Origin: an uncultured cyanobacterium
GTDB taxonomy: Bacteria; Cyanobacteriota; Cyanobacteriia; Cyanobacteriales; CAWUOF01
Length of the DNA: 64,000 nt
Reading direction: 5' to 3'
Assembly (NCBI GenBank): GCA_963744145.1
Contig: CAVUSO010000001.1
Span: 2,592,001-2,656,000, forward strand
Below are positions 1 through 64,000 of the stretch, piece by piece. Made by a program: the position numbers and the translations under genes. The first letter of the stretch is position 1, and every line of letters starts with the position of its first letter. The notes below the pieces were generated by a model. The model was not told the origin of the DNA. It ran no database searches and saw only the letters and a program-made list of their open reading frames with translations.

Positions 1-1391
1 CATTAATGTATACTTCTGGAACTACGGGCAAACCGAAAGGAGTAATGCTAACCCATGGAAATCTGTTGCACCAAATTACCACTTTAGGGGCTGTGATTAA
101 ACCAGACCCTGGCGATCGACTACTAAGTATTTTACCAACTTGGCACGCTTATGAACGTTGTGGCGAATATTTTATTCTCTCCCAAGGCTGCACCCAAATT
201 TATACAAATCTCCGTTCATTCAAACGGGATCTAAAAGAATTTAAACCAAACTTTATGGTCAGCGTTCCCCGATTATGGGAGTCGATCTATGAAGGAGTCC
301 AAAAACAATTGCGGGAACAGTCAGATTCCCAACAGAAATTAGTGCAATTTTTCCTATCTAGCAGTCAGAAATACATTGAAAACAAACGGATTTGGCAGGG
401 GTTACATTTACAAACCCAACCCGTTTCTTTACCCCAACGTCTATTAGCAGGAATCCTCACCGCCGTTTTTTGGCCAATACATTTTGGTGGAGAAAAATTG
501 GCTTATCAAAAAATCCGTGCAGCCACGGGAGGTCAATTTAATTATGCCATCAGTGGGGGCGGTTCTTTAGCAATGTATTTAGAAGACTTTTTTGAAATTA
601 TCGGAATAAAAGTATTAGTAGGGTATGGATTAACAGAAACTTCCCCAGTCTTAAGCGCTAGAAGACCTTGGCACAATTTACGAGGATCTTCAGGTAAACC
701 GCTACCCGCAACTGAAATAAAAATAGTTGACCCACAAACTCGCCAAACCTTACCCAATGGTATGGTAGGACTGGTTTTAGCTCGCGGACCGCAGATTATG
801 AAAGGATATTATCAAAATCCTACCGCGACTGAAAAGGTAATTGATAGCCAAGGATGGTTTGATACAGGTGATTTAGGTTGGTTAACCCCAGAGCAAGATT
901 TGGTCTTGACCGGACGCGCTAAAGATACAATTGTATTAACAAATGGTGAAAATATTGAGCCGCAACCGATCGAAGATGCTTGTCTGCAAAGTCCTTATAT
1001 AGACCAATTAATGCTAGTTGGACAAGATCAGCGATCGCTAGGTGCATTAATTGTACCAAATTTAAGCGCCTTAAATAAATGGGCACTTACCAATAATTTG
1101 CGTTTACAATTGCCAGAATCAACTCCCACCAATCTAATTGGGGAAACGGTCGGAGCAGATTTACCAGCATTAGAACTAGATAGTAAATTAATTCAGGATT
1201 TATTCCGACAAGAACTAAATCGAGAAGTACAAAAACGTCCCGGATACCGCATTGATGAGAGGATTGGGCCATTCCAACTAATTTTAGAACCTTTTTCCAT
1301 CGAAAATGGGATGATGACCCAAACCTTAAAAATTAAACGCAATGTTGTGATGGAACATTACCGCGATATGATTAACAGGATGTTTACCTAA
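1..1391 (+). CDS. aas: Long-chain acyl-ACP/acyl-CoA synthetase (AMP-binding), 5'-truncated by the window edge
   Basis: AMP-binding motifs YTSGTTGKPKG, GYGLTET and DTGDLG. The ORF starts at the first motif, so the N-terminus lies upstream of the window. Confidence 0.9.
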   Translation, partial: LMYTSGTTGKPKGVMLTHGNLLHQITTLGAVIKPDPGDRLLSILPTWHAYERCGEYFILSQGCTQIYTNLRSFKRDLKEFKPNFMVSVPRLWESIYEGVQKQLREQSDSQQKLVQFFLSSSQKYIENKRIWQGLHLQTQPVSLPQRLLAGILTAVFWPIHFGGEKLAYQKIRAATGGQFNYAISGGGSLAMYLEDFFEIIGIKVLVGYGLTETSPVLSARRPWHNLRGSSGKPLPATEIKIVDPQTRQTLPNGMVGLVLARGPQIMKGYYQNPTATEKVIDSQGWFDTGDLGWLTPEQDLVLTGRAKDTIVLTNGENIEPQPIEDACLQSPYIDQLMLVGQDQRSLGALIVPNLSALNKWALTNNLRLQLPESTPTNLIGETVGADLPALELDSKLIQDLFRQELNREVQKRPGYRIDERIGPFQLILEPFSIENGMMTQTLKIKRNVVMEHYRDMINRMFT

Positions 1392-1516
1392 TTGGTTTAG
1401 TAAGGAGAAAGATTAATAGGTTGAGACATGAGGAGCAACCTTTAAAACTGGAAACTTACCCAATCGGAAAACATTCTAGCTTACCAAAGTTCAAACCATC
1501 ACCAACATTAAAGTTT

Positions 1517-1972
1517 ATGGATCTAGACAAGTCCGAGCGCGAATTAATTCTGAAACGAGCGATCACCGTCAAAGCAGTGGTAACTCCGCGTTGGAAAGAA
1601 GATGCTCAACAGCAACTCCAACTGCAAATTAATCAACTGGATCAGCAATTACAACAACTAGAAATGCAAGGTCAGCGGATGATTAGTGAAATTCAAAAAC
1701 AAAGTCTCCAACCCTCTAGTCCGCAAGTGATCCAGCAAATTGATAACATTCATATCCAGGTTAATCAAAAGAAAAGCGAATTACTAGAGCAAAAAAATCA
1801 AATTCTCCAACAGTTACAACAAGTCCAACTGTTAGAACTAAAACAAGAGGTCAATCAAGGTCAAATTGAAGGGATTTTCCATCTCAAACGTGGTGATAAT
1901 CTGATTCAAAAAATGAATATAGAGATTCTGCTCCTCGATGGAATAGTGCAAGAGATTCGTGGCGATGTATGA
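1517..1972 (+). CDS. YlqD family protein
   Basis: LKRAITVKAVVTPRWK...Q-rich coiled coil...QGQIEG...GDNL...EILLLDG pattern. ATG 1517 is preferred over the TTG at 1421. Confidence 0.8.
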   Translation: MDLDKSERELILKRAITVKAVVTPRWKEDAQQQLQLQINQLDQQLQQLEMQGQRMISEIQKQSLQPSSPQVIQQIDNIHIQVNQKKSELLEQKNQILQQLQQVQLLELKQEVNQGQIEGIFHLKRGDNLIQKMNIEILLLDGIVQEIRGDV

Positions 1973-2029
1973 GAAGTATAAGTTTCATGGTAAAGTCTAC
2001 TGCTAAATGTTGATTCGGAAACCACCCCC

Positions 2030-3316
2030 ATGATTAACGAAGTTTTTATGCCAGCCCTAAGTTCCACCATGACCGAAGGCAAGATTGTATCCTGGGTTAA
2101 GTCCCCAGGAGAGAAGGTTAAAAAAGGTGAAACAGTGGTGGTGGTCGAATCAGATAAAGCAGATATGGATGTGGAATCCTTCTATGAAGGATACTTAGCG
2201 ACCATCGTTGTTCAAGCTGGAGAAAGTGCCCCGGTTGGTGCGGCGATCGCTCTAGTAGCAGAAACTGAAGCTGAAATTGAAACAGCTAAACAGCAAGCAG
2301 CAGGGGGAAATCAAGCAAAAACTGCGCCAGTGACCGTCGCAGTTGCTAGCGCGACCCCGGAGACAACTGTTAGCTTAATCACCCCTGTCACCACCACCAC
2401 TAGCCAACGCAATGGTAGGATTATTGCCTCTCCTCGTGCGAAGAAGCTAGCGAAGGAATTAGGGGTGAGTCTGGATCAACTTCAAGGTAGTGGACCCCAT
2501 GGTCGCATTATCGCTGAAGATGTGGAAACTGCTGCCGGTCAAGGAAAACCACCTGTTGTTCCTGGGGTACAACTTCCTTCTAGCCCCACAGCGGTGAAAT
2601 CAGAACCAGCCCCAGCTGCCTCAGTTGCACCAGCAATTCTGGTGGATAAGGTGGTGCCTTTTGCCACCCTGCAACAAGCAGTGACCCGCAATATGATGGC
2701 GAGTCTGCAAGTTCCCACATACCATGTCGGCTATACGATTACCACCAATAATCTTGATAAACTGTATCAGCAGATTAAATCTAAAGGTGTCACGATGACC
2801 GCATTGCTAGCTAAAGCAGTTGCGGTGACCCTGCAAAAACATCCTCTAGTTAATGCCTCTTATACTGAAGCAGGAATTGGTTATCATGCCGCAATTAATA
2901 TTGCTGTTGCTGTTGCCATGCCCGGAGGTGGATTGATTACGCCTGTTTTGCAAAATGCTGATCAAGTTGATATTTATTCTCTGTCTCGCGCTTGGAAAGA
3001 TTTAGTCGATCGCGCCCGGAGTAAACAACTACAACCCCAAGAATATAGCACTGGTACTTTTACCCTTTCTAACTTGGGCATGTTTGGAGTCGATCGCTTT
3101 GATGCGATTTTACCCCCTGGACAAGGTTCAATTCTGGCGATCGGTGGCTCCCGTCCTCAAGTTGTAGCAGCAGCAGATGGTTCCTTCGGAGTCAAGCAAC
3201 AAATGCAAGTAAATATTACCTGTGATCACCGGATTATTTACGGTGCTGATGCGGCTGCTTTCTTACAAGATTTAGCCAAGTTGATTGAAACTAATGCCCA
3301 ATCTCTAACACTGTAA
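2030..3316 (+). CDS. pdhC: Pyruvate dehydrogenase E2, dihydrolipoamide acetyltransferase
   Basis: Lipoyl domain (ESDKADMD), E3-binding motif ASPRAKKLA, catalytic DHRIIYG. Confidence 0.97.
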   Translation: MINEVFMPALSSTMTEGKIVSWVKSPGEKVKKGETVVVVESDKADMDVESFYEGYLATIVVQAGESAPVGAAIALVAETEAEIETAKQQAAGGNQAKTAPVTVAVASATPETTVSLITPVTTTTSQRNGRIIASPRAKKLAKELGVSLDQLQGSGPHGRIIAEDVETAAGQGKPPVVPGVQLPSSPTAVKSEPAPAASVAPAILVDKVVPFATLQQAVTRNMMASLQVPTYHVGYTITTNNLDKLYQQIKSKGVTMTALLAKAVAVTLQKHPLVNASYTEAGIGYHAAINIAVAVAMPGGGLITPVLQNADQVDIYSLSRAWKDLVDRARSKQLQPQEYSTGTFTLSNLGMFGVDRFDAILPPGQGSILAIGGSRPQVVAAADGSFGVKQQMQVNITCDHRIIYGADAAAFLQDLAKLIETNAQSLTL

Positions 3317-3357
3317 AAATTGTCAATCTCAGCCGATCTAATTTTATTGATTCTGCG

Positions 3358-3405
3358 GACTAACTACTAGACTGATTGCTGAGTCAGGTTGTTAGTCTTT
3401 TTTTA
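3358..3405 (+). terminator. Probable intrinsic terminator after pdhC
   Basis: GACTAAC...GTTAGTC stem followed by a T run. Confidence 0.55.
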
Positions 3406-3448
3406 TTTCTGAGGATGAGATGATGTTATACCTACTCTGGCAAAATAT

Positions 3449-4186
3449 ATGAATATTACGCGGAAATGGTCTACAGCTCAACAGCGATCGCGAGAAATCT
3501 TACTTCGTCTGGTACATCTTTATCCTGATGCCAAATGTACTCTTAACTATGAAAGTCCAGTCCAATTACTAGTAGCCACGATTCTTTCCGCTCAATGCAC
3601 AGATGAGCGTGTCAATCAAGTTACTCCGGCTTTATTTAGTCGTTTTCCCGATGCTCCTAGTTTAGCTAAGGCCGATTTAACTGAATTAGAAACCTTGGTC
3701 CGCTCTACTGGATTTTATCGTAATAAAGCTAAAAATATTAAAGCTGCTTGTAGTCTGATCGTCGCCAAATTTGGTGGTCAGGTGCCAAAACGGATGGAAC
3801 TACTTCTAGAATTACCTGGAGTGGCTCGCAAAACTGCTAATGTGGTTCTGGCTAATGCTTATGACATTAATATGGGTGTTACTGTCGATACTCATGTCAA
3901 ACGTCTTAGTCATCGTCTGGGATTGACAGAACATACTGATCCAGTCCGAGTCGAACGCGATTTAATTCGTCTTCTCCCTCAACCAGATTGGGAAAATTGG
4001 TCAATTCGCTTGATTTATCATGGTCGAGCTGTTTGTTTTGCTCGTAATCCGGCTTGCGATCGCTGTATTTTAGCTGATTTATGTCCCTCGGCTGACTCTG
4101 ATAAAATTAATTCTGCTCAGATTTCTGTCAATTCTACCGATTTAGGATATAAGATGGAAAATGCTGTCTTAATTGCAGGAGATTAA
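3449..4186 (+). CDS. nth: Endonuclease III
   Basis: LSAQCTD, HhH motif [16 protein letters not shown], and the C-terminal Cx6Cx2Cx5C Fe-S motif. Confidence 0.96.
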
Positions 4187-4194
4187 AATCATTC

Positions 4195-4497
4195 ATGGCT
4201 AAAAAAAGCATGATTGAACGGGAAAAGAAACGCCAAGCGTTGGTGGACAAATATGCGGATAAGCGAGCTGAACTTAAAGAACAGTTTGAGAATGCTTCTT
4301 CTCAGCGAGAAAGGGTCTTGATTCACCGCCAAATTCAACAATTACCACGTAATAGTGCCCCCACCAGGTTGCGGAATCGCTGTTGGGCGACGGGACGTTC
4401 TCGCGGGTTCTATCGGGACTTTGGTCTCTCACGTCATGTAATTCGGGAAATGGCTCATACCGGACTGCTACCAGGGGTAGTTAAGTCTAGTTGGTAA
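4195..4497 (+). CDS. rpsN: 30S ribosomal protein S14
   Basis: [13 protein letters not shown]...[12 protein letters not shown]...LPGVVKSSW. Confidence 0.98.
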
Positions 4498-4547
4498 TCA
4501 AGAATTGAAAATTAAGCTTTATTTTTAATTTTCAATTTTTTGCTCGT

Positions 4548-4876
4548 TTATTGCCCACAGCATTGATCGATTCCCAGACGATCAAGTAGTAAATCACTAA
4601 TGGCATTGGCGATCGCAAACTCGCTATAGAAACTGGTAGAAAAGTCAACGCCTGCATCTCCGTGACGATCGCGATGACGAGAGAACCAAGATCGTTCTCA
4701 CCTTCGATCCGCTGTCGCACGTAGATTTGGGCGGCTTTCTGGGCAATAGTTTGATTGACTGCTTCCGGAATAAATTCTTGATCAAGCCACTGATGCAAGG
4801 CAATTCGGAGCCATTCACCTTCAAGCTGGGGATCTTGGATCGGTGGTAAAATAATCGGTGGAATAGGTTCAGACAT
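4548..4876 (-). pseudogene. Conserved cyanobacterial hypothetical protein with an apparent 1-nt deletion frameshift near 4648
   Basis: Adding one T in GCG-TT(T)-GAC gives ...EMQAFDFSTSFYSEFAIANAISDLLLDRLGIDQCCGQ* (stop at 4548-4550), a more protein-like C-terminus than the annotated one. Confidence 0.6.
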
Positions 4877-4929
4877 TGCTGATCTGATTACAATAGCTTC
4901 TAGTTAAGAAAACCTTACAATAATTTGGT

Positions 4930-4973
4930 GACAGTCAAGATGACTGTCCCACAAAGTCAAGATGACTGTCCCA
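4930..4973. repeat. REP-like palindrome (GACAGTCAAGATGACTGTCCCA) plus a partial tandem copy
   Basis: Direct inspection. Same family as the elements at 19664, 42031 and 54106. Confidence 0.7.
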
Positions 4974-5047
4974 TAAGTGGTAATCCGGATTTAGATCAGA
5001 ATTGATATTTTTTAGATTTGTGTTGAGATCTAATTTGTCTAGAATTC

Positions 5048-5623
5048 ATGCAGTTTGATACCCCATCAATTATTCAAGGCTACGCCCAAGGTTATTTTTT
5101 AATGGCTGACGAAGCGGGCAATTTAGGCTGGTATGCTAGTCGCGAAAGAGCGCTGATTCCCCTGGATGAGCGCTTTCATTATCCGCGATCGCTCCAACGT
5201 TATTTGAATCAAGAGCGCTTTACCGTTGCAATTAATCGGGATTTTGCTGGGGTAGTGACTGGTTGTGCTAATCGGGAAACTACTTGGATATCGGCTGAAT
5301 TACAGGAAATCTATTGGCAACTTTATCAGGATGGATGGGCTTATAGTTTTGAAACTTGGGCAGGAGATGAATTAGCTGGTGGAATTTTGGGAATTGTGAT
5401 TGGGGGAGCATTTATTGGTGAATCCATGTTTTACTCTATCCCCGAAGGCTCAAAAGTAGCAATGGTCAAATTAGTCGAACGACTGCGATCGCGACAATTT
5501 CTGTTTTTTGACGCCCAAATGATGAATCCCCATCTGCAAAGATTTGGTGCTTATACCATTAGTGAAAAAAAATATCAAGCCCTGCTGAAACAAGCTTTGT
5601 TACGTCAATGCTCTTTAGTATAA
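5048..5623 (+). CDS. aat: Leucyl/phenylalanyl-tRNA--protein transferase
   Basis: [21 protein letters not shown] and SKVA motifs. Confidence 0.93.
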
Positions 5624-5998
5624 AAGCGATCGCTCGTCCCAGATAATTATGGTCTGCTTCGCTCTGATGAGGGAATTTTTTTTTGTTTAAAAGTTACCGA
5701 ATCAGGTAATGCTTAATTTTTCCCACACCAAAGTAATGGGCTGTCTTCAACAACCCATTACCTTAGCAAATAATATTAGTGGATCGAGCGACCTATCGAT
5801 ATTTTTGCTGACTAACGGTTTTAAAGTAGTAGCAATGACCTAGGTGAATTAGACCTATCTAGTTTAGTAATGATAGTTCAGTTGCTTTTTGCTTTTTACT
5901 GGCTATAATTCCACTGCTATGCAAAGCCACTTTTTTTCAGGTCATTAATATTTGGCTGGGATAGTTGTGCTAATTCGACCGGTCACCAGCCAAACAGC

Positions 5999-6394
5999 TC
6001 AGGATGCTTCTTCTAGTTCTTCTCGATCGACTTGGCGCAAATGGATATGCTTACGTCCCAAGGAGATTTCAAATTCATCTCCTGGCTGAAGATCCATTTG
6101 TTTAGTATAAGCAGCACCAATCAGTAAGTTACCGTTAGATTGAACACTGATGCGATAGCTAGCACTACGTCCACCACGTCCATTGCCATTTTGCTTACCA
6201 TCTAACTCAATTCCTTCTGCATCAATGAGAGCATTAAGGAATTTCATCATATTGACGCGCTCAATGTTATTTTTGGTAACGGTGTAGTAGCCACAAGCCC
6301 TGGCTTTCTCTTCTTTGCTTAGGTTACCTAAATCTTTGACTTTTTGCAGTAAGACTTCACCAGTTAAAGGTTCCACCTTTTTCTTTTTACTCAT
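5999..6394 (-). CDS. Cyanobacterial AbrB-like transcriptional regulator (cAbrB)
   Basis: ARACGYY...FLNALIDA...GRSASYRISVQSNGNLLIGAAYT...GDEFEISLGRKHI. Confidence 0.93.
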   Translation of the reverse strand: MSKKKKVEPLTGEVLLQKVKDLGNLSKEEKARACGYYTVTKNNIERVNMMKFLNALIDAEGIELDGKQNGNGRGGRSASYRISVQSNGNLLIGAAYTKQMDLQPGDEFEISLGRKHIHLRQVDREELEEAS

Positions 6395-6773
6395 TAATTG
6401 GCTCCTCCAGTCATAAATGTGTACAGTTTTGATTTTAGTTGACTACTGGTAAGAAAAAGATTTTGTCATCTTCTTGCAGGTCTGCCAACTATATTAACCT
6501 GATTGATGCAAATTTTTCATCTTTTTTTTCCCTATTTCTTATCCAAATTGTCGATTAGTGGTGCTAACAGGCAAAAATATATATAAGTAAATGGTTTCGA
6601 GTTCCACGGTAGGCTGATTTGAGTTAACCATGAAGTTGATGTGAGACAAGCTAATGGTGGGAAAATGGAAAAAAGAAGTAGCATGAAATGGACAAAGGTC
6701 AGTAAAATTACTTGTAGGAGACTAGGGTTGATTGTTTGCATATAGTAAACGATATCCCCAAATAATAGTTGCA

Positions 6774-7217
6774 ATGAAGCTCACCACTCGCGGACATTAC
6801 AGCGTTAAAGCTTTACTAGATTTAAGTTTGCAGCCGGGATCTAGTCCGACTTCGGTAAAAGCGATCAGTAAAAGACAAGATATTCCCGCACCATATTTGG
6901 AAAAGTTGCTGATCGAAATGCGTCGGGCTGGGTTAGTAGTATCAGTACGTGGTACTGGAGGTGGATATCAATTAGCGCGATCGCCAGCACAGATTTCCCT
7001 CGGACAAATTTTAGAAGCGGTAGGTGAAACGATTGAACCTCTCCCTCATCATCTTGCTGATGCAAAGCAAGCGGAAGATTGGGTAACCCTAACACTATGG
7101 AACCGACTTCACCAAAAAATGAAGGAAACTCTGTACAATATTTCCCTGGAAGATTTATACTATGACGCTCGTAGTTGGCAAGCTGCTCAAGGAGAACAAA
7201 CCAGTTTTGTCATTTAG
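6774..7217 (+). CDS. Rrf2 family transcriptional regulator (no cysteines)
   Basis: MKLTTRGHY...YLEKLL..MRRAGLVVSVRGTGGGYQL winged HTH. ATG at 6774. Confidence 0.9.
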   Translation: MKLTTRGHYSVKALLDLSLQPGSSPTSVKAISKRQDIPAPYLEKLLIEMRRAGLVVSVRGTGGGYQLARSPAQISLGQILEAVGETIEPLPHHLADAKQAEDWVTLTLWNRLHQKMKETLYNISLEDLYYDARSWQAAQGEQTSFVI

Positions 7218-7265
7218 CAATTGAGGACATAAAAACTTTTGCTTTTCACCGACTTATTGGGATTA

Positions 7266-8246
7266 ATGACTGATCAGGATCATTCAATATTTGTATTCAT
7301 CTTCGCATCAGGTCTAGATTATCTGATTGGCGATCCTTGGGGTTGACCACATCCCGTCCATTTCTTTGGTGTTTGTATTCATACTTATAGTCAGTTCATC
7401 ATCAACAAATCTGACCGTCGCAATTGGCGTTTAGGGGCAGGAATTATTTTAGGAATTGGACTGGTAACTGGTACAGTAGCAGTTAGTTGGTTGATCATTG
7501 CCGTTGCTCATCGACTTCATCCTCTCGCTGGGATGGTGGTAGAAAGTATTCTTCTGGCTAGTTGTTTCGCTGCTAGAAGTTTAAGAGTAGCGGCGATCGA
7601 TGTTTTACAACCATTAGTTACTGGTAATCTAGTGCTGGCTCGCGATCGCTTAAGTAATTATGTCGGTCGGGATACCGATCATTTATTAGCACCAGAGATC
7701 CACCGTGCTGTGATGGAAACTGTCACCGAAAATGCTGTGGATGGAGTCATGGCACCATTATTTTATGCGATCGTCGGTGCATTTTTACCAGTGGGCAGTG
7801 TACCAATGGCACTAGCTTACAAAGCAGCGAGTACCTTAGATTCAATGGTTGGTTATCGACAGGAACCTTATGGGGATTTGGGCTGGTTTAGTGCCAAAAT
7901 GGAAGATATCCTGACCTGGGTTCCCTGTCGATTAACCGTAATCACTTTGGCACTTTTATCAGGAAAACCAAGACGAGTCTGGTATTTATGTCAAAGAGAT
8001 GCAGTTAAAGATCCCAGTCCAAATTCTGGTTGGAGTGAATGTGTTTATGCAGCAATTTTAGAAATCCAACTAGGTGGTACTAACTATTATCAAGGAGTCC
8101 CCAAATCTAAACCCCGCTTAGGAGAATCCCAACATCCGATCACTGAGGAGACCATCATGCAAGCACTACAGTTGACAAGATTTTGTTTTTTGCTATGGTT
8201 AGGCTTATTTATGCTGGTGGATAGCTATTTTCTTTATGATCAATAG
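7266..8246 (+). pseudogene. cbiB: Adenosylcobinamide-phosphate synthase CbiB/CobD with an in-frame TGA at codon 27 (7344-7346)
   Basis: From ATG 7266 the frame reads ...LDYLIGDPWG*PHPV..., in frame with the 7491-8246 ORF (VGRDT, ENAVDG, TLDSMVGY, SPNSG). Confidence 0.85.
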
Positions 8247-8273
8247 TGATCAATAACTAATCAGTAATCACCC

Positions 8274-8846
8274 ATGACCAAAGTTGTAGAAATTCTCTCC
8301 GCTGAAGAATTGCGACGTACTATTACCCGTCTCGCTTCCCAAGTGATTGAAAAAAGCGGTGATCTTTCTAAACTCGTCCTCTTAGGTATATATACTAGAG
8401 GAGTATCTTTAGCGCATCTATTAGCGGCTCAGATTGCTTTGCTGGAACAAATATCGGTATCAGTAGGTGCTTTAGATATTACCTTTTATCGAGATGATCT
8501 TGATCAAATTGGGATGAGGACACCTGCAAAAACAGATATTCCTTTTGATCTGACGGACAAAATTGTGGTGTTAGTAGATGATGTGATTTATAAAGGACGT
8601 ACTGTCCGAGCAGCTCTCAATGCAATCAATGATTATGGTAGACCAGAAATAATTTGGTTAGCCGTATTAGTAGATCGGGGTCATCGAGAAGTGCCAATTC
8701 ATCCAGATTTTACTGGAAAAAAGCTACCAACTGCCAAAGAAGAACAAGTTAAAGTTTATCTCCAAGAGATAGACGGGCGAGATGGGATAGAATTAATTAG
8801 TCCCGTTACTGCTAAAAGCACAGTGACAGATATACTGGATCATTAA
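8274..8846 (+). CDS. pyrR: Pyrimidine operon regulator / uracil phosphoribosyltransferase
   Basis: [35 protein letters not shown]. Confidence 0.95.
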
Positions 8847-8848
8847 AA

Positions 8849-9943
8849 GTGGAATTAGATATTTTGGATTCTAGCTGGAGCACTCAAAACTTAAGTGCAG
8901 TTGACGAAACTCAAACTCGGAAAGCAGATCATCTCCGAATTTGTCTAGAGGAAGATACTCAATTTCGAGAAACTACTAATGGACTAGAACGTTACCGCTT
9001 TACCCACTGTTGTTTACCCGAACTTGATCGTCGTGAAATAGATGTAAAAACAACTTTTCTGGGGAAAAAGTTAGGGGCTCCGGTGTTGATTTCTTCGATG
9101 ACTGGGGGTACAGCATTAGCGAAGACGATTAATTATCGTTTAGCTGAGGTAGCTCAACGTTTTCAAATTCCCATGGGAGTGGGTTCTCAACGAGTAGCTT
9201 TAGAAAATCCTGTAGTTGCTGATACTTTTAAAGTTCGCTCCCTAGCTCCGGATATTCTACTTTTTGCTAATTTGGGTGCTGTCCAACTTAATTATGGTTA
9301 TACTATTGATCAATGTCAAAGTGTGATTGATTTGCTCGAAGCTGATGCTTTAATTTTGCATCTGAATCCGTTGCAAGAATCTGTCCAAACTAATGGTGAC
9401 ATTAATTTTCGGGGTTTGCTAGACAAAATTGCCAAATTATGTAGTAAATTACCAGTACCTGTCATTGCTAAAGAAGTTGGTAATGGGATTTCTGCGGTAA
9501 TGGCACAACGGTTAATCGATGCGGGAGTGAGAGCAATTGATGTAGCTGGTGCGGGAGGAACTTCCTGGGCTAAAGTTGAAAGCGAACGAGCTAAGGATGC
9601 AATGCAACATCGCTTAGGTGCAACTTTTACTAACTGGGGATTACCAACAGCGGAATGTATTGTTGATATTCGGAATATGGCTCCGGAAATTCCGTTGATT
9701 GCTTCGGGAGGATTACGGAATGGAATCGAAATTGCTAAAGCGATCGCATTAGGAGCTGATCTAGCTGGATTAGCATGGCCATTTCTCCAAGCGGCAGCTA
9801 GATCAGAAGCAGATATAATTAGTTTAATGGAAATTCTGATCGCGGAAATCACCACGGTTCTTTTTTGTACAGGTAGTGCGAATTTATCTGAGCTAAAGCG
9901 TGCTGGAGTTTTAATTCGATTAGGTTCACCAGTACCAAGCTGA
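8849..9943 (+). CDS. fni: Type 2 isopentenyl-diphosphate delta-isomerase
   Basis: RKADHL, MTGG, GVGSQR, HLNPLQE, KEVGNG, GGTSW. Confidence 0.96.
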
Positions 9944-9990
9944 TGGTTAGGTTAATATCCTTGATTTGATCCTTTAATTATTAAAAAATT

Positions 9991-11814
9991 ATGCGAGATT
10001 TTCTCAAATATACCTTTGCTAGTCTACTAGGAAGTCTGCTTGGCATCATACTATTGTTAGGGTTAGGTACGGGTGGGCTGATTCTATTAAGTATGGCAGC
10101 TATATCGCGATCGCCAGACCCGCAACTTAAAAATAAGTCGGTGTTGGTTTTTGATCTGGGCATTAATATTAAAGATACTAAACCAAATTCAACTACAGGA
10201 GAAGCTATTCAAGCAGCGTTTTCTGGTGATGATGAGGAAAGTATTACTCTCCGGACAGTGCTGAATGTGATCGACAAAGCTGCTCAAGATCCACAAATTG
10301 TTGGTTTATATTTGGAGGGGACTAATACTCATAACGCAGATACAGGTTTTGCTACCCTGAAAGAAGTTCGTTCCGCTTTGGAAAAATTCAAAAGTTCTGG
10401 AAAGCCAATTTTTGCTTACGATATGGACTGGACGGAAAAAGATTATTATCTAGGTTCGATCGCAAACAAAATCATGCTCAATCCTCTGGGGATGATGGAG
10501 ATTAATGGATTGGGATCAGAAATGATGTTTTTTGCTGGTGCTTTGCAAAAATATGGTGTGGGAGTTCAGGTAATCCGAGTTGGTAAATATAAATCAGCAG
10601 TTGAACCATTTATTCTGACCAAACCTAGTTCCGAAAGTCGTGAACAAACTCAGAAATTGCTAGGTGATATCTGGGATGAATTTCTCAACACTGTCAGTAA
10701 AACTCGACAATTAACCCCGCAACAGTTGCAGCAATTTGCTACTAATCAGGGGGTATTAATGGCTGATGAAGCACTGAAATATAAGCTGATTGATCAGGTA
10801 GCTTATTTTGATCAGGTAGCGACTCAACTGAAGCAGTTAACTGGTAGTAATCAGGATGATAAATCTTTTCATCAAGTTAGTTTAGTTAATTATGCCAAAT
10901 CTGAGCGAGAGCCGAAACCTAAAAGCAGTTTGTTTGCAAATAAACCGGAAATTGCAGTAATTTATGCTGAAGGTGAGATCGTTGACGGTGAAGGTTCATT
11001 ACGTCAGGTTGGAGGCGATCGGTTAGCTCAACAAATCCGAAGATTACGACTAAATGATCAAATCAAAGCGATCGTTTTCCGGATTAATAGTCCTGGTGGT
11101 AGTGCTACTGCATCAGAAGTAATTGGTCGAGAAATAGCTTTGACACGCAAAGTCAAACCAGTCATTGTTTCCATGGGAAATTTAGCCGCATCAGGTGGTT
11201 ATTGGATTGCTGCTGATGCCGATCGCATTTTTGCTGAACCAAATACCATTACCGGTTCGATTGGTGTGTTTGGATTGTTGTTAAATGTGCAAAAATTAGC
11301 TAATGATAATGGGATTACTTGGGATGTGGTAAAAACAGCTCCTTTTGCGGATAGTTTTAGCATATCTCGTCCCAAAACTCCCCAAGAATTAGCTATGTAT
11401 CAGAAAGTAATTAATCGGATTTACGATCGCTTTTTGGTGAAAGTAGCTAATGCTCGGAAAATGCCAAAAGAAAAGATTGCAGAAATTGCCCAAGGACGAG
11501 TTTGGTCTGGGGTGAGTGCTAAACAAATTGGTTTAGTTGATGAAATTGGTGGGATTAATGATGCGATTAAGGAAGCGATCAAGTTAGCTAAAGTAGGAGA
11601 TAATTGGCAATTAGAGGAATATCCTAAGAGTCGCACCTTAGAAGAACAAATTTTCCAAAAGTTATTGGGTACTCATATTGCTCAAAATCAAATCCATTTA
11701 GATCCATTAACGAATGAATATAATCAGTTCCAAAAAGACTTAGCAAATTTAGGAATACTCAATGATCCCCTAGGAGTTTATGCTCGTTTACCCTATAATT
11801 TCCGGATTCATTGA
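9991..11814 (+). CDS. sppA: Signal peptide peptidase SppA (protease IV, long form)
   Basis: N-terminal TM helix, GKYKSAVEP, RINSPGGS, AASGGY, TGSIGVFG. Confidence 0.95.
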   Translation: MRDFLKYTFASLLGSLLGIILLLGLGTGGLILLSMAAISRSPDPQLKNKSVLVFDLGINIKDTKPNSTTGEAIQAAFSGDDEESITLRTVLNVIDKAAQDPQIVGLYLEGTNTHNADTGFATLKEVRSALEKFKSSGKPIFAYDMDWTEKDYYLGSIANKIMLNPLGMMEINGLGSEMMFFAGALQKYGVGVQVIRVGKYKSAVEPFILTKPSSESREQTQKLLGDIWDEFLNTVSKTRQLTPQQLQQFATNQGVLMADEALKYKLIDQVAYFDQVATQLKQLTGSNQDDKSFHQVSLVNYAKSEREPKPKSSLFANKPEIAVIYAEGEIVDGEGSLRQVGGDRLAQQIRRLRLNDQIKAIVFRINSPGGSATASEVIGREIALTRKVKPVIVSMGNLAASGGYWIAADADRIFAEPNTITGSIGVFGLLLNVQKLANDNGITWDVVKTAPFADSFSISRPKTPQELAMYQKVINRIYDRFLVKVANARKMPKEKIAEIAQGRVWSGVSAKQIGLVDEIGGINDAIKEAIKLAKVGDNWQLEEYPKSRTLEEQIFQKLLGTHIAQNQIHLDPLTNEYNQFQKDLANLGILNDPLGVYARLPYNFRIH

Positions 11815-11958
11815 TTGGCTATTGGTGTCTCAAATTCCCGTGGGATTGTATAACCTAATTCGGAATGGATTGGATAGGTCGTAATTTTGAAAGTTTTCCC
11901 AATGTGGTTGCACCAAACTTGTCGAAGTGATTGATTAGAGGCTCCAGTGATCATCCCT

Positions 11959-12390
11959 TCACTCTGCTAAACTATGGTTGTTAGGTGGCGGAAGTTTAGC
12001 AAATTTAGGTAAATTGGGGTTAAGGTAATCCCAGGGTTGGGCACTGGCAACGTAAATTTCTGCTTGAGGCTTGAACCAGCCTGGATCATCTAAGCTGCCT
12101 GCTTGAATACTGATTAAGTCAGGATTTGCAGGTGTGCCAAACAAACGGGAGCCACATTGGGGACAGAAACCACGACTAACCAAGTTACCACTATCGCCAG
12201 TGACACTATAATATTTCACTTCTCCCGTAATGGTCACAGAACTGCGAGGTACGATTAACGCAGCAGCAAATGCACTGCCCGTTGCTCGCTGGCAATCCCG
12301 ACAGTGGCAAAGCCCCATTCCCAGAGCTTCGGCTGAACATTCATAACGGATAGCTCCACACATACAACCACCAATAAAACTTGTTGCCAT
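11959..12390 (-). CDS. GFA (glutathione-dependent formaldehyde-activating / CENP-V) family protein
   Basis: GGCMCGAIRY, CHCRDCQR and FCPQCGS zinc motifs. Confidence 0.9.
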   Translation of the reverse strand: MATSFIGGCMCGAIRYECSAEALGMGLCHCRDCQRATGSAFAAALIVPRSSVTITGEVKYYSVTGDSGNLVSRGFCPQCGSRLFGTPANPDLISIQAGSLDDPGWFKPQAEIYVASAQPWDYLNPNLPKFAKLPPPNNHSLAE

Positions 12391-12429
12391 TGTGAATACT
12401 CAACAGTTGTTTTTATACACTACCACTTC

Positions 12430-12603
12430 GTAAGGATTCAGGTCTAACAAGCGAGGAATTAAAGATGGAGTCTGCACCTCAGAGTTAACCATCGCTTTAA
12501 TCGCTTGCTCAAAAAAGCCAATTACAGAACGTCCTTGACGACAAGCTTGTATAACTGTCAACAAATTGCTAGTGTCTTGTCACCGCTCCATGGAACGCAG
12601 ATT
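12430..12603 (-). mobile_element. IS66-family remnant (transposase C-terminus and right terminal repeat)
   Basis: The minus strand reads LRSMER*QDTSNLLTVIQACRQGRSVIGFFEQAIKAM...PSLIP, resembling IS66 TnpC C-termini. It ends at GTAAGGATTCAGGTC (12430), matching the GTAA-starting IS66 ends. Confidence 0.7.
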
Positions 12604-12938
12604 CCACTTTGAGTTTAAAGGTGGATGCCCAACTAAAAAACTCATCCCGATTTTGAGTTTGTTGGTAGAAAACATAATTTTCAAAACCTTCATCAATCAG
12701 GCGATCGTAGTCTTGAGCGTGACCAGTTCAACTCTCTCATCTGATCTGATCGCAATTAGCCTTTTAACTGGTAGCAAACGCTCTATAGCGATCGCCCCTG
12801 ACTTTTTACAAAACTTTACATGGAGTCTGCTTTTGCTCAGATATGTGATCTACTTTCCCTATTTTGCTAATTTTTACTATTAAAAAGATCACAATTTATT
12901 TTAAAGTAAATCTCTAAATAAAGATTTTAACAATTTCC

Positions 12939-15900
12939 ATGGATGCATCTCAATCTCTAAATAACCCTGTGGCGACTCCGCCCTCCGACTCTGCCCAGGT
13001 AACACTCAACACAAGTTTCTACCATGCTTTTATTTCCTATGGTCGGGCTGATAGTAAAGCCTTTGCAGCTAAACTCCAAGAGCGACTCAATCAGGCTGGA
13101 TTCAAAGTGTGGTTTGATTTCAACGATATTCCCCTTGGTGTTGATTATCAAAATCAAATTGATGATGGGATAACTAAAGCGGATAACTTTCTGTTTCTAA
13201 TTTCGCCTCATTCGGTTAACTCTCCCTATTGTGGGAAAGAAGTTGAACTAGCCATCAAATTAAAAAAACGAATCATTCCACTACTGCACGTAGGACAAAT
13301 CAGCCAAGAGACTTGGCAACAGCGTCATCCTGGTAAATCAGAGTCAGAATGGCAAATCTATCAAGAAAAGGGATTACATTCCAGTTTCCCGAATATGCAC
13401 CCTATGATTAGCAAAATCAACTGGATCTATGTTCAGGAAGGGATTGATGATTTTGAGAAAGGATTGAGCGGCTTAATAGACATATTTCATCGCCATCCGG
13501 ATTATGTACGACAACATACAGTTTTATTAAATCGGGGAATTGAATGGGAACAACACCAGAAACAAACCCGCTATTTATTGACTGGAGAAGAACGGGAAAC
13601 AGCAGAAGCATGGCTAAAACATCGGTTTCAGGAAGAACAACCACCATGTGAACCGACATTACTGCATTGTGAGTTAGTGTGTGAGAGTATCAAAAACGCC
13701 AATAACTTGATGACCCAGGTGTTTTTCTCCTATTCGGAAGTGGATCTGGCTAAGATGCTCCAAATTCGCCAGAGCTTGTTGCGAGAAGGGATCACAATTT
13801 GGACAAATAAGACAGATATTAAAACGGGGGAAGTATTTCAGGCGGCCATCAATCGGGGGATTGAACAAGCTGATAACATTGTTTATTTAATCTCGACCGA
13901 TGCACTGACATCCCGTTACTGTCAGCAAGAGATTGACTATGCCCTTAGTCTGAATAAACGGATTATTCCCCTGTTGATCCGAACCACCGACTTGGAGAAA
14001 ATTCCGCCCATCATCCGAGAATTACAATTTATCAACTTCAGTGAGAATCAGACTGAGGCAGATTTACGTGAGGCTTTGGATGATTTACTCAATGCTTTAC
14101 GGGAAGAAGCCAGCTATTACGAAGATCATAAAATGCTGTTGAGCAAGGCGTTGAAATGGGAACAACAGAACCGTAACCCGAGTATTTTAATGCGGGGCTA
14201 CAATTTGCGCCATGCAGAAGTGTGGTTGAAGGGAGCGGAACTGAAAACCCAACATCAGCCTACAGCCTTACAGAAAGAGTTTATTAGGGAAAGTTTGCGC
14301 CAACCACCAGTCACCTCCCTAGATGTATTTATCTCCTACTCCAAATCTGATGCGGAGCTAGCCCGTCAGTTAAATGATGAATTGCAGACGCGGGGGAAAA
14401 TAACTTGGTTTGACCAAGAGAATATCGGGTCAGAGGCGGATCTGGAGCAGGAGATTTATCGGGGAATTGAGAGTGCGGACAATTTTCTGTTTATTTTATC
14501 ACCACGCTCAATTAATTCTCCCTCCTGTATTGATGAAGTGGAATATGCAGCTAAACTCAGCAAACGTTTTATTACGATCTTGTATCAAGGGGTGAATACC
14601 GCCGAGTTGCATCCAGAGCTAGCTAAAGTACCGTCGATTGATTTTAGGCAAAGGGAAGGGGATTTTTACTCCCATATTAATCAATTGCTGAGAACTCTAG
14701 ATACAGACCGGGAATATATCCAAAATCATACTAAATGGCTGCGTCGAGCGATTGAATGGGAAAAGCATAATAATAGCAGTGATTTACTGCTGCGGGGGAG
14801 TGAATTTGTGATCGCCCAGGAATGGTTTAAGCAAGCAAATCAAGGCAAAAAGCAACCCCAAATCACGGAATTGCAAACCAAGTTTATTGAATCTAGCCGC
14901 GATGCGATCGAGGCAATTGCTAAACAGGAAAAACGGCGACTGGTCGTGTTACGGCTGATGCTGGGGATGATGACAGGATTGGCGGTCGCTGCGGTGATCG
15001 CTACCATCATGGCGATCGCTAATGGCAAAAAAGCCAAACAGATTGCCATTAGTTCTCAGGGACAATATGCTTTGTCGCTATTAAATCCACATGAGGAAAA
15101 ATTTGATGCTTTAATTGCCGCAATTGAGGCTGGAAAGGCTATGCAAAAAGAAGGGATCACTGACCCGGTAGTGACAGACGCTTTGGCAAGATCAGTTTTT
15201 AGCGTGAGTGAACACAACCGCTTGCTCAAACATAAGAGTTATCTCACCAGTGTCAGTTTCAGCCCCGATGGGAAAACCTTGGCTTCGGGGAGTTGGGACA
15301 AGACCATCATCCTGTGGAATGCGAGTACAGGAAAGGTACTTCGCACTCTCTCTGGCCATAATGAAGTAGTCTATAGCGTCAGTTTCAGCCCTGATGGGAA
15401 AATCTTGGCGACCGCTAGTAGAGACAGTACCATCAAGCTCTGGGATGTGAGTACAGGAAAGGAACTTCGCACTCTCTCTGGCCATACTGGGGTAGTCTAT
15501 AGCGTCAGTTTTAGTACCGATGGGAAAACTTTGGCTTCTGGTAGTGAGGACAATAGCATCAAACTCTGGGATGTAAGTACGGGCCAAGAACTCCGCACGA
15601 TCTATGGCCATAGTGATGTAGTCAGAAGTGTCAGTTTCAGCCCCGATGGGAAAACCTTAGCTTCGGCGAGTTGGGACAAGACCGTTAAACTCTGGGATAT
15701 GAATACTGGCCAGCACATTCGCACTCTTTATGGCCATACTGATCAAGTCTATAACATCAGTTTCAGCCCCGATGGGAACACCTTAGCTTCGGCGAGTTGG
15801 GACAAGACCGTTAAACTCTGGGATGTAAATAGTGGCCATGAACTTCATAGTCTCAATGGTCATAGTGATTTTGTCAATAGTGTTAGTTTCAGTCCCGATG

Positions 15901-17087
15901 GGAACACCTTGGCTTCTGCTAGTTGGGATAATACCATTAAACTTTGGGATGTGAGTAACGGTGAGGAAATTCGCACTCTCCCTGGCCATAGGAATTTTGT
16001 TTATAGTGTCAGTTTCAGCCCCGATGGGAAAACCTTAGCTTCGGCGAGTTGGGACAAGACCATTAAACTTTGGGATCTGGATACAGACCAGGAAATACGC
16101 ACTCTCCCTGGCCATCGCAATGTAGTCAATAGTGTCAGTTTCAGTCCCGATGGAAAAACCTTGGCTTCGGGGAGTTGGGATCAGACGGTCAAACTCTGGA
16201 ATGTAAGTACCGGCCACCTAATTCACACTCTTCTTGGCCATAATAATTATGTTTATAGTGTCAGTTTCAGCCCCGATGGAAAAACCTTGGCGACCGCTAG
16301 TTGGGACCAGACTATCAAACTCTGGAATGTAAGCACGGGCCAGCTAATTCGCACTTTCTCTGGCCATAATAATTTTGTTTATAGTGTTAGTTTCAGTCCC
16401 GATGGAAAAACTTTGGCTTCTGCTAGTTTTGACAAGACCGTCAAACTCTGGAATGTAAGTACAGGTCAGCTAATTCATACTTTCTCTGGCCATAGTGATT
16501 TTGTCTATAGCGCCAGTTTCAGCCCCGATGGGAAAACCTTGGCGACCGCTAGTAGGGACAAGATGATCAAACTCTGGGATCTGAGTACCGGACAGGAAAT
16601 TCGGACTTTCTCTGGCCATAGTGATGTAGTCTATAACATTAGTTTCAGCCCCGATGGGAAAACCTTGGCTTCGGCGAGTTGGGACAAGACGATCAAGCTC
16701 TGGAATGTGAGTACCGGGCAGGAACTTCGCACTCTCCCTGGCCATAGTGATGTAGTCTATAGCGTCAGTTTCAGCCCCGATGGGAACACTTTGGCTTCTG
16801 CTAGTTGGGATAAGACGATCAAACTCTGGAATGTGAGTAATGGCCAGGAAATTCGCACTCTCTCTGGCCATCTTGATTTTGTTAATAGTGTCAGTTTTAG
16901 CCCCGATGGGAAAACTTTGGCTTCTGCTAGTGGGGACAAGACTATCATCTTGTGGAAGTTAGACGTTGATTTTAACCATCTTTTAGAACGGGGTTGCGAT
17001 TGGTTGAATGTTTATTTGCATAACCCGGATTCTGATGCTGATTTTAGCCATATTGACAGTCATCTTTGCGACGATATCAACAGGTGA
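12939..17087 (+). CDS. Triple-TIR domain, transmembrane, 14x WD40 repeat protein
   Basis: Three (A/V)F(I/F)SY...S.(Y/S)C..E TIR units, a hydrophobic helix (LVVLRLMLGMMTGLAVAAVIATIMAIA), then 14 units of GH....SVSFSPDGKTLAS.S.D.T.KLW. Confidence 0.92.
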   Translation: MDASQSLNNPVATPPSDSAQVTLNTSFYHAFISYGRADSKAFAAKLQERLNQAGFKVWFDFNDIPLGVDYQNQIDDGITKADNFLFLISPHSVNSPYCGKEVELAIKLKKRIIPLLHVGQISQETWQQRHPGKSESEWQIYQEKGLHSSFPNMHPMISKINWIYVQEGIDDFEKGLSGLIDIFHRHPDYVRQHTVLLNRGIEWEQHQKQTRYLLTGEERETAEAWLKHRFQEEQPPCEPTLLHCELVCESIKNANNLMTQVFFSYSEVDLAKMLQIRQSLLREGITIWTNKTDIKTGEVFQAAINRGIEQADNIVYLISTDALTSRYCQQEIDYALSLNKRIIPLLIRTTDLEKIPPIIRELQFINFSENQTEADLREALDDLLNALREEASYYEDHKMLLSKALKWEQQNRNPSILMRGYNLRHAEVWLKGAELKTQHQPTALQKEFIRESLRQPPVTSLDVFISYSKSDAELARQLNDELQTRGKITWFDQENIGSEADLEQEIYRGIESADNFLFILSPRSINSPSCIDEVEYAAKLSKRFITILYQGVNTAELHPELAKVPSIDFRQREGDFYSHINQLLRTLDTDREYIQNHTKWLRRAIEWEKHNNSSDLLLRGSEFVIAQEWFKQANQGKKQPQITELQTKFIESSRDAIEAIAKQEKRRLVVLRLMLGMMTGLAVAAVIATIMAIANGKKAKQIAISSQGQYALSLLNPHEEKFDALIAAIEAGKAMQKEGITDPVVTDALARSVFSVSEHNRLLKHKSYLTSVSFSPDGKTLASGSWDKTIILWNASTGKVLRTLSGHNEVVYSVSFSPDGKILATASRDSTIKLWDVSTGKELRTLSGHTGVVYSVSFSTDGKTLASGSEDNSIKLWDVSTGQELRTIYGHSDVVRSVSFSPDGKTLASASWDKTVKLWDMNTGQHIRTLYGHTDQVYNISFSPDGNTLASASWDKTVKLWDVNSGHELHSLNGHSDFVNSVSFSPDGNTLASASWDNTIKLWDVSNGEEIRTLPGHRNFVYSVSFSPDGKTLASASWDKTIKLWDLDTDQEIRTLPGHRNVVNSVSFSPDGKTLASGSWDQTVKLWNVSTGHLIHTLLGHNNYVYSVSFSPDGKTLATASWDQTIKLWNVSTGQLIRTFSGHNNFVYSVSFSPDGKTLASASFDKTVKLWNVSTGQLIHTFSGHSDFVYSASFSPDGKTLATASRDKMIKLWDLSTGQEIRTFSGHSDVVYNISFSPDGKTLASASWDKTIKLWNVSTGQELRTLPGHSDVVYSVSFSPDGNTLASASWDKTIKLWNVSNGQEIRTLSGHLDFVNSVSFSPDGKTLASASGDKTIILWKLDVDFNHLLERGCDWLNVYLHNPDSDADFSHIDSHLCDDINR
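15222..16960 (+). repeat. Intragenic tandem array of 14 x 126-bp WD40-coding units
   Basis: Recurring GTCAGTTTCAGCCCCGATGGGAAAACCTTGGC at 126-bp period. Confidence 0.9.
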
Positions 17088-17199
17088 AGAATTAATCTAA
17101 ATTACTACCTGAACCCCACAAGGTTTTAGCTAGATAGGAGTTGAGCTGGAATTGGGAGCGATCGGATGAACTGGGTCTCTTAAGCAGATGGGGAGAAGT

Positions 17200-18018
17200 T
17201 CAGATTAACGATACTTCTTCAATATTAGCAAGATCTGACAATTCGTTCCGGGTTGGGGATGAAAAATATGTCCATGACGCGATCGCATCTTCCTCACTTT
17301 CAGATTGACGGTGACAGCGAATTGCAAAAGTACAATTCTGACAATGTCCTGCTGTTTCTGGGATTTGAGGAAAAAACTCTCCTTGTTCATATTCTTGTAA
17401 CCAAACTGTCAATTGATTTAATAAGTCTGTTAAATCTTCATGAATTTGCTGATGTTGTCTCGAATCGTAGCTAAATTTCAAACTTGGTGATTCCCGTTCT
17501 TTCTCTGACTGGACAAACCAGTAAGTTAGGGAAACTTGTTCAGGAAAATAATTACTTGTTGCTACTAAAGCGTAACAATAAAGACGAGTTTGCCAATTTT
17601 TTTCGATCCACTGACGCTGGTTCGGACGAGCATAAGTTTTCCAATCTAAAATTTGTGCTTGCTCTTGATCTGCAATCAATAAATCATAAATAACTGTGAG
17701 TAAATAATCCTGAAATTTCAGAGTCCGACTATGTTCAGCTTCCCGAAAACTGGTGGAATCAGTCACAGCAATCAAAATTTCTGGTGCTGCACTAATAAAA
17801 GAATTAAACCAGATTTGTAATTGGGGATCTTCAGCAACTATACTTTCTATTGGTAAACCCAATTCTCGCTGCTGCATTAACAAGTGAAAACGATTTCCCC
17901 AATTTAATTTTTCTTGTTGTTCTGGAGTCGGTGGTGCTGCTAACTGTTCTAAAAAAGTATATTGAAACTTACGCGGACAGGTGGTCAGTAAATTTAAGTG
18001 TCCTTGGGATAATCTCAT
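17200..18018 (-). CDS. PD-(D/E)XK nuclease family protein (AddB/Cas4-like, four-Cys)
   Basis: CPRK, GNRFH, YDLL...ILDWKT, QTRLY and C-terminal CQNC...C. Confidence 0.85.
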   Translation of the reverse strand: MRLSQGHLNLLTTCPRKFQYTFLEQLAAPPTPEQQEKLNWGNRFHLLMQQRELGLPIESIVAEDPQLQIWFNSFISAAPEILIAVTDSTSFREAEHSRTLKFQDYLLTVIYDLLIADQEQAQILDWKTYARPNQRQWIEKNWQTRLYCYALVATSNYFPEQVSLTYWFVQSEKERESPSLKFSYDSRQHQQIHEDLTDLLNQLTVWLQEYEQGEFFPQIPETAGHCQNCTFAIRCHRQSESEEDAIASWTYFSSPTRNELSDLANIEEVSLI

Positions 18019-18024
18019 CAGAAT

Positions 18025-18612
18025 TTAGAATACCTTACTCAACACAAACACACTATCTTTATTTCCACGACCAATGCGTAGATCTTCATCTAAATAAGTT
18101 AGCTCTAACCAACCTTGTTGGTCACGAGTCTCAATATTAAAATCAACTGCAAGAAACTTTTTACCTGTTTCAATTTCCTGAATATAATCGCTGGGAAAGC
18201 GATAACCAATTAAACGCTGTAGTCCGATAATAAATCTTTCAAATTTTACTTCTACTCGCTGCTGAGAAGATGGCTCAAATCTAGCAACAACACTCACTAT
18301 TCCCTCTAAATAGGGTAATCCATAAATTTCTGCAATATTGTAGATTTTGGCTTCCTTAGCCCGAATATATTGATAGATTTGTCCAAGTTTTAATAAAGGG
18401 AGGCGATCAATCCCTAGTAATTCATCACTGGTAGTATACAATAGTCGCCAATTACCATCAAGTAACTCGGTTGCTTCCACTGGTCGGGGAGTAGGATTGC
18501 GGTCTTCTAACTGAGCGATCGCAGCTAAAATTGCTAATTTATCAGTTTCAGTGGCCAATAAACCCCGATTTTTACCAGCGATCGCTTCCAACAATGTAGT
18601 TTTTCCTAGCAT
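18025..18612 (-). CDS. PAP/fibrillin family protein
   Basis: LEDRNPTPRP, LDGNWRLLYTT, GWLELTYLDEDLRIGRGN. Confidence 0.93.
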   Translation of the reverse strand: MLGKTTLLEAIAGKNRGLLATETDKLAILAAIAQLEDRNPTPRPVEATELLDGNWRLLYTTSDELLGIDRLPLLKLGQIYQYIRAKEAKIYNIAEIYGLPYLEGIVSVVARFEPSSQQRVEVKFERFIIGLQRLIGYRFPSDYIQEIETGKKFLAVDFNIETRDQQGWLELTYLDEDLRIGRGNKDSVFVLSKVF

Positions 18613-18936
18613 AATAAATATACCTCTCTTTCTATCTTTAATAGTTTACATTTTTTTATCTAAATCATCCAGTGGTAATTGCTAGCAAAAATCCCCAGCA
18701 ATTACTCAAATGGATCTGGGGCGATCGCACCTTCGGAGAAAATGAGGATGTTGATCCCAGTCTCGGATTGGCCAGTAGATTTTGAGTTCCGTGCTATGGC
18801 ATTATTAAAAGTAGCTCAGTACCGCGAGGCTTGATAAATTACGATCCGAAGTAGATTTTGAATTCAGTTGATGCTAGAATCGCAGTAATTATGTCTAATC
18901 ATCATTCTACATCCATGAATTTGAGTTCAGGTAATT

Positions 18937-19587
18937 ATGTATCATCAGATTGGACTTTGGGATAATCAGCTAGATAGCAGTCATCTATTTCTCGAAAATA
19001 ACCTGCAAAACAAAGTAGTTATTAATACTGATGGAGATGCTATACTATATCCCTTTTTTTTTAGCATTAAAGAAAGTAATCGTCTTTTTTCAGATTTATA
19101 TTCTAGTGTTAAATGGAGACAAGACACAATCCAATTTTTTGGAAAAAAGATGCCTTTACCGAGACTTACTGCTTGGTATGGAGATGAAGGTAAATCATAT
19201 ACTTATTCGGGTATAGAACAGCATCCTGAAGCTTGGAATCCCGTACTAAAATCAATCAAATCAAAAATTGAAGAAATATCAGAAGTTACTTTTAATAGTG
19301 TTCTGATCAACCTATATCGGGATGGTAAAGATAGCGTTTCATGGCATAGTGATGATGAGCCAGAACTAGGAGAAAATCCGATTATAGCCTCAGTTAGCTT
19401 TGGCGCAAGTCGCCGATTTTCATTAAAGCATAAAATATCAAAAGACCACAAAATTGATATTGATTTGCCCAATGGTAGTTTGCTATTGATGAAAGGTCAA
19501 ATGCAGCACTTTTGGCAACATCAAATTGCTAAAACTTCTAAATCGGTTGCTCCCAGAATCAATTTAACTTTTAGAGTGATTAAATAA
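18937..19587 (+). CDS. AlkB-family 2OG-Fe(II) dioxygenase (ALKBH2/3-like)
   Basis: PRLTAWYG, NSVLINLYRDG.DSVSWHSD, WQHQI, RINLTFR. Confidence 0.92.
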   Translation: MYHQIGLWDNQLDSSHLFLENNLQNKVVINTDGDAILYPFFFSIKESNRLFSDLYSSVKWRQDTIQFFGKKMPLPRLTAWYGDEGKSYTYSGIEQHPEAWNPVLKSIKSKIEEISEVTFNSVLINLYRDGKDSVSWHSDDEPELGENPIIASVSFGASRRFSLKHKISKDHKIDIDLPNGSLLLMKGQMQHFWQHQIAKTSKSVAPRINLTFRVIK

Positions 19588-19626
19588 GAGAAGCTAAAAA
19601 CTAATGGAAAACCTATACGACTATAT

Positions 19627-19750
19627 TAGACCTCTTGCAAAAGTCCTTATTCATCTATTTATTGACAGGCAAGATGCCTGTCCCACCAGAAAAAATCACT
19701 TTTGTGGGACAGGCATCTTGCCTGTCCTATTTATTTTTGCAAGAGGTCTA
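19627..19750. mobile_element. 124-bp MITE-like element with 16-bp terminal inverted repeats and two internal inverted REP-like palindromes
   Basis: TAGACCTCTTGCAAAA (19627-19642) and TTTTGCAAGAGGTCTA (19735-19750). Internal palindromes GACAGGCAAGATGCCTGTCCCAC and GTGGGACAGGCATCTTGCCTGTC. Confidence 0.8.
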
Positions 19751-19851
19751 TTTTAGAAGGAATCAAAACCTCTCCAGCTTTTTATGGTGCTGAAACCTAT
19801 GCCATAATTGACTAGAGAAAAAATAAACGATTAAATATAAAAACTGACCTG

Positions 19852-20086
19852 ATGAATTTAACGATCGGCTTGCTTATCCGCATTACCCAAACTCCTGGTC
19901 CAATGTGGTGGTCGTCCCTGTATTCGAGGGATGCGAATTCGAGTCACCGATATTTTAGAAATGTTGGCTGAAAACGTTAGCGTTACTGAAATTTTAGCAG
20001 ACTTCCCCGATTTGGAACTGGCAGATATTCAAGCTTGTGTACTGTTCGCAGCAAAGCGCACTGATTTTCCTAGACTCACAGCATGA
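19852..20086 (+). pseudogene. DUF433 (VapB45-like antitoxin) gene, frameshifted by +1 near 19900
   Basis: MNLTIGLLIRITQTPG, then in the shifted frame QCGGRPCIRGMRIRVTDILEMLAENVSVTEILADFPDLELADIQACVLFAA. Confidence 0.8.
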
Positions 20087-20159
20087 AGAGCAGATATTTT
20101 TTGACCAGTTGCAGGTAGATGTGGTTGACGGAGTTATTGAAAATATTTGTGGGTGGCAG

Positions 20160-20189
20160 TTGACAGGGCAGAAAAATATATGATACCAT
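20160..20189 (+). promoter_or_regulatory. Candidate sigma70-type promoter for the three-gene cassette
   Basis: TTGACA (20160) - 18 bp - TACCAT (20184). Confidence 0.45.
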
Positions 20190-20342
20190 AACGTAATTTG
20201 AATATTTTTTTACACAAATAATGGTCAAAACCCAGTTAGCTAGTTGTTTGTCCCTATGTCATAATTAGTAAATAAGCCCGTGTTGAGTTGCGTTTCCTCA
20301 GCCCAACTTAGAAAATCTACAATCACACTAAGCGATAAGGTA

Positions 20343-20645
20343 ATGGATTCAGAAAAAGACGATAAAAAACTAACTATAACAGAGATGATCAAATCTGGTC
20401 AATTACAAAGTATCTATTTTAACGAGTTTGGTATTGGAGTTTCTAAGCATGATATTTTCATATTATTAAGACGTAATGGAAAAGAAGAAGCAATACTCAA
20501 CGCATCTCACATTACAGCTAAATCACTTGTAAGTTCTCTAGGTGAGGCTCTGAGAAGATTTGAAACTAAAACAAATCAAACCATACCGGATTCAGATGAA
20601 ATTGAAAAATTAATGGCGGAGCAAGATGAGGACAATGAGCAATGA
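20343..20645 (+). CDS. Hypothetical protein, DUF3467-like
   Basis: IYFNEF...DIFILL...ILNASHITAKSL...L...L..FE...I pattern. ATG 20343 is preceded by AAGG. Family call is by eye only. Confidence 0.5.
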   Translation: MDSEKDDKKLTITEMIKSGQLQSIYFNEFGIGVSKHDIFILLRRNGKEEAILNASHITAKSLVSSLGEALRRFETKTNQTIPDSDEIEKLMAEQDEDNEQ

Positions 20646-21228
20646 GCAGAAGGATAAATCTTCTTCTTTTTTTTACGATTTTAAATTGAAGACAATAGAT
20701 AAAAGTCGGTTTTATATTCCAGAAAAAAGCCCTCCATTTGTTTATATGGAATCCAAGTCGAAAAATCTCGAAATACCAAGAAATAAATCAAGTAAAAGAG
20801 ATGAAATAGATAAATTATCGACATTTGAAGAAATACTTAAATATGGAATTGATGCTATTAAGTTGAAGGATGATTATTTTTTCAACCGGATTTGTGAATT
20901 AAAAGAATTATGCGATTCAGAAGAAGACTATGATGTTTCTTTGGAATCGCTTAAAACCATGTTTTTATTTGTTGAAGCAATTGGAAGTATTTCTAAACCG
21001 AGTAGCTTAACTGTAAGTGAAAGTGGTCTTTTTTATTTAGAATGGGAGCGAGATAGAAACAATTCAATAACCGTGCGGTTCAAAAAAGATTATTTCTTAG
21101 ACTATGTTATTTTTAAGCCAAGTTTGCATATAAAGAAACGAATTACCTTGAATGGTTCAATGTATGCTCTTGATCTAATTGATTATCTGAGCGATTTAAA
21201 CATAAAATATATCAAAAAATATAAATAA
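20626..21228 (+). CDS. Hypothetical protein, putative antitoxin/immunity-like
   Basis: Intact ORF overlapping the upstream stop. C-terminal RI.EL...D...P.....SG.FYLEW......I.V.F domain. Confidence 0.55.
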   Translation: MRTMSNEQKDKSSSFFYDFKLKTIDKSRFYIPEKSPPFVYMESKSKNLEIPRNKSSKRDEIDKLSTFEEILKYGIDAIKLKDDYFFNRICELKELCDSEEDYDVSLESLKTMFLFVEAIGSISKPSSLTVSESGLFYLEWERDRNNSITVRFKKDYFLDYVIFKPSLHIKKRITLNGSMYALDLIDYLSDLNIKYIKKYK

Positions 21229-21239
21229 GAAAAATCAAG

Positions 21240-21662
21240 ATGACAGAAATAGAAACTGGTAATGTTACTCGCTATTGTAAACCCTCAACTTTGGAAAATG
21301 GAATACCAAAGAGTTCTAGTTTTGAAAGACGAAGGGATGAAAAATATTTGTCGGTTTATTGGCTTGAATTCTTTGGTGAGGAAACAGAAGTAGAAAACAT
21401 TAAAGAAGTTAAAAGGTCTATGGAACAAAAAAGTTTTACTTGTAAACCTAATGGCTCTTTTGCTATTATTAATATCCAGCAATCAAAAGAATATATCTTT
21501 GAAAAATAATCATTATATATTTCCTATAGAGAACAGAACTTACCTCATTGTGGTATTTTCCATGAGTCTGACGATCTATTAATTGCCAAGTTGCTTGCTG
21601 AGTACGTTCAGAACAATTATCCCGTTAGAAATCTCGCCGATTCAACGATTTCACCCTCATAA
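21240..21662 (+). pseudogene. Putative ADP-ribosyltransferase-like toxin with an in-frame TAA at 21507-21509
   Basis: VTRY...SSF.....YLSVYW...FAII, then after TAA the same frame continues SLYISYREQNLPHCGIFHESDDLLIAKLLA... to TAA at 21660-21662. R-S-H motif order. Confidence 0.55.
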
Positions 21663-21743
21663 CCGTCTGAAAAATTGCCGATCTAAAAAGTAACTAATGC
21701 CTACTCTGGACAGCTAGTAACTATTTAATCTCATTATCGATCT

Positions 21744-21881
21744 GCTCAAGATATCGAAATCTTTGAAGCAGCACGAGTCGAAAATGCTGTGATTATGACC
21801 AAAAATAGTGACTTCATCGACTTGGTATGTCGTTTAGGATCACCTCCTCAAATTTTGGGGCTAACCTGGGGCATATTTTAG
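21744..21881 (+). pseudogene. DUF5615 (VapC45-like PIN toxin) internal fragment
   Basis: AQDIEIFEAARVENAVIMTKNSDFIDLVCRLGSPPQILGLTWG; family pattern D.EI...A......I.TKD.DF......G.PP. Confidence 0.75.
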
Positions 21882-21949
21882 TAAGTTTCAAGGGCGATCG
21901 CACCTGGACTAATGCCAGATTTCTAAGCAAGAAATAGATCAGATCTTTA

Positions 21950-23269
21950 CTAACTTCTAACGCAAACAGCAGTTTCATAAAGACGTTTTCTTCCTCCCCT
22001 TTTTCTGAAAGAGATTATTCTTTCAACTTCAAAACCTTCATGCTTAAAAAGCTTACCCAAGATCGATTCAGTAAATATTTCTACCCCTGAAAGTCTAGAA
22101 TTTCCGAGAATATATGCACCTTGAAATCTAGTTGTATTAACTTCCTTAAGAGATTTTATGTGCTTCCACATATCAATAAAGTATTTGGTCGCATAATTAC
22201 ACATCAATACACTTTTATCTTGCAGTTTTTCGTAATAGCAAAGATATGATTTAATGTCAGGAGGAACTACAATCAATTCCTTCTCTAGAACAGAAGTAGC
22301 TCTACCCCAGGTTCCACCAATTGCCTGCAAATCAATCTCTGTAGCTTGTCTAACATGATCTAAAACTTCCATGAAGTGCAATTGTGGTCTAGTTTGATGA
22401 ACGTAACTATATCGATTTGGATAAGGAGGTGAAGTGATGACAAAATTAACAGGACAATTGATTTGTTTTTTCAAATTATCAGTTGAGTTTCCTAGTTGAA
22501 TTGAGCCAAGTTCTGAAAATGAGATTTCTGCAATATTTAGACTTATTAAATCATTGTAGATCACCCCTAAATTTTTGCTGACCTCGGCAAAGACATCAAT
22601 TTTTCTTTGATGATTGTCATCAAAAGTAATTGTGGGATGATTCCTGTGAATATTTGCACAATCTAAACAGGCTTGATTTAAAGCAAGCCATAAATAATCT
22701 TTAACTGGATAATATGCTGATTTTAACATGATTTCACGAAAGATAATCAAATCTTTAAGTACATTTTTTTTCCACCATCTAAACACATTGTGAATAATGG
22801 GAATACTTGTATTGAAAGCTTCAATAACAGCTTCGAGAGAAAATTCTTTAAACTTCTCGATCAAACTACGTCCCTCTGTAAGATATTTCTCAAATAGATG
22901 AAGATTGTCTATATTCCATGTCAGAGATTTACAGCCAACTTGTTGTAATAAAGGGTTGATTTCAATTCCTAGAGCCTTTATTCCCTGTTTTTGGCATTCT
23001 ATAGATGTTGTCCCTCTCCCGCTAAATGGATCAACGACAAAATGTTCTCTAGTAATTTGCAATTCTTTAATCAAAAATCTTACTAAGCTTGGCGAGTAGC
23101 TTGGAGTAAGACGATACCATCTATGAACCGACTCAATCTGTCCTGCTTTGAAAGTAATATCTCCTAAATCTATTTCCTGATAATCAAAACCAGACTCTTG
23201 GATATTTCTCTGAAAACACCTCGGATTATCATTGAGATCTGATTCAAATAGTGATAATTGCTGAAACAT
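21950..23269 (-). CDS. Amino-DNA methyltransferase (probably N4-cytosine), no adjacent restriction gene recognised
   Basis: Motif I DPFSGRGTT precedes catalytic motif IV ITSPPY; VHRWY N-terminal motif. Confidence 0.85.
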   Translation of the reverse strand: MFQQLSLFESDLNDNPRCFQRNIQESGFDYQEIDLGDITFKAGQIESVHRWYRLTPSYSPSLVRFLIKELQITREHFVVDPFSGRGTTSIECQKQGIKALGIEINPLLQQVGCKSLTWNIDNLHLFEKYLTEGRSLIEKFKEFSLEAVIEAFNTSIPIIHNVFRWWKKNVLKDLIIFREIMLKSAYYPVKDYLWLALNQACLDCANIHRNHPTITFDDNHQRKIDVFAEVSKNLGVIYNDLISLNIAEISFSELGSIQLGNSTDNLKKQINCPVNFVITSPPYPNRYSYVHQTRPQLHFMEVLDHVRQATEIDLQAIGGTWGRATSVLEKELIVVPPDIKSYLCYYEKLQDKSVLMCNYATKYFIDMWKHIKSLKEVNTTRFQGAYILGNSRLSGVEIFTESILGKLFKHEGFEVERIISFRKRGGRKRLYETAVCVRS

Positions 23270-23462
23270 AGATACTAGGACGACAAATTGCTATTTAAAA
23301 GTAGCATAATTTGCTTGGTTTGACAATCAGTTAATGGAATTTAACACCCAGTCTTTACCCTTTTCTGGGTTTGGTTGTGCGTCGGGATGGTTGGTATTGA
23401 CTCGGTTAGATGGTATTTTGATGCGATCGCGATCTAAAAACTAATTACAGTTAATTTAATCC

Positions 23463-23536
23463 GCGATCGCCCCATCTCCATGCTCAGAAAAGCCATCTTG
23501 ATTCTAACCCGATTACTCGATTAATCGCGATCGCCA
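23463..23536. repeat. 74-bp direct repeat, copy 1, with HIP1 at both ends
   Basis: GCGATCGCCCCATCTCCATGCTCAGAAAAGCCATCTTGATTCTAACCCGATTACTCGA-tt-AATCGCGATCGCCA. Confidence 0.9.
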
Positions 23537-23617
23537 CTGAATCCCAAAAATCTACTTCTTTTTTTGGCGAAGGCTCCTTAAGGAGCTTTTGTTATTTGAG
23601 AGGGAGATGAAAAAGTT

Positions 23618-24565
23618 TCAGCTAGATTGTCTGCCAAACTGAGTTAACAACTCCTGATAAGACAAATTTAAAAGTAACTCAGTACGTTGTTTCACAGGAA
23701 GTAACATCAAAGAATCAACAATGGTAGATAATTCGGTGGTGATCGCCCCAAACCTAAATTCAAGCAGGTTTTCCACCATCAAACGCTGTCCTTGTAAACT
23801 TCCTTCTTGTATTCCTTCGCGCATTCCTTCGCGCATTCCTTCGCGCATTCCTTGAAGTAAAACATCTTCTCGCCAACGCAGATAAGCTGGTGATAAGTTC
23901 ATAATTAACTCCTGATCATCTTCAGTTAAATTTTCGCTTTGTTCTATATTCAATCGCCAGTTAGAAAGCATTTCTAGGATATTGGTTCGTAATGGTGACG
24001 AAAGAGGAAGTTCGACTACTTCCTGAATTGCCCCTTTTTGGGTTCCTTTCTTGCCCAAGACTCTTACCCAAAGAGTTGCTGGGGTTACGGGTAGTTTATT
24101 AATTGCGACCAAAGCAATTTTTTGCAACTTCGGCAGAAAATAAACACCTTGAGGCCAATCGCCATTCTCATCTAGTTTAGCACCAAATCCATTTAGTAAT
24201 GTAGCCGAAGCGGAGGGTGACAGTATCCATAAATGGGGTAAACTAGCTTCAGATAAAGAAATTCCTTCTCGTCTAGCTTGACGTTTGAGATGGTTGTGGG
24301 CAGAATTCAATTTGCTTTGGCAATCACGGATCTCAGCAGGTGTAGGTGAATTGCGAAAAGGTTCAAACAAACAAGTTTTTGTGGCCATCTGACCTAATAA
24401 ACCCAATATTTCCAGTTGTGCAGATGGTAACTGTGTTGGCTCAAACCAGACATCAATCAAACGAGCTTCTGAAGAGATTTCTCGGCTGGTTTCTACTTGA
24501 CCTAAAGGCGATAATAACTCTTCCAAATATTGTTTGGCAAATTGATCGTGAGGCTGTCGTGTCAT
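23618..24565 (-). CDS. Rpn/YhgA-like PD-(D/E)XK protein (cyanobacterial MTR.PHDQFAKQYL family)
   Basis: HDQFAKQYL, EARLIDVWF, LFEPFR and the C-terminal EG..EG repeats with RFG helix. Confidence 0.8.
   Translation of the reverse strand: MTRQPHDQFAKQYLEELLSPLGQVETSREISSEARLIDVWFEPTQLPSAQLEILGLLGQMATKTCLFEPFRNSPTPAEIRDCQSKLNSAHNHLKRQARREGISLSEASLPHLWILSPSASATLLNGFGAKLDENGDWPQGVYFLPKLQKIALVAINKLPVTPATLWVRVLGKKGTQKGAIQEVVELPLSSPLRTNILEMLSNWRLNIEQSENLTEDDQELIMNLSPAYLRWREDVLLQGMREGMREGMREGIQEGSLQGQRLMVENLLEFRFGAITTELSTIVDSLMLLPVKQRTELLLNLSYQELLTQFGRQSS
23811..23853. repeat. 12-bp tandem repeat (ATTCCTTCGCGC, about 3.5 copies) encoding GMRE repeats
   Basis: Direct inspection. Confidence 0.85.
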
Positions 24566-24667
24566 TTACTTATTAAGACATCAAAAATATCATTATATCA
24601 TTGTTTAAGTATTGAAGCGTAAATGCCCTACACTTAACTGAACTGTATTGCTATATAAAGATCAACT

Positions 24668-24741
24668 GCGATCGCCCCATCTCCATGCTCAGAAAAGCCA
24701 TCTTGATTCTAACCCGATTACTCGAGCAATCGCGATCGCCA
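24668..24741. repeat. 74-bp direct repeat, copy 2, with HIP1 at both ends
   Basis: Identical to 23463-23536 except TT>GC. Confidence 0.9.
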
Positions 24742-24798
24742 ACCACATTAACAGCAGAGTGATCGCACTTGATCGGGCTTGACATGATTAGAAGGAAT

Positions 24799-25503
24799 TC
24801 AAAAGGGAAGTTCTTCCTCTTCTTGATCATTTTTTATTGGTAAATCCCGTAATTCGATCACAGCAGCGATTAGTTTCCAACAAGGATCGCCCTCTTTTTC
24901 CCAATCAGAGGGTCGCCAAGGCATACTTAAACTAACTGTTACTAAGCAAGGATGTTGAGGACGATATCCTAATTCTAAAATTCTCACAAATGCCGGATCG
25001 GTAATAGTGGCTGTCAATTTTTGATGTTGAGCTGTCTCTAGGGTAGCTTCCCATTTTTTACTATCTTCAAATCGCGCTCCTAGCGATCGCACTGATAATT
25101 TTACCGCTAAAATTAACTGAAGTGTATAACGCTGAGAAAAAGGTAATGACTGCATAAAATCTATAGTCACATACCGCTGCTCGTTATGAAGAATATATTT
25201 TTCCTGACTGCAAAATTTGAGCAAATCACTAGCAGATGCTCGTTTCAATCTGCGCCATTCTCCTGGTAAAATAGAAAGATTCTCGCATTCAAACCCGAAA
25301 TCAGGTCCGGTATGGGCTAAGGGAATTTCTAAAATGTCTAATAGTGCAGGTTCTAATCTGCTAATCTGTCTCATTTCTTTGGGAACTCTCCCATCAGGTA
25401 AGTCTGATACTGGACGAATCCATTGTCCAGTATTGGGATTAATTCCTGCAATGCACCGATCGCCACGTTTCCAAGAATTTGCTAAACAAATTATTCTAGT
25501 CAT
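24799..25503 (-). CDS. Dual OB-fold domain-containing protein
   Basis: IICLANSWKRGDRCIAG...WIRPVS...ITDP...VSLS.P...CWKLIAAVI. ATG 25503 overlaps the upstream stop (ATGA). Confidence 0.8.
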   Translation of the reverse strand: MTRIICLANSWKRGDRCIAGINPNTGQWIRPVSDLPDGRVPKEMRQISRLEPALLDILEIPLAHTGPDFGFECENLSILPGEWRRLKRASASDLLKFCSQEKYILHNEQRYVTIDFMQSLPFSQRYTLQLILAVKLSVRSLGARFEDSKKWEATLETAQHQKLTATITDPAFVRILELGYRPQHPCLVTVSLSMPWRPSDWEKEGDPCWKLIAAVIELRDLPIKNDQEEEELPF

Positions 25504-25952
25504 AGATGGTTTATATTCATGTTTCCCCATTTGTTTTGCAGATATTCTGCTACTAAACGACGATGACAATGATGTGGTTTAGCTTCACTACAGAGCAGAC
25601 ATCCATCATTAAATATCTGAGGTGATATTTTTTGTTCAATCTCGCGATCGCTGATCAATTGCAAAAATTTTTTCTCATAATTATCCCAATCTCCACCATG
25701 CTTTTTATATTCATCTAAAATATCCTTAGTCGGTGCTAAGTCTAAAATATGAATATATTCAATCTGACCGATTTTGGTTAAGAAATACTCTAAATCTTTG
25801 CGTTTGGCAAATCCTGCTAATTGAGAAATATTATTGAGTCTAGTATCAATTACTCGTCGGACTCCAGCATTCACTAAGGTATCAAAAAATTCTTGGGCAG
25901 TTTTTTGGGTAAATCCGATCGTAAACAAATTGATTGGCTCATTCAGGTGCAT
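25500..25952 (-). CDS. DUF488 family protein
   Basis: LFTIGFT, IDTRLNN.SQLAGF, LLCSE....CHRRLVAEYL. Confidence 0.9.
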   Translation of the reverse strand: MHLNEPINLFTIGFTQKTAQEFFDTLVNAGVRRVIDTRLNNISQLAGFAKRKDLEYFLTKIGQIEYIHILDLAPTKDILDEYKKHGGDWDNYEKKFLQLISDREIEQKISPQIFNDGCLLCSEAKPHHCHRRLVAEYLQNKWGNMNINHL

Positions 25953-26571
25953 GGTTAGGTTTCTCCGATTTTACATAAGCAATCTCTAATCCTTGTTTAT
26001 CATAAGCTGTTTCTAAATCTATTTCTACTAACTCAGGTGAGGTAAATAAGTTTAACTGAATTGGTTGATTTAAGTCATTTTTATTAAACTTTGCTAATAA
26101 CCTTTTTTCTAATTGAGCGTGGGATTCCAATTCTCCATCTGGTAAAATATGATAAATTGAGACTTGCTCTTTTTTTTGTAACTCTCGACCAATTAAAATT
26201 GTCCGGTGACAGGTAAGCGGATCTTTTTCTGCACACATTAAAGCAATTTTATAAGCTGCTAAACCTTTAAGTACCCGCTCAATTCCTTGGGAAAATAATT
26301 CAGTAGCTGCAATTCTTTCATAAAGGGCTTTACCAGTAAAATCATAACAACTTTCTGCTTCTGGTCTTGCTCCTAATTCTCGACCGAGAAAAACATACTG
26401 AATCCCTGCACTTACCAGAGCTGTTTTACAATTAGCTTGGTTAAAATGGGTGAGATAACGACTATATGGATGCGATCGCACATCAGCGATCGCTGTAATT
26501 TGATGTTGGTGTAGTAAGGAAATAAAATCTGCCATACTCAGATTAGAATGTCCGATCGTAAATAGTTCCAT
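25939..26571 (-). CDS. DUF488 family protein
   Basis: MELFTIGHSN, DVRSHPYSR, LMCAEKDPLTCHR. Start placed at ATG 26571. Confidence 0.9.
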   Translation of the reverse strand: MELFTIGHSNLSMADFISLLHQHQITAIADVRSHPYSRYLTHFNQANCKTALVSAGIQYVFLGRELGARPEAESCYDFTGKALYERIAATELFSQGIERVLKGLAAYKIALMCAEKDPLTCHRTILIGRELQKKEQVSIYHILPDGELESHAQLEKRLLAKFNKNDLNQPIQLNLFTSPELVEIDLETAYDKQGLEIAYVKSEKPNHAPE

Positions 26572-26754
26572 AAGCCAATTAAACGAAAAATCGGTATTAC
26601 TACCGATCACAAAATTTCGATCAAATCTTAATTTTGATTTTTAGCTATTTTCCTCAACCTTGACAGTGATACAAAACACAAATTTTTAACAGATTGGTCA
26701 CAAAACTTTTTTAATATTTCCTAGTTAACGATCGCGCTAATTTTAATTTCTGAT

Positions 26755-27384
26755 TTAACCTGGATTACCCATCTCTAATTTTCCTAACACAATTAAGCTT
26801 TCTAAATCTTCTAAAGCATCGGGAAGATAAGTTTTTACAACTTTTCTTACTAATTGTAAAGCCCTATCATTAGCGCATCCCAACATCCGACTCAGATCAC
26901 CAATATCAATACCACGACTAGCCTGTAATTTCATTAAAACTAGATAAGGTAACTCAATCACAGGTAACCCATCAGGAGCATGATTAGGTTTGCTCATTGC
27001 TTCTGTTACCCAAGATTGATTTGATTCAATTACATCTAAATAAGTCCCATCAGGTAATTGCCAAGTGCTACCACCAATGCTAAGGTCTGCAATCTTTATA
27101 CTACCTTTTGCGGCTAATTGTTGGTAGATATTGACCGCATCTTGAGCAAATACTAAAATATCTAAATCATCAGTCATCCGTTCGGGCATATAAAGACGAG
27201 TAGCAATCCCACCTACTACTACAAAAGGAACATTTTGGAGAAGGGCTTTTATATTAGTCACAGTCCGCTTCCAAGTTCTGCTATTTAAAAATTCTAAACT
27301 ACTACCTCGACCAGGACGACATCGACGTAGGGCAATTTCTATATATAGTTTGCGTCTTTGTTCTGGCAGCTTTAGATTTAGCAT
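26755..27384 (-). CDS. Pol-beta-fold nucleotidyltransferase (DUF6036/AbiEii-like)
   Basis: VVVGGIA..LY...R.TDDLDILV; L..MKL.A.R..D..DL. Confidence 0.75.
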   Translation of the reverse strand: MLNLKLPEQRRKLYIEIALRRCRPGRGSSLEFLNSRTWKRTVTNIKALLQNVPFVVVGGIATRLYMPERMTDDLDILVFAQDAVNIYQQLAAKGSIKIADLSIGGSTWQLPDGTYLDVIESNQSWVTEAMSKPNHAPDGLPVIELPYLVLMKLQASRGIDIGDLSRMLGCANDRALQLVRKVVKTYLPDALEDLESLIVLGKLEMGNPG

Positions 27385-27398
27385 TTTTTCGCCTAGTG

Positions 27399-28316
27399 CT
27401 AATGTTGATGATCGTGATTATAAAAAATTCTTGCCCCCGCCCAATTGAGCTTTTCTCGTAGAGTTCGGTAATAGGAAAAATCCTCTCGCAAAATGATAAA
27501 CTTGGCTCGACAATCAGCCATTTTCACATCCACCCGATGTCCTGGCCAAATCGGAGTGGCCAGGGTGCCATCCATCCATAACTTGTTATGCAAATTGTGA
27601 TCAACTAATGGCCAAATACTCACCACCGAACCAGCTGGTAAAACAATCGGACGACTAGAAAGACTCAAAGGACAAATTGGTGTAACCGCGATCGCTTCCA
27701 TCCCATCGTGGATAATTGGCCCATTAGCAGAAACCGTATAACAAGTAGAACCAGTGGGAGTCGCGACAATCAAACCATCCCCCTGATACTGATCTATCAC
27801 CTCATTATCAATTTCCATTTCTAAAATCGCCGTAATCATCCGATCGGCAGCCGCAGGTTTCACACACATCTCATTCAAAGCCAAAAAGCGATCGCTCATC
27901 GGCTCTCCTGGGCCACGTCCAGCAAACACGGTTGCTTGTAACATCATGCGTCGTTGTAGAGCATAGCGATCTTCTAACAACCGCTCCCACACCTGCTCCG
28001 TATCCTTAAATATTTCTAAAGACTCCGTTAAAAACCCCAAATGTCCGCCCGCGTTGATCGCCAAAATCGGAATTCCATCGGTCGCCAAATGTCTAGCCGC
28101 AGCTAATGCAGTGCCATCTCCACCCAATACTAAGGCGAGATCAATTTTTTGCATGGTTGATGCCAAAAAAACCGGGTAGGGATTATCTGTAGCCCCACTC
28201 GGTCCAACCAAAACGTGACAGCCGCGATTTTCTAATTGACGGGCACACTGTTCAGCCCAACGCTTACTTAGGGAATCTCCGGCTTTATAGGCAATAATGA
28301 CTTGGTTTAGCTCCAC
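27399..28316 (-). CDS. nadK: NAD(+) kinase
   Basis: GGDGT, GHLGFL, LNE, GDGLIVATPTGST.Y. Confidence 0.95.
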   Translation of the reverse strand: MELNQVIIAYKAGDSLSKRWAEQCARQLENRGCHVLVGPSGATDNPYPVFLASTMQKIDLALVLGGDGTALAAARHLATDGIPILAINAGGHLGFLTESLEIFKDTEQVWERLLEDRYALQRRMMLQATVFAGRGPGEPMSDRFLALNEMCVKPAAADRMITAILEMEIDNEVIDQYQGDGLIVATPTGSTCYTVSANGPIIHDGMEAIAVTPICPLSLSSRPIVLPAGSVVSIWPLVDHNLHNKLWMDGTLATPIWPGHRVDVKMADCRAKFIILREDFSYYRTLREKLNWAGARIFYNHDHQH

Positions 28317-28320
28317 CTAA

Positions 28321-28632
28321 TTACCATTTCAGCAGATTAAATTGCTCCATATCTACAGTATCACGATTCCGATAAATTGCTAAAACGATCGCCAAACCCA
28401 CCGCCGCTTCAGCCGCAGCAACCGTAATCACAAATACTGTAAATACCTGACCCTTAATTTCTTGGGGATCTAAAAAATTAGAAAAAGCCATCAAATTCAG
28501 ATTAACTGCATTCAGCAATAGCTCCACTGACATCAGCACTCGCACCGCATTACGACTAATAATTAAACCGTAAATTCCGATACAAAATAGCGCCGCCCCC
28601 AGGAGCAAAAAATATTGAAGTTGCAAAACCAT
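28321..28632 (-). CDS. ndhE: NDH-1 subunit 4L (NuoK)
   Basis: [32 protein letters not shown]. Confidence 0.97.
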
Positions 28633-28707
28633 GAAACTCCTAGTAATTAATTAGAGTTAACTGCGATCGGATCGTTTCTCATCACCGATTAGGTGGAAAA
28701 ATCTGGT

Positions 28708-28733
28708 CAGGGCGTATTACCCTACGCCCCTAC
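28708..28733. repeat. REP-like palindrome (GGGCGTA...TACGCCCCTAC)
   Basis: Same family as 59360-59403. Confidence 0.6.
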
Positions 28734-28754
28734 GGGATATTCAGTTATTTTGAT

Positions 28755-29369
28755 TCACTGATTTGGGGGTTCACTGATCGATGAGACTAGCTCACGCGGA
28801 CGTTCAGGCAATTTTAATGCTTGAGAACGATTTTGTTCCACCAAAGTTTCTTCTGGCAAAAATTCTCGCCGCGCCAACATAATTGCACCGATCATGGCAA
28901 TTAACAACAGCACCGATGCTAACTCAAAGGGCAGCAAAAAGTCTGTAAAAAAATGTTTCCCAATGGTGACAATTGCCTCATTCCCGATCGCCCGAGCCGG
29001 GTCTAATGGCCAGGGAGTGCCCACAGCCATTGCCCCTAACAGGACAAAAATTCCCACACAAACTAGAGCTGTTGCAGTTTTCCGAATCCATGAGTTGGCG
29101 ATCGGCGCAAAATCTTCCCGTTTATTTACCAACATAATGGCAAATAAAATCAGGACATTAACCGCTCCGATATAGATCAAAACCTGGGCAACTGCTACAA
29201 AATCCGCATTCAGCAATAAGTAAATCCCAGCAATACTAATAAATACGCCCCCCAACAAAAAAGCTGAGTAGACAATATTGGTAAACAGGACAACACCTAA
29301 AGCTGAACCAATCAGCATCAGCGTCAATATCCCAAACGAAACTAGCTGAACCCCTTCTCCTAGATTCAC
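28755..29369 (-). CDS. ndhG: NDH-1 subunit 6 (NuoJ)
   Basis: NIVYSAFLLG, QVLIYIGAVNVLILFAIML, LPFELASVLLL. Confidence 0.96.
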   Translation of the reverse strand: MNLGEGVQLVSFGILTLMLIGSALGVVLFTNIVYSAFLLGGVFISIAGIYLLLNADFVAVAQVLIYIGAVNVLILFAIMLVNKREDFAPIANSWIRKTATALVCVGIFVLLGAMAVGTPWPLDPARAIGNEAIVTIGKHFFTDFLLPFELASVLLLIAMIGAIMLARREFLPEETLVEQNRSQALKLPERPRELVSSISEPPNQ

Positions 29370-29403
29370 AATTTTTTTGTCCTTTGCTAATTAATGACCG
29401 GTA

Positions 29404-29988
29404 CTATTTTTCTATTTGTTCAAGAATTTCTTCAGGACGCTGACCAGCACGACGAGCATCGCTGGGTAAGTCGTGGGGATCTAAAACCCCTTTGGGTAAA
29501 TAGACTAATTCGCGCAACGGAGTCACCATTGGATCATTCGTCACCTTATAGGGTAAACGTCCCAGGGCGACGCTATCATAATTTAATTCATGGCGATCGT
29601 AAGCAGCCAACTCATATTCTTCTGTCATTGACAAACAATTGGTCGGGCAATATTCCACACAATTGCCACAAAAGATACAGACACCAAAGTCAATGCTGTA
29701 GTGTTTGAGCTTTTTCTTTTTGGTTTCTTTATTAAATTCCCAATCAACCACGGGTAGATTGATCGGACAAACCCGAACACAAACTTCACAAGCGATACAC
29801 TTATCAAATTCAAAATGAATCCGACCGCGAAACCTTTCGGACGGAATTAGTTTTTCATAGGGATATTGAACCGTAATTGGTCGTCTCCGCATATGGTCAA
29901 AGGTAACCGACAATCCTTGACCGATGTGTTTAGCAGCTTGTACGGTTTCTTTAGTGTAATCACTAACTTGCTGGAGGAATTTGAGCAT
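29404..29988 (-). CDS. ndhI: NDH-1 subunit I (2x4Fe-4S)
   Basis: [12 protein letters not shown] and [12 protein letters not shown]. Confidence 0.97.
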
Positions 29989-30047
29989 GGTTGTTTCTCA
30001 CTCTTATCAATAATTAGTAATGGTAATTGCGATTCACCTCTGAGCCA

Positions 30048-31166
30048 TTACCCACCAAAAGCAAAGGGAAATGCTAGTTTCAGTGCTGCTGTTAACAGCA
30101 GGTTGACTAGTGCTACTGGGAGGAGAAATTTCCAACCAAGATCTAATAACTGGTCAATCCGCACCCTTGGTACAGTCCAGCGCATTAAAATCGCTAGGAA
30201 TACGAAAAAGTAAGCCTTCAGTAGGGTCATGGTAATGCCGAGGATGGAAGTGATTAGTTGTAACCAAGGAGTGGTTTCACTAATTCCTAACCAACCAGCT
30301 AATACTTCTACTGGAATGGGAAATCCCCAACCACCTAGATATAAAACCGCAACTAACAGGGAAGAAAGGACTAAGTTTACATAAGAACCTAAGTAAAACA
30401 GAGCAAATTTCATCCCTGAATACTCAGTTTGATAACCTGCAACTATTTCTTCTTCAGCTTCAGGAAGGTCAAAAGGTAATCTTTCGCATTCTGCTAAAAC
30501 CGCAATCCAAAAGATGATAAAGCCAACTGGTTGACGCCAAATATTCCAACTGAGAATTCCATAACCAGATTGCTGGTTGACTATCTCAATGGTGCTGAGA
30601 CTATTGGACATCATCACGATCGCTAGTACCGCTAGCGCTAAGGGAATTTCATAACTAATCGACTGTGCGGCTGCCCGTAATCCTCCGAGCAGTGAATATT
30701 TATTATTGGAAGCATATCCAGACATCAGCAAGCCAATGGGCTGAATACTAGATAGGGCAATCCACAAAAACACTGCCATGTTCAGATCGGCAATCAGCAA
30801 ATTTTGCCCAAAGGGAACGATCAAATAGGACAAAAACACTGGGATCACGACGATAATCGGTCCCATCGTGAACAGGAATGGATCTGCTTTAGCTGGAGCG
30901 ATGTCCTCTTTGAATAGGAGTTTGAGACCATCAGCTACTGGGGCTAGGACTCCTAATGGGCCAATATATTCGGGGCCGATCCGTTGTTGCACCGCAGCAG
31001 AAATTTTTCGTTCTAGCCAAACTGCAATTAGTACACCTACGGTAGAGCCAATCAAAATTACTAACATGGGCAGTGGGAGCCATAAGGTTTTGGCTACATC
31101 CCCTGGGAAGCCCAAATCTGTCAGGGCTTGAATAAAACTTCCTTGTAAGTCAATTCCTGGGTTCAT
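30048..31166 (-). CDS. ndhA: NDH-1 subunit 1 (NuoH)
   Basis: [38 protein letters not shown]. Confidence 0.97.
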
Positions 31167-31384
31167 GGTTAACACTTAACTTGCTTTGTGAAGATTTCTT
31201 ACTACTTCACAAATTCCAGTATATAGCTCGATTGTGTTTCCGAACCGATCGAGTCAGATGTTAACAATTTTAGCAACCGTTTTTGGTGCCTAGAGCAATT
31301 GACAAACTCACATTTTTCTTTCTGATTGATACCATATAGAAAAGTTGATAGTAATTGATCTGCAATGCCGATCGCCCAAAAATA

Positions 31385-31412
31385 GACCCTTAGCATCATG
31401 AATCTAAGGGTC
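31385..31412 (-). terminator. Stem-loop downstream of gltA
   Basis: GACCCTTAG...CTAAGGGTC inverted repeat followed by a T-rich tract on the minus strand. Confidence 0.55.
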
Positions 31413-31450
31413 AAATTTCACCAAAATCAATTCTCTTTCAACTCAGGAGA

Positions 31451-32587
31451 TTAGCGTTTTTCAATGGGAATATAGGGTGCCTCGTGCAAACCAGTATAAA
31501 TTTGGGTCGGACGGAAAATCCGGTTTTCCGCTAACTGTTCTTTCCAATGAGCTAACCATCCTGCTACACGTGCGATCGCAAAAATTGGTGTAAATAGATC
31601 GATGGGAATACCCAATTTCCGATAAACCAGTCCTGAATAGAAATCTACGTTTGCGTAAATTCCTTTTGAACCGAGTTTTTCTTCCACGACTCGTTCTAGT
31701 TCTAAGGCTATATCATAGTATTCATCATGGCCAAATTTTTCAAACAGTTTTTCGGCCAGGTTTTGCAGGATCGTGGCTCGTGGATCTTTAACTTTGTAAA
31801 CTCGGTGACCAAAACCCATAATTTTGGATTTGTTTTCCACACATTTTTCTATGTAGGGACGGACATTTTCCACTGAGCCAATTGTTTCCAACATTTCAAT
31901 TACTTCTTCATTTGCTCCACCATGCAATGGACCGCCCAAAGTTCCTACCGCTGAAGCTACTACTGCATAAGGATCAGTCAGGGTGGATGCTGTCACCCGT
32001 GATGAAAAAGTAGAAGCATTCATAGTATGTTCGGCATGGAGTGTCAGACAAACATCAAATATATGAGCTGCTAACGGATCGGGTTGCTGTTCGTTGAGCA
32101 TATAGAGAAAATTGGCAGAATAGTCCAAATCATCTCTTGGTTGGACTGGATCGTTTCCTTTTCTAATCAATTGGAAAGCTGCTACCATGGTCGGAATTTT
32201 GGCCAATAACCGCACTACTGCCGCCCGAATATAGGCGGGGTTATCTAGAGCCCGTCGGGAATAGAATAAACCCAAAGCCGCAGCACTAGCTTGGAGTGCG
32301 TCCATGGGATGGCCACTTTCGGGAAAGCATTTCATCATATCCCGAATTCGATATTTAATCCGTCGATGATAACGGATTTCATGTTCAAAGTCTTTTAGCT
32401 CTTGTTCGGTGGGCAGTTCGTTCCAGATCAATAGATAGGAAGTTTCTAAGAAGTTACTTTTTTCGGCTAAATCTTCAATCCGAATTCCTCGATATTCCAG
32501 TATGCCCCTTTGCCCATCTACATAGCTGATGCTGGATTGAGCAGCAGGAATATTTTCTAGACCTGGTCTGTATTCGCAAATATACAT
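31451..32587 (-). CDS. gltA: Citrate synthase
   Basis: LHAEH..NAST, GPLHGGANE, MGFGHRVYK, NVDFYSG. Confidence 0.97.
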   Translation of the reverse strand: MYICEYRPGLENIPAAQSSISYVDGQRGILEYRGIRIEDLAEKSNFLETSYLLIWNELPTEQELKDFEHEIRYHRRIKYRIRDMMKCFPESGHPMDALQASAAALGLFYSRRALDNPAYIRAAVVRLLAKIPTMVAAFQLIRKGNDPVQPRDDLDYSANFLYMLNEQQPDPLAAHIFDVCLTLHAEHTMNASTFSSRVTASTLTDPYAVVASAVGTLGGPLHGGANEEVIEMLETIGSVENVRPYIEKCVENKSKIMGFGHRVYKVKDPRATILQNLAEKLFEKFGHDEYYDIALELERVVEEKLGSKGIYANVDFYSGLVYRKLGIPIDLFTPIFAIARVAGWLAHWKEQLAENRIFRPTQIYTGLHEAPYIPIEKR

Positions 32588-32675
32588 GGCTCGACCTTGT
32601 TTTTATTGCAATATTCTCAGGTTAAGGTAACGCAAAAGTAATCTTAATTGTCTTTTCCCCAGGATAATTTAATCG

Positions 32676-33173
32676 CTAAACCAGAAATTTTGGTGATGTT
32701 AACCAAAATAACAGGCTTCGCCCCACTGGAGCTCCGGTTTTTGGGATTTTTAAGCCAATGATGCCTGATTTCTTTAAGATCAATACTTCTTTAAATTCAC
32801 CCCAAACTAAAATTTCTGCCCATTTACCCAGGTCAGGTTGATGGCCAATTAATGCTAATCGGGTGATGTTTTTGCCGATCGCTGGTTCTAACCACTTTAA
32901 CCAGGTGTTAATATCTCCATCGGGTGCTAGAGCCGGAAATTCTTCTAACTGGGTACTTAAACCAGCTTTTTTCAGGATGTCAGCGGTTTGACGAGCGCGG
33001 ATTAAAGGGCTGGTTAAGATCACATCAAATTGATTACCGATCTGGTTAAGTCGAGCCGCAACTTTTTTGGCTTGCTCTTCTCCTTTCGGGGTCAGTGGTC
33101 TTTCCTCGTCCTTAGAGTGTTTTTCTGCATCCACAGCGATCGCGTGACGGATTAAGTATAGTTCGATGGTCAT
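32676..33173 (-). CDS. sixA: Phosphohistidine phosphatase SixA
   Basis: LYLIRHAIA, RPLT, SPLIRARQTA, IGHQP. Confidence 0.92.
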   Translation of the reverse strand: MTIELYLIRHAIAVDAEKHSKDEERPLTPKGEEQAKKVAARLNQIGNQFDVILTSPLIRARQTADILKKAGLSTQLEEFPALAPDGDINTWLKWLEPAIGKNITRLALIGHQPDLGKWAEILVWGEFKEVLILKKSGIIGLKIPKTGAPVGRSLLFWLTSPKFLV

Positions 33174-33355
33174 GGTTACTCAGGTAGTAGGGTGATTTAA
33201 TCTGTGGAAATAATTTAATTATCAGGGTTAATTAACTTCATTAGCTTTTTTTTTAAATTTGGCAATCAAAAACTTCCTCAAATTTTCACCATAAACTATG
33301 CACCAAACTAGGACTAGCCAGGTTTGGTCTTGAAGATTTGGTCTGAATTAACAGC

Positions 33356-33853
33356 TTATAGACCAATCACATATTTTTGCCATTCCTGGTGCATTCCACT
33401 TTTCAGGTGCTTGCTGACTTCAAAATGAAGACTGCTATAGGGTTTCCGGGGTGGATGATGCAAGGGCATATTTGCTTCTTTCGGGGTGCGGTTCCCTTTT
33501 TTGATGTTGCAACGTACACAAGCCGTCACAATATTTTCCCAAGAGTCTCCACCACCGCGAGAACGGGGGAAAACATGGTCGAGGGTCATATCATCACCCG
33601 TATAACCGCAGTATTGACAACAGTGTCCGTCACGATGCAGGATGTTCCGGCGGGTCAGAGGAATTTCCTGGTAAGGAACTCGGACATAGTGTCGCAATCG
33701 GATCACTGTAGGTAGAGGCCATTCGGCATAGACAACTTTGCCGTTGTGTTCTACCTGTTCTGCTTTACCTTTGAGCAACAACACCACAGCCCGCCGCCAG
33801 TTGGTAATGTTGAGAGGTTCGTAAGATGCGTTCAATACGAGAACCTTGCCCAT
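33356..33853 (-). CDS. HNH endonuclease (conserved McrA-like family)
   Basis: VLVLNASYEPL, RDGHCCQYCG, TLDHV.PRSRGG, ACVRCN..KG. Confidence 0.92.
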   Translation of the reverse strand: MGKVLVLNASYEPLNITNWRRAVVLLLKGKAEQVEHNGKVVYAEWPLPTVIRLRHYVRVPYQEIPLTRRNILHRDGHCCQYCGYTGDDMTLDHVFPRSRGGGDSWENIVTACVRCNIKKGNRTPKEANMPLHHPPRKPYSSLHFEVSKHLKSGMHQEWQKYVIGL

Positions 33854-34106
33854 TGATTATTGCTGAGGAGAAGATTTTTCCAGATCCTAGCACAACTTGC
33901 TCAGATTAGATCAGCCGATCGGCATCTAATCTAGCAAATTAGTAGAAAACTCGAAATCCCAAATCACTTTGACAGTAGAATGGAAGGGTACTCCCAGGCG
34001 GCATTACCTGGCCAGACTACCTGGTCAACTCTTTGCTCGTGCCATCCTATGCCCATCAATTCCAGGGTGATCCCCTAAATCGGTGCAAAATCAGACAAAT
34101 TGACGG

Positions 34107-34135
34107 TTGACAATAAAGTTATTGCAAAGTATAAT
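34107..34135 (+). promoter_or_regulatory. Perfect consensus sigma70 promoter with an overlapping inverted repeat
   Basis: TTGACA (34107-34112), 17 bp spacer, TATAAT (34130-34135). CAATAA-AG-TTATTG at 34111-34124. Confidence 0.75.
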
Positions 34136-34362
34136 AAACAAAGGTTCTTAAATACATACTATGGTATCTTATCCCCAAAGTATTACAGTGCAAGTCATTG
34201 GCGTGAAAATAAAGCAAGCATTTCAGTCAGATTAAATGCAGATTTGATTTAGAATCCTTTCCAGCTAGCCTGCACAAATTCATGACTAATGGTTTAGCAT
34301 TCTAGATGCTAAAAAGCCTAAAAAGATTTTCAAGACCACTAATTCTAAGTAAAAAAAAGAGA

Positions 34363-35361
34363 ATGAGTAAATATTTGCCTCAATTTAACCGCAATTGGGC
34401 TGGTTTTTCTGATGTTTTTGGTGTTTCAGCTGATCAGGTTATTTCGAGTATGGATGATGCGGGTGATGATATCCCCGAGCAAGAGCCTAAATATAATATT
34501 TCCTTAAATGCAGTTGGTATAAGTCGCCACGATATTCCCGTCCAAATTTTAGATCCCTTTGGTTCAGGAGAAGTTGTACAAGTTCCTTGTTCTGTCATTG
34601 CCGAAACTGCTGTACCTTACTATAAGCGAGGTATACATATGTCTCGGATTGGCAATCTATTCGCTCAGTTGACAGAAAAAGTGTTTGTGAGTTTACAAGA
34701 ATACTCTTTAAATGTCGCCAACTTGTTAACAGATTTAGAATATGATGGCTCATCTAAAGTAGAAGTCAAGGGGAAACTATCCTATTTAGAACAAGTTGAA
34801 GGTTGGAAGACGGAAAAAAATAAAGTATCGTTAGAACATATAGGTTTAACTGCAAGTACTTATACTAAACAGGAAAAAGGTTATATCCAGAATGCTGGAA
34901 TAGAAGTTTCTAACATTACAGCTTGTCCCTGTGTCCAAAGCACTTATCGACATACGCTATTAAAAAGCAATAGCGAACTGGAGAAGCGCTTAATTAATCC
35001 TTTAATTACCCATTCTCAAAGATGTCGGACTAAGGTAGAGATTTTGAATATTGATGGACAGCTGAATATTCCGATTAAAGAGATCCTCCATCAAGTTGAT
35101 CTAGGAATTGTGAGGGTACTAAATACTCTACCCAGAGAATATGAGCTTTTAATGGTTTATCAAGCACATCGGTATCCTCAATTTATTGAAGATGTGGTCA
35201 GAGAAATAGCGGTTAAAGTCTCTCAAGTTACTCAAGAAAATTTCCCAAATAGTTCTATTCGGGTGACTTCCCAGAGCATGGAATCAATCCATGATTTTGA
35301 TATCCAAGCTTTACTGGAAGATTCCATCCAAAATTTTTGCAACGCAGCTCGTTCAATTTAA
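34363..35361 (+). CDS. folE2: GTP cyclohydrolase I type IB (FolE2/MptA family)
   Basis: RGIHMSR, TACPC, THSQR, PQFIEDVVR, ESIH motifs. Start is either 34306 or 34363. Confidence 0.85.
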   Translation: MSKYLPQFNRNWAGFSDVFGVSADQVISSMDDAGDDIPEQEPKYNISLNAVGISRHDIPVQILDPFGSGEVVQVPCSVIAETAVPYYKRGIHMSRIGNLFAQLTEKVFVSLQEYSLNVANLLTDLEYDGSSKVEVKGKLSYLEQVEGWKTEKNKVSLEHIGLTASTYTKQEKGYIQNAGIEVSNITACPCVQSTYRHTLLKSNSELEKRLINPLITHSQRCRTKVEILNIDGQLNIPIKEILHQVDLGIVRVLNTLPREYELLMVYQAHRYPQFIEDVVREIAVKVSQVTQENFPNSSIRVTSQSMESIHDFDIQALLEDSIQNFCNAARSI

Positions 35362-35375
35362 TCACAACCCCAAAA

Positions 35376-36071
35376 ATGGTTACAGTCACCACTATTAATA
35401 GACCACAAACAACAGTGGTTTTAGCAATGAGTGCTGATGGGAAGATTTCCGATTTTAAGCGATCGCCTCCTAAATTCGGTTCCCCATCTGATCAAGCACA
35501 CTTAGAAAAGCAAATCGCTCAATCTGATGGTGTAATGTTGGGTGCTGGAACTCTCCGTGCTGATGGGATTGCTGCCATTATTACTAACCCTGAACTTCTA
35601 GAACAACGGAAACAGCAAGGGAAATCACCACAACTAGTCCAAATTGTTTGCTCTGGTGGTGGTTTAATCGATCCCCAATTAGACTTTTTTCATCAACCTG
35701 TATCGCGTTGGTTGCTCACGACTAAAATCGGTGCTCAACATTGGCAAGGACGTTCAGAATTTGAGCAGATTTTAATTATGGAAACACCGAAAGGAGAAAT
35801 AGACTGGATTAGTGCTTTTGGGCAATTAACCACCTTAGGAATGAGCCATATTTCAATAATTGGTGGTGGTGAATTAGTATCCTCACTACTATTATTTGAT
35901 TTGATTGATGAAATATGGTTAACAATATGTCCTTTGATTTTTGGTGGTTTAACAGCACCTACCCCAGTAGCAGGTAAAGGTTTTTTATTTTCAGAAGCTC
36001 CTCGGTTAGAATTGTTAGAACTGCATAAAATTGATCAGGAAGTTTTCCTTCACTATCGCCGAAAAAGATGA
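35376..36071 (+). CDS. RibD C-terminal (DHFR-fold) reductase family protein
   Basis: AMSADGKI, GAGTLR, GGGEL...LIDEIWLTICPLIFGG..AP. Confidence 0.88.
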   Translation: MVTVTTINRPQTTVVLAMSADGKISDFKRSPPKFGSPSDQAHLEKQIAQSDGVMLGAGTLRADGIAAIITNPELLEQRKQQGKSPQLVQIVCSGGGLIDPQLDFFHQPVSRWLLTTKIGAQHWQGRSEFEQILIMETPKGEIDWISAFGQLTTLGMSHISIIGGGELVSSLLLFDLIDEIWLTICPLIFGGLTAPTPVAGKGFLFSEAPRLELLELHKIDQEVFLHYRRKR

Positions 36072-36178
36072 TCAAGAAAGTTCTTGGTGAGTAATGATTT
36101 GGCAGTTTGAGATTAATTTTTAACTGCCAATTTGCTTTCTCGGCCAAAATCAAATATGGAGAGACAGATAATTTCCAA

Positions 36179-38452
36179 TTATTGCAGCAGCTCTATAATA
36201 GTATCAAATTGATAATTATTAACTAAATCAAATAGTTCCTTATTTAAAGCAGCATCATCATCAGGGAGTTCAGCAAGTAAGTTAAAAATTAAATCTGCAT
36301 CAGCACAAATAGCTCCGTAATACAACCGTTTTAGCCATTCATTGGGCTTTGTCTGGAGCATTTCCTTAGTTGGTTTTTCGGTAGAGAGTGTTAATTTAGC
36401 CAAAGATGGCTGTTGATTTTCGCTTTCATAAATATAACTAATTTGTAAATGTTCGGCAATTTTTGTTAAAATCACATCTTCTTGAAAAGGTTTACTAAGA
36501 AAGTCGTCACAACCTGCGGCTAAAATTGCGGCTCTTTCTTCATCAAAGGTACTAGCAGTTAAAGCAATAATTACTGGGTTAAACCTAGATTGATTTGTAG
36601 CTTTAATAGATTTAGTAGCTGCATATCCATCCATAATGGGCATCCGCATATCCATTAAAATCAAGTGGGGTTGCCAACTTAAACACAAATCGACAGCTTC
36701 TTGACCATTTTCAGCTTCACACACTTGAAATCCGATTCTTTTTAAGAATTTTATAATAGGGAGTCTATTGATTTTAGCATCATCAACGATCAGAATGCGG
36801 TAAGGTGGTTGTTCTGGTGCTAAACCAATCACCCGGATTTTGGCTTTTTTGGTTTCAATTTTTGGCGATCGAGACAAAGTAACCTGAATATCAAATGTAA
36901 AAATAGTGCCTTGATTAGGAATACTACTAACCCAGATATCTCCTCCCATCATTTGCACAAATTTTCGGCTAATGGGTAAACCTAATCCACTACCCTCTTG
37001 GGATTTACGACCTGTTTCAGTTTGGACAAATGGATCAAACAGAGTAGCGAGTTCTTCTGATGCTATTCCTAACCCCGTATCGGCAACTTTAAATAGCAAA
37101 CGTGCCGAGGTCAATGATCTAATTTCATCAGCTTTACTTACCTGTAATTTCACTTGACCTATGTCCGTAAATTTAATCGAATTTCCCAGTAAATTTAGCA
37201 AAACTTGCCGCAATTTATTTTCATCTGTTTGGACAAATTGAGGCAGATCAATACTACGTTCATGGATTAATTTTAAACCTTTAGATTTCGCTTTAACTTG
37301 CAGCATTTGTTCAACATGATCAAGCAAATTATATAAATTAAAACAATTTTCGTTCAGAGTTAATTTACCAGCTTCAATTTGAGACATCGATAAAATATCA
37401 TTAATTAAAGTCAGTAAATGTTCCCCACTGCGATTAATAATCGTCACATATTCTCTCTGTTCTGGATTCAGTGCTAAATCGCGCTCTAGCAATTGAGAAA
37501 AGCCTAAAATAGCATTTAATGGAGTCCGCAGTTCGTGACTCATATTGGCTAAAAATAAACTTTTAGTAAGATTAGCTTTATCCGCAGTTTCCTTGGCTTG
37601 TTGCAGGGCAGATTCTGCATATTTACGGGCGGTAATATCGACAACAGTTGCCGCAGCTCCGATCGCATTTCCATGTTGATCAATTAAGCTCGTATTATGC
37701 CATTCACAAATAATAATTTTCCCATCTTTGGTGATATTTTCATTAATACTACAAGAGCTACTTTGAGTACGAATCAACTCAAGTAAGCTTAATTTCATTA
37801 GCTCTTGATGATTTTCAGTCATCACCAGTCTAGTAATATTAATACCTAAAATCTGATCTTTTTGATAACCAAAAATTAATTCAGCAGTTGGGTTCCAATC
37901 GACAATTTCTAAGTCAAGATTTATTTCAATTAAAGCTAAAGGAGTTTGTTTAAATAAAAAGGAAAGTCTTGATTGAGAATTGATCAATTCCTCTTCTACA
38001 CTCTTGCGATCGCTAATATCAATGGCTGTACCAATAATTTGTTTTGGTTTACCATCAGCAGTTCTAGTAAACACACTATCACGACTCAAAAACCAGTGCC
38101 ATTCACCGTTTTTATGCCGCAATCGATATTCCGACTCCAGCACTTCACCTTCTTGAAAAGCATAAAATTTTTTCAGCTTTTGCGGAACTTTAGCCAAATC
38201 ATTTGGGTGCATTAATTTAGTAAAAGCTAAATCCCCTAATTCTTGTGCTGCTTCAGGTGAATAACCTAAAACTATACCAATTTCTCGATTAACATACACA
38301 GTCCGTTTTTCTAGTAAGTCGTAAATATAGATAAGATTAGGGTTAATTGCGGCAAAAAAAGCCCGTAGTTTAGATTCGGAAGCTAACCGTGCTAGCTCTG
38401 CTAGATCTGTTTGATTTGGATAGATATTCATCTGTTTCTCAGGTAATACCAA
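36179..38452 (-). CDS. Cytoplasmic PAS-PAS hybrid histidine kinase with receiver domain
   Basis: Two PAS/PAC domains, FLANMSHELRTPLN, LLGNSIKFT, DTGLGI, GSGLGL, receiver LILMDMRMP. Confidence 0.93.
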   Translation of the reverse strand: MVLPEKQMNIYPNQTDLAELARLASESKLRAFFAAINPNLIYIYDLLEKRTVYVNREIGIVLGYSPEAAQELGDLAFTKLMHPNDLAKVPQKLKKFYAFQEGEVLESEYRLRHKNGEWHWFLSRDSVFTRTADGKPKQIIGTAIDISDRKSVEEELINSQSRLSFLFKQTPLALIEINLDLEIVDWNPTAELIFGYQKDQILGINITRLVMTENHQELMKLSLLELIRTQSSSCSINENITKDGKIIICEWHNTSLIDQHGNAIGAAATVVDITARKYAESALQQAKETADKANLTKSLFLANMSHELRTPLNAILGFSQLLERDLALNPEQREYVTIINRSGEHLLTLINDILSMSQIEAGKLTLNENCFNLYNLLDHVEQMLQVKAKSKGLKLIHERSIDLPQFVQTDENKLRQVLLNLLGNSIKFTDIGQVKLQVSKADEIRSLTSARLLFKVADTGLGIASEELATLFDPFVQTETGRKSQEGSGLGLPISRKFVQMMGGDIWVSSIPNQGTIFTFDIQVTLSRSPKIETKKAKIRVIGLAPEQPPYRILIVDDAKINRLPIIKFLKRIGFQVCEAENGQEAVDLCLSWQPHLILMDMRMPIMDGYAATKSIKATNQSRFNPVIIALTASTFDEERAAILAAGCDDFLSKPFQEDVILTKIAEHLQISYIYESENQQPSLAKLTLSTEKPTKEMLQTKPNEWLKRLYYGAICADADLIFNLLAELPDDDAALNKELFDLVNNYQFDTIIELLQ

Positions 38453-38496
38453 TAACCCATGAAATTGTACTTAATCTGAGTCTGATCTGTTAGCTA

Positions 38497-38555
38497 TGGG
38501 CAGGTTTATGATAGTTATCTGTTAGTGACCAAATTTATTGGTAAACCTGCCCCCA
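38497..38555. repeat. REP-like inverted repeat (GGGCAGGTTTA...TAAACCTGCCC)
   Basis: Direct inspection; intergenic between cyclase and kinase. Confidence 0.65.
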
Positions 38556-38602
38556 CCCACAGATCAATCGTCATACTTTTATCCCCTAGTATTACACTTT
38601 TT

Positions 38603-40921
38603 TTAGATTTTTTCAGAAAATGGGGTTGAGATTTTACCTGTTAGTAAATAAGTCATCATCTTTCCTTTTCCTTTGACTTCGAGCAGACCCCGCTGTTTAA
38701 ACAGATATTTATCCTTTAATATTTGATAAGTTACATCTGTGACTTGAATGGTGTCTGTAATTCCCTGGGATTCCATCCGACTAGCTGTATTAACGGTATC
38801 ACCCCACAAATCATAGATAAACTTTTTCAGACCAATTACCCCAGCAACTACTGGACCAGTATTAATACCGATCCGAATCCTTAATGATTTTCCCGTTTCT
38901 AGATTAAATTGATTAATATCTGCTTGAATATCAAGAGCCATTTCTGCGATCGCGACCGCATGATCAATTCTGGGTGTAGGTAAACCACCAACTACCATAT
39001 AAGCATCACCAATTGTTTTGATTTTTTCTAATTGATGCTGTTCAGTTAATTGATCAAATCGAGAAAAAATTTCATTGAGTAATCCTACTAGTTCGGTCGG
39101 TGGAATTTGAGCGGAAAGTTGAGTAAAACCAACAATGTCAGCAAATAAGACTGTTACTTCTGCAAAACTATCGGCAATTGTATGTTCTAGTTTTAATCTC
39201 TGGGCGATCGCTGCTGGTAAAATATTCAGTAGTAAACGTTCTGATTGTTCCTGTTCGTAACGTAATGCTGCTTCTGCTCGTTTACGTTCAGTAATATCTC
39301 GAAAACTCCACACACGACCGACAATTGTTTCCCCCATCCGCTCCGGGAGGGAATAATGCTCAAAAATTCTCCCATCCTGAAGTTCAATTAAGTCATTAAC
39401 TTCTAAATCTGGCTGATTATATATTTGTTTGAGCAAATTTAGTGCTGTTTCTGGATCTTTCAATCGTTTGGCAAAAAATCTCAACTGCTCTTGAGGACTA
39501 AATAATAACAGTAAGTCTTTAGAAATATCCCACATTTCCAGAAACTTATTATTTAGATTAATCACCTTACCATTAATATCTACTGCGAGAATCCCATCCG
39601 CAGTAGATTCAAATGTAGCTTGGAGTAATGCTAAAGATTTTTCCAGCGCAATTTCTGCTTGTTTACGACTGGTTATATCTTCTACTGTCCCTTCATAATA
39701 CAGGATTTTGCCATCCGGATCTCGCACAGTGCGAGAGTTTTCTGAAATCCAAACGATACTACCATCTTGACGATAAACCTGAGATTCAAATTGAGATACA
39801 ACATTATGTTTATTTGATTCTGCAATAAACTGATCCCTGCGATGGGGAATCACATAAAGTTGCTGATTGAGATCAGTCAACTTAGTCACCATTTCGGTTA
39901 GGGATCTATATCCAAATAGACGTGCTAGCGTCGGATTAGCGCTGATAAATTCTCCAGTTGGGGTGGTCTGAAAAATACCTTCAGTTGAATTTTCAAAAAT
40001 ACTGCGATATTTTTCTTCTGCTAATTTGGTTGCTGCTAGTGATACTTGTAGTTTTTCTTTCGCTGCACTTACTAATTCAGCGGCTTTTCTTAATCTCATG
40101 ATAATGTAAGCTGCAATACTTACAATTACAATAATATCAAATAAATATAATAATAGGCGATAAAATCCATTATTTTTTAAAGCTTTTTCATAATTATCAT
40201 TGTAAGCTTTATACAGGATTTCATTATGTTCCCATGTGGGGAGTGAAACTAGATTTTCGAGCAGATTATCTACTTGTGGTTTATGAGTAAGAATCACTTT
40301 AATATGAATAATTACTGTATCTAAATCTACTGGATTGATGACTGGTTTATCCTCATATTTATTTTCCGCTAGAGCATTGAGTTCTTCACGTATTTTTGGG
40401 GCTAAATCTTCGCTTGCTGTTAAATTATAAATGAGCACGTCTTGCAATATTTCATTCAAATCATCGGCAAGATTACGGTTTTTTAAGGTAATTTTTTGGG
40501 TCAGATCCGTGATTAAAATTGGTAAGTAGTATAAAGAATTTTTCAGCACAGCATTACGAGATTTAAACTTTTCAATTAAATCATCTTTTCGCTGTTGCAA
40601 TTTGATACAATCTGTCAGCAATTGGTGAATTTCAACTTGTCCATTTGGATCAATAAAGCTGGGGGTATGCTGTAATTTTTGTTCGATGGTCGTTAGTTCA
40701 TTAATCTGATTGACAATTGGATCGTAATAAGTCAATAATCCATATCTTAGTTCAAAGATATTTTGATTAATATTCGCATCTAACTCTTTCATCCGACGCA
40801 AATTTGTATTAAATCGGTCATGTTGTTGAAAATCAATTTCTCCGGTTTTAAGCCATAAAAACAGAAAGATTAACAATCCAATTATGACCACTAAATAATT
40901 GCGTCTATTTTGCATAGTCAT
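38603..40921 (-). CDS. Membrane class III adenylate cyclase with a periplasmic all-helical (DAHL-like) sensor and two PAS domains
   Basis: TM, periplasmic region (R.GLL..YDP.V; FKS.NA.LKNSL.Y.P), TM, PAS, PAS, then catalytic FADIVGFT, KIKTIGDAYM, YDLWGDTVN.ASRMES (Lys/Asp adenine specificity). Confidence 0.9.
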   Translation of the reverse strand: MTMQNRRNYLVVIIGLLIFLFLWLKTGEIDFQQHDRFNTNLRRMKELDANINQNIFELRYGLLTYYDPIVNQINELTTIEQKLQHTPSFIDPNGQVEIHQLLTDCIKLQQRKDDLIEKFKSRNAVLKNSLYYLPILITDLTQKITLKNRNLADDLNEILQDVLIYNLTASEDLAPKIREELNALAENKYEDKPVINPVDLDTVIIHIKVILTHKPQVDNLLENLVSLPTWEHNEILYKAYNDNYEKALKNNGFYRLLLYLFDIIVIVSIAAYIIMRLRKAAELVSAAKEKLQVSLAATKLAEEKYRSIFENSTEGIFQTTPTGEFISANPTLARLFGYRSLTEMVTKLTDLNQQLYVIPHRRDQFIAESNKHNVVSQFESQVYRQDGSIVWISENSRTVRDPDGKILYYEGTVEDITSRKQAEIALEKSLALLQATFESTADGILAVDINGKVINLNNKFLEMWDISKDLLLLFSPQEQLRFFAKRLKDPETALNLLKQIYNQPDLEVNDLIELQDGRIFEHYSLPERMGETIVGRVWSFRDITERKRAEAALRYEQEQSERLLLNILPAAIAQRLKLEHTIADSFAEVTVLFADIVGFTQLSAQIPPTELVGLLNEIFSRFDQLTEQHQLEKIKTIGDAYMVVGGLPTPRIDHAVAIAEMALDIQADINQFNLETGKSLRIRIGINTGPVVAGVIGLKKFIYDLWGDTVNTASRMESQGITDTIQVTDVTYQILKDKYLFKQRGLLEVKGKGKMMTYLLTGKISTPFSEKI

Positions 40922-41958
40922 AAAGGTTTACCTTGATATTCACCAGTTAGGGTTTCCAAAAATTCGCTAATTAAGTAAATTTGTTCAGCTTGAAGTTGAC
41001 GTCCTAATTGATATTTAGCCATCAAAGCGATCGCTGTTTCTAAATCTGAAGCTGACCCATCGTGAAAATAAGGTGCAGTTAAGGTAATATTGCGTAAGCT
41101 CGGCACTTTAAAAACATAACGATCTTCTTCATTTTTAGTAACATTGTATCTCCCCCAATCTTCGGGGATAACCTGACCGCGATCGGCAAAGTAATCTCCT
41201 AATACACCAAATTTTTCAAACAGGTTTCCCCCCACATTAACCCCCTGATGACAGGTAATACAGCCATAGCTTTTAAAAATCATATACCCATCTTTTTGGG
41301 CTTTCGTAATTGCTTTTTTATCACCGCGTAGATATTGGTCAAATGGGGAATTGGGGGTAGTCAGAGAACGTTCAAAAGTCGCGATCGCATCTTCAATATT
41401 ATGAGGATTTATCCCATCAGAATAGACCTGAGCAAATTCTTGAACCAAGCTGCGATTATTTTTTAATTTCCGGACTACGTCCGTCCAGTTTGAATCCAGA
41501 CTGTGAGGATTTTTAACTGATTTTTCAATTTGTTCTTCTAGAGTATCAACATTACCATTCCAATTTTGTTTAAAATTGAAACTACTATTAAATACTGTCG
41601 GTGTATTAAGTGGCCAAATGTTGCCATTTGTGCCGACTGAATAAGTTAATCCATCCATCCCAGCTTGACTTAAGTTATGACAACTAGCACAGGAAGTATT
41701 ATTATTTTTTGAGAGCTGAGTATCTTGAAATAGTTTCTGCCCTAAAGCAACTTTTTGGGGCTGCAAATTAATTTGAAGTGGGATAGGCTGAATTGGTTCT
41801 TTAACAGGTTTTTCCACCAGTTCATTGGGAATTTGATCAGCTTTTTCTAGGATATGTACCTGGGGCAAGATGGCAAATATAAAGAAGAATATTACCACTA
41901 GCAAAAATAGGCAAATCCATTTAACTGATTTAGTAGTTAAGAATTCTCTTTTAATCAT
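40918..41958 (-). CDS. Di-heme cytochrome c peroxidase (CCP/MauG family)
   Basis: N-terminal anchor, CASCH, NTPTVFN, WNG...LEEQ, CITCH, FKVPSLRNI.LTAPYFHDGS. Confidence 0.92.
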   Translation of the reverse strand: MIKREFLTTKSVKWICLFLLVVIFFFIFAILPQVHILEKADQIPNELVEKPVKEPIQPIPLQINLQPQKVALGQKLFQDTQLSKNNNTSCASCHNLSQAGMDGLTYSVGTNGNIWPLNTPTVFNSSFNFKQNWNGNVDTLEEQIEKSVKNPHSLDSNWTDVVRKLKNNRSLVQEFAQVYSDGINPHNIEDAIATFERSLTTPNSPFDQYLRGDKKAITKAQKDGYMIFKSYGCITCHQGVNVGGNLFEKFGVLGDYFADRGQVIPEDWGRYNVTKNEEDRYVFKVPSLRNITLTAPYFHDGSASDLETAIALMAKYQLGRQLQAEQIYLISEFLETLTGEYQGKPL

Positions 41959-42030
41959 ATAACAGCTATATTCTGATTAAATCCGACCTGATAATTAGAC
42001 AAAATCAGGACATAAAAATTTTCGGGACAC

Positions 42031-42109
42031 GGACAGGCAAGATGCCTGTCCCACCATCTTGTGTGGGACGGGCATCTTGCCCGTCCTATTTATTTTTGCA
42101 AGAGGTCTA
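42031..42109. mobile_element. Partial second copy of the 19627 MITE-like element (right end and palindromes)
   Basis: GGACAGGCAAGATGCCTGTCCCACC...GTGGGACGGGCATCTTGCCCGTCCTATTTATTTTTGCAAGAGGTCTA. Confidence 0.8.
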
Positions 42110-42346
42110 AGGATCAGTCGGTAGTGCTAAAAATGGCCATTATGCTGCTGTTGACATGGCACCCCAGGAATAAAAGTGCTGTTTGTATTTTAAACAGTTG
42201 TAGCTGAAAGCAGGATGCTAGGATAATTCTCTTGCTGCATCTAGTTGAATCGGGAAAAAGAGTTAATTTTTTAAATTTGCCCTGAAAAATTAGTTTTGCC
42301 AAGATGAATTATAGAAATTGGTGTGAAAAGGTAGGAATGACGAATC

Positions 42347-43588
42347 ATGCTAACTGGACAAAAGCCCCGACCAGAGAAACTTGCTTCCGGTTGTCCTCAT
42401 CTAATCTCTATGCAACACGATCGAGCTTGGGTAGAAATTAATTTAGCCGCTTTAGCCCATAATGTACAGCAGTTAAAAAGTCTACTTTCACCACAAACAG
42501 ATTTAATGGCGGTAGTGAAGGCTGATGCTTATGGTCATGGAGCCATTACCGTAGCCCAAACCGCGTTAGCACATGGAGCGAGTTGGTTAGGGGTAGCGAC
42601 AATTCCTGAAGGAATTGAATTACGGATGGCCCGCATCAATGCCCCGATTTTGATTTTAGGTCCGACCTATACTCAGGAGCAAGTTCAAGCTTTGGTACAT
42701 TGGCAATTACAACCAACTTTGTATTGTCCGAAACAAGCTTTATTGTTTTCAGAAACCTTGGCAAATCTGGAGCGATCGCTCCAGGTTCATATTAAGTTAG
42801 ATACAGGAATGTCGAGACTGGGGATCAATTGGCAACAAGCGGGGGAATTTGTCAAATTAGTATCCCAATTACCCAATTTACAAATATTGAGTATATATTC
42901 TCATTTGGCGACGGCGGATAGTCAAGATCAAACCGTAATGTTTCAGCAACAACAAAGGTTTGAAACTTCAATTCAGGATATCTGGTCTAGTGTCCCAGAA
43001 TTAGTTGGGGGAAGGAATGATAGATATTCATCAAATCGGGTTTTTCCCCGTTTACATTTAGCCAATTCCGCAGCGATGCTCACTGATCCATCTTTACATT
43101 ACGATTTAGTTCGCGCTGGATTAGCTATTTATGGACTTTATCCGGCTACCCATTTACAAACCATAGTTAAATTAAAACCCGTGATGCAAGTCAAAGCAAG
43201 GGTAACTCAAGTCAAACCGATCGCGGCCCATACTGGGGTTAGTTATGGTCATAAATTTATCGCCGATCGGGAAATGTTGATCGCTGTAGTGGGAATTGGC
43301 TACGCTGATGGTGTACCTCGTAATCTTTCTGGTCAAATGGAAGTCCTAGTTCGAGGTGAAAAAGTCCCCCAAATTGGCGCAATTACTATGGATCAGATGA
43401 TGCTTGATGTCAGTAAGATTCCAGACTTAGAGCTTGGGGAGGTGGTGACCTTACTAGGCACCCAAGCTGGTAAAATTATTAGTGCCGATGACTGGGCTGC
43501 TACATTAGGGACAATTTCCTGGGAAATTCTCTGTGGGTTTAAACACCGACTGCCACGAGTTGCTGTGGATGTTAAGATTGAAAAGTAA
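42347..43588 (+). CDS. alr: Alanine racemase
   Basis: AVVKADAYGHG, KLDTGMSRLG, YSHLATAD, GYADG, GAITMDQ. Confidence 0.96.
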   Translation: MLTGQKPRPEKLASGCPHLISMQHDRAWVEINLAALAHNVQQLKSLLSPQTDLMAVVKADAYGHGAITVAQTALAHGASWLGVATIPEGIELRMARINAPILILGPTYTQEQVQALVHWQLQPTLYCPKQALLFSETLANLERSLQVHIKLDTGMSRLGINWQQAGEFVKLVSQLPNLQILSIYSHLATADSQDQTVMFQQQQRFETSIQDIWSSVPELVGGRNDRYSSNRVFPRLHLANSAAMLTDPSLHYDLVRAGLAIYGLYPATHLQTIVKLKPVMQVKARVTQVKPIAAHTGVSYGHKFIADREMLIAVVGIGYADGVPRNLSGQMEVLVRGEKVPQIGAITMDQMMLDVSKIPDLELGEVVTLLGTQAGKIISADDWAATLGTISWEILCGFKHRLPRVAVDVKIEK

Positions 43589-43630
43589 AAATCTAGTTAT
43601 TTAAGCAAAAATCTGAAAAATATTACCAAT

Positions 43631-43670
43631 ATTTAGGTTGACCATTTAGGTTGACCATTTAGGTTGACCA
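43631..43670. repeat. 13-bp perfect tandem repeat (ATTTAGGTTGACC x3)
   Basis: Direct inspection. Confidence 0.9.
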
Positions 43671-43966
43671 CTATTTTCAGTCTTTCGCCCGCCAGCAGTG
43701 GGACCAGATATCTGGTCTGTGTGACATCTTACGGTAGATCGGAATATCTACTTGATCACTTGTAGCTGGCATCAGGGCGATGCTTGTAATTTCTGATTTT
43801 TAGGTTAAATTATAAAGTACAGAGGTAATGATATAATCAACCCCATTGCTGTAAAATCAGCTTGACTTTAGTCCGAAATAGTTAATGATAGGACATCTGC
43901 TAGTTCAAATCGCAAAATTACTGATTTTGCTTTCACCATAATTCTGATTGAGGATAAGGTAAAAAC

Positions 43967-44548
43967 ATGGGTGAACTTACTAAAGAGGAAATGCGCGAAA
44001 GACTTGGCAATATTGACCAAATTCGCGATATTATTTTTGGCGCACAACTGCGCGAGTATTCGGCTCGATTTGATAAAATTGAGTCAGATGTATCCATGAT
44101 TCAACAAGAGATGCGCGATCGCATCGATCAAGTCAAAAATGTTCTCTCCACTGAAATTCGCACCGCGATCGATTCAATGGAGAAAAAAACCAAAACCTTG
44201 AGCTTGACGGTAGAAGATGAAAGTACCAATATTCGTCAACAGGTAGAACGACTCAACAAGAAGTTTTCTAGCAGTATTGAAGCTTTAAATGAAGCAGTTG
44301 ATAACCAAAGTACCTCCATTCGGGAAGATGTCTCCCAAACTAGAGAAAAGCTCCAAGAAGATACTCGTAACCTGAGAAATCATGTGTTTGAAGAGTTAGA
44401 CAGACGCTTTTCCCTGCTCCGCGAAATCAAAGTTTCCCGTGATGATATGGCGGAAATTCTGTTTGAACTAGGAATGCGTTTAAAAGGAAGTGAATTTGTT
44501 CCCCAATTGAAAGAAGCGGCTAGTGTCGATAAATCTTTTGGAGAATAA
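43967..44548 (+). CDS. Coiled-coil/apolipoprotein-like hypothetical protein
   Basis: IDQIRDIIFG N-terminal motif, heptad-rich middle, KVSR..MA..L.ELG.RL C-terminus. AGGATAAGG ribosome-binding site. Confidence 0.75.
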   Translation: MGELTKEEMRERLGNIDQIRDIIFGAQLREYSARFDKIESDVSMIQQEMRDRIDQVKNVLSTEIRTAIDSMEKKTKTLSLTVEDESTNIRQQVERLNKKFSSSIEALNEAVDNQSTSIREDVSQTREKLQEDTRNLRNHVFEELDRRFSLLREIKVSRDDMAEILFELGMRLKGSEFVPQLKEAASVDKSFGE

Positions 44549-44653
44549 AAACTTTTAACCATGTAGCTCTACCAGTTCAAGTTGCAGATGACAACTAGCC
44601 GGTAGTAGCACATGGAGTTAGCTGAATAAACCTTAAAAAATTATTAGGGTGCT

Positions 44654-46957
44654 ATGAAACAGCAAGAAGATTTTATTTCTGAATCGACTGAGCTGAATGA
44701 GGATTCTGAAGCTATGTTTAATAGCTTGCAGAGTTTGTTGCTTGATCTACTTATAGATGATGATAAAGACAATGTTGCAGTTGTCTCATCCTCCCAGCTC
44801 TCAACCACTAATGGTCACAGTGAAAACCTACCCATTCCTCCTACTGTTGCTAGTCCAACGAATGGTCATGTCATCACTCTCCCACTAACAGATGATACTT
44901 TAGTTTTACATAATTTAGTCACTCTTGATGAAAATTCACCAGAATTATTAGGAGAGGTAATCTCTCCAGAAGAAATTGGAGAAAAATCCGACAAACAAAC
45001 AGAAATAAGCTTAATCCCTTATCAGGTTGAGCATCAAGAACAATTGAGGGCTTCAGAAAAAGAAGAAACTTTAGTACCTGCTGAAAATTTACCGAATGTA
45101 GTTAATCCCCTAGAACGACTCCAAAGTCTATTAGTGGGAAATAATATGAAAGAATTTCAGCAGATAGTTATCCAACTAAAAGAAAAACTTAATCATCTCG
45201 AAAATCAGATTTATACTCCGGAAAATTTACTGAATTTATTGATGCCCTTAATTGCAGAACTTTTGAAAATAGATGTTTCTGAAGCAAGAGCAGCTTTTAT
45301 TAATGAAGCAGCGATCATTATTGGGGAAATGCTTCAGCAAAAAGTTGAACACCATCGGGATCAAGTGGGAGGGTTGTTAGCACCATTAATTTCCGTAGCA
45401 ATTAGAGAACAAATTAAGGAATGTCCAGAAGAAATTGCTGAAGCAATTGGACCAACAATGGGGAAAGCAATTCAAGAGCAAATTAAATTAGAAAAAGATG
45501 CAATGGTAGATGCTCTTTACCCTGTCATTGGTAGCACGATCGCTAAATACATGGCTGAAACAATTCGTTGGATTAATCAACAAATAGAAAATACTTTTAC
45601 CCTCCAGGGGGTTTACCGCAAAATTAGGTCAAAAGTTCAAGGAGTTAGTGAAGCAGAATTAATTCTCAAAGATATACCTTTTCGGGTTCAAGCAATTTTT
45701 CTAATTCACAAAGGCTCAGGTTTAGTAATTGCCGAAGTCCAGCAATCCGGTGATGAACAACTAGAGGCAGAAATGTTAGCAGGGATGTTAACAGCTATTC
45801 GCAGTTTTGTCAACGATTGTATTGCTCAGACTGGGAGTGAATCGGAACTAGATAAAATCGATTATGGGAATTCTAAAATCATTTTAGAAGTAGCCGGTTA
45901 TTGTTATTTAGCAATTGTAGTTAAAGGAGAGCCTTCTCAAAATTTTATCAGAAAAATGCGGGAAGCTATGGGGACAATTGTCCAAAGTTATGGTAACCCA
46001 ATTGAAGCATTTGATGGTGATCCTAGCAGTATTCCCCCGCAAGTAAGTATAATTTTAGAGAATTTAAGAGATCTGGAATTACAGGAGGGAAAAAAGCGCA
46101 ATTTTTTACCAATGATCACAATCACCCTGGTCATCTTAGGGATAATTGGGACTTGGGGATTTTATCAGTATCGCGATCGAACGAAAAGTCTTGTTCAAGC
46201 AGAAATTAGTGATGCACTGATCTCTGTACCTGAGTTATCGGTTTATCGTCTGAATGTGGAGATCAATGGTGATACCCTCAAACTTTCTGGACGAGTCCCC
46301 ACCCAGTATCTCCGTAATCAAGCTGAAAAAACGGTCTTGTTGAATCTACCCCTAGCATTTAAACTAGACAATCAGATTGTCCCAGTTGAAGTACCTCCTG
46401 ATCCGGTGTTAACAGCCAAAGAAGTAAAAAGGTTAACATCTATTTTTAATAATATGACGGGAGTTGCCATTTCCGCTCAGTATACACCACCAGGAAAAGT
46501 TACCATTGAAGGCATATTGAGTGAACGGACAGATGCTAAAAAAATTACTCAAGCATTTGAGAAGATTCCGGGTGTGCATTCGGTGACTAATAGTGCACAT
46601 GTCCAGGAAATCGGGTTGGGAACTCGGATCTATTTTGAGACGGGATCAGTCAAGTTAAAACCAACAGAAATGCAAAAAATTAGTCAGCTCAAAATATTCT
46701 TAAAAAGATATTCAGGCAAATATTTTCGGTTAATTGGATATAGCGATCGCAGTGGCAATTCCACAGAAAACCAAGTGTTAGCATTGGAACGAGCCAAGGT
46801 AGTTCGAGATACTCTAGTTGCTGGTGGGATGGATGCTAAACACTTACAAATTGTGGGCACAAACCAAGCTCCCTTAGATCTAGATGAAGAAGAACCACTA
46901 TGGGTAAGTAGATGTGTTGAAATTGAAGCAATCCCACCAGATGTGAGGGACAAATAA
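44654..46957 (+). CDS. Membrane protein with a large cytoplasmic region, BON domain(s) and a C-terminal OmpA-like domain
   Basis: ALYPVIG..I helical repeats, IFLIHKGSGL...MLTAIRSFV.D domain, TM helix near aa 487-505, LKLSGRV (BON), IYFETGS...IGYSD..G...N..LALERA..V...L (OmpA). Confidence 0.85.
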   Translation: MKQQEDFISESTELNEDSEAMFNSLQSLLLDLLIDDDKDNVAVVSSSQLSTTNGHSENLPIPPTVASPTNGHVITLPLTDDTLVLHNLVTLDENSPELLGEVISPEEIGEKSDKQTEISLIPYQVEHQEQLRASEKEETLVPAENLPNVVNPLERLQSLLVGNNMKEFQQIVIQLKEKLNHLENQIYTPENLLNLLMPLIAELLKIDVSEARAAFINEAAIIIGEMLQQKVEHHRDQVGGLLAPLISVAIREQIKECPEEIAEAIGPTMGKAIQEQIKLEKDAMVDALYPVIGSTIAKYMAETIRWINQQIENTFTLQGVYRKIRSKVQGVSEAELILKDIPFRVQAIFLIHKGSGLVIAEVQQSGDEQLEAEMLAGMLTAIRSFVNDCIAQTGSESELDKIDYGNSKIILEVAGYCYLAIVVKGEPSQNFIRKMREAMGTIVQSYGNPIEAFDGDPSSIPPQVSIILENLRDLELQEGKKRNFLPMITITLVILGIIGTWGFYQYRDRTKSLVQAEISDALISVPELSVYRLNVEINGDTLKLSGRVPTQYLRNQAEKTVLLNLPLAFKLDNQIVPVEVPPDPVLTAKEVKRLTSIFNNMTGVAISAQYTPPGKVTIEGILSERTDAKKITQAFEKIPGVHSVTNSAHVQEIGLGTRIYFETGSVKLKPTEMQKISQLKIFLKRYSGKYFRLIGYSDRSGNSTENQVLALERAKVVRDTLVAGGMDAKHLQIVGTNQAPLDLDEEEPLWVSRCVEIEAIPPDVRDK

Positions 46958-46959
46958 CT

Positions 46960-47481
46960 ATGGCAACTATATCCAAGAAAATTTGTTTAGTTGGAGATTT
47001 TTGTGTTGGTAAAACTAGTCTGATTCGCAGGTTTGTGGATGGGCAGTTTAGTGATCAGTATTTGTCTACTGTCGGAGTCAAAATTTCTAAGAAAATTTTA
47101 GCCCTGCAAAATATCGCTCAATCAGACAAATTAAACGTCCAATTGTTAGTCTGGGACTTAGAAGGTCACACCAAATTTAAAGCGATCGCTCCCACCTATT
47201 TACAAGGATCTAGTGCGGCGGTGGTGGTTGCAGATGTCACCCGACCGGAAACGATTGAAAGGATTCCGGAACATATTAAACTATTTTTCTCAATTAATCC
47301 GAAAGGATTTGTGATTGTGGCTTTAAATAAGTCTGATCTGCTGAATGAGGAAAATTTGGCCAAATTAAATCGGTTTGAAGATGGAGATAAAATATTAGCA
47401 ACTTATCATACTTCGGCTAAAACAGGTAATTTCGTTGATGAAATTTTTGAAAAGTTAGCATACCGCATAATTCAGCCATAA
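46960..47481 (+). CDS. Rab/Ras-like small GTPase
   Basis: G1 GDFCVGKT, G2 STVG, G3 WDLEG, G4 NKSD, G5 TSAK. Confidence 0.92.
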   Translation: MATISKKICLVGDFCVGKTSLIRRFVDGQFSDQYLSTVGVKISKKILALQNIAQSDKLNVQLLVWDLEGHTKFKAIAPTYLQGSSAAVVVADVTRPETIERIPEHIKLFFSINPKGFVIVALNKSDLLNEENLAKLNRFEDGDKILATYHTSAKTGNFVDEIFEKLAYRIIQP

Positions 47482-50255
47482 TGAATTCTCTTTATCAAAA
47501 ATTCTTAGCTCCACAACGATTGCAATATTTAGCAGTCGATCAGGATTTTGTTATTCAAGAAATATCCTTGGATAGTGATAAGTTTGCCGATTGTCCAGAA
47601 GAAATTGTTGAAGGTAATGATGTTCGACTAGGATTTCCAGAATTATTTGGGTTAGAAGATAATCTGATGGCTGTTTTACAAGGAGAAGAAAGTAGTTTTG
47701 AGTTAAAAGGTGTCGCGAGGTTTTCTGATCAGGATTTTCCTCTTTATATTGATATTTATGTAATTAATCCCAATGATAAAAAAGCTACCGATAGGTTAAT
47801 GCTTTTTTTTGAAGATGTCACCGAAAAAATGCTGTTGGAACAAACTTTATCCCAGCGATCAAATGAAGCTAGTTTATTATTAAGTGCTTTAGCTAATTCC
47901 AAAGATTATATAGAAAAAATTATTACTTCGATCGCCGATGCGCTATTAGTAACTACGAAAGCGGGAATTATTAAAACTGTCAATCCCTCAGCTAAAAAAA
48001 TATTTAATTATACAGATACGGAAATAATTGGTCAACATATCGGGATCATTATTGAAGATGAGATTTTTATTAACCAAACCATGCAACATGATTCAGTTCT
48101 AACTGGTGAGATATTAAAGGATGTGGAATTAATCTGTAAAACTAAAAATGGTGAAAAAATTTATGTAGAATTTTCCTGTTCAGTGATTCAAACCAATGTA
48201 GATCAAAATAATGAAATCTCTAACGATACCCAAGATTTTATCTATATTGGGAGAGATATTACTGAACGCAAACGTTCCCAACAAAATCTCGTTGCTAAAC
48301 ACGCCGCAACTCGGATTCTGTCTGAGTCAGCTACTATTCATGAAGCCATTCCGCAAATTCTATTAGCAATCTGTGAAAGTTTGGGATGGACGGTGGGAGA
48401 ATTATGGATGCCCGTTGCACTTCCTCGGGATAGAAAATTTAGGGAAAATCTTACCTCTAATCATGTTCATCCTCAACTTCAATGTGTGGAAATTTGGTCG
48501 AAACCAGGAGCGAATACTCAAGAATTTATTGAATTTGCCCAACAGATTACCTTTAGTCCAGGTGAGAACTTAGTAGGTCAAGTTTGGTCTAGTAGTTTAC
48601 CTATATGGATTAGCAATTTTGCCGATAATCAGCAATTTTTGCGTTCAACTTATGCTGCTCAAGCAGGACTTCAGACTGTATTTGCTTTTCCCATTCAAAG
48701 CAGTGGTCAAGGATTAGGAGTGATCACGTTCTTTAGTGAGGAAGTATATCCTTATGATGAAGAAGTCTGCCAAACAATTACGGATATTTGTAATCAATTA
48801 AGTCATTTTATTGAACGTAAAAGAGCCGAAGCAGCCTTACAAGAAAGTGAAGAAAGATATCGAGATTTATTTGAAAATGCTAGTGATTTAATTCAAAGTG
48901 TTGGGGTTGATGGTCAATTTTTATATGTGAATAGAGCCTGGAAAGAAACTTTGGGATATAGCGAATCAGAAATTGATAATATGTTGGTATTTGATATTAT
49001 TGATCCTGACTGTAAAACCGATTATTTAGAAATGTTTCAGCGAGTGCTATCCGGCGATAAGATTGATCGAATTAAAACTACATTTATTACGAAAGAGCAA
49101 AAAAAAATTTCCTTAGAAGGAAGTGTTAATTGTAAATTAATCGATGGCAAACCTGTGGCAACTCGGGGAATTTTTCAAAATATCACCGAACGCAAATTAG
49201 CGATGGAAGCTTTGAAACTAAGTGAAGCAAATTTAGCCGAAGCTCAAAAAATTGCCCATCTGGGTAGTTGGGAATTGGATCTGGTTACCCAAAATGTAGT
49301 TTGGTCTGAGGAAATGTTCCGCATTTTTGCCCTCGATCCAGAACAACAAGAATTCACCTATTCCGAATATGTGCAAATGATTCATCCAGAGGATCGGGAA
49401 TTCTGGCAGGTCATGATTGCCGATGCGATCGCTAAAGTAAAGTTTTATGAATTTGATTTTCGGATTGTCCGACCCGATCATTCGATTCGATATATTAATG
49501 GTAGGGGTAAACCTGCTCTCGATGATACTGGTAAAGTTGTGCGGTTATTAGGGACTGCGATGGATATTACAGAACGGAAATTAGCAACTGTAGAATTGCG
49601 GTATCAAAAAGAACAATCGGAACGATTGTTGTTAAATGTTTTGCCGACAAAAATTGCGGAACGTCTGAAACAAGAAGAACAAACGATTGCTGATAAGTTT
49701 GCCGAAGTTACAGTGATGTTTGCTGATATTGTTGGGTTTACTGAATTGGCTTCGTCCATGAACGCGATCGAATTAGTTAGCTTGCTCAATCAAATTTTTT
49801 CCGATTTTGATCGTTTGTCAGAACGACATAGTTTAGAGAAAATTAAAACTATTGGTGATGCTTATATGGTAGTGGGAGGGTTACCCGAACAACGAGATGA
49901 TCATGCCGAAGCGATCGCCGATATGGCCATGGATATGATGATGGCGATCGCTAACTTTAATACAGAAAATCAGAAAAATTTTAGTATTCGGATCGGTATT
50001 CATAGCGGTCCAGTCGTAGCTGGGGTGATTGGGATTAAAAAGTTTATTTACGATCTCTGGGGTGATACGGTTAATACCGCGAGTCGGATGGAGTCTCACG
50101 GTTTAGCAGGACAGATTCAGGTATCAGCAGCCAGCTACGAAAAATTATATCATAAATATTTATTTGAAGAACGGGGACATATCCCGATTAAAGGTAAAGG
50201 TAAGATGCTTACTTATCTTCTGATTGGTAGAAAAGTTCATAGTTTATCAGCCTAG
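47481..50255 (+). CDS. PAS-GAF-PAS-PAS class III adenylate cyclase
   Basis: PAS and GAF domains; FADIVGFT, KIKTIGDAYM, YDLWGDTVNTASRMES. TAATG overlap with the GTPase stop. Confidence 0.93.
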   Translation: MNSLYQKFLAPQRLQYLAVDQDFVIQEISLDSDKFADCPEEIVEGNDVRLGFPELFGLEDNLMAVLQGEESSFELKGVARFSDQDFPLYIDIYVINPNDKKATDRLMLFFEDVTEKMLLEQTLSQRSNEASLLLSALANSKDYIEKIITSIADALLVTTKAGIIKTVNPSAKKIFNYTDTEIIGQHIGIIIEDEIFINQTMQHDSVLTGEILKDVELICKTKNGEKIYVEFSCSVIQTNVDQNNEISNDTQDFIYIGRDITERKRSQQNLVAKHAATRILSESATIHEAIPQILLAICESLGWTVGELWMPVALPRDRKFRENLTSNHVHPQLQCVEIWSKPGANTQEFIEFAQQITFSPGENLVGQVWSSSLPIWISNFADNQQFLRSTYAAQAGLQTVFAFPIQSSGQGLGVITFFSEEVYPYDEEVCQTITDICNQLSHFIERKRAEAALQESEERYRDLFENASDLIQSVGVDGQFLYVNRAWKETLGYSESEIDNMLVFDIIDPDCKTDYLEMFQRVLSGDKIDRIKTTFITKEQKKISLEGSVNCKLIDGKPVATRGIFQNITERKLAMEALKLSEANLAEAQKIAHLGSWELDLVTQNVVWSEEMFRIFALDPEQQEFTYSEYVQMIHPEDREFWQVMIADAIAKVKFYEFDFRIVRPDHSIRYINGRGKPALDDTGKVVRLLGTAMDITERKLATVELRYQKEQSERLLLNVLPTKIAERLKQEEQTIADKFAEVTVMFADIVGFTELASSMNAIELVSLLNQIFSDFDRLSERHSLEKIKTIGDAYMVVGGLPEQRDDHAEAIADMAMDMMMAIANFNTENQKNFSIRIGIHSGPVVAGVIGIKKFIYDLWGDTVNTASRMESHGLAGQIQVSAASYEKLYHKYLFEERGHIPIKGKGKMLTYLLIGRKVHSLSA

Positions 50256-50366
50256 TTTTGGCAGGAGGTGATTTTCTAGCTACTTCTATAACCAGGGTTT
50301 ATCTGTTGAGTCTTTTACCATTTTATTCAAAAGAAATGTACCCCATATTTGATTTAATTAAAAACA

Positions 50367-51902
50367 ATGAACTCGCTGCTCAAAAAATTATTAGCTGCTT
50401 GTCAGATGGAATACTTAACCCTTGATCAAGATTTGATGATCCAAGAGATTTCCTCTGGTGTGCAACGGTTTGCGGATAGTCCTGATGATATTAGTCTGGA
50501 AAACGATGTCCGGATCGGCTTTCCTGAATTAATCGGGATGGAAGATATTTTAATGGCAATTATCCAAGGAGAGCAACCTAGTTTTGAATTAAAAGCGGTG
50601 AGCCGTTATCTGGAAAATAATCAGCTTTTATATATGGATATTTGTATTATTAGTAATACAGTAGAAACATTGTTAGAAAAAAAATTAGTGGTAGTTTTTG
50701 CTGATGTAACTGAAAAAATGATGATGGAACAAACTTTAGTGCAAAGAAGCAATGAAGCCACTTTATTATTAAATGCTTTAGCCGCCTCGAAAGATTATAT
50801 TGAAAAAATTATTACTTCCATGGCTGATGCTTTATTAGTAACTACCAGAGCCGGAAATATTAAAAAAATTAATCAAGCTGCTCAGAAATTATTTGGTTAT
50901 GACGAAGTAGAGTTAATGGGACAATCCGTGTCCATGATTTTTGCTGAAGATGAGATTTTAGAACAAATATTTGCCCAAGAATTTAAGTTGATTCAAGGGG
51001 AAATTTTGCCAGATATGGAAGTAATTTGTCAAACTAAAACTGGAGAAAAAATCCCGGTAGCATTTTCTTGTTCATCGATCCAAACAACTACAAAAGATGC
51101 TCAGGATTTAGTCTATATTGGTCGTGATATGACCGAACGGAGAAATGCTCAGGAGAAAATAAAAAAATTAAATAAAGATTTGGAAATTAGAGCGATCGCG
51201 CTGGAAGCTGCTAATCAAGAATTAGAGGCTTTTTCCCACTCAGTTGCCCATGATTTGCGGAACCCACTTAACAAAATTATTGGTTATAATCAAATTGTGA
51301 TTGAAGAATATAATCAACAATTAGATGCTGATGGTAAATCCTATTTAGAAGTAGTCAAAGAATCTAGTTTACGAATGAATGAATTAATTACCGATTTACT
51401 CAGGTTATCTCAGGTAACCCGAGGAGAAATATGTTATGAAACAGTGGATTTGAGTGCTTTAGCAACAGCAATTGCGATCGATCTTCAACAAAGAGACCCG
51501 AAACGACAAGTAGAATTCCAGATTTTAAATGGTGCAATTACCACTGGAGATGCTGCACTCTTAAAAATTGTCTTGGAAAATTTACTTGGTAATGCTTGGA
51601 AATTTACAGGTAAACAACCTCAAGCTCAAATAGAGTTTGGGATTTCTCCCCAGAAAAATGCTAAACAGACTGCCATTATACCAGCTTTTTTTGTCCGGGA
51701 CAATGGTGCTGGTTTTGATATGAAAAAAGCCAGTAAATTATTTACTGCTTTCGAGCGTCTGCACAAAAATAGTGACTTTGAAGGGACGGGGATCGGTCTA
51801 GCTACTGTACAACGGATTATTCATCGTCATGGGGGACGGATTTGGGCAGAAAGTAGCCTTGGTAAAGGTGCGATATTTTATTTTACTCTAGAAGTACACT
51901 AG
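50367..51902 (+). CDS. PAS sensor histidine kinase
   Basis: FSHSVAHDLRNPL, NLLGNAWKF, DNGAGF, GTGIGL. Confidence 0.93.
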   Translation: MNSLLKKLLAACQMEYLTLDQDLMIQEISSGVQRFADSPDDISLENDVRIGFPELIGMEDILMAIIQGEQPSFELKAVSRYLENNQLLYMDICIISNTVETLLEKKLVVVFADVTEKMMMEQTLVQRSNEATLLLNALAASKDYIEKIITSMADALLVTTRAGNIKKINQAAQKLFGYDEVELMGQSVSMIFAEDEILEQIFAQEFKLIQGEILPDMEVICQTKTGEKIPVAFSCSSIQTTTKDAQDLVYIGRDMTERRNAQEKIKKLNKDLEIRAIALEAANQELEAFSHSVAHDLRNPLNKIIGYNQIVIEEYNQQLDADGKSYLEVVKESSLRMNELITDLLRLSQVTRGEICYETVDLSALATAIAIDLQQRDPKRQVEFQILNGAITTGDAALLKIVLENLLGNAWKFTGKQPQAQIEFGISPQKNAKQTAIIPAFFVRDNGAGFDMKKASKLFTAFERLHKNSDFEGTGIGLATVQRIIHRHGGRIWAESSLGKGAIFYFTLEVH

Positions 51903-51914
51903 CATCAATGTTTT

Positions 51915-52718
51915 ATGACTATTTTTGCGATCGATTTACCAAAATTAGCGCTATCACCGTTTTGGCAACACCTAATTGGACTTGGTTTTCAGATTGTCCC
52001 GAAACTGCTGTGGGTAATCGCGATTTTAATCCTGACAAGAATAGCTATTCGTTTAGTTGGTAATCTGACTCGTCAAGCTTTAAGTCACATCGAACTAACG
52101 ATTCGGAAATTTCTGATCCAAGTCGCAGAAATTTCCACTCTGTTAACGGGATTGATTTCAGCTTTAAATATGATCGGGATTCAAACTAATACGATTATTG
52201 CGGTCATTGGTGCTGCGGGTTTAGCCATAAGTCTAGCTTGGCAAAATACTTTATCTCATTTTGCTGCTGGGGTAATGTTAATTAGTTTGCGCCCCTTTGA
52301 AGTCGGAGATTTTATTGAAGGTGCAGGTGTAGCAGGTATTGTTGATGCAATTGGGATATTTTCCACTACTCTGATTACTCCTGATCACGTCAAAATTATG
52401 GTGCCTAATGCTCAATTATTTAATGGTACTCTGAAAAATACTACAGCTTTAGGAACTCGTCGGATTGATTTAGAGATTGATATTGGCGATCGGCCCATTG
52501 AACCTACCATTACCATGCTATTAGGCATAGTTCAGCCCCATCCTCTGGTTTTAAATCACCCCAAACCTACCTGTCATGTAGCGACGATTTCCGCTACTAA
52601 TACCATTTTATATTTGCGTCCTTGGTGTGCAGCTACTGTCTATGAACAAGTGCGCTCAGAGGTACAGCTTTTAATTAAAGAAACTCTGCAAATCACACCT
52701 ACTCTTGAGGAGCATTAA
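51915..52718 (+). CDS. Small-conductance mechanosensitive channel family protein
   Basis: GAAGLAISLAWQNTLSHFAAGV...RPFEVGDFI. Confidence 0.9.
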   Translation: MTIFAIDLPKLALSPFWQHLIGLGFQIVPKLLWVIAILILTRIAIRLVGNLTRQALSHIELTIRKFLIQVAEISTLLTGLISALNMIGIQTNTIIAVIGAAGLAISLAWQNTLSHFAAGVMLISLRPFEVGDFIEGAGVAGIVDAIGIFSTTLITPDHVKIMVPNAQLFNGTLKNTTALGTRRIDLEIDIGDRPIEPTITMLLGIVQPHPLVLNHPKPTCHVATISATNTILYLRPWCAATVYEQVRSEVQLLIKETLQITPTLEEH

Positions 52719-52811
52719 GCCAGCTCCCCAGCGGTCATCGGTCTATCAATGGGACAAAAGAAAATGCCTCTCGGGAGAAATAGACATTGTAATTTTTTTT
52801 TGGCAATTTCC

Positions 52812-52841
52812 TTGACTAATCCCGAATAGGGATGCTATGAT
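52812..52841 (+). promoter_or_regulatory. Probable promoter of tRNA-Ser
   Basis: TTGACT - 18 bp - TATGAT with an extended -10 TG, 16 nt upstream of the tRNA. Confidence 0.55.
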
Positions 52842-52857
52842 TAATAATCGTGACCCT

Positions 52858-52949
52858 GGAGAGGTGGCTGAGCGGTCGAAAGCGGCAGATTGCTAATCTG
52901 TTGTACGGTTGGTAACTCCGTACCGAGGGTTCGAATCCCTCCCTCTCCG
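52858..52949 (+). tRNA. tRNA-Ser(GCT)
   Basis: GGAGAGG/CCTCTCC acceptor stem, anticodon arm GCAGA-TTGCTAA-TCTGT, long variable arm, GGTTCGAATCC T-loop. Confidence 0.96.
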
Positions 52950-53197
52950 TTTTTTAGGAGTTTTTTATATGTTCCTGGCAGGTTATGGACTCTGTTGGCA
53001 AATTGACTTGCGGAATGTGGGATGACCACTGGTTTCAGCCATCAATTCATACCTTGAATCAGCGACACCCCGAAAATTCATACTCAAAAAATATACTTTT
53101 CCGTACACACAATTATGTTTTTTTCTGCTAAGGAAATAAGCGCACTGTGGTTTGAGAAGGTAGCTGAATTGGATTCAATATTGATTACTTGATTGGG

Positions 53198-53503
53198 TCA
53201 TGCTACACCCAAGTTTTCGTTTTCAAGAAGACTAAGTAGTGGTGGATAAATCTTTGATTTATCGGTCGAAACCAGCACAAATATTACATTGTTCACTTCA
53301 GAGTTACGAATGTATTCGTGTAAAATAGCAAACGCTCTTGTAGTTAAGTAATGGGCGCTGCGAAGCAGAACTACACACTTTCTCGCTCTGTTTTCTGCGA
53401 GAATTTGTTGTATTTCAATGAGCAACCGCTCCACGTCAAGAGCTTCGTAGCCGTCGTTGATAGCGTCAAAGTCTATTACTTGGTCGCATAAAAAAGATGT
53501 CAT
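53198..53503 (-). CDS. Hypothetical protein resembling a degenerate clamp-loader (DnaX/HolB) AAA+ segment
   Basis: KCVVLLRSAHYLTTRAFAILHEYI...VIFVLVSTDKSKIYPPLLS parallels KVYIIDEVHMLS..AFNALLKTLEE...VIFILATT...KI..TILS. Confidence 0.45.
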   Translation of the reverse strand: MTSFLCDQVIDFDAINDGYEALDVERLLIEIQQILAENRARKCVVLLRSAHYLTTRAFAILHEYIRNSEVNNVIFVLVSTDKSKIYPPLLSLLENENLGVA

Positions 53504-53691
53504 TCTTCCTCCCGGTTATTTGGTTCACTTTCGTTAACTTTTTCAAAAGTTCCGTCTGCCCGCCGCCGCCAACCGTCTACGATTACGTCATCTTCGGGAT
53601 TACGAGGCTTTGATGGGTCGCGCCAGTCATAATTATTTTTTCCCTTGGATGGAGCTGGTTTTTGGATGGGGTTTTCTTTTTCACTGTTCAA
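53500..53691 (-). CDS. Small hypothetical protein
   Basis: GAGGAG Shine-Dalgarno 8 nt before a TTG start. The stop overlaps the next start (ATGA). Confidence 0.55.
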   Translation of the reverse strand: MNSEKENPIQKPAPSKGKNNYDWRDPSKPRNPEDDVIVDGWRRRADGTFEKVNESEPNNREEE

Positions 53692-53842
53692 TGCGATTAC
53701 TCCTCATGCGGCTCCTTCTTTTTGTTTACTATCGGAGGAGACAATATACAAACAGCAATGTTTCAGCTTGCAGGAGACTCGATAGCTTTTTTATCTTCGA
53801 TACTATACAGTATAAACTTTTTCAAGCAATACTTCCGACACT

Positions 53843-54052
53843 TTATTCTAGAAATTGACTGTCAATTAGAAAGGTTCCCTGACTAAAGCGAACGCTCCAG
53901 TAACCACCGGGACGTTGATCGATGACAATCCCTTCTTCCCCGAGATGGATCACCGTTGGGGGACGTAACATGGGCATAGAATCGGCAGTTTTGACATACT
54001 GGGGTAAAGCAATTACTCGTACTTTCTTACCCACAGCAAATTCTTTAGACAT
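53843..54052 (-). CDS. sipA: Regulatory protein SipA (NblS interactor)
   Basis: PQYVKTADSMPMLRPP..I..GEEG.V....PGGYWSVRF..G.FL. Start at ATG 54052. Confidence 0.88.
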   Translation of the reverse strand: MSKEFAVGKKVRVIALPQYVKTADSMPMLRPPTVIHLGEEGIVIDQRPGGYWSVRFSQGTFLIDSQFLE

Positions 54053-54105
54053 ATATAGTCGATCGGTAATAGTTTTGAATAGGATAGTGAAGATGTCTTT
54101 TTGTT

Positions 54106-54131
54106 GTGGGACAGACAAGATGTCTGTCCCC
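54106..54131. repeat. REP-like palindrome GGGACAGACAAGATGTCTGTCCC
   Basis: Same family as 4930, 19664 and 42031. Confidence 0.75.
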
Positions 54132-54159
54132 TAAATTGCTCAGACAATTGATGATCTGG

Positions 54160-55188
54160 TTAAGGTGTTTGCCAAATTCGCTGATGGTATTCGTCTAAAT
54201 TGGCATAAGGATCTTCAGCCGGATGGGAATGATCATGGTGATGGTGATGACCATTGACCTGCTCATGGTGGTGATGATGATGTCCCCGATCGCTGATCTG
54301 TTCAAGAGCAGTTAAGCGGAATTTACACATTTCACAGTTCATCTGAACTTGTCCTAGTTGGGTCTCAATTTCTCGATCGCGCACGAGAGCAAGGAGCTGG
54401 GGTTGAATTCCCATTTCTGGTAAACAAATAGAGGAAATTTCTGGGTATTGTTCTTGCTGTTGGGCTGTAATATCAAAGATTTTTTTCACCAGTAATCCGG
54501 TAAACAGAAAATATGGTAAAACAATGATGCGTTTAGGTTGGTAAAGACGGGCACGTCGAAATCCTTCTTCTAAACGAGGATGGGTAATCCCAATAAAGCA
54601 AGTTTCTACAGTCAAGTAACCACTACCTTCCCACAACACTCGCGCTAGTTTGTACACATCCCCATTAGCATCAGGATCACTAGCACCTCGTCCGACAAAT
54701 AATAAGACAGTTTCCGAACGAGCGATCGCTTGAGGATTGGATTGGGGTTGATCTAATTCTGCTAAACGAGCTTTCCACAAATCGAGAATAGCTGGAGTAA
54801 TCCCAAAATGTCTACCATAATGAAACTTAATCTGAGGATGACGTTGTTTGGCTCGATCGAGTTCATTGGTCACATCAAATTTATTATGTCTTGCCGCAAA
54901 TAGCAACACTGGAAGCGCAGAAATTTCTGTATATCCTGCTTCTACACATTGATCTATTCCTGTCTGAATACTCGGATCGGTTAGTTCCAGAAAACAGGGA
55001 ATTACGGGACGAGATGAATCTAAAGCTTGGTAGGTAGCGACAAAATCTAGGAAAGTTTGTCTTCCATCCCGATCGCGAGTCCCATGACCAATCATTAATA
55101 ACGGACGCAGGAGCGGTAAAGCTGGTAATCGGAGGGATGGGTTAACTGGGACTAAGGTAGATAAATCGACGGAATTTACAATGGACAT
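54160..55188 (-). CDS. cbiX: Sirohydrochlorin cobaltochelatase CbiX (long form, His-rich tail)
   Basis: [31 protein letters not shown], poly-His tail. Confidence 0.93.
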
Positions 55189-55240
55189 CTATGAAAAATC
55201 CTTTCCTGTGCGACGCAGGAAGTATATTTTGGTAGCAACA

Positions 55241-55340
55241 GGTAGGTATTCTGGCTGACGAGCCTATTATACATAGACTGCGTTTACAGCTGCGGCACAG
55301 CCTCGGAATTACACCGATGTTTCCCTACCTTTTAGTGATC
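55241..55340 (-). promoter_or_regulatory. Cobalamin riboswitch upstream of cbiX
   Basis: The minus strand reads GGTAGGGAAACATCGGTGTAATTCCGAGGCTGTGCCGCAGCTGTAAA...AGCCAGAATACCTACC, with the conserved GGGAA, CGGTG..A.TCCG, CTGTGCCGCA.CTGTAA and B12-box elements. Confidence 0.88.
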
Positions 55341-55638
55341 TTAACTTATTTAAGATTTAATTAATATAGTGGACTGGGTGATAATTGTCAGTTTGTAGTA
55401 AAAATTATTTCCTGATCATGGTGCGATCGTATTAGTTGGTGGTAAAAATTAGATCTTAATTATGGTGCGATAAATTTTTTAATTCAATCCTTTTTTTTGA
55501 ATTTTACTATAATTTCTCTACCAATAACTAAAATTAAATTAACCTTAGTAGGATCTTAACTAATGGATTGAAAGTTCCTAACAAAGACTGTCCTAAACTA
55601 GATAGGTGGAATCAAATCTAGAAAAGTAGTAGTGAATT

Positions 55639-58003
55639 ATGCTCGATATCAAAGATTTATTTGATGTTAACTATTATTTGGCTCATAATCCAGATGTAGC
55701 AGCCAAAATCAAACCCGGGGATTTTAATGCTGCATTAAAACACTTTGAACAATATGGTCAATATGAAGGTCGTGACCCTGGTGAGTTCTTTAACACCAGT
55801 TTTTATTTACAAAACAACTCTGATGTAGCTGCTGCGGTTAAAGCTCATAAAACTACAGCAATTGAACAGTTTATCCAAAATGGTCAATTTGAAGGTCGCG
55901 ATCCGATTACTGAATTTAACACCAACTATTATTTGCAAAAAAAATCCTGATGTAGCTCTTGCACTGAGCAAAAATAACAGCACCACCAAAGATCCAATTA
56001 CGGGAATAGAACACTTTATAGAATTTGGTCAATACGAGAATCGTCAGATTAGCGCGAAGTTTAATGCTACTCTATATTTGCAAAAAAATCCTGATGTAGC
56101 TAAAGCAGTTTCCTTTGGAGGATTAAGCGCTATTAAACATTACCTAGAATTTGGTAAACAAGAAGGTCGTTCCCCAGTAGGACACAATGTACTGATTTTT
56201 GTTGCTGACGGTTTACGAGAAGGTTCGGTTAATCCTGTAGACTCCCCAACTCTCTGGTCAATTAGACAAAATGGAGTTAATTACGTCAATAGTCATGCTC
56301 TGTTCCCAACCTTTACTACTCCTAATGCTTCCGCGATCGCAACCGGACATTATTTAGGAGATACGGGAGATTTCAGTAATACTGTTTATGCTGGTTCTCC
56401 GGTTCCTAATGCTGGTGGTAGTGTCACACCTTTCATTGAAAGTGATCCAGTTTTGTCAGATATCGATGAAAAATTTCCTGGTCTAAACTTCCTGGATGAA
56501 CAAACTTTACTAGCAACAGCACGTCAAGATGGATATAGTACAGCTGCGGTTGGTAAACTCGGTCCGACTTTAATTCAAGATGTTACTCAAGGAAATCAAG
56601 TGAATGGGGTAGCTCCACCACCACAAACTATCATTATTGATGATAATACAGGAACGGCAGGTGGAGTACCATTAAATTCAGATATTACAGCCAGGTTAAA
56701 TGCCGCGGGGTTACCTCTAGTCACCACACCACGTAACCAACCTTCAGGAACTAATACCACACCAGGAACTCTGAGTGCTAATATTGGTCAGCAACAATAT
56801 TTTGCTGATGCAACGACGAAAGCAGTTCTCCCCCTATTTAAAGATCAGGGAAATCCATTTGTCATGGTGTATTGGTCTCGTGATCCAGATGGAACTCAGC
56901 ATAATAATGGAGATAGTTTAAATACTTTGACTCCAGGTATTAATGGTCCGACTTCTAAAGCTGCAATTAAAAATGCAGATAATAATCTGAAGCAGATTAT
57001 GGATACTTTAAATGCTGAAGGGTTACTAGCTACTACAGATATATTTGTAACTTCAGATCACGGATTTTCAACCATTAGTAAACAACCTGTAAATGCTCAA
57101 GGTACTTCAACAACTAGCTATGCAGCATCTCTTTCCTATTCTGGTGTGAATAAGGGATTTCTACCCAATGGTTTTGTCGCAATTGATCTAGCTAAAGGAT
57201 TAAATCAACCATTATTTGATCCCGATAAAGCGATTACTCCTCTAGCAAATGGTGGAATACAGTATGCTAGTGTTGATCCAACTAAAGGACAAAAACCTGT
57301 AGCTGGAGATGGTTTAATTGGTGGTACTGGAAAAGTAGCCAATAGTAAAACCGATGCTCAAGTTGTAGTTGCAGCTAATGGTGGTTCGGATCTAATTTAT
57401 ATCCCTAGTGGAGATAAAAATATTGCTACACAAGTAGTGAATCTTTTATCTCAACAGGATTATGTGAGTGGAATTTTTGCTGATGATGCTTTCGGACCTA
57501 TTGCTGGTTCATTACCTTTGAGTAGTGTAGGATTGAAAGGATCAGCAATTACTCCGATTCCAGCCATTGTAGTCAACTTCAGAACGTTTTCCGTTGATCC
57601 CAATAATCCGATTCAAACTACGGTTGAAGTAGCTGATTCTGGACTACAACAAGGACAAGGTATGCACGGTTCCTTCGCACGTTCCGATACTTACAATAAT
57701 ATGGCAGCGATCGGTCCTGACTTTAAGCAAGCTTATACCGATACAGCCCCAGTTAGCAACGCGGATATCGCGGTTACCCTGGACAATATTCTTGGTTTAC
57801 CACTTTCTAAGAATGGAAATTTAATTGGTCGAGTTGCGACTGAGTCCGTTGTCGGTGGACCAAATAGTACAGTTTCCACTTCGGGTACTTTACAATCTAC
57901 TCCTGCGGCTAATGGTTTAGCAACTGTTCTCAAATATCAAACCGTTGGTAATAATCAATATTTTGATGCAGCAGGTTTCCCTGGTAGAACTGTTGGACTC
58001 TAA
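55639..58003 (+). pseudogene. Alkaline phosphatase / nucleotide pyrophosphatase family protein with N-terminal YL..NPDVA repeats, split by a +1 frameshift in an A8 run (55937-55944)
   Basis: FVADGLR, FPTFTTPN, DPDGTQH, TSDHG and MHGS metal/catalytic motifs. The repeat unit TTG CAA AAA AAT CCT GAT has A7 at 56082 but A8 at 55937. Confidence 0.85.
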
Positions 58004-58030
58004 ATATTTGTGACTTAATTAAAAACCAAA

Positions 58031-58057
58031 AACCAGGTAGCTAAAAACTACCTGGTT
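58031..58057. terminator. Stem-loop between convergent phosphatase and fbaA genes
   Basis: AACCAGGTAG-7 nt-CTACCTGGTT with an A-rich left flank. Confidence 0.7.
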
Positions 58058-58084
58058 GATTTAATTAACTACTTCTCAAGGGAA

Positions 58085-59164
58085 CTATACAGCTACAGCT
58101 TTCTTAGCAGTAGAACTTAGTTCACCTTTAGCATACTTAACCGCAAACTCATCTAGAGATACTTGCTTAATCTTAGTCCCATAACCAGCAGCACCAAAAG
58201 ATTGATAGCGATCGGCACAAACCTTCTGCATATATTTAATGGAAGGTTTCAAGAAATGACGCGGATCAAATTCTTCTGGTTTAGCAAATAAAGCTTCACG
58301 GACAGCAGCAGTAATCGCGAGACGGTTATCGGTGTCGATATTTACCTTCCGAACACCACTCTTAATCCCTTTTTGGATTTCTTCTACAGGTACACCGTAG
58401 GTTTCACGGATTTTACCACCATTCTTGTTAATAATCGCTAGTAACTCTTCTGGTACAGAAGAAGAACCGTGCATAACTAAGTGAGTATTTGGTAAGCGAC
58501 GGTGAATTTCTTCAATCCGACTAATTGCCAAAATTTCACCAGTAGGTTTGCGAGTAAACTTATAAGCACCATGACTGGTCCCGATCGCTACTGCTAAAGC
58601 ATCTACTTGAGTTTGTTCAACAAAATCCACAGCTTGGTCAGGATCAGTTAGTAGTTGATCATGGGATAATACACCTTCAGCACCATGACCATCTTCCTTG
58701 TCACCCATTCCGGTTTCCAGAGAACCCAAACAACCTAGTTCACCTTCTACGCTTGCACCAACTGCATGGGCAACTTCTACTACTTCACGAGTAACGCGAA
58801 CATTATACTCATAGCTAGCAGGAGTTTTTGCATCTGCTTCCAGAGAACCATCCATCATCACACTGGTGAATCCTTGACGAATTGCTGAATAGCAAGTGCT
58901 AGGAGCATTACCATGATCTTGGTGCATAGCAATGGGGAGATGAGGATAGGTTTCCACCGCAGCCAAAATTAGATGACGCAGGAAGTTTTCTCCCGCGTAG
59001 TTCCGCGCACCACGGGAAGCTTGGATAATCACCGGGCTGTTCGTCTCATTGGCCGCTTGCATGATCGATTGGATCTGCTCCATGTTATTCACATTGTAAG
59101 CGGGAAGTCCGTAACCGTTTTCAGCAGCGTGATCAAGCAGCAAGCGCATGGGTACGATCGCCAT
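58085..59164 (-). CDS. fbaA: Fructose-bisphosphate aldolase class II
   Basis: [35 protein letters not shown]. Confidence 0.97.
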
Positions 59165-59359
59165 ATATATTTCTCCTAAGTTTTTGGTCTTGGTCAGTCA
59201 GTTGCTTTGAGGCAATGTCTAATAATTAGAATAATCTTAAGATATTTTGCCTCCAATTCAGATCTGACATTTTGGCAATAATATATTTCCGGTCATTTCA
59301 CCTGAAATTATTTTGGCGTTGCTTAATCAGGATATGAAAATAGATAATGGGGAAATCCC

Positions 59360-59403
59360 GTAGGGGCGTATTGCAATAGGGGCGTATTGCAATACGCCCC
59401 TAC
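59360..59403. repeat. REP-like palindrome with internal duplication (GTAGGGGCGTATTGCAAT-AGGGGCGTATTGCAATACGCCCCTAC)
   Basis: Immediately 3' of tRNA-Lys. Confidence 0.75.
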
Positions 59404-59406
59404 GAA

Positions 59407-59478
59407 TGGGTCGCCCGGGATTCGAACCCGGAACTAATCGGTTAAAAGCCGAGTACTCTACCTTTGAGTTAGCGACCC
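59407..59478 (-). tRNA. tRNA-Lys(TTT)
   Basis: GGGTCGC/GCGACCC acceptor stem, anticodon loop CTTTTAA, GGTTCGAATCC T-loop. Confidence 0.96.
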
Positions 59479-59621
59479 AAAATCCAGTAAATTGCGTTTT
59501 TTCAAACCTTTGTAATCTTATCACATATTTTTAAAAAAACGCAACCTTTTTAGCAAAATTTCTGGCAAGGTTTTTGGTGAGCCCCAGGGGAGGCATGGCC
59601 ATCTGCCCCGATCGGGGTGAG

Positions 59622-60779
59622 TTATTCTTTCAGGAGTAAGTAATATAGTTGACCTGGACCACCAGTTACTCCCGCTCGATCGCCAGCTAATTCCCCTGTG
59701 CCCATATAATAATCTACTCTCCCTGGTCCTTTAATGGCACTACCTGTATCTTGGTCAAGCACATAACGACTGACGAGACGATAATTCATCTTCCCTGATT
59801 TATTCGGAAAGGGAATTTCAGTTTGCATCACAGCCAAAGCACCTGGGGGCATTAAGGATTTATCTGTGGCTATAGATCTTTCCGCTGTCACAGGAACACC
59901 GAGACTACCTGTGGGTGATGCACTATGAGTTTCTTGAAAAAAGATAAAGCGCTCATCCCGGGGAATGTAGTTGTTCAGTTCCGTCGGATGTTCCTGAAAA
60001 TACTTGGTCATGACGGGAATGGTCAATCCACTTAAGGGCAATTTGCCATCTTTGGCTAATTCTCGCCCAATACTGGTATAGGGATAATCGGTGGCACCAC
60101 CGAAACCCACAGCCATAGTGGTGCCATCTGTCAACTGCAATTTAGCTGAACCCTGCACTTGCACTAGAAAAGCTTCCAGGCGATCGCGCAACCAGACTAT
60201 TTCCAATCCGCGTAATCGATCGTTATGTAAACCATCGTACCCTTCTAATTCTACTCTCGACTGGGATTGCCAATTTTCAAAGCCCGGTGTTCGATAGAGG
60301 GGATAGCGATATTGAGCCGTAGGGACCCGACTAGCGCTATGTACTGGTTGATAGTAAGCTGTGAACAAAACATTGCCTGAGCTATCCTGACCCACCGAGC
60401 GATAAAATGTAAAATCCCGTTTGACCGCAGCTTGGAGCGCCCCTGGTGAGGTTGAAGTAAGAACTAATTGACGAAAGTGTTGTAAACTGCGGAGAACGCG
60501 ATCGCGAGTGATATCACCAATGGGATAGTAATCTGCGGCGCTAGGAGTTTGCAAATAACGCAAACTATTATCTATAGAAGTCAACAGAGCTTGTCGATCG
60601 CCTGGCTCACCAGCTTGTCCCCAGATCCGGTCATCTAGTCCCAGTTGCTGGACCTTCTTGGATAGGTCAGATTGATCTACAGCTACAGGTTCAAGCGGAT
60701 AATCGGCTTGAGCGGGCAATTGGGGCACTATAGATAATATGCTCAGATTGAAAACAAGGAAAGCAAGGGTTTTTTTCAT
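59622..60779 (-). CDS. mltA: Membrane-bound lytic murein transglycosylase A
   Basis: FTAYYQP, QVQGSA, SIATD, DQDTGSAIKGPGRVD (3D domain). Confidence 0.93.
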   Translation of the reverse strand: MKKTLAFLVFNLSILSIVPQLPAQADYPLEPVAVDQSDLSKKVQQLGLDDRIWGQAGEPGDRQALLTSIDNSLRYLQTPSAADYYPIGDITRDRVLRSLQHFRQLVLTSTSPGALQAAVKRDFTFYRSVGQDSSGNVLFTAYYQPVHSASRVPTAQYRYPLYRTPGFENWQSQSRVELEGYDGLHNDRLRGLEIVWLRDRLEAFLVQVQGSAKLQLTDGTTMAVGFGGATDYPYTSIGRELAKDGKLPLSGLTIPVMTKYFQEHPTELNNYIPRDERFIFFQETHSASPTGSLGVPVTAERSIATDKSLMPPGALAVMQTEIPFPNKSGKMNYRLVSRYVLDQDTGSAIKGPGRVDYYMGTGELAGDRAGVTGGPGQLYYLLLKE

Positions 60780-61033
60780 TCAGCGTAGTCTCGCTCAACA
60801 CTAGAGGTATAAACTGGTTCCACCCTGATGGCAAGTATAGAAGCAGGACGAACGACCATATACTCACCTTGAACATTTTTGATGGGTACACTGATAAAGT
60901 CGTTGGAACCGCTTTTTGGTACTAATTCTGCGCTGTACCATTTCTGAAAATCTTGGATGGTGAGAAAACTAACTTTTTCCCGATGACCACCTTGGATCAT
61001 GATATGTACAGCAAATTCAGTCGGTTTAGGCAT
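60776..61033 (-). CDS. Conserved cyanobacterial hypothetical protein
   Basis: Intact ORF with ATGA overlap into mltA; GGHRE.V.F..IQ.FQKWY. Confidence 0.7.
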   Translation of the reverse strand: MPKPTEFAVHIMIQGGHREKVSFLTIQDFQKWYSAELVPKSGSNDFISVPIKNVQGEYMVVRPASILAIRVEPVYTSSVERDYAE

Positions 61034-61174
61034 AATGGAAAATTATTTTAACTACTTCGACACTATTGTCAACTACCCGGAACATTAAGGGAATGGGTTG
61101 ACCCAAAAAAATTTTGTTGATCGCTGTTCTGAAGAATTTATTCTGAACCTACCAGATTGGTCGCGACCAGTCCG

Positions 61175-62956
61175 TTAATTTTTTAAATAAAATTCATCAA
61201 ACTTGATCACTTTACCTCCCACCACTTGGGTATCAAAACGATAGCTGCTGACTGTACCTGTGGCTGTTTCCAAAATACTAAACGCTGTAATATCATTACT
61301 GGCAATATAGGGCAGGGGATTGCCATTTTCATCCAGTAGTGGTGCAATACTAGGCATAATCGGTAATAACCCATTGCCATCACCAACTGCTACATATTCT
61401 TCTTGATAATCAGTGGGAACTCTCCGTTGATTATTACCGACATGAGCCCCGTAGGAATTACCCACATTGGAACTTTCTAAAAAGTGCATCCCCTGGTCAC
61501 TGACAAACCGATTCCACAAATGAGAATGACCATAGAATACTAATTGAACTCCTGCTGATTCTAATAAAGGTATTATATCACGAATAATATAATCATCAGC
61601 TCGCGGATATTCATAACGAATTGCTACAATTGCACCTGATTGATCGCGATCGATGACTTGAATTGGATCGGTATAAGCAGGAACAATGTTTTCTCCTAAA
61701 GAATGGGGAGGATGGTGAAACATGACAATTTTATATTTAGCTTGTTGAAATTCTGGACTATTTAACTCTCCTACTAACCAGTTATATTGTTTGCTACCTG
61801 CTTGAATTGGTTCAAAAATATGCTGTCCATAACCTAATTCACTCGGATGCTGAAAATTTTCGATCGGATCGGTATATTTTCCTCTAGTATGGGGACTGAT
61901 TTCTGGCGATCGCCAAATATTAGTAATATATAAGACTACTAATCGGATATCGCCAAAAGTGACCGCATAATAATTGTTTTCCTCTTGCTCGGTTTGGGGA
62001 AGATGAAAAATTTCGTTACAAGTAATACTATTAAAAGAATTATCTCTAATCCAATTTTTCTTTTCTTCAGGAGTGAGATTTAATTGGGAAGCTTGTTGTG
62101 CATATAATTCTTCTGCAACTCTGATCGGAATAGCTTGATACTGTTTATCTATTTCCTGTTCATCGGAAAATCGTCCCATCACTTCATGATTACCAACCGC
62201 AATAAATAAAGGTGCAGATTGAATGATGGCACTACCAGTATAAATGGTTTTAACTCCATTCTTTTCTAATTCATAATGAGCATGACCTTGGAGATTGGGA
62301 AAAAAAGCATTACCGCGCTGATCATCAAACCATTCCGAAGCGCGATCGGGAGCATTAACTAAATCAGCAGCAAAGAAAACAGCATCAATCTTACCGACTG
62401 TTTCCGTGACTTTCTGGAGATTAGCACTAGTCATCGGTTTTAATTGATGATCAGAAGTTAGTAAGATTTTCAGTGCTGTACCTGGTGTGGGTGCGGGTGC
62501 TAAATTAAATATATCACTCTTGACAATTTGATTATTGTCTGATATACTAACTACTTGATAAGGAAGATTTGAGCCAGGTACAAGTCCCGTCACCTCCCCT
62601 TCATGACGCCAAATATTTCTTAATGTGGGTTTTTGGTAAATTTGTCCATTGGTAATTTGTTCACCCACAAAGGATTTTTGATCTTCACGGACACGACTTA
62701 ACTTGGTAGTAGTCGCGATCGCAGTTTTTGCTAGTTCTGGACCATAAACAATCTGATGATTTTGACCAGCAAATTCCGTAAACCAAACTACCTTAACTGA
62801 GGTTGAGGTGGGAAATTGCAGAAAGGGATCGGTAAGCAGATGGATGGTCGATTCCATAGAAATTACTTTCCTTGTTAGTCTATTGTCTAAGGATGTGAAG
62901 CATAAGATCACAACTAATAATGTAGCCAAAATTGGTAGGAAAGACTTATGCACCAT
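61175..62956 (-). CDS. Secreted metallophosphoesterase (purple acid phosphatase-like, FN3 N-terminal domain)
   Basis: Signal/TM segment, DPFLQ, TSDHQ, ADLV, GNHE, FHHP, GHSH. Confidence 0.88.
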   Translation of the reverse strand: MVHKSFLPILATLLVVILCFTSLDNRLTRKVISMESTIHLLTDPFLQFPTSTSVKVVWFTEFAGQNHQIVYGPELAKTAIATTTKLSRVREDQKSFVGEQITNGQIYQKPTLRNIWRHEGEVTGLVPGSNLPYQVVSISDNNQIVKSDIFNLAPAPTPGTALKILLTSDHQLKPMTSANLQKVTETVGKIDAVFFAADLVNAPDRASEWFDDQRGNAFFPNLQGHAHYELEKNGVKTIYTGSAIIQSAPLFIAVGNHEVMGRFSDEQEIDKQYQAIPIRVAEELYAQQASQLNLTPEEKKNWIRDNSFNSITCNEIFHLPQTEQEENNYYAVTFGDIRLVVLYITNIWRSPEISPHTRGKYTDPIENFQHPSELGYGQHIFEPIQAGSKQYNWLVGELNSPEFQQAKYKIVMFHHPPHSLGENIVPAYTDPIQVIDRDQSGAIVAIRYEYPRADDYIIRDIIPLLESAGVQLVFYGHSHLWNRFVSDQGMHFLESSNVGNSYGAHVGNNQRRVPTDYQEEYVAVGDGNGLLPIMPSIAPLLDENGNPLPYIASNDITAFSILETATGTVSSYRFDTQVVGGKVIKFDEFYLKN

Positions 62957-62959
62957 GAT

Positions 62960-64000
62960 TTAAGATAGAATCTTTGGTAAGCCTACTTGTTTGGGTTGGA
63001 CAAATTTACCATTAAATCCCACTGCTTTACCTTCAATGGTTCTTGCTTCAGCTACTTTTAAGCGCAATTCGGCAATTTCCACATCATTCTTCATTCCACC
63101 CAAGAGATAAACAATTAACTCGCTAGCTAATTCCTGTCCAGAAACTAAGATCCGCTTTTTATTAGGATCAAAAAATATCCCATACCAGAGAGATTTGGGA
63201 GAATCTATTCCACTAAATCCGTCATCAGCATCGTATTTGCTGAGTTTATTAAAAACATCGGCGATCGGCAATCGTTTTTTAAATACTAAAATTCCTAACG
63301 CTTGAGCTAAAGCAACTTGTCCAACTGGACGAAACAGAATATTTCCTTCCCCACCTTTTTTTTCAAAACTAAAACGTCGCATATCTGGGGTTTCTGTGCC
63401 AAATCTTAAGCGATAATAGCTGGGTAAATCAGCTAAATGATCAAACAACTCAGAGAACTTCTCTAATCCTTCTTCCAGTTGCTTATTACTCGGACGGATG
63501 GGAATTAAATTTTTATCTGCTGGTTTCCAAGTTGGATATTTATGAATTAAATATCGCTCTGACATTTCTTTGAGAGCTTGAAGTGTAGTTAAAACAGTTG
63601 AATTATTCGCAACCGTAGGACTATCCCAATCAATCCGGGGATGACGACCATTTATACTTTTTAATAGGGGATGGGTAACCGCAACTTTTCTCGCAATAAT
63701 GGAAAATCCATCATCTTCATTGAGGAGGGTTAACTGTCCCTGACTTAATTTGACAGCACTAAGATTAACATGAACAAAAATAGATCTAATTCTTTTTCTT
63801 GCTTCAGCACGAGTTTCCCCTTTAACGACCGCTGGAATAAATTCAATCCCGATGCTTTCATTAACTAGTTTATAGAGTTCTTCGCTTTCTATTTCCGATT
63901 TTTCCATGATCTCTTCAATAGTGATCGCTGGACCGACATTTTTCTTCATTTTATTGACCGGTTGGAATTGACCGGTTTTTAGTAAGGTCATTAAACCTTG
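62960..64000 (-). CDS. DGQHR/DndB-like domain protein, 5'-truncated by the window edge
   Basis: RSIFVHVN..A..L...QL..LNEDD.FSIIAR and LTTLQAL motifs typical of cyanobacterial DndB-like proteins. The DGQHR motif itself is outside the window. Confidence 0.7.
   Translation of the reverse strand, partial: QGLMTLLKTGQFQPVNKMKKNVGPAITIEEIMEKSEIESEELYKLVNESIGIEFIPAVVKGETRAEARKRIRSIFVHVNLSAVKLSQGQLTLLNEDDGFSIIARKVAVTHPLLKSINGRHPRIDWDSPTVANNSTVLTTLQALKEMSERYLIHKYPTWKPADKNLIPIRPSNKQLEEGLEKFSELFDHLADLPSYYRLRFGTETPDMRRFSFEKKGGEGNILFRPVGQVALAQALGILVFKKRLPIADVFNKLSKYDADDGFSGIDSPKSLWYGIFFDPNKKRILVSGQELASELIVYLLGGMKNDVEIAELRLKVAEARTIEGKAVGFNGKFVQPKQVGLPKILS

Follow-up and report, generated by a model that had tools for sequence, protein, structure and literature searches.

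A conserved triad of residues on strands 1, 2 and 5, of the R-S-E or the H-Y-E type, is characteristic of the ADP-ribosyltransferase (ART) superfamily. Among the described systems closest to the locus reported here, CmdTAC combines an ART toxin with an antitoxin and a SecB-like chaperone in defence against T4; the triad of CmdT is the diphtheria-type H-Y-[EDQ], CmdA is composed of two helices and a disordered C-terminus, and CmdC is a homologue of SecB (PMC11618068). TreTu-TriTu is an ART effector with its immunity 'lid' from a Salmonella Rhs/T6SS system (PDB 7ZHL/7ZHM). In this system TreTu forms the C-terminal tip of an Rhs protein that is secreted, its immunity gene lies downstream, and TriTu, a five-stranded sheet plus two helices, closes the catalytic site of TreTu (PMC9825190). 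In DarT-DarG, ParS-ParT, RES-Xre and MbcT-MbcA, ART-superfamily toxins are encoded with cognate antitoxins, which are macrodomain or Xre/HTH proteins, in small mobile two-gene operons.

The window analysed here, a stretch of 64,000 nucleotides from an uncultured cyanobacterium, contains a cassette of three genes (Table 1) that is probably a horizontally acquired toxin-antitoxin (TA)-like module centred on small (~140 aa) ART-fold proteins of an undescribed family. The cassette would be a variant of the ART toxin-antitoxin modules with a presumptive toxin, decaying in its source genome. Like CmdTAC, it is an operon of three genes in which an ART-fold toxin is accompanied by a partner that has a long disordered stretch and by another small protein, and the two possibly share a logic. 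It differs from CmdTAC in the R-S-H triad of gene 3, in the folded alpha+beta core and disordered N-terminus of gene 2, in a gene 1 that is a sub-threshold relative of DUF3467 where CmdTAC has a SecB homologue, and in gene order. By triad and by the absence of a PADLOC match, the comparison with CmdTAC is an analogy of layout and not one of membership. The modelled likeness to TreTu-TriTu consists of a minimal ART domain, a non-canonical triad and a small sheet-plus-helices protein predicted to dock on the toxin, with both folds matched and a confident co-fold of the gene 2 and gene 3 products. Unlike TreTu, the toxin of the cassette stands alone with its binder encoded upstream and a third gene present, and the pairs have no sequence similarity; within the length range searched, the homologues of gene 3 show no fusion to a delivery protein of the kind found in the Tre-Tri systems. 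The likeness to the DarT-DarG, ParS-ParT, RES-Xre and MbcT-MbcA operons extends to the toxin fold (Z 3.3-5.7), whereas the sequence families and catalytic residues are others and the antitoxins are unlike gene 2.

Table 1. Features of the cassette and of its insertion site (positions in the window).
Feature	Position	Strand	Remarks
DUF433 antitoxin-like flanking gene	19852..20086	+	Pfam DUF433 E 1.8e-13, profile positions 17-56 of 56
Foreign insert carrying the cassette	20093..21736	+	~1.64 kb; stands in place of ~95 bp from the 5' part of the DUF5615 gene
NACHT-C-terminal (NCAB1) coding remnant	20097..20137	-	41 bp, 85% identical to L004:3893-3933 and L006:3842-3882
Promoter-like site	20160..20189	+	TTGACA-18-TACCAT, TG upstream; 10/12 match; window-specific, putative
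Promoter-like element of relatives	equivalent to 20236..20265	+	TTGACG-N18-CATAAT (DNA alignment)
Three-gene cassette	20343-21662	+	genes packed tightly
Gene 1	20343-20645	+	100 aa from ATG, acidic tail, pI 4.8; intact
Gene 2	20626-21228	+	200 aa, putative antitoxin/immunity protein; intact
Gene 3	21240-21662	+	ART-fold putative toxin, pseudogene; TAA 21507-21509 = codon 90
DUF5615 (PIN-like) toxin gene remnant	21729..21881	+	Pfam E 7e-9, profile positions 34-74 of 110

Layout, insertion site and distribution of the cassette

The coordinates of the open reading frames agree with the tight packing described in the earlier note: genes 1 and 2 overlap by 20 nt, and gene 3 follows gene 2 in the same orientation after 11 nt. 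An alternative GTG start at 20280 would extend gene 1 to 121 aa. The AT-richness ascribed to the cassette was also evident, the insert segment having 31.4% GC versus 39.6% for the window. The cassette is free of HIP1 as stated, since none of the 52 sites of the window lies between 18721 and 21894; this gap is weak evidence because an insert of 1.64 kb would be expected to hold only 1.3 sites (P(0) ~0.26), and the absence of HIP1 was rejected as a sign of foreign origin. The TTGACA promoter that the note assigned to the cassette was unsupported as a conserved feature. The promoter-like stretch was not kept in three related loci (L003, L004 and L006) when aligned at the DNA level, and matches of the same type were not enriched in the window (12 versus 8.3 ± 3.4 in shuffles). 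The promoter-like element of the relatives lies at a different position, where the window reads TTAGCT-N18-CATAAT with a -35 hexamer that departs from TTGACG.

Four related genomes (G027, G021, G007 and G022) matched the window at 19878-20089 and 21743-21871, with a gap of ~98 bp between the flank matches compared to 1654 bp in the window. The cassette is a foreign insert into a DUF433/DUF5615 pair for which the four relatives retain the empty site, a finding that goes beyond the earlier note. The DUF433 gene has a +1 frameshift near 19900 that places ITQTPG and QCGGRPCIRG in different frames, and the DUF5615 remnant is without both its 5' and 3' ends; the counterparts in G027 are intact with 77 and 113 aa, respectively. 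The NCAB1 remnant at the left end corresponds to fragments that flank the cassette in L004 and L006 (Pfam NCAB1 E 1e-23 and 4e-46); a literature search for NCAB1 returned false matches only.

The region of the window is rich in defence genes, holding a 3xTIR-WD40 protein, a Cas4-like nuclease, a type II methyltransferase and the PADLOC candidate system PDC-M45 (A/C/B at E 3e-28, 2e-70 and 2e-71). In three of the five long-flanked loci (the window, L004 and L006) the cassette lies next to type II toxin genes, while L003 and L005 have housekeeping neighbours without a defence context. Genes of defence systems beyond TA pairs were found in the window only, one of these five loci.

The cassette family was present in 5 of 401 sampled cyanobacterial genomes. 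The earlier note had proposed a check for three-gene co-conservation; genes 1, 2 and 3 were found in the same order in all eight cyanobacterial loci and in one distant metagenome locus (9/9). The genes beside the cassette differ from locus to locus. The sporadic distribution, differing neighbours and empty sites support the conclusion that the cassette is mobile and horizontally acquired. Searches of phages, plasmids and viral contigs found no copies: viral contigs yielded no relatives of the queries P0002, P0256 and P0235, phage and plasmid records yielded nothing with P0002, and plasmids yielded nothing with P0278. Desulfonema limicola encodes homologues of gene 1 (dnl_29840) and gene 3 (dnl_29820). 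Two further candidate loci, L007 and L024, were rejected as chance matches.

The gene 3 product and its nonsense codon

Gene 3 was said in the earlier note to be longer than its annotated reading frame, and the relatives agree. Beyond the in-frame TAA the frame remains open for 50 codons, including those for LPHCGIFH, up to the TAA at 21660-21662. Among 92 relatives obtained in a database search, 89 are 93-157 aa in length and run across the TAA position, the other three being the 89-aa ORF of the window itself and short entries of 84 and 89 aa; homologues do not, then, end at this position. The read-through protein was 87-99% covered by full-length relatives, and the codon at the TAA position is a sense codon (Ile or Leu) in 4/4 cyanobacterial loci checked. 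Since relatives span the position and carry a sense codon there, the TAA is to be read, from these sequence comparisons, as a nonsense lesion within gene 3 and not as its natural end. It truncates the protein ahead of strands beta4-beta6. The only near-identical public run (X1), possibly the source sample, was identical to the window over 19900-20221, 20407-21337 and 21611-21817 and had no contig across 21338-21610, thus none over the TAA. Gene 3 is broken in two of the nine loci. A lesion confined to the toxin gene, with the partners kept, as the note described, is true of the window locus; in L022 all three genes have decayed, so the prior loss of the toxin is no rule.

The AF2 model of an intact homologue (83% identical) had a pLDDT of 95.4 and a pTM of 0.88. 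When compared with 48,161 chains by a method independent of Foldseek, the model matched Tpt1/KptA (Z 8.2 and 7.7), Tse2 (6.5), the VPA0770 toxin (5.7) and DUF952 (5.3), with Scabin, DarT, TreX (4.8), TreTu (4.6), pierisin, pertussis toxin, MbcT, RES and ParT lower in the list, beneath some other proteins. Cholera toxin was also among the structural matches. In a second structural search rows 1-37 were all of the ART superfamily, and rows 1-14 were Tpt1/KptA (Z 6.8-8.3, rmsd 2.5-2.9, 91-97 residues aligned); a Z of ~8 is borderline for a common arrangement on the search tool's own scale. Neither the gene 3 nor the gene 2 model had a Foldseek match in the PDB at E≤1e-3, the best match among BFVD viral structures was to an unnamed protein (E 4.5e-3), and a gene 3 profile gave chance-level matches only against PDB sequences (E 0.5-1.2). 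The modelling supports assignment of the gene 3 product to the ART fold, as the earlier note had proposed, with the split beta-sheet of the NAD-binding core predicted and Z scores near the borderline.

In Tpt1 an additional N-terminal lobe binds RNA, and the enzyme has catalytic residues of its own. Among solved folds Tpt1/KptA comes closest (Z 8.3, rmsd 2.6, 91 residues aligned), yet only its NAD-binding C-lobe aligned with the 140-aa gene 3 protein. Tpt1/KptA is no toxin, and gene 3 has neither the second lobe nor the Pfam match of that family.

Across 39 aligned relatives, with identities as low as 25%, R11, S38 and H103 alone were invariant. These residues, exactly the R (VTRY), S (YLSVYW) and H (HCGI) singled out in the earlier note, are located in the model on strands 8-13, 37-41 and 103-108. 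The R and S fit the R-S-E type, whereas the third position is occupied by His in place of the catalytic Glu, Asp or Gln of proven ART toxins, and no ART variant with His as the third triad residue was found described in the literature searched. In view of this His, the gene 3 protein could be a non-transferase, an NADase or inactive.

At E≤1e-3 the wider gene 3 family comprised 814 clusters. A Pfam scan of 63 remote members left 62 without a match and gave a spurious match for one. The homologues are stand-alone proteins with their own start, typically ~131-157 aa and about 140 aa, and no longer (fused) forms were found within the length range searched. They are acidic (median pI 5.4), which is unlike many nucleic-acid-modifying ARTs. 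None of the three proteins of the cassette had an above-threshold match in PADLOC 2.0, NCBIfam, PHROGs or Pfam, nor any match in PADLOC 2.0 even at E≤1; the locus does not, therefore, correspond to a defence system catalogued there. None of the four grounds for refutation named in the earlier note (no ART fold, homologues ending at the TAA, no co-conservation, a catalogued system) was borne out. Searches of the literature on ART toxin-antitoxin families yielded no description of the gene 3 family.

The products of genes 2 and 1

The gene 2 product, with 55 homologues, has a hypervariable, basic and disordered N-terminus (residues 1-~55, pI 9.8) and a conserved alpha+beta core (residues ~58-195). 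The core matched only unnamed clusters in the Protein Atlas. One of five models was good, with a pLDDT of 68 overall and ~85 in the core. The TriTu immunity protein (7zhm_D) was the second-ranked structural match of the core, tied with Med17C (Z 6.0), and aligned over 79/87 residues with a Z of 5.8 and an rmsd of 3.1.

Co-folding of the gene 2 and gene 3 products gave a median ipSAE of 0.89 in three runs versus 0.00 for the best of three controls, with a partner pLDDT of at least 89 and at least 94% of the contacts common to the runs. Among solved complexes 116 of 157 attained the mark set for ipSAE, as did 2 of 215 mismatched pairs, counts that are only rough because the co-fold used alignments of the analysis itself. 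The predicted interface on gene 3 involves residues 14-19, 22, 24-27, 29, 31-32, 69, 71, 89-90, 111-114, 117 and 121. These positions flank strand 1, R31 and the helix following strand 5, and the gene 2 side of the interface takes in the invariant L94, T131 and Y162. The co-fold could partly reflect likeness to solved ART-immunity complexes. These predictions favour the earlier suggestion that gene 2 encodes the antitoxin, and the adjacent, co-oriented genes with predicted direct binding of their products conform to a generic type II TA system.

Gene 1 matched Pfam DUF3467 with E 0.079 and 13.5 bits, below the 25-bit gathering threshold. Among 48 members of the gene 1 family, 24 matched DUF3467 at E≤0.1 (best E 4.3e-4), and a search of genome G000 with the DUF3467 family model did not recover gene 1. 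The comparisons of sequence suggest that gene 1 is at most a distant relative of DUF3467. The earlier note described gene 1 as DUF3467-like and not SecB; the kinship with DUF3467 is sub-threshold, and no SecB family was present among the Pfam matches (E≤0.1) of the 48 homologues. One of 151 cyanobacterial genomes contained canonical DUF3467, adjoining a Hen1-like gene identified by reading the sequence, an uninformative context; a literature search for DUF3467 found nothing relevant. In the Protein Atlas gene 1 fell in unnamed clusters only, and one cluster from the searches with gene 1 and the gene 2 core contained 13% DUF3467 members.

The 71 homologues of gene 1 had a mean column identity of 60%, and gene 1 was the most conserved of the three genes in 6/7 cyanobacterial loci. 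An apparent break of gene 1 in L020 was rejected, because the 'stop' only leaves a 93-aa protein with a shorter acidic tail, a form also seen among other homologues. Gene 1 showed no DNA-binding domain besides a weak match of its profile to the HTH region of VraR among PDB sequences (E 0.013), considered to be at chance level. In omega-epsilon-zeta TA operons a small first gene is followed by the antitoxin gene and then the toxin gene. The cassette has the same order and gene 1 could likewise be the regulator of the operon, although the toxin fold of those operons is unrelated to gene 3 and gene 1 has no DNA-binding domain save the VraR match.

Proposed function and alternatives

In the proposed explanation, gene 3 encodes the probable toxin, which would bind NAD+ through R11 on strand 1, S38 on strand 2 and H103 at the start of strand 5, and would then modify a cellular target with ADP-ribose or else break down NAD+. 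Gene 2 would encode the antitoxin, the beta-sheet of its core predicted to dock on gene 3 beside the predicted NAD pocket, much as the TriTu 'lid' sits on TreTu. Gene 1, always present and the best-conserved partner, may stabilise or adapt the basic disordered N-terminus of gene 2, or alternatively regulate the operon. The module landed in the DUF433/DUF5615 pair and its putative toxin gene was later cut at codon 90, a nonsense codon that removes H103 and half of the predicted fold, so that an inactive toxin gene remains here with two intact partner genes.

Phage-triggered abortive infection of the toxin-antitoxin-chaperone type, a special case of the TA-like module with a specified biological role, is considered rather unlikely. 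In this alternative gene 1 stabilises gene 2 or senses a phage product, and infection frees the ART toxin to cause death or arrest. The tripartite layout with an ART-fold toxin, as in CmdTAC (PMC11618068), is consistent with such a role, as are the basic disordered N-terminus of gene 2 and the acidic gene 1, which suit a chaperone-client pair, the strong conservation of gene 1 and the TIR-WD40, methyltransferase and PDC-M45 genes of the window. The lack of PADLOC matches and of a SecB signal in gene 1 homologues argues against it, as do the differing triad of CmdT and the disordered C-terminus of CmdA (PMC11618068) and the restriction of further defence genes to the window among the loci with long flanks. 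The fullest version, in which a DUF3467-like sensor or chaperone guards a TriTu-like antitoxin by way of its hypervariable disordered N-terminus and phage attack frees an R-S-His ART of a new class with a new target or chemistry, is unlikely. If true, it would give the first function for DUF3467-like proteins and would open an unannotated family of at least 814 clusters.

A benign role for gene 3, as an enzyme that depends on NAD or binds ADP-ribose, for example one that repairs or modifies RNA ends as Tpt1/KptA does or one similar to DUF952, with genes 1 and 2 as regulatory or substrate-presenting subunits, is improbable. Neither of these leading structural matches is a toxin, the third triad residue is His and not Glu, gene 3 is acidic, and the cassette decays freely, with gene 3 broken in two loci. 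Against this, the match to Tpt1 is confined to the NAD lobe (chain residues ~84-182), without the RNA lobe or a Pfam Tpt1 match; the cassette is sporadic, inserted, mobile and adjoins other TA genes; and a tight binder is predicted beside the pocket, in the order antitoxin then toxin with genes overlapping or nearly abutting. It would be very surprising if the locus represented an orphaned effector-immunity cassette from an interbacterial polymorphic-toxin system (Rhs/T6SS, Tre-Tri-like) that kept a toxin module for recombination onto a delivery protein since, although the folds of the toxin (TreTu, TreX and Tse2) and of the partner (TriTu) resemble T6SS pairs, the gene 3 homologues stand alone with their own start, no longer form being found in the length range searched, the binder is encoded upstream of the toxin and not downstream, and no Rhs, PAAR or secretion genes were found in the flanks of the five loci examined.

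Under the TA-like reading, the locus shows cleanly how one TA module can insert into another and afterwards lose its toxin. The gene 3 copy is dead in the source genome, so it is the family and not the locus that gives the finding its value. The cassette adds a family of at least 814 clusters on an R-S-His triad, the scanned members of which have no match in Pfam, NCBIfam, PADLOC or PHROGs, and with it a confidently predicted binder and a very conserved third partner, all three proteins being small enough for direct tests in E. coli. ART toxins with cognate antitoxins (DarTG, ParST, CmdTAC and Tre/Tri) have been a repeated source of new ADP-ribosylation targets and of phage-defence logic, and the module described here would be a further variant of such systems.

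Gene layout and the interrupted third gene

The cassette spans 20343 to 21662 of the + strand and consists of three packed genes. An earlier note had read the frame of gene 3 as open beyond its stop codon, which the sequence bears out: in the window's own assembly, 89 codons are followed by the TAA and then by 50 further open codons, encoding LPHCGIFHESDDLL, up to a second TAA at 21660-21662. A homologue search using the read-through protein with X at the stop retrieved 92 relatives. The homologues do not end at the TAA position; 89 of the 92 are 93-157 aa in length, the full-length ones spanning 87-99% of the read-through protein. The remainder comprises the 89-aa ORF of the window itself and two short entries (84 and 89 aa). 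Ile or Leu occupies the stop position in 4/4 cyanobacterial loci checked; the single near-identical sequencing run offers no contig over the TAA. The length and coverage of the relatives, together with the residue at the stop position, indicate that gene 3 of the window is most probably a nonsense pseudogene. The lesion looks recent since the conserved residues downstream of the TAA remain intact. The truncated product lacks H103 and strands 4-6 of the fold modeled for the family.

Coordinates of the cassette, its surroundings and features at compared loci (window positions unless prefixed; L004, L006 and L022, other cassette loci; G027, a relative's genome; G335, a second cyanobacterial genome)
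Feature	Position	Strand or size	Remarks
TIR-WD40 protein	12939-17087	1382 aa	three TIR domains, then ~14 WD40 repeats; ThsB-like TIR matches in PADLOC
Partly palindromic repeat	19619-19759	~130 bp	just upstream of DUF433 gene
DUF433 antitoxin-like gene	19852-20086		+1 frameshift vs intact 77-aa gene of G027
Insert with cassette	20093-21736	~1.64 kb	replaces ~95 bp of DUF5615 5' region
Gene 1	20343-20645	+	100 aa
Gene 2	20626-21228	+	200 aa; 20-nt overlap with gene 1
Gene 3	21240-21662 (read-through end)	+	in-frame TAA 21507-21509
PDC-M45 candidate defence system (PADLOC)	24799-26610	-	three adjacent ORFs: A 3e-28, C 2e-70, B 2e-71
NCAB1 fragments	L004:3692-4000 and L006:3560-4009	-	start-less; abut 5' side of cassette
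Damaged DUF5615 in L004	L004:5549-5764	-	truncated at profile position 63 of 110
L022 cassette	G335:C2:4559296-4562694		second cyanobacterial genome, whole cassette wrecked

Fold and family of gene 3

Gene 3, part of a cassette that the earlier note had called unannotated, is recognised by none of Pfam, NCBIfam, PADLOC and PHROGs. An intact homologue, 83% identical, was folded with an 86-sequence alignment (pLDDT 95.4, pTM 0.88), revealing strands at 8-13, 37-41, 73-78, 94-100, 103-108 and 123-128. Foldseek with this model returned no match at E<=1e-3, the best real rows being KptA at probability 0.87-0.89. A Foldseek-independent structural search of 48,161 chains, with Z values near the tool's stated borderline, placed Tpt1/KptA at the top (Z 8.2 and 7.7) followed by Tse2 (6.5), the VPA0770 toxin (5.7) and DUF952/CC0527 (5.3); lower ART-superfamily rows, mixed with others, included Scabin, DarT, TreX, TreTu, pierisin, pertussis toxin, MbcT, RES and ParT. 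In a second-look list, Tpt1/KptA occupies rows 1-14 (Z of 6.8-8.3 and rmsd of 2.5-2.9 over 91-97 aligned residues) and ART-superfamily proteins fill all of rows 1-37. The ART fold is accepted despite the borderline Z because these 37 rows are uniformly ART-superfamily, and gene 3 is predicted to belong to an undescribed family with this fold. The R-S-H order first noticed in the sequence also holds in the family: R11, S38 and H103 are the sole columns left invariant when 39 members, the most distant at 25% identity, are aligned. Judged from secondary structure, they would fall where ARTs bear the triad, namely on strands 1, 2 and 5.

When 1.84 billion representatives were searched by profile, 814 clusters, nearly all ~140 aa, passed E<=1e-3; 208 of them reached <=1e-10 and 12 reached <=1e-30. 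A Pfam scan of 63 among the 150 listed clusters left 62 without a match and gave one spurious match; only one of ten clusters whose names were looked up had any, 'hypothetical protein'. A very distant relative is a 176-aa hypothetical protein of Rhizobium gallicum plasmid NZ_CP017104.1 (L030:3860-4390; 26% identity to the query protein P0256, E 6e-5). It adjoins a DUF433/VapC pair on this conjugative symbiosis plasmid, and its neighbourhood showed nothing resembling gene 1 or gene 2.

Gene 2 as likely partner of gene 3, and gene 1

Gene 2 has 55 homologues and no assigned family. Its sequence is hypervariable over the N-terminal 0-100 residues and conserved over the C-terminal ~140. Model quality is mediocre overall (pLDDT 68, 1/5 models good); the core, at ~85 pLDDT, comprises a five-stranded sheet, four helices and one further helix at its end. 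A structural search placed Med17C first (Z 6.0) and TriTu second (Z 5.8, rmsd 3.1, 79/87 residues aligned). TriTu, as outlined in PMC9825190, combines a five-stranded sheet with two helices and sits on the ART toxin TreTu as a lid; TreTu itself is among the lower matches of gene 3. The gene 2 core (residues 58-201) and gene 3 of L006, a natural pair, were co-folded with alignments supplied for both, giving a median ipSAE of 0.89 over three runs vs 0.00 for the best of three controls, with partner pLDDT >=89 and >=94% of contacts common to runs. The mark applied is reached by 116/157 solved complexes and 2/215 mismatched pairs, counts that are rough here given the use of custom alignments. The predicted interface involves the gene 2 sheet (128-141, 151-153, 161-163 and 176-179, with invariant T131 and Y162) and gene 3 residues 14-32 and 111-121, flanking strand 1, R31 and the helix after strand 5. 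The ipSAE may be partly owed to likeness with solved ART-immunity complexes. The co-fold supports, and does not prove, binding of gene 2 to gene 3, of which gene 2 is likely the neutralising partner.

The gene 1 family (71 homologues of 88-108 aa and one of 168 aa) is strongly conserved, with a mean column identity of 60% and invariant Y25, F26, N27, F29, N45, G46, N53, H56, A59, K60 and L66. The earlier note described gene 1 as DUF3467-like and not SecB. SecB is absent from the Pfam matches of 48 homologues at E<=0.1. The likeness to DUF3467 weakened: the window protein scores 13.5 bits, the cut-off being 25, and 24 of the 48 homologues match DUF3467 at E<=0.1 (best 4.3e-4), making gene 1 at most a distant relative. 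No function was found described in the literature on DUF3467. An acidic gene 1 protein (pI 4.8) and a basic gene 2 N-terminus (pI 9.8) might suit a chaperone-client pair.

Insertion, spread and decay

Four relatives contain an intact pair of DUF433 (77 aa) and DUF5615 (113 aa) genes matching the window at 19878-20089 and 21743-21871. The gap is ~98 bp in these relatives vs 1654 bp in the window, where the cassette is flanked by partial DUF433 and partial DUF5615 (Pfam); therefore, the insert replaced part of DUF5615. The window DUF5615 also lacks its 3' end which, with the DUF433 frameshift, indicates that the host toxin-antitoxin pair decayed in both of its genes. No recombinase or terminal repeats were identified for the insert. 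DNA homology to other cassettes covers 20249-21675 (~85% identity), and a 41-bp island at 20097-20137 matches the NCAB1 (NACHT C-terminal alpha/beta domain) gene fragment flanking the cassette in L004 and L006; the unit therefore appears to have been copied from a context similar to those two. L004 and L006 otherwise differ as loci and the window retains 41 bp of the fragment, suggesting that the cassette spread jointly with a piece of a NACHT gene. The truncated DUF5615 of L004 lies ~100 bp from the cassette 3' end with its DUF433 partner behind; a second cassette beside a damaged pair could be coincidence or a preferred target. The repeat upstream of DUF433 looks like a MITE, with at least eight further chromosomal copies at 97-99% identity, three of these arranged in tandem near C1:7313814-7314196 and weaker copies in two relatives' genomes (G032 and G036).

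The window region is defence-rich, containing the TIR-WD40 protein, 3 kb upstream and likely a conflict-system protein, a Cas4-like nuclease, a type II methyltransferase and PDC-M45 A/C/B, the first ORF of which also matches the Pfam DuOB domain. Neighbours are ParE genes and a DUF433/DUF5615 pair in L004, a YafQ-type toxin in L006 and housekeeping genes in L003 and L005.

The three genes are co-conserved, occurring in identical order at 8/8 cyanobacterial loci and at a distant metagenome locus whose contig ends within gene 1 (identity to the window 66% for gene 1, 47% for the gene 2 core and 53% for gene 3). Identity is higher for gene 1 than for genes 2 and 3 at 6/7 cyanobacterial loci. Gene 1 and gene 3 homologues of Desulfonema limicola are locus tags 29840 and 29820. 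The family is present in 5/401 sampled cyanobacterial genomes, the window's included. Seven loci are intact, the window is broken in gene 3 only and L022 in all three genes (gene 1 is frameshifted, gene 2 has three stops and gene 3 one or two). A relative is carried by a 998-nt contig of a sediment metatranscriptome library (X2; placed at 20280-21185). It spans gene 1 and the gene 2 core with 38 differences over 755 aligned bases, and 151 letters of the variable gene 2 N-terminus are replaced by 232 others. This hints at co-transcription, DNA carry-over being an alternative source.

The proposal of a tripartite ART toxin-antitoxin cassette withstood all four refutations set for it, concerning the fold, the length of homologues, co-conservation and catalogued systems. 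Toxicity is putative, as are chemistry and target, the part played by gene 1 and any activity against phages. The cassette, decaying in the window's genome, falls outside CmdTAC, DarTG, RES-Xre and Tre-Tri; a novel variant of ART toxin-antitoxin systems, with three genes, is the description that fits it best.
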